Shown here: positions 1 to 7,164 of the stretch, piece after piece
How the letters are laid out: each line of letters starts with the position of its first letter
Numbering within the stretch: the first letter of the stretch is position 1
Virus record (IMG/VR): IMGVR_UViG_2695420763_000004
Strand: one strand, 5' to 3'
DNA from: a virus
Taxonomy: Duplodnaviria; Heunggongvirae; Uroviricota; Caudoviricetes
DNA length: 7,164 bases
Made by a program: the position numbers and the translations under genes
The notes under the pieces: generated by a model
Told to the model about the DNA's origin: nothing
Database searches by the model: none
What the model saw: the letters and a program-made list of their open reading frames with translations, nothing else

Positions 1-31
1 CCTGAAATCTTTACTGCCATATTCACCCCAC

Positions 32-58
32 AAAAAAGCCCGCCTGAACCGGCGGGCT
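32..58 (-). terminator. Putative rho-independent terminator downstream of lom
   Basis: Plus strand reads aaaaaa (32-37) then gcccgcc (38-44), loop tgaacc (45-50), ggcgggc (51-57). On the minus-strand RNA this is a 7-8 bp GC-rich stem followed directly by UUUUUU, about 27 nt after the lom stop codon (85-87). Confidence 0.6.
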
Positions 59-84
59 GTCATAACACTGTGTTACCTGGCTAA

Positions 85-669
85 TCAGAATTTATAACCG
101 ACACCCACGATGAAACCGTCAGTGCGCCAGTCGCCACTGCCGGAACCTTCATAAGCGACATCAATGGCCACGGACTCGGTCGGGTTAAACTGCACGCCAG
201 CCCCCCACGCCAGAGACGTGTTGCTGTGGCGACCGTCATCACTTCCGATCAGCACATCGTGCGTTTTCCCCTTGTTGTCAGTTACGCGGATATAATCTCC
301 GGAGAAAGTCGAAACACGGCTGTAAGCCACACCCGCCATCGCATACGCGCTGAACCATTCATTCACGCGCACAGACGGCCCCGCCATTACGCTGAACCAG
401 CGGTTACGCACGGAATCTTCATGCCAGCGGGTATCGCTGTAACGGGTCAGCTGGCGATTCTTGTCTCCTGCATAGCTGAATGACGTCACCAGCCCCAGCG
501 TATCCGTAAACTCATAACGGTATTTCACGTTAATCCCGTTAAGATCATCACTGCCGGGAACGTTGGTCCGGGCATGAAGATACCCCGCGCTCAGCGTGGA
601 CTGATGTTCAGACGCCCATGCAGGCGCACCGGATACGGCCAGACAAATGGCTGCACAAACTTTACGCAT
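85..669 (-). CDS. lom: Lom-like outer membrane beta-barrel protein (Ail/Lom/PagC/OmpX family), prophage moron
   Basis: 194-aa ORF. N-terminus MRKVCAAICLAVSGAPAWA-SEHQ looks like a Sec signal peptide with an AxA cleavage site. C-terminus ...DWRTDGFIVGVGYKF has alternating aromatic/hydrophobic residues and a terminal Phe typical of OMP beta-barrels, and matches my recollection of the lambda Lom C-terminus. Lies immediately downstream of J as in lambda. SD-like GAGAGG (plus 675-680) sits 5 nt before the ATG. Confidence 0.85.
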   Translation of the reverse strand: MRKVCAAICLAVSGAPAWASEHQSTLSAGYLHARTNVPGSDDLNGINVKYRYEFTDTLGLVTSFSYAGDKNRQLTRYSDTRWHEDSVRNRWFSVMAGPSVRVNEWFSAYAMAGVAYSRVSTFSGDYIRVTDNKGKTHDVLIGSDDGRHSNTSLAWGAGVQFNPTESVAIDVAYEGSGSGDWRTDGFIVGVGYKF

Positions 670-691
670 AATTACCTCTCGCTTTTCTGCA

Positions 692-717
692 ATAAAAAAG
701 GCGTCATTCCTGACGCC
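692..717 (-). terminator. Putative rho-independent terminator between J and lom
   Basis: Plus strand: aaaaaa (694-699), ggcgtca (700-706), loop ttcc (707-710), tgacgcc (711-717). On the minus-strand RNA: 7-bp stem GGCGUCA/UGACGCC with a GGAA tetraloop, followed by UUUUUUAUU. It sits about 23 nt after the J stop codon (740-742). Confidence 0.6.
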
Positions 718-739
718 ATTTATTGGGGTTATAAATATT

Positions 740-3700
740 TCAACGAATACTGATGCCGGAAGCCGCTTTTTTGGTCACAATCACCGTACAGTCGGTGATA
801 TTGCCTGCCCCCTGATTGCCTTTCTGGAAAATCTTAAACTCCAGAGTGACGCTACCACCACCACTAGGCATATCAATAACTGCACTGTAACTACCGGGAA
901 TGGCCCCTTTAGTTTCTCTGGATGCGATTAATACGCCGTTTTTGCGAACTTCAAAACCATAACCCGTGTATCGCGTGCCTCCTGGGTTATTTCCGCTCCC
1001 CGGATCGTCATACGCTATACCGTTAAAAATAATGGGCGGAATAATAATCTGGCGGTCAAAGTTATGATCATCGCTGATGGTGACTGTAACCGTCCCGTTT
1101 GGTGTTTCCGTGTTACCCCACGTACCGACTTTTTTCGGGAAGGCTTTTGATACAGCTTTAACGAAATCCCCTCTGACCTGGGTCGCCTCCAGCATGCCCT
1201 TAATCGTACAGTTCTGGTTAATCGTGACATTGTTGAGCGTTCCTGAGTTCGCATTCACACTACCACTGATATCCGCATTTTTAGCGGTCAGCTTTCCGTC
1301 TGATGTCAGGGAAAATACCGGAGGACTGCCACCGCTGGTAATGGTGGGGGCCGTCAGGCGCTTCAGGAACACGTCGTTCATGAATATCTGATTGCCCTGC
1401 GCCACAAACATCGGCGTTTCATTCCCGTTTGCCGGGTCAATAAATGCGATACGGTTAGCGGCAACCAGAAACTGACTCAGTTTGCCTTCCTCCGTGTCCT
1501 CCATGCTGAGGCCAATACCCGCGACATAATGTTTGCCGTCTTTGGTCTGCTCAATTTTGACAGCCCACATGGCATTCCATTTATCGTTGGCATCCTTCCA
1601 CTCTTTCGAAAACTCCTCCAGTCTGCTGGCGTTATCCTCCGTCAGCTCGACTTTTTCCAGCAGCTCCTTGCCGAGATGGGATTCGGTTATCTTGCCTTTG
1701 AAAAAATCCAGGTAACCTTCCGCATCATCGCTCGCCCGACCGACGGCCTCCACGAATGCCGATTTGCCAACGGTGTTCACACTGCGGATATAAAAGTAAT
1801 AATCATGGCCCGGTTTGATATTGATACTGGCGGCTATCCAGTACAGCGCCGTACCAAGATAGCGGGCTGTGGTTTCAACCTGCCTGATATCCGCAATCCG
1901 CTTTTCCGAGAACCAGAACTCAAACTGTACCGTCGGATCATAAACCGCAAGATGCGGCGTGGCGGTTATCTGAAAATAGCCCGGCGTCAGCTCAATCCGA
2001 GACGGCGCTGCCGGTGCGGCAATCCGGAACGATACCGATGCCGGATCGCCCTGCTGTCCCCACGCATTTACCGCCCGGACTGTCAGCCTGTAGTTCCCCA
2101 GCGCCAGTTGCGTGAAGCGGTATGTGGTTTCCGCCGTCCGGGCCGTGCTGACCAGCCGCTCACTGCCGTCATCCGCTGCCACGGTCAGGCGAAGCAGGAA
2201 GCTCACGCCCTTCACCACCTTCGGCGTGTCCCAGCGGGCCAGTACCTGATACTCCCCGCTGTCTGCGGTGACTTCGGCAGTCAGGTGCTGCACCGCTGGC
2301 GGCGTGACACCATTCACCGTGCCGCTCTGGTCGCCGTCAAAGTGCGCCCCGTTATCCACGATGGCTTCTTTTTCCGGTACATGCTGCACGGCAGTGATGG
2401 CATACGTGCCGTCATCGTTCTCACGGATACTCACACAACGGAACAGGCGCTGGCGCAACGTCGGCAACTTCAGCCCCCATACGCTGTATCCGGCAACGCC
2501 GTCAGGAACACGGCTCACTTTTACCTTCACGCCGTCGGTGACGGACTGGACCTCCACGCTGACCGGATTGCCACTTCCGTCAACCAGGCTTATCAGCGTG
2601 GTACCGGAGGATGGCAGCGTGATTTCACGGTCGAGCGTCAGCGTCCGGGTCTGGCTGTTCACCGCCAGCACGCGCCCGCCGGTGCTGATACCGGCATAGT
2701 CATCATCGCAGATTTCAATGACATCGCCCGGTACATGGCGAAGCCCTTCCGCACCCACGCTGAAGTCCACGGTCTGCGTTTCCAGCAGCTCCGTTTTAAT
2801 CAGCCACAGCCCGGCTCGGTGTGCCTGCCCCCGGCTGGTACAGCCAAAGGCATCCATCTTCGTGACGTTACGACCGTAACGGGCAATGGCCTGCGTGTCC
2901 TCCACAAGCTCTGTCGCCGTCTCCCAGCCGTTATCCGGGTCAATCCAGTTCACCTCAACGGCATTATGGCGGTCCTTGAGGGCGCTGAAGCTGTAGCGGA
3001 ACGGCGCGCCATCATCCGGCATCACCACATTACTGCGGTTATAGGTCCACACCTTATCCGACGGTCGGTCCTGCACGAACGTCAGCGTCTGCCCGTTCCA
3101 TACCGGCATACAGCGCATCGCCGAGCAGAAATCACTGAGCACATCCCACGCCTTGCGCTGTGTGGTCAGGTACGCATTACAGGTGATGCGCGGCTCCGTG
3201 CCGCCAAAGCCGTCCGGCACTGACTGGTCGCAGTACTGGCCGATGATATACAGCGCCCATTTATCCACATCCGCCGCACCAAGACGTTTTCCCATGCCGT
3301 AGCGCGGGTGGGTCAGCATATCCCACAGACACCAGGCCATGTTGTTGCTGTATGCCGGTTTTAACGTTCCATCCCAGATACCACTGTATTGCCGCGTCTG
3401 CGGGTTATAGTTCGACGGCACCTGCAGAATGCGCCCGCGAAGATGATAATTACGGCTCACCTGCTGGCTGCCGAACTGCTCCGAGTCCACCTGCACGCCG
3501 ACCAGTGCCGTGTTCGGGTAGCACTGTTTCACATCGATGATTTCGGTGTATGACGACCAGAGCGTTTTGTTCTGCAGCTGGTCTGTGGTGCTGTCCGGCG
3601 TCATCCTGCGCATCCGGATATTAAACGGGCGCGGCGGCAGGTTATCCACCACCACCGAGGCCAGATACTGCGAGGTGGTTTTGCCCTTAATGGTGATGTC

Positions 3701-4153
3701 TTTTTCCGTCACCCAGCCACCGTTACGTTGTATCTGAACCAGCAGGCGGACTTCCGATGGATTCCGGTCCCCCTTTGAGGTGGTTTCCACCAGTGCCTGC
3801 ACGCCGAAAGTAAAACGCAGACGGTCAATGTTTGCCGACGTGATGGTCCGGGTGATCGGCGTGTCATATTTCACTTCTGTACCGAGCACCGTCTCGGAGC
3901 CGGAGGATTCAAATCCCTCCGGCGGTGTCTGCTCCTGCTCACCGGCCCGGAACACCACCGTGACGCCGGATATATTGGTATTCCCCTCACTGTCCAGCAC
4001 CGGCGTACTGTTCAGCAGCACGCTTTTTAATCCATCCACCGGACCTTCAACCGGCCCTTCGCTGATGGCATCGATCACACTCAGCAGCTGCGTGGACTTC
4101 AGGTTGTCCTTCGCTTCGCGCGGGGTATGCCCCTTACTGCTGCCTTTACCCAT
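740..4153 (-). CDS. J: Central tail fibre / host specificity protein J (tail tip attachment protein)
   Basis: 1137-aa ORF. From the N-terminus [34 protein letters not shown]... through roughly residue 960 it is near-identical to my recollection of lambda gpJ (1132 aa). The last ~160 residues are related but clearly diverged. GGAG Shine-Dalgarno (plus 4162-4165) lies 8 nt upstream of the ATG (4151-4153). Position between I and lom matches lambda. Confidence 0.95.
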
Positions 4154-4161
4154 TCGTCATG

Positions 4162-4165
4162 CTCC
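4162..4165 (-). promoter_or_regulatory. Shine-Dalgarno sequence for J
   Basis: Minus-strand GGAG, 8 nt upstream of the J ATG. Confidence 0.6.
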
Positions 4166-4195
4166 ATAAACGATAAAACCGCCCGGAGGCGGTTT
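4166..4195 (-). terminator. Terminator-like hairpin in the I-J intergenic spacer (possible attenuator or mRNA-stability element)
   Basis: Perfect inverted repeat aaaccgcc (4176-4183) / ggcggttt (4188-4195) with loop cgga (4184-4187). On the minus-strand RNA the GC-rich stem is followed by UUUUAUCGUUU (plus 4165-4175), then the J SD and start codon. Confidence 0.45.
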
Positions 4196-4213
4196 CACAT
4201 AAAACGTTTTTCA

Positions 4214-4885
4214 TCAGCGACCAATCACCACAACCTGACCACCATCCCCTTCGTCTGCCGTGCTGATCTCCTGAGAGACCACCCGCGACCCCACGCGCAT
4301 TTCACCGTACAGAACGGGCAGAACATTGCCCTGGGCAACCATGTTATCCAGTGACGAGAAATACGTGTTCTGTTTGCCGTTATCTGTACTGGCTGCCGTG
4401 GGCGTCCTGGCTTTCGGTGCCAGCATCTGCGCCACACCACCGAGCACCATACTGGCACCGAGAGAAAACAGGATGCCGGTCATACCACCGGCCCCAATGG
4501 CTGCCCCCCATGCTGCAAGGGTGGCTCCGGCGGTAAAGAATGATCCGGCAATGGCGGCAGCCCCCAGGACAATCTGGAATACGCCACCTGACTTGGCCCC
4601 GGCGACTCTGGGAACAATATGAATCACAGCGCCATCAGGCAGAGTCTCATGTAACTGCGCCGTTAACCCGGACGTGCTGACGTCCCGCCCGGCAATCCGT
4701 ACCTGATACCAGCCGTCGCTCAGTTTCTGACGAAACGCCGGGAGCTGTGTGGCCAGTGCCCGGATGGCTTCAGCCCCCGTTTTCACACGAAGGTCGATGC
4801 GGCGACCAAATCGTTGTAAATCCCCGTAAAGGCAGATGCGCGCCATGCCCGGTGACGCCAGAGGGAGTGTGTGCGTCGCTGCCAT
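4214..4885 (-). CDS. I: Tail tip assembly protein I
   Basis: 223-aa ORF MAATHTLPLASPGMARICLYGDLQRFGRRIDLRVKTGAEAIRALATQLP..., matching lambda gpI (223 aa) from memory. The start overlaps the 3' end of K by 103 bp in a different frame, as in lambda. Tandem stops TGATGA at the 3' end. Confidence 0.93.
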   Translation of the reverse strand: MAATHTLPLASPGMARICLYGDLQRFGRRIDLRVKTGAEAIRALATQLPAFRQKLSDGWYQVRIAGRDVSTSGLTAQLHETLPDGAVIHIVPRVAGAKSGGVFQIVLGAAAIAGSFFTAGATLAAWGAAIGAGGMTGILFSLGASMVLGGVAQMLAPKARTPTAASTDNGKQNTYFSSLDNMVAQGNVLPVLYGEMRVGSRVVSQEISTADEGDGGQVVVIGR

Positions 4886-5526
4886 TTGTCGGTGTACCTC
4901 TCTCGTTTGCTCAGTTGTTCAGGAATATGGTGCAGCAGCTCGCCGTCGCCGCAGTAAATTGCGGCGTGATTCGGCACTGATGAACCAAAACAGCACAGCA
5001 GCACATCGCCCGGCTGTGCCGCTGACAACGGCACCTGATACAGCCCCGTCGCCTCCAGATTATCCAGATAGAGATTCTGACCGTGACGCCACCAGTCATC
5101 CTCACGATAAAAGTCCGGCATCTCAATCCCCGCCAGATGATAAGCATCCCGGAACAGTGTGTAACAGTCCGTCACACCGTGCTCAAAGCGCCGCCCGGTG
5201 AGATGCGGCACACAGCGGAACTTATGAATCGTCCCCCGGCAGACCAGCCACCACGGCAAATCACTCTGCACCTGCAGCCGCCGGTCGGCCTCACTCAGCC
5301 AGGGCAGACCACCGGGGTGGCTGTGGACCAGCGCCACAATCTCACCCTGCATTTCTGCCTGCAGCCAGTCTTCCGGCGACATACGGAAATACGCCTCCGG
5401 CTCACCGGAGATATTCACGCAGGGAAAATATCTTTCCCCCTCCGGCGTGCTTACCACGAAGCCGCACGACTCCGCTGGCGCACATCGCCGGGCGTGCGCC
5501 AGAATCGCTGATTCTGTCTGTGTCAT
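4783..5526 (-). CDS. K: Tail tip assembly protein K (JAMM/MPN metallopeptidase-like plus NlpC/P60-like domains); long 247-aa form, classical 199-aa start would be at 5382
   Basis: 247-aa ORF MTQTESAILAHARRC... The ATG at 5524-5526 is 5 nt downstream of the L stop. The classical lambda K annotation (199 aa) corresponds to the in-frame Met49 (codon 5380-5382), which is preceded by GGAGG at a 13-nt spacing. JAMM-like motif HSHPGGLPWLSEAD (H68, H70, S78, D81). A DCYT cysteine (C121) and downstream His residues are consistent with an NlpC/P60 papain-like fold. Confidence 0.9.
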   Translation of the reverse strand: MTQTESAILAHARRCAPAESCGFVVSTPEGERYFPCVNISGEPEAYFRMSPEDWLQAEMQGEIVALVHSHPGGLPWLSEADRRLQVQSDLPWWLVCRGTIHKFRCVPHLTGRRFEHGVTDCYTLFRDAYHLAGIEMPDFYREDDWWRHGQNLYLDNLEATGLYQVPLSAAQPGDVLLCCFGSSVPNHAAIYCGDGELLHHIPEQLSKRERYTDKWQRRTHSLWRHRAWRASAFTGIYNDLVAASTFV

Positions 5527-5531
5527 GGGAT

Positions 5532-6230
5532 TTACTGCGAAAGTTTGTTAATGGAAAGGAAGCCGCCAAAGTTGCCGACGTTATTGCGGAACTTACAACC
5601 GCTCAGGCATTTGCTGCATTTATCCTTCGTGATATCGGACGTTGGCTGGTCATATTCATCCGCGACAGCCGGACCGCTATAACCGCACTCGTCACCGCGA
5701 TAGGTCCAGGTGCAGGTGTTGGCCAGCATGATACGTCCCGGAAAAACAGCGCCATCCGTTTCCGTCGGCGTGGACAGTACAAAGGAGGCACTCACCGCGC
5801 TCAGTTCGCTGCACTGCTCAATGCGCCAGCGGCTGATCACCTCCTGCTCCGGATCGGCGTAACTGTTTCCGTTGACGAAGTTCACCGCATCCAGAAAACG
5901 GGCGTAAACCTTACGCCGGACCACCGCTCCGCCGACCAGACTCTGCATATCTTCCGCCATCCCGGTGACCATACCGTACAGGTTAGAAACCGTCAGCGTG
6001 GGGCGCGTACTGGTGCCTTTGCCATTCAGTTCAAAACCGCTCCCCTGAATGGGATACGGCTGATACTGTCGCCCCTGCCAGGTGACCGGCTCACCTTTTT
6101 CGTTCTGCTCATTACAGAAAAAATAACGTTCTCCACCGACCTCTGTCAGGTCGATTTCCCAGAGCACCACGCTGGCCGACTGCTCCGCACGGGTGCATTC
6201 ATTCAGTGTTTCCTGCCGGATATCCTGCAT
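5532..6230 (-). CDS. L: Tail tip assembly protein L
   Basis: 232-aa ORF MQDIRQETLNECTRAEQSASVVLWEIDLTEVGGERYFFCNEQNEKGEPVTWQGRQYQPYP..., matching lambda gpL (232 aa) from memory. Its start codon shares one nucleotide with the M stop (ATGA-type overlap). C-terminal Cys cluster C-x8-C ... C-x2-C-x3-C. Confidence 0.95.
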   Translation of the reverse strand: MQDIRQETLNECTRAEQSASVVLWEIDLTEVGGERYFFCNEQNEKGEPVTWQGRQYQPYPIQGSGFELNGKGTSTRPTLTVSNLYGMVTGMAEDMQSLVGGAVVRRKVYARFLDAVNFVNGNSYADPEQEVISRWRIEQCSELSAVSASFVLSTPTETDGAVFPGRIMLANTCTWTYRGDECGYSGPAVADEYDQPTSDITKDKCSKCLSGCKFRNNVGNFGGFLSINKLSQ

Positions 6231-6559
6231 CAGTTCACCACCTGTTCAAACTCTGCGCTGAACTCAACACGCAACATACTGACCCGCGACGACCATTTTG
6301 CGCAGGTCACCTTTATCTGCCGCCACTCATAAGGCGGCGTCCACAGAAAGGATTTCCAGCCCCCGTGCTCTTCCAGAAACGACTCCAGTACCGTGGCCTC
6401 CTCACGGGGGACAGAAAGCGTCACGCTGTACGTTTTCAGGTTGGCATTCAGCCCGGCAGGCGCTCGCTGAGAATAGCCATCACCAAAGCGCACCTTTCTT
6501 ACAGAAGGGACCGAAGCCACATCCATACCGGGTTTCACTTTCCAGCGGAAGGTCTTCAT
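6230..6559 (-). CDS. M: Tail tip assembly protein M
   Basis: 109-aa ORF MKTFRWKVKPGMDVASVPSVRKVRFGDGYSQRAPAGLNANLKTYSVTLSVPREEATVLESFLEEHGGWKSFLWTPPYEW..., matching lambda gpM (109 aa) from memory. Its start overlaps the H stop by 4 bp. Confidence 0.95.
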   Translation of the reverse strand: MKTFRWKVKPGMDVASVPSVRKVRFGDGYSQRAPAGLNANLKTYSVTLSVPREEATVLESFLEEHGGWKSFLWTPPYEWRQIKVTCAKWSSRVSMLRVEFSAEFEQVVN

Positions 6560-7164
6560 CGTCCACCTCCGGAGAACAGGCCACCATCACGCATCTGTGT
6601 CTGAATTTCATCACGGGCACCCTTGCGGGCCATGTCATACACCGCCTTCAGAGCAGCCGGACCTATCTGACCGTTCGTGCCGTCGTTGTTAATCACCACA
6701 TGGTTATTCTGCTCAAACGTCCCGGACGCCTGCGACCGACTGTCCGCCATGCTGCCCGGTGTACCGACATAACCGCCGGTGGCATAGCCGCGCATCAGCC
6801 GGTAAAGATTCCCCACGCCAATCCGGCTGGTTGCCTCCTTCGTGAAGACAAATTCACCACGGTGAACAATCCCCGCTGGCTCATATTTGCCGCCGGTTCC
6901 CGTAAATCCTCCGGTTGCAAAATGGAATTTCGCCGCAGCGGCCTGAATGGCTGTACCGCCTGACGCGGATGCGCCGCCACCAACAGCCCCGCCAATGGCG
7001 CTGCCGATACTCCCGACAATCCCCACCATTGCCTGCTTAAGCAGAATTTCTGTCATCATGGACAGCACGGAACGGGTGAAGCTGCGCCAGTTCTGCTCAC
7101 TGCCGGTCAGCATCGCCGCCATATTCTGTGCAATACCATCAAAGGTCTGCGTGGCTGCACTTTT
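6556..7164 (-). CDS. H: Tail tape measure protein H, C-terminal fragment (5' end lies beyond the window)
   Basis: The frame is open from the window edge (7164) to the stop at 6556-6558. The track shows only the part from an internal Met (7122), but the 14 upstream codons (KSAATQTFDGIAQN) contain no stop. The Gly-rich C-terminus ...GIVGSIGSAIGGAVGGGASASGG...GGLFSGGGR matches the lambda gpH C-terminus from memory. Position immediately upstream of M matches lambda. Confidence 0.9.
   Translation of the reverse strand, partial: KSAATQTFDGIAQNMAAMLTGSEQNWRSFTRSVLSMMTEILLKQAMVGIVGSIGSAIGGAVGGGASASGGTAIQAAAAKFHFATGGFTGTGGKYEPAGIVHRGEFVFTKEATSRIGVGNLYRLMRGYATGGYVGTPGSMADSRSQASGTFEQNNHVVINNDGTNGQIGPAALKAVYDMARKGARDEIQTQMRDGGLFSGGGR

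Follow-up and report, generated by a model that had tools for sequence, protein, structure and literature searches.

In a lambda-like prophage of Escherichia coli, the outer membrane protein gene lom is probably a promoterless cassette that sits behind the terminator of the tail tip gene J and rides the late operon under Q, with no dedicated promoter that can be recognized. The whole stretch of DNA analyzed here (7,164 nucleotides; the window) is the lambda J-lom-stf junction with another lom allele and a stronger J terminator. All of its genes lie on the minus strand, and the coordinates of the features are given in Table 1.

Table 1. Features of the J-lom-stf junction, with coordinates in the window
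Feature	Coordinates	Strand	Basis
stf (side tail fibre) ribosome-binding region, GTGGGGTGAAT, and start codon (20-18)	1..31	-	Aligned with lambda orf-401, 434, and mEp460
Hairpin B, predicted terminator accompanying lom	32..58	-	Scan, fold, annotation in 434 and mEp460, missing at lom-less junctions
lom cassette, 658-nt indel relative to lom-less relatives	33..690	-	Window compared directly with L125 to L129
lom 3' untranslated region (3'UTR), TTAGCCAGGTAACACAGTGTTATGAC, 26 nt	59..84	-	Haplotype comparison
lom, Ail/Lom-family outer membrane beta-barrel protein, ATG start, 194 aa	85..669	-	ORF and Pfam PF06316
lom leader, GCAGAAAAGCGAGAGGTAATT, 21 nt	670..690	-	Sequence, haplotype comparison
Hairpin A, predicted intrinsic terminator of J (tJ)	691..717	-	Scan, fold, covariation, public annotation, presence in lom-less relatives
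Spacer after the J stop codon, AATATTTATAACCCCAATAAAT	718..739	-	Comparison of relatives
J (tail tip/host specificity protein), 1137 aa	740..4153	-	ORF and Pfam domains

The J-lom-stf junction and its relatives

The J protein of the window has the full set of lambda J domains in Pfam (Phage-tail_3, FNIII-A_GpJ, Ig_J, Phage_Tail_Tip, and Ig_GpJ_C), and the part of stf that falls within the window encodes an N terminus (MAVKISG...) identical to that of lambda orf-401, the gene itself extending beyond the window edge. Prophages in thousands of E. coli chromosomes are 97 to 98% identical to the window, and 3,507 of 5,426 complete E. coli genomes (about two-thirds) contain a copy that spans 80% or more of it. 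Over its first 1 kb, the window is 94 to 96% identical to phages including PhiR42_1, ev243, Stx2-converting phages, 434, and mEp460. The J-lom-stf arrangement is already known: it is a textbook arrangement, widely distributed and annotated in close relatives. New here is the comparison with relatives that lack lom, which assigns the hairpin downstream of J (hairpin A) to J.

The first-pass annotation of this DNA had called for a comparison with lambda lom, and that comparison showed both a close kinship and a clear divergence. Lambda (NC_001416, 18903 to 19650) shares with the window the gene order, a hairpin and TTTTATT after J, and a leader of ~22 nt with GAGAGGT before the lom ATG; near-identity extends over the final ~30 codons of lom, the 3'UTR, the hairpin downstream of lom (hairpin B), and the start of stf, and the two Lom proteins belong to the same Pfam family. 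In contrast, the Lom allele differs over most of its length (47% protein identity, compared with 95% to the Lom of 434), the lambda hairpin A is shorter and weaker, and the receptor-binding end of J differs. Phages 434, mEp460, and Ayreon are 94 to 95% identical to the window over positions 1 to 1000 at the DNA level; Lom has 199 aa in this group and 194 aa in the window, where five signal peptide residues are missing.

lom encodes an Ail/Lom-family outer membrane protein

The proposal that lom encodes a signal-peptide-bearing outer membrane protein of the Ail/Lom family is borne out by a full-length match to Pfam PF06316 (Ail_Lom; E = 1.3e-115; 384.5 bits, the cut-off being 23; residues 1 to 194 on profile positions 1 to 199) and by a signal peptide that is visible in the translation. 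Read by eye, this signal peptide is MRKVCAAICLAVSGAPAWA followed by SEHQ (669 to 613), and it consists of MRK, a hydrophobic core, and AWA before the S. The C terminus (...GVGYKF) has a terminal aromatic residue, as in outer membrane barrels, and sequence matches in the PDB include lambda Lom (9wso; E = 6e-49), OmpX, and Ail. Proteins of the Lom family are encoded by prophages, lie at the cell surface, and have been tied to adhesion, and LomW, the O157:H7 homologue, is under trial as a vaccine antigen; the timing and mode of expression of such proteins from silent prophages are of some practical interest.

Two terminator-like hairpins flank lom

Terminator-like hairpins had been described on either side of lom (717 to 692 and 58 to 32), a description with which their positions, folds, and conservation all agree. 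Matches to a terminator-like pattern are not in themselves above chance in the window (9 matches versus 6.0 ± 2.3 in shuffled sequences), and a search of positions 1 to 1200 against Rfam gave only subthreshold matches of generic terminator shape. Hairpins A and B stand out from the other pattern matches in lying in the J-lom and lom-stf intergenic gaps and in having perfect GC-rich stems and unbroken T-runs, and both are conserved among relatives.

Hairpin A (GGCGTCA-GGAA-TGACGCC, 717 to 700) has a 7-bp stem (717 to 711 paired with 706 to 700; 5 GC pairs) and a GGAA loop. Its stem is followed by TTTTTTATT, in which T6 (699 to 694) precedes ATT, and none of 200 shuffles was as stable as its fold (−12.6 kcal/mol; z = −5.3). 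Among 80 IMG/VR loci with the same Lom type, taken together with 434, mEp460, and lambda, we found 26 variants of the J-lom spacer. The stem takes the forms GGCGTCA/TGACGCC, GGCACCA/TGGTGCC (the variant carried by 434), and GGCGCCA/TGGCGCC, with stem positions 4 and 5 reading GT/AC, AC/GT, or GC/GC, plus a single G-U intermediate. In an alignment of 11 sequences, 94.8% of the cells were paired and both sides had changed in four of the seven pairs; this covariation score was reached by none of 500 shuffles, and pairing was lost when the register was slid. In a Citrobacter prophage with 69% Lom identity, an unrelated stem (AGCGCTC/GGGCGCT) occupies this position, and T7ATTGCAAAAA and a Shine-Dalgarno sequence come after it. 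Upstream of the hairpin, the spacer that follows J contains TTATAACCC in nearly all of the E. coli-type relatives examined, whether they carry lom or not (a few have TTTAACCC or TTATAATCC in its place), but not in lambda or Citrobacter. The lambda hairpin A, with a stem of 5 bp and a centroid structure of −8.1 kcal/mol, is weaker than that of the window and shifted in register, and the behavior of lambda may therefore not transfer to the phage of the window.

Hairpin B (AGCCCGCC-GGTTCA-GGCGGGCT, 58 to 37) has an 8-bp stem (58 to 51 paired with 44 to 37; 7 GC pairs), a 6-nt loop, and a T-run at 37 to 32, which is T6 if the closing T of the stem is included (after the stem, TTTTT and then G). 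Its fold (−17.7 kcal/mol; z = −4.65) was likewise equaled in stability by none of 200 shuffles. It varies little among relatives, and its Citrobacter counterpart has no T-run. In the deposited 434 and mEp460 records, both hairpins are annotated as rho-independent terminators flanking lom, and the matching region of Ayreon likewise contains two annotated terminators. The record of phage 21, which lacks lom, has a single hairpin, hairpin A, annotated as a terminator. Judged by their sequences, both hairpin A and hairpin B look like genuine intrinsic terminators.

lom is an insertion behind the terminator of J

Through a pattern search for a J end closely joined to an stf start, we found a relative without lom (L125). 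In five such relatives (L125 to L129), the J stop codon is followed by AATATTTATAACCC..., hairpin A, and TTTTTTATT, directly joined to TGTGGAGTGA(G/A)TATG, in which the ATG belongs to stf. By BLAST, this type of lom-less junction is present in 112 of the 5,426 E. coli genomes, and it is found in at least seven phage records (Tritos, HannyBb, ev207, PhiR11_1, PhiR63_1, 21, and others). A sixth lom-less junction, L237, has a different spacer, of 41 nt, ahead of stf. When 125 hairpin A sites were sampled from IMG/VR, the hairpin was followed by the lom leader at 103 and by the stf leader at 19 (18 of the common type and the L237 variant), the other 3 being unrelated look-alikes.

The lom-less phages 21, Tritos, ev207, PhiR11_1, and PhiR63_1 resemble the window in the 3' end of J, the spacer, hairpin A with TTTTTTATT, and the leader and start of stf, whereas the 658-bp cassette, including hairpin B, is missing, such that hairpin A is followed by TGTGGAGTGAGTATG of stf. 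Identical variants of the hairpin A stem occur with and without lom, and there is no lom-specific sequence upstream. Since hairpin A is present whether or not lom is, we concluded that it is the resident terminator of J and not a component of a moron. Hairpin B, on the other hand, is found only where lom is present in the comparison with L125 to L129, and it is lom's own downstream terminator. The J and stf alleles of HK97 and N15 are too divergent to define the edges of the insertion, and these phages were set aside for the lom-less comparison.

The cassette is made up of the 21-nt leader with its strong Shine-Dalgarno sequence, lom, the 26-nt 3'UTR, and hairpin B with its T-run, and the stf ribosome-binding site comes next. 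Both of its edges lie in terminator T-runs, where a TT microhomology leaves their exact position uncertain by 2 nt. Because the cassette starts 21 nt before the lom ATG, right behind the T-run, it brought no promoter DNA with it. In GC content, lom (55.7%) and the cassette (55.2%) are no different from J (56.4%) or the window (56.7%), and base composition thus provides no signature of horizontal transfer.

The first-pass annotation had pointed out that only ~22 nt (691 to 670) separate the end of the upstream hairpin (692) from the lom ATG and that the Shine-Dalgarno sequence takes up this space, leaving no room for a promoter. We confirmed the spacing, with the Shine-Dalgarno sequence GAGAGG at 680 to 675, 5 nt before the ATG. 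The argument built on it, that a lysogenic lom promoter must lie within or upstream of the hairpin unless lom is expressed by read-through, is sound, and the lom-less relatives add to it that the cassette begins directly after the T-run. The leader is invariant across 70 distinct haplotypes; from the T-run to the ATG, 0 of 30 sites vary, versus 68 of 200 third codon positions of lom. In the same number of haplotypes the 3'UTR has one variable site, and it is identical in lambda despite the 47% identity of the Lom proteins. As far as sequence comparison goes, the conservation of the leader and 3'UTR fits selection on termination and translation signals, and by itself it reveals no promoter.

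Search for a lom promoter

A scan for consensus sigma-70 promoters found none on the minus strand in positions 1 to 1500, and a scan of the whole window found nothing near lom on that strand. We also used a sigma-70 weight matrix, which is approximate and which gave 15.4 bits for lacUV5 and 13.3 bits for lambda pR as controls. The best match adjoining lom was ATGGCG-17-TTTATT (719 to 691), whose 6.6 bits are attained roughly once in every 125 nt of the window. Within J, TTGATA-16-TAGCGT (876 to 849) scored 10.0 bits, the third best match on the minus strand of the window. Applied to 55 distinct upstream regions of relatives, the matrix gave no candidate at a fixed position across J alleles or in lambda. 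The promoter prediction that had been suggested as a check on this DNA thus found no sigma-70 promoter, conserved or above chance, in or upstream of hairpin A, a result with which an atypical or activator-dependent promoter would be compatible.

Other candidates, picked out by eye, were rejected. TATAAC (735 to 730) as a −10 element has no usable −35 element, and its start would place the entire hairpin in the RNA; in TTGAAA...CCCCAATA, taken for a sigma-32-like pair, just 9 nt separate the two elements; and the sigma-E and PhoP-box readings were poor matches and not conserved.

The literature that we searched contained neither a mapped lom start site nor a named J terminator. Lambda lom has been described as transcribed in lysogens or expressed from repressed prophages, and both its expression in lysogens and a benefit to the host have been reported; an array study failed to detect it and pointed out that knowledge of its promoter is scant. 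In Phi24B, lom expression appeared to be uncoupled from induction. Failure to match the sigma-70 consensus is no proof of absence, and the literature on lambda lom in repressed prophages implies some promoter.

Transcription of lom in lytic growth and in the prophage

In lambda, RNA polymerase that Q has modified at the late promoter passes through intrinsic terminators. Neither Q nor the late promoter falls within the 7-kb window, and by analogy with lambda, J, lom, and stf would be cotranscribed by Q-modified polymerase during lytic growth, with lom as a passenger of the late operon. Since stf lies beyond both hairpins, the late transcript would have to cross both of them, and both would be transparent in lytic growth; given Q antitermination, which the first-pass annotation left out of account, read-through would be the default lytic mode and no special case. 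In a repressed prophage, unmodified polymerase coming from the tail genes would be halted at hairpin A, which would shield lom (or stf, in the lom-less phages) from stray transcription of the tail genes, and hairpin B would halt polymerase transcribing lom before the tail fibre could be expressed. Any lysogenic expression of lom would arise by leak-through at hairpin A or from a weak or activator-dependent start overlapping it.

An alternative that fares better than the others, although we consider it unlikely, is a dedicated lysogenic lom promoter inside the J terminator, with a −35 element in the 5' arm of hairpin A (719 to 714), TTTATT (696 to 691) as the −10 element, and a start at ~684. 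With the hairpin lying upstream of its 5' end, the lom mRNA would avoid termination, whereas transcripts from J would still be stopped. This is the sole weight-matrix match that would start between the hairpin and the Shine-Dalgarno sequence, but its score is at chance level for the window, and position 2 of its −10 element is not the key A. All E. coli-type variants, as well as Citrobacter and lambda, retain TTTATT and the A-rich leader, and no site varies among the 70 haplotypes over the 30 nt that lead from the T-run to the ATG; conservation of the T-run is, however, explained by termination anyway, and in the putative −35 element, which is GC-rich stem sequence, the covariation preserves base pairing rather than a match to TTGACA. 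The reported expression of lambda lom in lysogens would agree with such a promoter, yet the same elements precede stf in the lom-less phages, where a lysogenic promoter makes little sense.

For the promoterless, terminator-to-terminator lom unit, a further reading, distinctly unlikely in our estimation, is that it is gained or lost by joining within T-runs and that its lysogenic expression comes from a cryptic start in the J terminator, the mRNA beginning beyond the 5' arm of the hairpin and so evading the terminator that halts transcripts from upstream. If this were true, the terminator would double as an insulated promoter, and terminators would be points of accessory gene exchange in lambdoid tail operons. 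A minor variant of the cryptic-start reading would have the invariant 3'UTR and hairpin B released as a small regulatory RNA.

Very unlikely is a lysogenic promoter in the 3' end of J (the candidate TTGATA-16-TAGCGT), with hairpin A acting as an attenuator whose partial read-through would give a low level of Lom. The logic of the first-pass annotation permits such a promoter, and TTGATA lies within a VIDMP coding motif that is conserved in several J alleles; fewer than half of the close relatives, however, share the −10 half (elsewhere it reads AAGCGT or TCACAT), and neither lambda nor the other J alleles have it. Although the 10.0-bit score ranks high on the minus strand, a match this strong is expected by chance once per ~2.4 kb. 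Moreover, with all the hallmarks of an efficient terminator, hairpin A would let little transcription through, and the same J ends precede stf in the lom-less phages.

That the hairpins are not primarily terminators but protective or processing structures at the 3' ends of the J and lom messages, or recombination joints for accessory cassettes, is highly improbable. In favor of such roles, each edge of the indel coincides precisely with one of the T-runs, with 2 nt of microhomology, Q-modified polymerase would ignore terminators in the sole heavily transcribed phase, and the Citrobacter hairpin B has no T-run. However, the GC-rich stem and unbroken T6 or T7 of hairpin A in E. coli and Citrobacter, with compensatory changes, make up a full terminator signature, and the roles are not mutually exclusive.

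The lom unit and the definition of a moron

The arrangement had been called typical of an insulated moron, a description that, in the strict sense of the term, does not hold for the promoterless cassette that we favor: the upstream hairpin is the terminator of J and is kept without lom, lom has no detectable promoter of its own, and its GC content is not deviant. The definition of a moron derived from HK97 and HK022 (Juhala et al. 2000, as summarised in PMC3594210) includes an own promoter and a deviant base composition. lom agrees with this definition in being extra DNA between genes that are adjacent in relatives and in having its own downstream terminator, and it departs from it in base composition and, on the evidence of the sequence scans, in the promoter. 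The HK97 and HK022 morons resemble the lom unit in that an extra gene with its own terminator lies between genes adjacent in relatives, inside the late/tail operon, and the HK97 and N15 records have putative terminators annotated in the tail operon beside morons, as at lom.

The promoter problem is narrowed by these comparisons: the cassette carries no promoter DNA, the upstream terminator is that of J, and phages with and without lom that have identical flanks are ready-made controls. A separate scan of genome contigs for distant Lom loci returned mostly lambda DNA contaminating unrelated assemblies, together with one usefully divergent junction, that of Citrobacter.

A five-residue deletion in the Lom signal peptide

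The Lom protein encoded in the window is 194 aa long versus 199 aa in nearly all relatives, the difference being five residues of the signal peptide (MRKVCAA[ILSAA]ICLAV..., in which the bracketed residues are those missing from the window). In the relatives, the 8-nt repeat GCAGCCAT is present twice, with the copies 15 nt apart, so that replication slippage between them would yield exactly the deletion seen here. Among 5,426 Escherichia coli genomes, alignment without a gap at the 15-nt deletion was found in very few places only, for example, in NZ_CP148326. A solved structure, PDB 9wso (chain C), has been deposited as "Outer membrane protein lom" and has 206 aa, which is the length of the lambda protein; no publication on it was found in the literature searched.

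Coordinates of the lom features compared
Feature	Window position	Position in relative	Strand	Basis
Lom signal peptide	669-613; deletion point near 647-645		minus	comparison with relatives
lom 3'UTR, 26 nt	59-84	L003 1187-1212		comparison with lambda and 70 haplotypes

The lom 3'UTR and the downstream hairpin

The window and lambda have the same lom 3'UTR, in which a single site varies among 70 haplotypes, although their lom coding sequences share only 47% identity at the protein level. The identity of the 3'UTR could reflect either a recombination boundary inside lom or a function of the 3'UTR itself, which may form a small AU-rich hairpin (GUAACA/UGUUAU). In Citrobacter meridianamericanus (L091, 2100-2145), the hairpin that follows lom (GCCCGC-TTCCCG-GCGGGC) is succeeded by ATCTTAT and has no T-run, showing that, of the two terminators, only the upstream one is universally canonical.

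Duplications and rearrangements at the J-lom junction

In one locus (L172, 4262-5784), the unit consisting of a J 3' fragment, hairpin A (the J terminator hairpin), and lom is tandemly repeated, with two differing hairpin A stem variants 1,496 nt apart, which suggests recombination between two prophages at the J-lom junction. PhiR49_1, a phage record matching the first 1 kb of the window, likewise has "Lom (x2)" in its match listing. A second locus, L207, carries two copies of hairpin A on its reverse strand, at about 10508 and 13259. After one of them, GCAGAAAAGCG gives way to unrelated DNA, an insertion or rearrangement within the lom leader, immediately 5' of the Shine-Dalgarno sequence; about 2.75 kb farther along, a second J end, hairpin A, and lom are intact. 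Upstream of lom in L081, all DNA up to and including the hairpin A 5' arm has given way to unrelated sequence (...CTGGCATTACACCAGAAATGGTGCCTTTTTTATT), which places the breakpoint inside the hairpin. Frameshifts or early stops make lom a pseudogene in E. coli ECMA0423 (L090), where the stem of hairpin A has lost 1 nt as well, and in Shigella flexneri SFBU0723 (L112).

Lambda-type lom in unrelated assemblies

The genome contig search for Lom loci also returned lambda-type lom from assemblies of unrelated organisms (L093-L111, L113, and L115-L122), including Neobacillus, Kitasatospora, Bradyrhizobium, Pseudomonas, Shewanella, and Enterococcus. The contigs have low coverage, and some are as large as the lambda genome. 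These sequences are apparently lambda DNA itself, almost certainly derived from laboratory or sequencing control contamination.

Features of the opposite strand

Hairpin A (700-717) has a weak terminator score on the plus strand as well, with ATTTATTGGG as the tail, since the gene strand carries an A-rich tract (AATAAA) before the hairpin. It is therefore possible, from these sequence features, that the hairpin acts bidirectionally, against antisense transcripts too. The plus strand also contains a 564-aa open reading frame antisense to J (1529-3223), which probably results from the GC richness of the coding strand.

Follow-up and report, generated by a model that had tools for sequence, protein, structure and literature searches.

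A lambda-like J tip attachment protein carrying a receptor-binding domain of the phage 434 type, with OmpC as the predicted receptor

The host-range allele h434 was a marker of classical genetics; for the J specificity region, modular lineages defined by their indels were reportedly described in 2018. In phage lambda the J product, gpJ, is a trimer that consists of hub domains, FNIII domains, a helical shaft, a β-prism straight fibre and an Ig-like receptor-binding domain (RBD) (PMC11101478). The RBD enters the LamB trimer with four loops at its lower end; as a result of LamB binding the bases of the RBDs spread, the fibre becomes twisted and the tail tip opens (PMC11101478). J homologues have natural indel hot spots at lambda positions 1012, 1048-49, 1077-78 and 1107, and residues 1012 and 1107 are required for the laboratory switch of lambda to OmpF (PMC6646904). 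Placing the J gene of phage 434 in the position of lambda J switches the receptor to OmpC, which has been known as the receptor of phage 434 since the 1970s (PMC3509688, PMC11101478), and genome sequences for both 434 and lambda h434 imm21 appeared in 2022 (PMC9119081). OmpC is also used by RBDs of the type found in phage 2H10 and in A8, a gpJ chimera engineered to use this porin (PMC11338833), and by the RBD of phi330, where the RBDs of phi330, 434 and lambda have pairwise identities of 35-40% (PMC12502783). The J protein of Gifsy-1, with 18% identity to lambda in its C-terminal region, additionally binds OmpX and BtuB (PMC12312913). Delivery particles derived from lambda have been retargeted with natural J RBD alleles (PMC11338833).

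The DNA analysed here (the window) is a stretch of 7,164 nucleotides from the Caudoviricetes record IMGVR_UViG_2695420763_000004. Its genes (Table 1) follow the order H-M-L-K-I-J-lom, collinear with lambda 12000-20500 and with 434. A Pfam search identifies six gpJ domains in J, all above the curated cut-offs and in the expected order (families FNIII-A_GpJ, Phage-tail_3, Ig_J, Ig_J_second, Phage_Tail_Tip and Ig_GpJ_C); both this domain order and the position in the tail module identify the predicted protein as a lambda-like tip attachment protein. Its C-terminal domain scores 88.3 bits with PF12421 (Ig_GpJ_C; cut-off 26.2), the match spanning residues 1001-1136 and profile positions 1-134 of 135. 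The 163 residues of the RBD alone match the solved gpJ structures PDB 9wca (E=9.9e-33) and 8xcj (E=4.5e-24) over their full length, and the Pfam score together with these matches assigns the predicted RBD to the Ig_GpJ_C family. An AlphaFold2 model of residues 942-1137 from the single sequence is mostly β and of low confidence (pLDDT 52.9, pTM 0.42), unfit for fold search or for mapping of loops. An Rfam scan of the whole window gave no match, and a repeat search of positions 1-2000 found only one weak inverted pair, which lies inside lom. Two antisense open reading frames on the plus strand (647-931 and 1077-1391) were dismissed as genes, having no Pfam match and lying opposite a conserved gene; the sole promoter-like site in 1-1500 is no more than expected by chance.

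Table 1. Coordinates of the genes and of the segments of J in the window.
Feature	Position	Strand	Description
H, 3' end		minus	lambdoid tail-tip module; from the ORF list
M	6559..6230	minus	from the ORF list
L	6230..5532	minus	from the ORF list
K	5526..4783	minus	from the ORF list
I	4885..4214	minus	from the ORF list
J, tip attachment / central tail fibre protein	740..4153	minus	single intact ORF, 1137 aa
Helical shaft and central straight fibre, conserved	1238..1621	minus	Pfam Phage_Tail_Tip, residues 845-972
Transition zone, end of central straight fibre	1232..1340	minus	residues ~939-974; lambda-like with scattered changes
RBD cassette, 434 type	740..1231	minus	J residues 975-1137 and stop codon (740-742)
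V1	1094..1135	minus	residues 1007-1020; +2 relative to lambda at 1011/1012
V2	968..1024	minus	residues 1044-1062; +6 relative to lambda, ~1046-1051
V3	887..925	minus	residues 1077-1089; +1 relative to lambda at 1077/1078
V4	797..838	minus	residues 1106-1119; net -4 relative to lambda 1103-1110
Terminator-like hairpin, J-lom spacer	690..717	minus	stem 700-717, then T run
lom-like outer-membrane protein gene, 434 type	85..669	minus	194 aa; Pfam Ail_Lom E=1.3e-115

The J protein was aligned with those of lambda (NC_001416), phage 434 (OL657226) and mEp460_ev081 (LR597641). Residues 1-973 are 97.8% identical to lambda gpJ (21 substitutions). In blocks of 40 residues the identity is 93-100% as far as residue 960, 72% in 961-1000 and 23-47% beyond; from the NVTI motif (residue 975) onwards it is 41%, with four indels and 163 residues compared with 158 in lambda. 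This alignment maps the breakpoint of identity at the NVTI motif and agrees with an earlier note on this DNA, made from the letters and ORF translations alone, which had described some 975 conserved residues followed by about 160 diverged ones. The limits that the note gave for the diverged block, 740-1330, are also accurate: in the DNA, isolated mismatches with lambda appear from window position 1331 on and the sharp break follows at ~1215-1245 (about 1236), with identities per 30 nt of 83% (1250-1221), 67% (1220-1191) and at most 53% below. The DNA that encodes the shaft and straight fibre is 91-100% identical to lambda. At its end, in the transition zone, the 30-nt identities are 83-97% and the changes include S943N, V946A, S951P and N974S; this zone is the probable site of crossover. 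The block that cannot be aligned with lambda extends past the J stop codon: it also takes in the intergenic terminator and the greater part of lom and ends near window position 190.

The cassette has close counterparts among known phages. Over 740-1330 its DNA is 99.7% identical to mEp460_ev081, 98.5% to phage 434 and 98.3% to the classical hybrid lambda h434 imm21, and 97-98% identical to several Stx2-converting phages, ASU11, ev243, mEp332, PhiR34_1 and others; the phage record nearest to the window as a whole is lambda h434 imm21 (97.3%). The RBD protein is identical in 159 of 163 residues (97.5%) to that of 434, without gaps and with the same pattern of indels, and it is 100% identical to the RBDs of mEp460_ev081, Stx2d_112808, ASU11 and Stx2a_WGPS6. 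Over their whole length the J proteins of the window and of 434 (both 1137 residues) differ by 16 substitutions, with 92-100% identity in every block of 40 residues. By this near-identity the cassette is assigned to the h434 host-range allele class of J. Because the RBD is nearly identical to that of 434, whose receptor is OmpC, the literature on 434 predicts with high probability that the window RBD binds OmpC instead of LamB. The proposal that the swapped C-terminus is a receptor-specificity module for a receptor other than LamB thus fits a 434-type RBD that would use OmpC by homology; the further statement that the receptor is unknown does not hold, given the identity to 434, for which OmpC is known. 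A literature search, which included genome and virome reports on mEp460, found no receptor experiment on a phage with exactly this allele. The sequence type of an RBD does not correspond one-to-one to a receptor, since RBDs that are only 35-47% identical (A8/2H10, phi330) also use OmpC.

Comparison of J genes in sliding windows separates the RBD from the remainder of the protein. The J body of the Stx2d phage Stx2_112808 (Stx2d_112808) shows 56-87% identity to the window apart from an unaligned stretch of 37 nt, and in the transition zone the identity rises from 0.47-0.62 to 0.81-0.87 and then to 1.00; it jumps at window position 1235 to 99-100%, a level kept as far as the J stop, and most of lom is 96-97% identical. 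The closest J body is that of phage 2H10 (93-100%), yet the RBD of this phage is only 43-68% identical over 1235-759, and identity returns to 83-99% in lom. The RBD of 2H10 has the same sequence as PDB 9wca ('A8 gpJ 713') and represents a third RBD type, so that there are at least three allele classes (lambda, 434 and 2H10/A8), mutually 41-47% identical and with a common 5' boundary. The two comparisons place the limits of the cassette at ~1236 and ~759. Since Stx2d_112808 carries the same RBD on a divergent body and 2H10 a different RBD on the closest body, the RBD moves as a unit within these limits, independently of the J body and of lom. The exchange would take place between J genes through the conserved fibre-coding DNA on the 5' side (~1236-1340) and the region of J stop, terminator and lom on the 3' side. 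Taken as a whole, the data are very probably best explained by a 434-type RBD allele (740-1231) that sits on a lambda-like J, docks on OmpC and is an exchangeable module.

Had the C-terminus instead diverged in place, by point mutation and indels under diversifying selection and without recombination, the homology of the RBD types throughout their length (41-47%, with a conserved framework of strands) would be accounted for; the types must indeed first have arisen by divergence, and adaptive diversification at these sites has been argued (PMC6646904). However, the cassette is 99-100% identical in DNA within a J that is 56-87% identical elsewhere, the nearest backbone carries another cassette, and the limits at ~1236 and ~759 are sharp. 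A tblastn search of 50,697 phage records with the RBD further argues against it: 74 records match at 90% or above, 169 at less than 60% and none in between (243 records in all). Divergence in place is accordingly very improbable, and acquisition of the C-terminus by recombination, as the earlier note had suggested, is borne out by the same identical cassette in a distant backbone and the other cassette in the closest one. Given this bimodal distribution, the RBDs fall into discrete allele classes and do not form a continuum.

In base composition the block had been described as more AT-rich than the rest of J and the neighbouring genes. A sliding-window profile of GC content is not flat across J, and the first part of the description is correct: 740-1330 has 48.2% GC compared with 58.1% in the rest of J, and 3.8% of the 591-nt windows across the whole stretch have a GC content that low. 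The neighbour lom, however, is not AT-rich (55.7%; the J-lom spacer of 70 nt has 35.7%), and the drop begins upstream of the cassette, in DNA that is lambda-like. It starts at about window position 1950, ~700 bp upstream, and 1241-1950, which is 91-100% identical to lambda, already has only 51.4%. The GC content of the cassette (47.8%, GC3 0.50) could be read as the mark of DNA recently imported from beyond the lambdoid gene pool when it is set against the RBD of lambda itself (54.3%, GC3 0.61; 6.5 points, p=0.049) or against the N-terminal two-thirds of J (59%), but there is no significant difference between the cassette and the 213 codons that precede it (J residues 761-973, p=0.18). Moreover, the domain falls in a gpJ-specific Pfam family, every match in DNA or protein is to a lambdoid J gene, from E. 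coli except in the case of two Salmonella phages and a single record with the label Campylobacter, and no closer relatives were seen in non-lambdoid AT-rich phages. We give such an import almost no credence. The AT-richness is real, but it is a weak argument for foreign origin because the fall in GC begins in lambda-like DNA, the cassette resembles the codons before it and it lies only 6.5 points below the lambda RBD.

All three allele classes have the framework strands of the RBD in conserved form, whereas four segments (V1-V4, Table 1) are hypervariable and hold all indels relative to lambda. These indels coincide with the four hot spots of J described previously (PMC6646904). By analogy with the lambda structures, V1-V4 are probably the counterparts of the four distal loops inserted into LamB by the lambda RBD; they would then be the receptor-contacting loops, remodelled for OmpC, and OmpC specificity would be expected to reside in them. 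Three J chains are predicted to form the central fibre with three RBDs at its tip, which would dock on the trimeric porin OmpC in place of LamB, as judged from homology with 434 and the lambda h434 hybrids. The binding signal would be passed up the conserved fibre and the tail tip would open, as in lambda; because everything upstream of the RBD, from the hub and two FNIII/Ig domains to the shaft and straight fibre, is lambda-like, transmission through the shaft and straight fibre is presumed to follow the mechanism seen in the lambda structures.

Four residues distinguish the RBD from that of laboratory 434 (N1019D, I1108V, Q1110H and G1115R, with the window residue first). All four lie in or beside V1 or V4 (N1019D in V1, the other three in V4), the counterparts of lambda 1012 and 1107, which control the receptor switch, and in lambda four substitutions in the RBD are enough to add a receptor (PMC6646904). 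Natural variation touches the same region, as eight variants of the 434 type differ at 12 sites, and residue 1115 among them is G, R or W. The engineered gpJ chimeras A8 and 1A2 can tell OmpC alleles apart (PMC11338833). The RBD might, then, be of the 434 type and yet recognize a different set of OmpC alleles or an additional porin on account of these substitutions. We consider this unlikely: polymorphism within the 434 type is not significantly enriched in the V segments (7 of 12 sites, P~0.10), the two RBDs are 97.5% identical without indels, and the window allele is widespread, identical in several phages and present at 99% identity or more in 528 genome records. As the window allele is the widespread one, any difference in specificity is more likely a peculiarity of the laboratory 434 isolate. 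On the preferred reading, that of a 434-type RBD docking on OmpC, residues 1019, 1108, 1110 and 1115 could conceivably tune which natural OmpC variants are recognized, with the G/R/W states of 1115 switching host range on a fine scale between lineages of E. coli; this is a speculative suggestion with a rather low chance of being correct.

Downstream of J, the hairpin in the J-lom spacer has a counterpart in the 434 record, where a terminator is annotated in the same spacer; relative to 434 its stem has paired changes that keep the pairing. The lom gene is ~27-80% identical to that of lambda per 30-nt block and 93-97% identical to that of 434 over most of its length, with 82% at the 5' end, where it has an in-frame deletion of 15 nt. 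Phage 2H10 combines this type of lom with a different RBD. Although lom belongs to the block in which the window and lambda differ, it is exchanged independently of the RBD.

Of 5426 complete E. coli genomes, 2114 (about 39%) contain the RBD DNA (740-1240), with 528 records at 99% identity or more. The RBD DNA of lambda itself occurs in 98 of the 5426, in every case at 99% or more; many of the 98 are laboratory lysogens, and each of the five genomes among the matches listed is a laboratory strain, including three DE3 lysogens. In this set of genomes the 434-type RBD is thus some twenty times commoner than that of lambda, and it is the lambda allele that is rare. The window allele is also found in several Stx-converting phages. 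The earlier note had singled out the C-terminus of J as the part most likely to carry new biology, an expectation that a common natural allele does not satisfy. Since the RBD of lambda is the unusual allele among E. coli genomes, divergence from lambda is a poor criterion of novelty for J. Determination of host range by the C-terminus, the h434 allele with OmpC, mosaic exchange and indel-defined lineages have all been published already. For annotation, the J protein of the window is to be read as OmpC-type and not as LamB-type. A catalogue of RBD alleles together with the spectra of OmpC variants that they recognize would have applied value, given their use in retargeting (PMC11338833).

Phage 434 (J in OL657226; lambda h434 imm21, OM418627) is the described system that the window most resembles at the C-terminus of J: the protein has the same length, lom downstream is of the 434 type and the J-lom terminator occupies the same position. 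It differs in that the J body of 434 is only ~95-96% identical to the window in DNA, that the genes H to I of the window are 99-100% identical to lambda and not 434-like, and that lom of the window has the in-frame deletion. Lambda gpJ in complex with LamB (PDB 8XCJ/8XCK; PMC11101478) belongs to the same family and has the same order of domains, with hub, FNIII domains, shaft and straight fibre identical or nearly so. Its RBD is a homologous Ig-like domain (E=4.5e-24 with the RBD alone), and docking as a trimer followed by opening of the tail is presumably common to both; in contrast, the two RBDs have 41% identity with indels of +2, +6, +1 and -4, and the receptor is LamB for lambda and OmpC, by homology to 434, for the window. 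The 2H10/'A8' RBD (PDB 9WCA/9WCB; PMC11338833) represents the third allele, which has the same 5' boundary (NVTI, residue 975) and a reported specificity for OmpC, but is 46-47% identical to the window RBD and has a different pattern of indels. The J proteins of phi330 (PMC12502783) and Gifsy-1 (PMC12312913), likened here by their published descriptions, also join a conserved N-terminal body to a divergent, OmpC-targeting C-terminal RBD.

Lambda DNA identity is 98-100% over window 4465-7164, which holds the 3' end of H, the genes M, L and K and most of I. It falls to 88% in the 3' part of gene I (4464-4315) and remains at 91-99% in the J body downstream of this drop. The fall marks another mosaic junction in addition to the one within J; it lies upstream of J, in the 3' part of gene I. 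Searched as a whole against phage records and complete E. coli genomes, the window gave no match above 97.9%.

Downstream of J, the window was compared with phages 434 and mEp460_ev081, whose receptor-binding domain (RBD, the C-terminal domain of the tail-tip protein J) is near-identical to that of the window. Relative to both, the 15-nt deletion in lom falls in the signal-peptide region; the lom product has 194 aa in the window (N-terminus MRKVCAAICLAVSGAPAWA) versus 199 aa in the two phages. The stem of the J-lom hairpin reads GGCGTCAGGAATGACGCC in the window versus GGCACCAGAAATGGTGCC in 434 and mEp460_ev081, with pairing kept. The changes come in pairs that preserve the stem, a small natural case of compensatory change in this terminator. 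The hairpin beyond lom has eight pairs, of which seven are G-C, with a T run behind the stem, and is kept in lambda and 434 (identity 0.94-1.00 over window 1-62).

Features of the window and of phage 2H10 (L005)
Feature	Coordinates	Strand	Remark
lom	window 85-669	minus	15-nt in-frame deletion at about 625-640, 5' end
J-lom terminator hairpin	window 700-717		paired stem changes vs 434 / mEp460_ev081
Strong terminator-like hairpin	window 37-58	minus	directly downstream of lom
J of phage 2H10	L005 952-4350		RBD is that of PDB 9wca

The 32-residue straight-fibre peptide around F924 (J residues 902-933, window 1355-1450) is the same as that of lambda. This peptide has been reported as a trigger of HepS, a prophage abortive-infection nuclease (PMC13043305); sensitivity to HepS would be the prediction for this phage.

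The RBD of phage 2H10, whose J body is closest to that of the window, shows 100% identity with PDB 9wca ('A8 gpJ 713'), A8 being an OmpC-targeting gpJ chimera (PMC11338833). By this sequence match, 2H10 is a natural carrier of the RBD used in the A8 engineering work. The 434-type J RBD occurs in 2114 of 5426 complete E. coli genomes; the lambda type occurs in only 98 of the 5426, and the five matches listed for it all come from laboratory strains, including three DE3 lysogens. Natural lambdoid prophages with LamB-type specificity seem to be rare in E. coli.

Follow-up and report, generated by a model that had tools for sequence, protein, structure and literature searches.

What is a terminator-like hairpin doing inside a phage tail operon, immediately upstream of the gene for the tail tip? 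The question is raised by a 7164-nt stretch of viral DNA (hereafter, the window) that carries a minus-strand tail operon in the lambda-type order H-end, M, L, K, I, J, lom. All sensible long ORFs in the ORF list of the window lie on the minus strand. The end of gene H (6556–7122) is followed by M (6230–6559), L (5532–6230), K (4783–5526) and I (4214–4885), which encodes a 223-aa tail assembly protein (Pfam Lambda_tail_I, E = 1e-28); next come J (740–4153), encoding the 1137-aa tail tip/host specificity protein, and a lom-like gene (85–669; Pfam Ail_Lom, E = 1e-115), all on the minus strand. A 601-nt piece spanning the I-J junction matched annotated lambda-like junctions over its full length at 92–98% DNA identity.

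Some details of the ORF map deserve mention. The K ORF measures 247 aa from its first ATG, compared with 199 aa in the lambda reference; the phage 434 record has the long form. The end of K is overlapped by I over 103 nt, the same as in lambda. Antisense to J, the plus strand of the window contains a 564-aa ORF (1529–3223), and an ORF of identical length is found in lambda (L055, 3436–5130, minus strand). Though unusually long, it is probably a shadow ORF that results from the codon pattern of J.

The I-J spacer is 60 nt long (4154–4213) and contains no ORF. On its upstream side, gene I is closed by tandem in-frame stops, TGATGA (4216–4211, minus strand); among relatives the first stop is kept and the last base of the second is variable. 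The sense RNA of the junction reads UGAUGA-AAAACGUUUUAUGUG-AAACCGCC-UCCG-GGCGGUUU, where UGAUGA is the I stop plus the second in-frame stop, and continues as UAUCGUUUAU-GGAG-CAUGACGA-AUG, where GGAG is the J Shine-Dalgarno (SD) sequence and AUG the J start. The preliminary description had placed a perfect 8-bp inverted repeat with a 4-nt loop in this spacer, and its coordinates proved exact: the arms, 4176–4183 and 4188–4195, are complementary at 8 of 8 positions. On the minus strand the core hairpin (4176–4195) consists of the 5′ arm AAACCGCC (4195–4188), the loop UCCG (4187–4184) and the 3′ arm GGCGGUUU (4183–4176). The core is preceded by GUG and followed by UAU-CGUUUAU, so described in the sense RNA, and addition of the pairs G4196.U4175, U4197-A4174 and G4198.U4173 gives an extended helix (4173–4198) of 11 possible pairs, present in both the minimum free energy (MFE) and the centroid structure. 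The U-rich tract UUUUAUCGUUUAU (4166–4178, tail score 4.65) that was said to follow the hairpin is present; however, it extends into the A-U end of the stem, so that three of its U's lie inside the 8-bp helix. The SD and start codon of J are located downstream of the hairpin, as described: GGAG occupies 4165–4162, 8 nt before the AUG (4153–4151), with 22 nt between the 8-bp stem and the AUG. A ribosome_binding_site is annotated at the equivalent site in the records of phage 434 and lambda h434 imm21.

Such a repeat is seldom produced by chance. When the spacer was shuffled with dinucleotide composition preserved, a perfect inverted repeat of at least 8 bp with a loop of 3–8 nt appeared in 93 of 20000 shuffles (p ~0.005). 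The 7164-nt window contains two perfect repeats of this class, both intergenic (4176–4195 and 37–58), versus 0.82 expected. Folding-energy calculation, suggested earlier as a check, came out in favor of the hairpin: a 91-nt sense fragment folds at −28.2 kcal/mol (z = −2.7, versus z = −1.4 for the antisense strand), and its MFE structure retains the hairpin in the extended, 11-pair form. We conclude that the I-J hairpin is real and above chance.

Terminator prediction gave a divided answer. The hairpin was not listed by a simple terminator scan of the window, because the stem, when fully extended through A-U and G.U pairs, leaves a poor tail, CGUUUAUGG. When the stem was taken to be the G+C core CCGCC-UCCG-GGCGG (dG −9.7 kcal/mol), the tail became UUUUAUCGUUUAUGG (tail score 4.65) and the d'Aubenton-Carafa discriminant d was +34.5 on the sense strand and +2.3 on the antisense strand; d was calculated with ViennaRNA energies, and its values and threshold, here and below, are indicative only. 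With eight perfect pairs, five of them G-C, and a 4-nt loop, the stem has the form expected of an intrinsic terminator, and both d and z favor the strand that is transcribed. Interruptions break up the U tract (UUUUAUCG), and GUGAAA on its upstream side is able to pair with it; together with the silence of the simple scan, this suggests that termination efficiency may be low. Arms, position and d score alike bear out the claim that the transcribed strand has a terminator-shaped hairpin just before the ribosome-binding site of J, and it is plausible that the I-J site is a sense-strand-specific terminator of moderate quality. No match to Rfam 15 covariance models was obtained in the window near 4154–4213 at E values up to 1, or in seven related loci at E values up to 0.1.

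The scan of both strands also located the neighbors of this element. The next terminator-like hairpin, GGCGTCAGGAATGACGCC, lies in the J-lom spacer (700–717, minus strand; sense d = +43.3); it is T-rich on either side and scores as terminator-like on both strands. Another is found past the lom-like gene (37–58, minus strand; d = +56), and lom is bracketed by the two. Four promoter-like matches were detected in the window, compared with 3.4 expected from shuffles; since this is no excess, no upstream internal promoter can be claimed.

The hairpin is not special to the window. Lambda has a homologue, GAAACCGCC-UGCG-GGCGGUUUUGUCAUUUAUGGAGCGUGAGGAAUG, starting at 15466, and in the GenBank record of phage 434 (OL657226) the homologous 20 nt (15466–15485) are labelled 'terminator', a bare regulatory feature to which neither note nor evidence is attached; the lambda reference records have no feature at the I-J hairpin. 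The lambda and 434 hairpins share with that of the window the stem AAACCGCC/GGCGGTTT and stand equally far from the SD and from the start of J, with 93–98% identity across the junction. The loop is UCCG in the window and in 434 and UGCG in lambda, and a few changes separate the U-rich tracts (UUUUAUCG here, UUUUGUCA in lambda). Judged by these correspondences, the window hairpin is the lambda I-J hairpin, an element already known from lambda and from the annotation of one public record. It is also common: with a 141-nt junction query, 4176 of the 5426 complete E. coli genomes (77%) gave matches, at 8056 places in all. A search of the accessible literature for termination, 3′-end mapping, ribosome profiling or sequence of the I-J site found no relevant study. 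Near-identical lambda J was also encountered on short, low-coverage contigs labelled Bacillota, Kitasatospora, Paenibacillus, Shewanella, Bradyrhizobium and others (L005, L010-L023, L026-L028, L030, L035-L037, L039-L044 and others); these are almost certainly lambda DNA contamination of the assemblies.

The same boundary was then compared across phage lineages. J homologues were found in 1531 phage records, from which several lineages were sampled. The first IMG/VR scan returned near-identical J genes only, and the range of lineages was obtained by separate queries and by tblastn against a phage collection; in a wide J alignment, no stretch was conserved enough to reach distant loci in one scan. 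In all 80 of 80 HK022/HK97-type IMG/VR loci the boundary carries GCCACC-NNNN-GGTGGC followed by T6–T8, 17 nt before the J start, with 10 loop variants. Stx-type phages have an unlike stem, ACAGGCACC/GGTGCCTGT, followed by UGUUUUU, 51 nt before J, and Serratia phage Stoker has GCCCC/GGGGC plus U7 at the I-J boundary. In a T1-like phage, CCCGC/GCGGG plus U8 is followed by the −10-like motif TGTATAAT. No hairpin was found where I and J abut (ES18-like Oslo, Dickeya Sucellus) or, near J, at the E. albertii-type junction, which holds reverse-strand sodC cargo; the element is therefore not indispensable. Altogether, 10 of the 14 lineage representatives have, in the 300 nt upstream of J, a hairpin that scores d ≥ 19. 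Of 60 control windows of 315 nt taken downstream of the J start, 1 does, and it spans the J-lom terminator. The unrelated hairpins share only a G+C stem and a sense-strand U run, which is the definition of an intrinsic terminator. This is our main argument that the role of the element is termination rather than something sequence-specific.

Two of these junctions have features of their own. In the T1-like phage CLB_P3 (L142, 790–868) the motif TGTATAAT that comes after the I-J terminator resembles an extended −10; on this ground, J may begin a separate transcription unit in this virulent lineage. The Stx-type junction contains a 240–250-nt insert (L003, 565–804; L141, 652–900) with a strong antisense-strand terminator right after I (d = +48.5 in L003) in addition to the sense terminator 51 nt before J. 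Its small ORFs are not conserved between L003 and L141, and it has no Rfam match. The insert could be an unannotated small-RNA locus.

An intercistronic hairpin may also act after transcription. According to this alternative, which the preliminary description had already raised, the late transcript always reads through, and the stem adjusts relative half-lives: it would block 3′-to-5′ exonucleases after cleavage in the J message and so protect the upstream tail-gene mRNA, or it would cap the 5′ end of J mRNA once the A/U-rich stretch 5′ of the stem had been cut. Stabilization by intercistronic hairpins is an established mechanism. A stable, conserved stem (core dG −9.7 kcal/mol; 11-pair helix in the MFE structure) placed between low-copy assembly genes and a 3.4-kb gene would suit it, and REP elements, the mRNA-stabilizing hairpins of E. 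coli operons, are likewise stable stem-loops between cistrons of one operon. REP elements, in contrast, are repeats scattered through the host genome that lack a U run, whereas the I-J element is specific to phages, is found once at each junction and has a conserved U run. A stabilizer needs no such run, yet the unrelated boundary hairpins all have U6–U8 or UGUUUUU directly 3′, which favors termination over a pure exonuclease block. Moreover, a promoter-like motif comes after the T1-like hairpin, an arrangement found at true operon boundaries. We consider stabilization unlikely to be the main role.

An effect on J translation appears less probable still. The hairpin might keep the U-rich tract (a possible S1-binding enhancer) and the SD single-stranded, or uncouple initiation at J from ribosomes that finish I. 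In several lineages it lies at a short, constant distance from the J start (17–26 nt), UUUAUG(G/A) follows the hairpin in lambda-type phages, Gifsy-2, HK-type phages and Stoker, and HK-type J has no obvious SD past the U run, all of which would fit. But in Stx-type and T1-type phages the hairpin stands 51–56 nt from the J start, away from the SD, and the computed accessibility of the SD-AUG region showed no consistent trend, with values of 0.46 for the wild type, 0.56 when the 5′ arm was scrambled and 0.28 when the hairpin was deleted.

What lies between I and J in relatives bears on the terminator reading. When cargo is present there, the hairpin usually still adjoins J. In L124 a plus-strand ORF for a 116-aa lipoprotein-like product (1084–1434) ends just before the hairpin, and in a Citrobacter locus (L038) a minus-strand gene for Cu/Zn superoxide dismutase (sodC, 834–1364; Pfam Sod_Cu) occupies the slot, with an identical hairpin after the gene. 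In HK-type loci the cargo consists of plus-strand ORFs of 88–309 aa or of minus-strand ORFs, and 20 different 8-mers stand directly 5′ of the stem. The hairpin directly follows a cargo gene in relatives L124, L155, L157, L161, L202 and L220; it does not do so in the window, where the 60-nt spacer is ORF-free. Cargo that is inserted while the hairpin is retained by J indicates that, in the loci compared, the I-J boundary is a cargo hot spot and the hairpin its usual J-side (right) edge.

Further cargo genes were noted in this slot. In E. albertii-type loci, sodC ORFs (L031, 213–872, and L034, 327–986, both minus strand) were recognised by reading the sequence only; the product of sodC in the I-J slot, encoded on the reverse strand, is a periplasmic Cu/Zn superoxide dismutase. 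Plus-strand cargo ORFs (L157, 213–947; L202, 13–942; L161, 361–939; L220, 22–927) yielded one Pfam UPF0257 match and 192–309-aa proteins without Pfam match. Two other candidate occupants of the site were discarded. The EHEC anti-sRNA AgvB was ruled out: there was no Rfam match, AgvB and AsxR sit at the PR′ moron site (PMC4104026), and Pas sRNAs are found near Q and the lysis genes (bioRxiv 2026.05.13.724894). A satellite attachment site in the I-J spacer was rejected as well, published helper-embedded satellites integrating inside late genes instead.

Morons are cargo genes that have entered a phage operon and are expressed on their own (Juhala et al. 2000, cited via PMC4104026 and PMC2629481). 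The I-J element resembles moron terminators in that plus-strand cargo ORFs of relatives end directly before it, and lom in the window is likewise bracketed by hairpins. It differs in that the I-J spacer of the window has no cargo and that J keeps the hairpin irrespective of which cargo is present and which way it points, as would be expected of a resident of the slot and not of a component of one given moron. A closer parallel is offered by P22-like phages, in which an 'ant moron' slot lies just 5′ of the tailspike gene and transcription through the slot is thought to influence tailspike levels (PMC2629481). Both are single variable cargo slots in a morphogenetic operon, just before the gene for a receptor-binding protein. 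P22, unlike the phages considered here, is a podovirus and not a siphovirus, its slot has unrelated genes and sequences, with repressors and an antisense RNA, and no homology is expected. As an analogy, the 'ant moron' slot is the closest published parallel that we found.

These arrangements also suit a reading in which the hairpin has no present function in a cargo-less phage, being either the leftover terminator of a former cargo gene or a recombination joint for tail-tip modules and cargo. Mosaic breakpoints do coincide with the base of the hairpin, as seen from the 8-mers 5′ of the HK-type stems and from differing upstream sequence in L038 and L079/L124, and plus-strand cargo ORFs stop just short of it. 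A relic, however, should decay. We analyzed 63 distinct compact lambda-type junctions, out of 99 loci, and found that 1 of 16 hairpin stem columns was variable, versus 18 of 44 in the remaining spacer (p = 0.012, Fisher) and 62 of 99 third-codon positions in the flanking parts of I and J (p = 2e-5, Fisher). In these cargo-less junctions the stem is constrained to the level of codon positions one and two of J, where 10 of 120 columns vary. Decay is in fact seen in the degraded prophages L045 and L047, where the J match is broken up and the hairpins are disrupted. The pattern of substitutions shows the stem to be under purifying selection, and we give little credence to a functionless relic or joint.

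Other features of the variation bear on whether the structure is maintained as RNA. The sole change in the lambda-type stem, C>U, retains a U.G pair, and the loop is free to vary (UGCG, UCCG, UCAG, UCUG). In the U tract, U4178–U4175 are invariant in relatives and columns 4174, 4171, 4169 and 4167 are variable. The extended helix is paired in 98.8% of cells across 30 lambda-type sequences. No double-sided covariation was detected in the lambda-type alignment, whose variation is so low that shuffles do not separate observed from random. The L079/L124 type, AGCCGCC-UUUUG-GGCGGCU, provides one compensatory change, A-U to G-C, in an alignment read by hand; MAFFT had put the L079 row one column off in the covariation alignment. 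Stem changes in HK022/HK97-type phages produce G.U on the sense strand at four positions and A.C at none, with one transversion mismatch, so that pooling with the lambda type gives five wobble changes against zero A.C, as fits an RNA helix on the transcribed strand and does not fit a DNA palindrome. A double-stranded palindrome bound by a dimeric regulator or nucleoid protein, without RNA structure, is accordingly very improbable: an 8+4+8 repeat with a variable center is the usual shape of a dimer-binding site, but in two lineages the stem substitutions that retain sense G.U break DNA symmetry, entirely different stems occupy the same place in other lineages, and the asymmetric T run is conserved.

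On balance, we lean towards the hairpin being a moderate sense-strand intrinsic (Rho-independent) terminator that stands between the tail-assembly genes and J and is read through by Q-modified polymerase. Polymerase lacking the late antiterminator would stop at the I-J hairpin; this would include prophage-internal transcription, for example from the I-J cargo ('moron') genes of relatives. J, lom and the downstream genes would thereby be insulated. During lytic growth, polymerase that was modified by Q at the late promoter would pass the hairpin, and translation of J would use its own SD, with the J start 22 nt downstream of the 8-bp stem. In lambda, J is an essential gene on a Q-dependent 27-kb late transcript (PMC10695390). 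A consensus scan, which is weak evidence, found no promoter-like site between hairpin and J. Since an essential, Q-dependent gene follows a 22-nt gap without a promoter-like match, we infer, as a reasonable reading, that the hairpin is read through, one of the options named in the preliminary description. Actual termination and the insulating role we likewise infer. Q and PR′ lie outside the 7164-nt window, and the placement of the late promoter holds for lambda, whose junction is homologous. Against the terminator reading, the window has no cargo gene and nothing obvious to insulate.

A known counterpart, among the lambdoid late-operon terminators that Q-modified polymerase reads through, is tR′, downstream of PR′, which also combines a G+C stem with a sense U run and leaves distal genes in need of an antiterminator (PMC7547250; PMC10695390). 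tR′ is a regulated switch next to its promoter, whereas the I-J site is a predicted terminator about 15 kb into the operon, with a weaker U tract.

A wider proposal is more speculative, and we doubt that it will hold in full. The hairpin might be a selected insulator that spans lineages and defines the sole cargo slot of siphovirus tail operons, next to the 5′ end of the gene for the receptor-binding tip; functionally it would match the 'ant moron' slot that precedes the P22 tailspike gene. Such an insulator would let prophages express sodC or lipoproteins without J, and residual termination of Q-modified polymerase, or a stable RNA formed by the 3′ part of I with its end at the hairpin, could tune the supply of tail tips. 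The preliminary description had likewise suggested that the hairpin may set the amount of J relative to the upstream genes, which would be a further candidate role.

If the window alone is considered, a terminator here is of little consequence, as intrinsic terminators inside antiterminated phage operons are a well-understood class. The comparison makes a modest addition to a known element, namely its recurrence across lineages and its position at the boundary of a cargo slot. For annotators, the hairpin is a reliable landmark of the 5′ edge of J, and it marks the right edge of the I-J slot for sodC and other lysogenic-conversion genes. It would also be a natural substrate for measuring how fully Q-modified polymerase ignores a distal terminator, and could show whether such sites shape the ratios of late proteins.

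Follow-up and report, generated by a model that had tools for sequence, protein, structure and literature searches.

Phage tail assembly proteins of the TAPK family, described by Iyer, Burroughs and Aravind in 2006 (PMC1779556), combine a JAB and an NlpC/P60 domain and are encoded in an L-K-I-J neighbourhood, by the ubiquitin-like TAPI; cleavage of gpI by K was predicted (PMC1779556). In J02459, NC_001416, UniProt TIPK_LAMBD and recent reviews, K of lambda is still a 199-residue protein with a single peptidase. The JAMM motif reads E-x(n)-H-S/T-H-x7-S-x2-D (Ambroggio et al., PMC300881). An E...HxH...S..D zinc site within an MPN+ fold is found in the archaeal JAMM1/desampylase enzymes (PfJAMM1, 5LD9/5LDA; HvJAMM1), which cleave ubiquitin-like SAMPs. 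The NlpC/P60 endopeptidases MepS/Spr, LytE and CwlO have a papain-like fold.

The DNA analyzed here (hereafter the window) is a stretch of 7,164 nucleotides from the Caudoviricetes record IMGVR_UViG_2695420763_000004 of IMG/VR. Its gene order is M-L-K-I-J, an order found also at loci of E. coli, Salmonella and Edwardsiella; K is flanked by the genes of L, a minor tail protein, and I, the ubiquitin-like tail assembly protein, and precedes J. Having the same two domains and the same neighbourhood, the window K is a typical TAPK member. The fold and zinc site predicted for it are common to archaeal JAMM1, but identity to those enzymes is only 20–24%, and K is fused to NlpC/P60 and belongs to phage tail assembly; cleavage of SAMPs by JAMM1 would be the parallel of the reaction predicted for K on I. 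K is predicted to share the papain-like fold of MepS/Spr, LytE and CwlO, and the spacing H187-x11-H199 of its triad matches that family, whereas the signal peptide and wall-binding domains of those enzymes were not found in K.

Deposited lambda gpK (AAA96551 / NP_040598 / UniProt TIPK_LAMBD, 199 aa) is the same gene in the same position between L and I, and differs from window residues 49–247 only by H140Y and N148H. It lacks residues 1–48 because the reference omits one G, so that E19 is missing, as is about 40% of the JAB domain. A 247-aa K is annotated by PGAP and in PV340536, a lambda record of 2025, and OQ243220. The PGAP proteins named 'C40 family peptidase' or 'phage tail protein' (WP_000194779.1, E. 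coli O157:H7; XSB40720.1, PV340536) have equal length and also start 5 nt after L, the PGAP and PV340536 coding sequences being the same 744 nt; the C40 product name cites one domain and hides JAB, and there is otherwise no substantive difference from the window K. The identical protein is present on at least 1000 public contigs. A 211-aa call in KT232076, which uses an in-frame GTG at V37, was taken as another gene-caller artefact. The 247-aa K is already known, and the matter is a legacy annotation error, with no new biology or system. In our assessment, it is highly probable that K is a 247-residue two-peptidase protein read from the ATG at 5526–5524, and that the 199-aa length of classical K arose as an artefact of annotation.

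Reading frame and features of K

The original prediction that the K frame extends 48 codons beyond the classical annotation, to an ATG at 5526–5524, was confirmed against the ORF list and the sequence. The classical start is indeed Met49, codon 5382–5380, and 5 nt separate the L stop from the long-form ATG. The spacing between GGAGG and Met49 had been given as 13 nt; counting yielded 11 nt (10 nt in the lambda reference). The extension includes MTQTESAILAHAR... and has glutamates at positions 5, 19, 29 and 31, as expected. The mass of the Met49-initiated form would be 23.1 kDa. The features are as follows.

4783–5526, minus strand: complete coding sequence of K, 247 codons and a stop, for a product of about 28.3 kDa (ORF list)
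5524–5526, minus strand: ATG start codon of the long form, kept in 80 of 80 related IMG/VR loci
5527–5534, minus strand: L stop TAA (5534–5532) and 5-nt spacer ATCCC; no Shine-Dalgarno
5383–5526, minus strand: 48 N-terminal codons absent from the classical annotation; helix 3–15 and strands 21–27 and 30–36 of the modelled MPN fold
5470–5472, minus strand: codon of E19, predicted JAMM catalytic glutamate (P-x-E-x-C-G), from conservation and alignment to solved JAMM proteins
5392, minus strand: G missing from J02459/NC_001416, where it would follow reference position 14266; without it the long ORF is frameshifted
5380–5398, minus strand: classical start context, GGAGG (5398–5394), 11 nt, Met49 ATG (5382–5380)
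5215–5520, minus strand: predicted JAB/MPN (Prok-JAB) metalloprotease domain, residues 3–104 (PF14464, 52.3 bits; Foldseek)
5284–5325, minus strand: predicted JAMM zinc motif H68-S69-H70-x7-S78-x2-D81 (conservation in 37-sequence alignment)
4855–5196, minus strand: predicted NlpC/P60 (C40) cysteine-peptidase domain, residues 111–224 (PF00877, 48.3 bits; Foldseek)
5166–5164, 4968–4966 and 4932–4930, minus strand: predicted C40 triad C121, H187 and H199
4783–4885, minus strand: 3' end of K, shared with the beginning of gene I as classically annotated (ATG 4885)

The JAB domain in the long and short forms

The 247-aa and 199-aa forms were compared with Pfam profiles, the cut-offs being 25 bits for Prok-JAB (PF14464) and 23 bits for NlpC/P60 (PF00877). 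The long form matched Prok-JAB at 52.3 bits over profile positions 3–112 of 114, whereas the 199-aa form reached 23.3 bits, below the cut-off, and covered positions 63–112 only. The short form also loses the similarity to the NCBIfam desampylase, which spans residues 3–103. JAB domains in the PDB were matched, by sequence and by profile, from K residues 2–7 onwards, with E19 opposite the catalytic glutamate; the motif around E19 aligns with the catalytic-Glu motifs of PfJAMM1 ('vEVCG'), 2kks ('PNEACG') and 2kcq ('PEEGCG'). The JAMM signature starts at residue 68, as anticipated, and occupies 5325–5284; all residues of the JAMM motif, E19, H68-S69-H70, S78 and D81, are present and are conserved among homologs. 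These alignments identify E19, in P-x-E-x-C-G, as the JAMM glutamate, which had been expected upstream, within the extension. The predicted metalloprotease site of K consists of E19, H68, H70, S78 and D81, in a domain of residues about 1–105.

Structure models gave the same picture. The AlphaFold2 model of the 247-aa form has a pLDDT of 96.1, with values of at least 95 for residues 1–48. In Foldseek it matched PfJAMM1 5ld9_A with E 7e-5, TMt 0.66 and rmsd 2.6 Å (TMt 0.66–0.69 and rmsd 2.5–2.6 Å over the PfJAMM1 matches overall), and it also matched CSN5, Rpn11 and AMSH. By contrast, the AlphaFold model of the 199-aa form gave no significant JAMM match in Foldseek, the best being 7l97_A at E=0.067; it matched NlpC/P60 structures only, the JAMM matches vanishing without residues 1–48. 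The comparison of the two forms proposed by the original prediction thus revealed no complete MPN fold lacking the first 48 residues. As judged from profiles and models, the JAB domain is complete in the long form only; the claims that the extension completes the domain and that the short form misses part of the metalloprotease fold both held.

The C-terminal half had been described as NlpC/P60-like, and residues 111–224 matched PF00877 at 48.3 bits over profile positions 1–105 of 105, above the cut-off. Foldseek matches of this domain were MepS, Spr and LytE. D120, H187 and H199 are invariant among 37 homologs, and C121 is at least 90% conserved. The second domain is predicted to be an NlpC/P60 cysteine peptidase of residues about 110–225 with the triad C121/H187/H199. 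The suggestion that K has two distinct peptidase domains is correct, yet was already published in 2006 (PMC1779556).

Coding status of the 48-codon extension

At the local base composition, an open stretch of 48 codons has a chance probability of about 0.14, and frame openness was dropped as evidence for coding. The significance of the extension comes from homology instead. Taken alone, residues 1–48 matched Prok-JAB at 23.4 bits over profile positions 3–41. A phmmer search of 1.84 billion representatives found 2,763 K homologs; full-length homologs with 35–60% identity align from K residue about 4–10. Conservation was counted in a 37-sequence alignment of distant homologs, in which G22, N38, H68, H70 and D81 are invariant, and P17, E19, C21, F47 and S69 are at least 90% conserved. 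The stretch P17-x-E19-x-C21-G22 is the most conserved N-terminal motif of the family and, together with N38, is common to homologs of 32–58% identity.

A second set, obtained with a single-protein query, comprised close relatives only (96–100% identity; 80 IMG/VR loci, 69 unique). The ATG and the open frame are retained in all 80 loci, and variable sites in codons 1–48 among the 69 unique relatives are distributed 6/2/18 over the first, second and third codon positions, with enrichment at the third. The long ORF exists and is conserved, and comparative sequence evidence indicates that the N-terminal extension is real coding sequence.

A missing G in the lambda reference

J02459/NC_001416 is one G short after position 14266, which corresponds to window 5392 and lies 10 nt before the Met49 codon. 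The long frame is broken in the reference because of this missing G, and is divided there into an ORF of 76 aa, frameshifted, and the 199-aa ORF downstream of it. The G-less stretch, within reference positions 14,250–14,290, is GGAGGCGTATTT. A 50-mer without the G was found in four phage records only, namely the reference J02459/NC_001416 and two near-identical records, and in none of 5,426 E. coli genomes; exact copies of the corresponding 51-mer with the G are in 38 records from phages and at least 2,123 from E. coli. Of the two further G-less records, OR474059, marked UNVERIFIED, is 100% identical to the reference over the first 24.5 kb, and OR974322 differs from it at only 6 positions. The indel is confined to the reference and these two records.

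The independent lambda sequence LC730321 differs from J02459 by an additional G at 14266, and the G is also present in KT232076, PV340536, the imm21/imm434 hybrids and DE3. A commercial supplier's sequence notes for lambda cI857 Sam7 reportedly list the inserted G at 14266 as well. Lambda-gt10 carries '14266 C>CG' (PMC6760142, Table 5); this MutaMouse variant table was the sole trace in the literature searched, where no explicit statement of a K frameshift was found. The missing G may go back to an error in sequencing, or the 1982 stock may have had a private mutation. Omission of the G splits the ORF in the 1982 reference, and annotators very probably chose the following ATG of that frame, Met49, for this reason; lambda-like records of later date took over this start although their own sequence has the G.

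Initiation and alternative readings

No Shine-Dalgarno sequence was found before the ATG at 5526, there being no GG in the 24 nt upstream. Because of this, K of lambda-type phages is probably initiated through coupling to L termination, as judged from the spacing alone. The termination-reinitiation arrangement put forward earlier stands as to anatomy, with stop and start 5 nt apart and no independent Shine-Dalgarno; it is not conserved in distant relatives. Among the 80 close relatives, the L-K spacer is 5 nt, a minority having 4 nt. The relatives in Salmonella and Edwardsiella differ: K has its own Shine-Dalgarno there, and either about 100 nt or an inserted gene lies between it and L; tight coupling as a family-wide feature was rejected on these grounds, and the tight L-K arrangement is specific to the lambda clade.

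Three other readings of the locus were weighed against a K translated from the upstream ATG. One is that two isoforms are made, the coupled 247-aa K and a 199-aa, NlpC/P60-only K initiated at Met49 with a separate role. NlpC/P60-only TAPK proteins do exist in some phages (Iyer et al., PMC1779556). GGAGG stands 11 nt before Met49, and 68 of the 69 unique close relatives keep both, so that a minor internal-initiation product is conceivable. However, GGAGG sits in the codons for E-P-E-A, and its conservation is explained by coding; a spacing of 11 nt exceeds the usual Shine-Dalgarno optimum, which counts against initiation at Met49. Across the distant homologs of the 37-sequence alignment, residue 49 is mostly Ile instead of Met, which also argues against it, and according to the models the 199-aa product would hold an unfoldable half of an MPN domain. 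Two isoforms are an unlikely outcome on this evidence.

Still less credit is due to the view that the classical annotation is right for lambda, that is, that the G is truly absent, that only a 199-aa K is made and that the long ORF is a dispensable feature of a relative. The split ORFs of J02459/NC_001416 and the two further G-less records speak for it, but OR474059 and OR974322 are not independent of the reference, the independent lambda sequences named above all have the G and the G-less form is absent from the E. coli genomes searched; we regard this reading as very improbable. The last reading holds that chance alone keeps the upstream codons open, that they are not translated and that the downstream JAB-like motif is a degenerate remnant. 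The chance probability of openness and the lack of a Shine-Dalgarno before the ATG favour it, whereas the Prok-JAB match of the 48 residues alone, the invariant residues, the third-position bias and the high pLDDT contradict it, and it is effectively refuted. Translation of the 247-residue K from the ATG at 5526–5524 remains the preferred reading.

Predicted role in tail-tip assembly

gpK is absent from virions (PMC10721106), and it was likewise absent when sought in the virion mass-spectrometry supplement. Because gpK is not in virions, these data are uninformative on its N-terminus; gpI is represented there by one peptide, 9.9% coverage, which is uninformative on gpI processing. A published protein interaction map likewise offered nothing usable on K. 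In cryo-EM maps, gpI is visible from residue 101 onwards only (PMC11101478); the missing N-domain could be disordered instead of cleaved off.

In line with the 2006 prediction of Iyer et al., the JAB domain of K probably acts while the tail tip is assembled and releases the ubiquitin-like N-terminal domain of gpI by cutting at the C-terminal glycine of that domain, and K does not stay in the virion. That full-length K is the long-sought tail-tip maturation protease, removing this domain at about G96–G101 and perhaps also converting gpH to gpH*, is a tentative proposal that may well prove wrong. If true, it would explain why gpI is seen in cryo-EM only from residue 101, and lambda would be a tractable bacterial-virus model of ubiquitin-like/JAMM processing. 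A peptidoglycan-cutting role of K at infection is doubtful because K is absent from virions; the substrate of the NlpC/P60 domain may be a protein.

Consequences of the truncated annotation

Since lambda is the reference phage, the legacy annotation of K is worth correcting. The 199-residue version cannot have JAMM activity, and clones, interaction screens and structure predictions made from the 199-aa ORF would use a K without a functional JAB domain, a point that directly concerns any test of the processing of the gpI ubiquitin-like domain by K predicted in 2006. In practice, the correction consists of moving the K start to 5 nt after L and adding a G after reference position 14266. K and I are also called as overlapping, by about 97–103 nt, in the relatives from Salmonella and Edwardsiella; the overlap is relevant because gpI is the predicted K substrate.

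Gene content of the window and relation to lambda

Read on the minus strand, the window corresponds to the tail-tip region of a lambda-type phage, with the following features:

End of H: to 6556, minus strand
M: 6230-6559, minus strand
L: 5532-6230, minus strand
K: 4783-5526, minus strand, 247 aa
I: 4214-4885 (also given as 4217-4885), minus strand
J: 740-4153, minus strand, 1137 aa
lom: 85-669, minus strand, 194 aa

Over K and its flanks, the window showed 99.8% DNA identity to phiSTEC1575-Stx2k and 99.5% to lambda, HK630, DE3 and others. Whereas K, L and I hardly differ from their lambda counterparts, J (1137 aa versus 1132 in lambda) and lom (194 versus 206) differ in length, indicating that the window comes from a lambdoid relative and not from lambda itself. 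Full-length lambda K differs from the window protein at two residues, H140Y and N148H, and is identical over residues 1-48.

The original prediction was that K extends 48 codons upstream of Met49, the start of the classical 199-aa form. Inspection of the sequence bore out the long-form ATG at 5526-5524, separated by 5 nt (ATCCC) from the L stop codon TAA at 5534-5532, the Met49 codon at 5382-5380, glutamates at positions 5, 19, 29 and 31, and the motif H68-S-H70-x7-S78-x2-D81. By contrast, the GGAGG preceding Met49 lies 11 nt from the ATG, not 13 as claimed.

The N-terminal extension of K is coding

At this base composition, a 48-codon open stretch has a probability of about 0.14 of arising by chance; its openness is by itself unremarkable, and the argument for coding depends on homology. 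An exhaustive phmmer search against 1.84 billion representatives retrieved 2,763 K homologs. Alignments to distant full-length homologs (35-60% identity, 230-260 aa) began at K residue ~4-10 and at residue ~3-15 of the homologs themselves. When 36 of these were aligned with K, residues G22, N38, H68, H70, D81, R112, D120, D174, H187, H199 and S206 were invariant, and P17, E19, C21, F47, S69, C121 and H200 were at least 90% conserved. Conservation of P17, E19, C21 and G22 places a P-x-E-x-C-G family motif within the extension. A minor K isoform initiated at Met49 is unlikely, as this start is not conserved: most of the 36 homologs carry Ile at that position. Among close relatives, the ATG and open frame were kept in 80 of 80 IMG/VR loci, and the 69 unique K sequences of these loci varied at 6, 2 and 18 sites in first, second and third codon positions, respectively, of codons 1-48, and at 19, 19 and 65 in the rest of the gene, which is the same coding signature. 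A non-coding extension is refuted by this codon-position bias, the conserved residues, the alignment of distant homologs and the Prok-JAB match described below.

K contains complete MPN and NlpC/P60 domains

Against the Pfam Prok-JAB profile (length 114, cut-off 25 bits), the 247-aa protein scored 52.3 bits over profile positions 3-112, whereas the 199-aa form scored 23.3 bits, below the cut-off, over positions 63-112; the 48-residue extension by itself scored 23.4 bits over positions 3-41. NlpC/P60 (PF00877) was matched with 48-49 bits by long and short forms alike. When the PDB was searched by sequence and by profile, the JAB domains 2kks, 2kcq and PfJAMM1 (5ld9/5lda) matched from K residue 2-16, with E19 falling on their catalytic-Glu motif.

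AlphaFold2 with the homolog alignment modelled long K with a pLDDT of 96.1 and a pTM of 0.91, residues 1-48 forming a helix (3-15) and two strands (21-27 and 30-36). In Foldseek searches of the PDB, this model matched both JAMM enzymes, among them PfJAMM1 (E 7e-5, TMt 0.66, rmsd 2.6 A), CSN5, Rpn11 and AMSH, and NlpC/P60 enzymes including MepS/Spr and LytE. The short form had been predicted to lack part of the metalloprotease fold, a claim open to refutation by a structural model. The 199-aa model was confident (pLDDT 95.6), and its 23 significant matches were all NlpC/P60 (top JAMM match, E = 0.067), which shows that the MPN fold is incomplete without residues 1-48. K was shown to comprise two domains, a complete MPN+ (E19, H68, H70, S78, D81) and an NlpC/P60 (C121, H187, H199).

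The lambda reference lacks one G upstream of Met49

Alignment of the window with J02459 (the 1982 lambda reference), lambda imm21 and HK630 revealed one difference of consequence. J02459 reads GGAGGC-TATTTCC where the window, lambda imm21 and HK630 read GGAGGCGTATTTCC. In J02459, a G is absent immediately after position 14266, corresponding to window 5392 and lying 10 nt ahead of Met49; without it, the ATG behind L opens a 76-aa frameshifted ORF, and the K frame is open from Met49 only. A 51-mer containing the G was found exactly in 38 phage records and at least 2,123 E. coli records, and the G-less 50-mer in four phage records and 0 of 5,426 E. coli genomes. These four are not independent of one another. 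NC_001416 is the RefSeq copy of J02459, the reference itself. OR474059.1, an UNVERIFIED engineered construct or strain, matches the reference at 100% identity over 24.5 kb, and OR974322.1, described as a chicken cloacal swab isolate, differs from it at 6 positions; both look reference-derived rather than independently assembled, since they are almost identical to J02459 elsewhere.

Compared with J02459, the independently sequenced lambda LC730321 (48,503 bp) has 15 differences, including deletion of G138 and an added G after 14266. Both of these recur in the MutaMouse lambda-gt10 transgene, for which they are listed as '137 AG>A' and '14266 C>CG' (PMC6760142, Table 5). Since LC730321 ('Lambda_AGU') and lambda-gt10 both lack G138, this base is possibly a second error of the reference. 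The most economical reading of the missing G is that a base was left out of the 1982 sequence; a mutation private to the 1982 stock is less economical, and that lambda is truly G-less and produces short K only is very unlikely. LC730321 also carries an additional C after 20832, at about the site where laboratory lambda has its known stf frameshift, suggesting an Ur-lambda-like stf.

The short form has persisted in records and literature. HK630 and lambda imm21 contain the G, yet the start of the 199-aa protein (UniProt TIPK_LAMBD) was copied in their records; KT232076 has K annotated with 211 aa, and the 744-nt CDS is annotated by PGAP in E. coli genomes, in PV340536 (a 2025 lambda record) and in OQ243220. 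The exact window protein occurs in at least 1000 public contigs, under names including 'C40 family peptidase' and 'Predicted metal-dependent protease of the PAD1/JAB1 superfamily', and the lambda-identical 247-aa protein in 581. Lambda K was listed with its JAMM motif in 2004, on the basis of the 199-aa entry (PMC300881). The combination of JAB and NlpC/P60 in TAPK, the K-type family, and the tie of this family to the ubiquitin-like TAPI date from a 2006 publication (PMC1779556), and a 2020 review gives 'residues 52-182 out of 199' as a peptidase domain (PMC7291167). In the searchable library, no paper was found giving the effect of the 14266 indel on the K reading frame. The long form of K is correct, in substance already known, and a useful correction.

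Initiation of K

When the G is present, K begins 5 nt past L, in keeping with the ATGA and 1-nt overlaps at the H/M and M/L junctions; the classical start leaves a 148-nt gap. The absence of any GG within 24 nt 5' of the K ATG suggests that in lambda-type phages ribosomes finishing L probably restart at K. The arrangement holds for the lambda clade only. Among Salmonella and Edwardsiella relatives, K lies ~100 nt past L, or behind an inserted small gene, and has its own Shine-Dalgarno sequence (GGAG-7nt-GTG and GGGG, respectively); their K proteins still start 5-7 residues ahead of a conserved I-L-x-H-A helix. The insert, in the Edwardsiella prophage locus (L093, 1069-1398), encodes 109 aa with a weak zinc-ribbon Pfam match and is found neither in the window nor in the Salmonella relative.

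Gene I and the proposed function of K

Iyer, Burroughs and Aravind predicted that the TAPK JAB domain frees the ubiquitin-like domain of TAPI at its C-terminal glycine (PMC1779556); K would accordingly cut this domain off gpI. The Pfam ubiquitin-like domain of gpI ends at residue 97, shortly before a Gly pair (...VAGAKSG100-G101-VFQ, residues ~91-102). By cryo-EM, gpI was resolved only from residue 101 (PMC11101478) or 135 (PMC10721106), and virion mass spectrometry detected a single gpI peptide and no gpK (PMC10721106). The absence of gpK from virions, the resolved start of gpI and the G100-G101 site are consistent with the predicted cleavage, though not proof of it.

Modern pipelines call K correctly but appear to shorten I. 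The I of PGAP and PV340536 begins with a GTG that overlaps the K stop codon (GTGA) and has 190 aa, which match Pfam PF06805 over profile positions 26-83 only; the classical 223-aa I matches positions 2-83, from Met14. The true start is probably the ATG at 4885 or Met14 (ATG 4846); in either case, I and the 3' end of K (window 4783-4885, minus strand) would share a long stretch of genuinely dual-coding sequence. A K/I overlap of ~97-103 nt is also called in the Salmonella and Edwardsiella relatives.

Follow-up and report, generated by a model that had tools for sequence, protein, structure and literature searches.

We posit, at a probability of roughly 55%, that the tail-tip protein gpI of the phage analyzed here is a pro-protein whose N-terminal ubiquitin-like (Ubl) domain is cut off by the JAB domain of gpK, the product of the neighboring gene. 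Under this proposal gpI would be made with a MoaD/ThiS-type Ubl (approximately residues 14–97), a glycine-containing junction (residues 96–101) and a virion part, the last comprising two glycine-zipper-like hydrophobic helices (residues 102–129 and 137–155) followed by a plug and β-strands (residues 156–223), with three copies of the C-terminal part occupying the tail-tip lumen. The Ubl would work in assembly alone, as a solubility or steric pro-domain of the very hydrophobic gpI, and would be cut at the 96–101 junction before, or at the same time as, the tip is joined to the tube. As the protease, the zinc peptidase (JAB/JAMM) domain of gpK is the most likely candidate; gpK is encoded just upstream of I, needed in tip assembly and absent from virions. 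The hypothesis is already known, as it was put forward for the same protein in 2006 (PMC1779556), and the window itself (the whole 7,164-nucleotide stretch of DNA that was analyzed) adds no new biology. The present analysis refines it on three points: the conserved Ubl terminus is G96–A97, with G101 as a second candidate for the cut, the JAB domain is found only in a 247-aa form of K, and the long overlap of K and I is no family trait. The roles of gpK and gpI have been a question in lambda tail assembly since the 1970s. If the K JAB domain does remove the gpI Ubl, the pair would provide a clean bacterial-virus case of Ubl–JAB chemistry acting as an assembly checkpoint, with relevance for the engineering of tailocins and phage tails.

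The tail-tip module and its K and I genes

The minus strand of the window is a lambda-type tail-tip module consisting of H (3′ end only, 6556–7122), M (6230–6559), L (5532–6230), K (4783–5526), I (4214–4885), J (740–4153) and lom (85–669), all on that strand. K is given here in its long form of 247 aa, with JAB/JAMM and NlpC/P60 domains, while I (tail tip assembly protein I, or tip plug protein) is an open reading frame of 223 aa plus stop. Over its full length, the window DNA is closest to lambda h434, with 97% (97.3%) identity, and shows 96% identity to phage 434. The lambda gpI/gpK system (8IYK, 8IYL, 8K35, 8XCG, 9E7M) shares with the window both the order H-M-L-K-I-J-lom and the 103-nt K/I overlap, and the results published for gpI and gpK of lambda apply directly to the pair in the window. 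The differences from lambda are four substitutions in the plug of gpI at residues 163–166 and a J with a 434-type end. At the protein level, gpI is identical to lambda gpI (PDB 8iyk/8iyl/8k35/8xcg) at 219 of 223 positions with the differences confined to these four residues, and is 100% identical to gpI of phage 2G7b. The four residues (window 4388–4399) read TAAS here and RIQT in lambda, and lie inside the lumen-sealing plug segment 159–175. The receptor-binding end of 434 type is encoded by the 3′ end of J (740–1150, minus strand), with J being 1137 aa long as against 1132 aa in lambda.

Pfam assigns gpI residues 14–97 to the Lambda_tail_I/TAPI family (PF06805; E = 1e-28, 100 bits against a cut-off of 23.8), a family numbering 3179 representatives at 50% identity. 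As is characteristic of this family, I is flanked in a siphophage tail module by the genes for the K-type peptidase and the J central fibre, and gpI displays the three-part build of a Ubl, hydrophobic Gly-rich helices and a small C-terminal domain. Residues 1–13 (4847–4885, minus strand) constitute an N-terminal extension absent from most relatives, of which residues 1–10 are predicted at a pLDDT of 59 by AF2. Most of the distant relatives start level with Met14, and the commonest NCBI gene call in E. coli prophages (210 aa, cluster P0012) likewise starts there. The start of gpI is ambiguous between Met1 and Met14: a Shine–Dalgarno-like site (GAGAGAGG) occurs only at Met1, 11 nt upstream of it, and the OM418627 record annotates a ribosome-binding site.

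The out-of-frame overlap of the 3′ end of K with the 5′ end of I, through which the preliminary description had tied the expression of the two genes together, is present as described (103 nt at 4783–4885, minus strand; frame offset 2), but it is confined to lambda-like phages and is no feature of the family. To survey the latter, 16 phages were sampled down the whole tblastn ranking against phage records, covering lambda-like phages, T1, phi80, HK97-like phages, ES18, SSU5 and phages of Pseudomonas, Mannheimia, Serratia, Klebsiella and Pectobacterium. All 16 of these distant phages preserve L-K-I-J as their gene order. Elsewhere the K/I overlap measures 1–26 nt (4 nt in D14Q and T1, 8 in phi80, 13 in SSU5, 16 in Motto and 26 in MezzoGao); Opt-169 has a 1-nt gap between the genes, and in 535AP2, mEp234, Fostie and BR143a they stand 268–750 nt apart with morons or terminators between them. 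The long overlap arises from a 17-aa C-terminal tail on K together with the 13-aa N-terminal extension on I.

K–I fusion proteins of E. coli genomes were considered as natural JAB–Ubl fusions and rejected, as each occurs only once and is joined either within the 103-nt overlap or by a deletion (P0010, P0013, P0014, P0017, P0019, P0034 and others; in P0034 a deletion fuses K 1–65 to I from about residue 43). They are frameshifted or decayed prophage genes, and cases of this kind may account for the TAPI–JAB fusion listed in earlier work.

The 60-nt gap between I and J holds a hairpin at 4160–4200 (minus strand; GAAACCGCC-UCCG-GGCGGUUUU, then AUCGUUUAU) that looks like a terminator. Its centroid structure has a stability of −17.4 kcal/mol with a z-score of −2.8 versus shuffles, and it is missing from the output of a simple terminator scan. 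Consensus scans of 4000–5700 returned one promoter-like site versus 0.7 expected and two terminator-like sites versus 1.2 expected, with none above the shuffled expectation.

The ubiquitin-like domain of gpI, its junction and its fate

The structure prediction proposed in the preliminary description as the check on a ubiquitin-like gpI N-terminus bears that reading out, with a confident β-grasp at approximately residues 14–97 of the 1–101 segment. AF2, supplied with an alignment of 68 gpI relatives (31–86% identity), reaches pLDDT values of 92–97 across residues 11–90 and places strands at 14–19, 29–33, 60–64 and 87–92 and helices at 21–26, 37–47, 49–57 and 74–78. The tail that follows (residues 93–99) is predicted to be flexible (pLDDT 68), and the helices at 100–129 and 137–155 are of lower confidence. 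In Foldseek searches against the PDB, the top 50 matches are exclusively SAMP1, MoaD, CysO, Urm1, ubiquitin or SUMO, the best being SAMP1 (2l52, E = 3.9e-4), with a TM-score of 0.74 to MoaD (1fm0_D) and TM-scores of at most 0.77 normalised to target. A profile of the domain also weakly matches the ThiS/MoaD chains 4n6e_B, 1v8c_A and 3rpf_C (E 0.4–1.5). [quoted passage not shown]

As predicted, gpI displays the β-grasp fold of the ThiS/MoaD/ubiquitin-like superfamily but does not possess the free Gly-Gly carboxylate at the C-terminus on which an E1-like enzyme acts, its glycine being internal. Moreover, no gene for an E1-like adenylating enzyme is found in the tail module, either in the window or in the 16 phage loci. 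Given the internal glycine, the alanine or serine at position 97 and the absence of an E1-like gene from the module, gpI as encoded shares the fold of these proteins, yet is no sulfur carrier or modifier. A peptidoglycan hydrolase activity, speculated for the gpI N-terminus in PMC11101478, was rejected on the grounds of the predicted fold (AF2, Foldseek). P0168, a protein of 2783 aa with 23 matched stretches, was examined as a possible poly-Ubl and rejected as a low-complexity repeat protein.

Downstream of the Ubl, the description of the remaining protein stands as originally given: residues 102–156 form a 55-aa segment, in which Ala (14) and Gly (11) make up 45% and charged residues are absent, followed by a polar C-terminal part at 156–223. 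Kyte–Doolittle means over 19 residues are 1.1–1.8 in the hydrophobic segment. Within it, helix H1 (residues 102–129; 4499–4582, minus strand) contains an invariant G108 and is delineated by hydropathy, the AF2 helix at 100–129 and PMC11101478, while H2 (residues 137–155; 4421–4477, minus strand), with invariant G143 and G150, is delineated by AF2, the invariant columns and the cryo-EM papers. The polar part (4217–4420, minus strand) comprises the plug at 159–175 and β-strands, as seen in PDB 9e7m and the accompanying papers.

Structures determined by others place the C-terminal part of gpI as a trimer in the tip lumen (PMC10721106, PMC12617516, PMC11101478). The lambda gpI model begins at residue 135 in one study (PMC10721106) and at residue 134 in another (PMC12617516), with the 9e7m chains spanning 133–222, while closed-state lambda gpI is resolved from residue 101 on (Ge and Wang, PMC11101478). 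The Ubl part is not visible in any solved lambda or F-pyocin tail tip. Mass spectrometry (MS) of lambda virions recovered a single gpI peptide with 9.87% coverage, and among the tryptic peptides of gpI only the C-terminal one (202–223, 22 aa) yields that coverage. In the F-pyocin homologue PA0640, the N-terminus is absent from the mature particle by MS and EM and present in assembly-stalled mutants, and its removal has been termed a proteolytic checkpoint by the authors of the preprint (bioRxiv 10.64898/2026.02.24.707460). Direct MS proof of the absence of the Ubl thus comes from the F-pyocin homologue only, the corresponding evidence for lambda being missing density and the single MS peptide. 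Removal of the gpI Ubl in the course of tail assembly is very probable and fits both the structures of others and the F-pyocin MS.

The junction at which this cut would fall (residues 96–101, G-A-K-S-G-G; 4583–4600, minus strand) was delimited by conservation, alignments and the lambda model. Residues 1–101 of gpI indeed end in HIVPRVAGAKSGG, with G100–G101 at window positions 4583–4588. However, the proposal of cleavage at this Gly-Gly fares poorly, as the dipeptide is not the conserved feature: G100 is found in 30 and G101 in 58 of the 68 relatives, versus 66 for G96, with P92 being invariant. Nor is a lone Gly-Gly distinctive in gpI, since four such dipeptides are present (100–101, 133–134, 149–150 and 215–216). 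Position 97 is Ala, Ser or Gly in 67/68 relatives (Ala or Ser in 64/68). The tail motif P-x-V-x-G-[GAS] comes after the last strand, and the named phages show the junction pattern P-x3-G-[AS]-[KG]-x-[GSA]-G-[VIL]-[FL]-Q. In profile alignments, the C-termini of ThiS/MoaD chains (3rpf_C and 4n6e_B included) fall at gpI G96, and a profile–sequence alignment lays QLHETLPDGAVIHIVPRVAG of gpI on SFDHPLTDGDEVAFFPPVTG of MoaD, equating gpI G96–A97 with MoaD G80–G81. These alignments identify G96–A97 as the homologous Ubl terminus and G101 as a second, slightly less conserved candidate site, making cleavage at Gly-Gly 100–101 doubtful; the scissile bond would lie after G96/A97 or after G101. Neither candidate glycine is universal: MezzoGao-type phages are without G96 (the Klebsiella phage MezzoGao junction reads RARKNGG), and ES18-type phages are without G101. 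In ES18 and S137, VPVVEGA runs directly into a single hydrophobic helix and residues 98–101 are missing. The junction at 96–101 is matched by residue 101 being the first visible residue in the lambda model. Gly-Gly 133–134 had also been a candidate maturation site, several cryo-EM models beginning at 133–135, and was rejected because residues from 101 on are resolved in one lambda model and the loop that carries it is deleted in most relatives.

ES18 (L007 1977–2507) and S137 (L018 2135–2692) stand out in other respects as well, with a short gpI that has one hydrophobic helix rather than two and no 98–101 linker. Their records start gpI downstream, at annotated lengths of 115 and 148 aa, without part or all of the Ubl. 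The open frame encodes the Ubl, with no ATG at its start.

The domains of gpK and the candidate proteases

K combines two peptidase domains, recognized by Pfam as Prok-JAB (residues 3–104, E = 6e-14) and NLPC_P60 (residues 111–224, E = 1e-12; 4855–5196, minus strand). The JAMM motif read from the sequence in the preliminary description proves intact: the zinc-binding segment HSHPGGLPWLSEAD at residues 68–81 (5284–5325, minus strand) is an exact HxHx7Sx2D and is accompanied by the catalytic Glu19 in AESCG (5470–5472, minus strand). This corresponds to the JAMM/MPN+ definition E-x(n)-H-S/T-H-x7-S-x2-D (PMC300881), with the whole of the motif being present only in the 247-aa ORF. The second domain is of the papain-like NlpC/P60 type by both its profile match and its triad of Cys121, His187 and His199. 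Both domains are found in all 16 K homologues of the sampled phages, across which E19, H68, S69, H70, S78, D81, C121, H187 and H199 are invariant. A strict regular expression had returned the JAMM motif as missing from 7/16 of these homologues; this was rejected, as the spacer is longer (7–10 residues in some of the 16 phages) and the catalytic residues are invariant in the alignment.

The form of K that is made is critical to the proposal. Public lambda-type records start K at Met49 (5380–5382), giving a protein of 199 aa that drops the first 48 residues (5380–5526, minus strand), Glu19 among them. As a consequence of this annotation, a 2020 review saw just the peptidase domain (52–182 of 199). 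If only the 199-aa K were made, the JAB domain would be without its Glu and first strands; the domain is whole in the 247-aa ORF only, and the JAB hypothesis requires this form. The long ORF opens 5 nt beyond the L stop codon and is not preceded by a Shine–Dalgarno site, and the sole strong ribosome-binding site in K is a GGAGG 11 nt upstream of Met49. All 16 phage K homologues (236–279 aa) start level with the ATG of the 247-aa form, and the Prok-JAB and PDB 2kks alignments to K begin at residues 3–7. Both forms may be made. gpK is not found in virions (PMC10721106, PMC12617516), and its F-pyocin homologue PA0639 is essential in tip assembly (bioRxiv 10.64898/2026.02.24.707460).

We found no published test of K-dependent gpI cleavage in the literature. 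Produced recombinantly and on its own in E. coli, PA0640 is stripped of its N-terminal region by host proteases (bioRxiv 10.64898/2026.02.24.707460), so that cleavage does not strictly depend on K, at least under those conditions. This observation lends weight to the possibility, which we hold to be unlikely though worth serious consideration, that the Ubl is removed by something other than the JAB domain, be it the NlpC/P60 domain of K, a host protease, or unspecific trimming of a linker left exposed after burial of the C-terminal part in the tip. The flexibility predicted for 93–99 (pLDDT 68) would suit such trimming, and C121/H187/H199, the triad of the NlpC/P60 domain, match the JAMM residues in invariance; should K indeed be missing from virions, a cell-wall role for this domain is not obvious. 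Against this, a Ubl beside a JAB peptidase is a recurrent and specific prokaryotic pairing (PMC1779556), and the conserved small residues G96, A/S97 and G101 suggest specific recognition rather than random trimming. We continue to view the JAB domain of K as the likely agent of the gpI cut.

Decidedly improbable is a further scenario, that lambda-type phages do not cleave gpI at all and carry it at full length in the virion, with the Ubl rendered invisible by a flexible tether inside the tube. The lambda cryo-EM papers describe the N-terminal domain only as unresolved (PMC10721106, PMC12617516, PMC11101478) and the MS coverage of gpI is too thin for proof of absence, both of which would accommodate an uncleaved protein; yet the F-pyocin homologue is demonstrably processed, the sole lambda peptide is C-terminal though the Ubl has several good tryptic peptides, and three 10-kDa domains would have to share the lumen with the gpH coiled coil. 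That the domain is missing from the very particle expected to deliver it also weighs against an enzymatic or carrier function for the gpI N-terminus. While its fold and tail resemble those of the sulfur carriers MoaD, ThiS and CysO, it is a plain 84-residue β-grasp with no hydrolase match in Pfam or Foldseek, and the tail module encodes no E1-like adenylating enzyme to serve it, making such a function extremely improbable.

A more elaborate version of the JAB proposal, which we regard as quite unlikely, would make gpK a two-headed tail-tip maturation protease, with the JAB domain cutting gpI at G96–G101 and either NlpC/P60 or the same head cutting gpH to gpH*. In that event, the removal of the gpI Ubl would be an obligatory checkpoint that licenses tape measure protein and tube to dock, and the pair would represent a minimal virus-encoded Ubl/deubiquitinase module devoted to assembly control rather than signalling.

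Related systems and the 3′ end of H

The comparative-genomics proposal invoked for lambdoid I and K in the preliminary description is traceable to Iyer, Burroughs and Aravind (Genome Biol 7:R60, 2006, PMC1779556), who predicted that the TAPI Ubl is released at its terminal Gly by the JAB of TAPK. Theirs is the same hypothesis as the one considered here, with a Ubl whose C-terminal Gly is conserved, then a linker rich in Gly and a C-terminal domain, the Ubl being released by the JAB of K. It differs in that the 'linker' is here two conserved hydrophobic helices, and in that the conserved Gly is here pinned to G96, with G101 second. The F-pyocin pair PA0640/PA0639 is homologous to gpI/gpK (PDB 25vf_9, E = 1e-17 to gpI); the particle holds PA0640 127–200 only, the N-terminus being removed on maturation, and PA0639 is essential and not in the particle. 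In contrast to the phage pair, it belongs to a tailocin, and the PA0640 junction reads GSKQSG without a Gly-Gly.

The CysO/Mec+, QbsE/QbsD, SAMP/HvJAMM1 and MoaD/ThiS systems share the same β-grasp with gpI and likewise have a JAMM peptidase encoded alongside. In such prokaryotic Ubl–JAB pairs, cleavage by the JAMM enzyme follows the Ubl's terminal Gly. gpI differs from them in being without an E1-like enzyme, in having a Ubl that forms the N-terminus of a structural protein and is no free carrier, and in that Ala or Ser usually stands in place of the second Gly in the gpI family. No further use is known for its Ubl once released. A functional parallel to the other end of the protein is offered by the plug domain of T5 pb3, which has the same place and role as the gpI C-terminal trimer in closing the tube and has been proposed to enter the outer membrane (PMC10721106). 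However, the T5 plug is an insertion in the hub protein, with no Ubl pro-domain and no separate K-type protease (PMC10721106).

gpH is possibly a second substrate of the protease that acts on gpI. The 3′ end of H in the window encodes a hydrophobic Gly/Ala-rich stretch of the tape measure protein (MVGIVGSIGSAIGGAVGGGASASGGTAIQAAAA; 6931–7029, minus strand), roughly where the literature places the cleavage of gpH to gpH* (residues ~690–712). In composition this stretch is like the H1 and H2 helices of gpI, and the C-terminal gpH piece stays gpI-bound.
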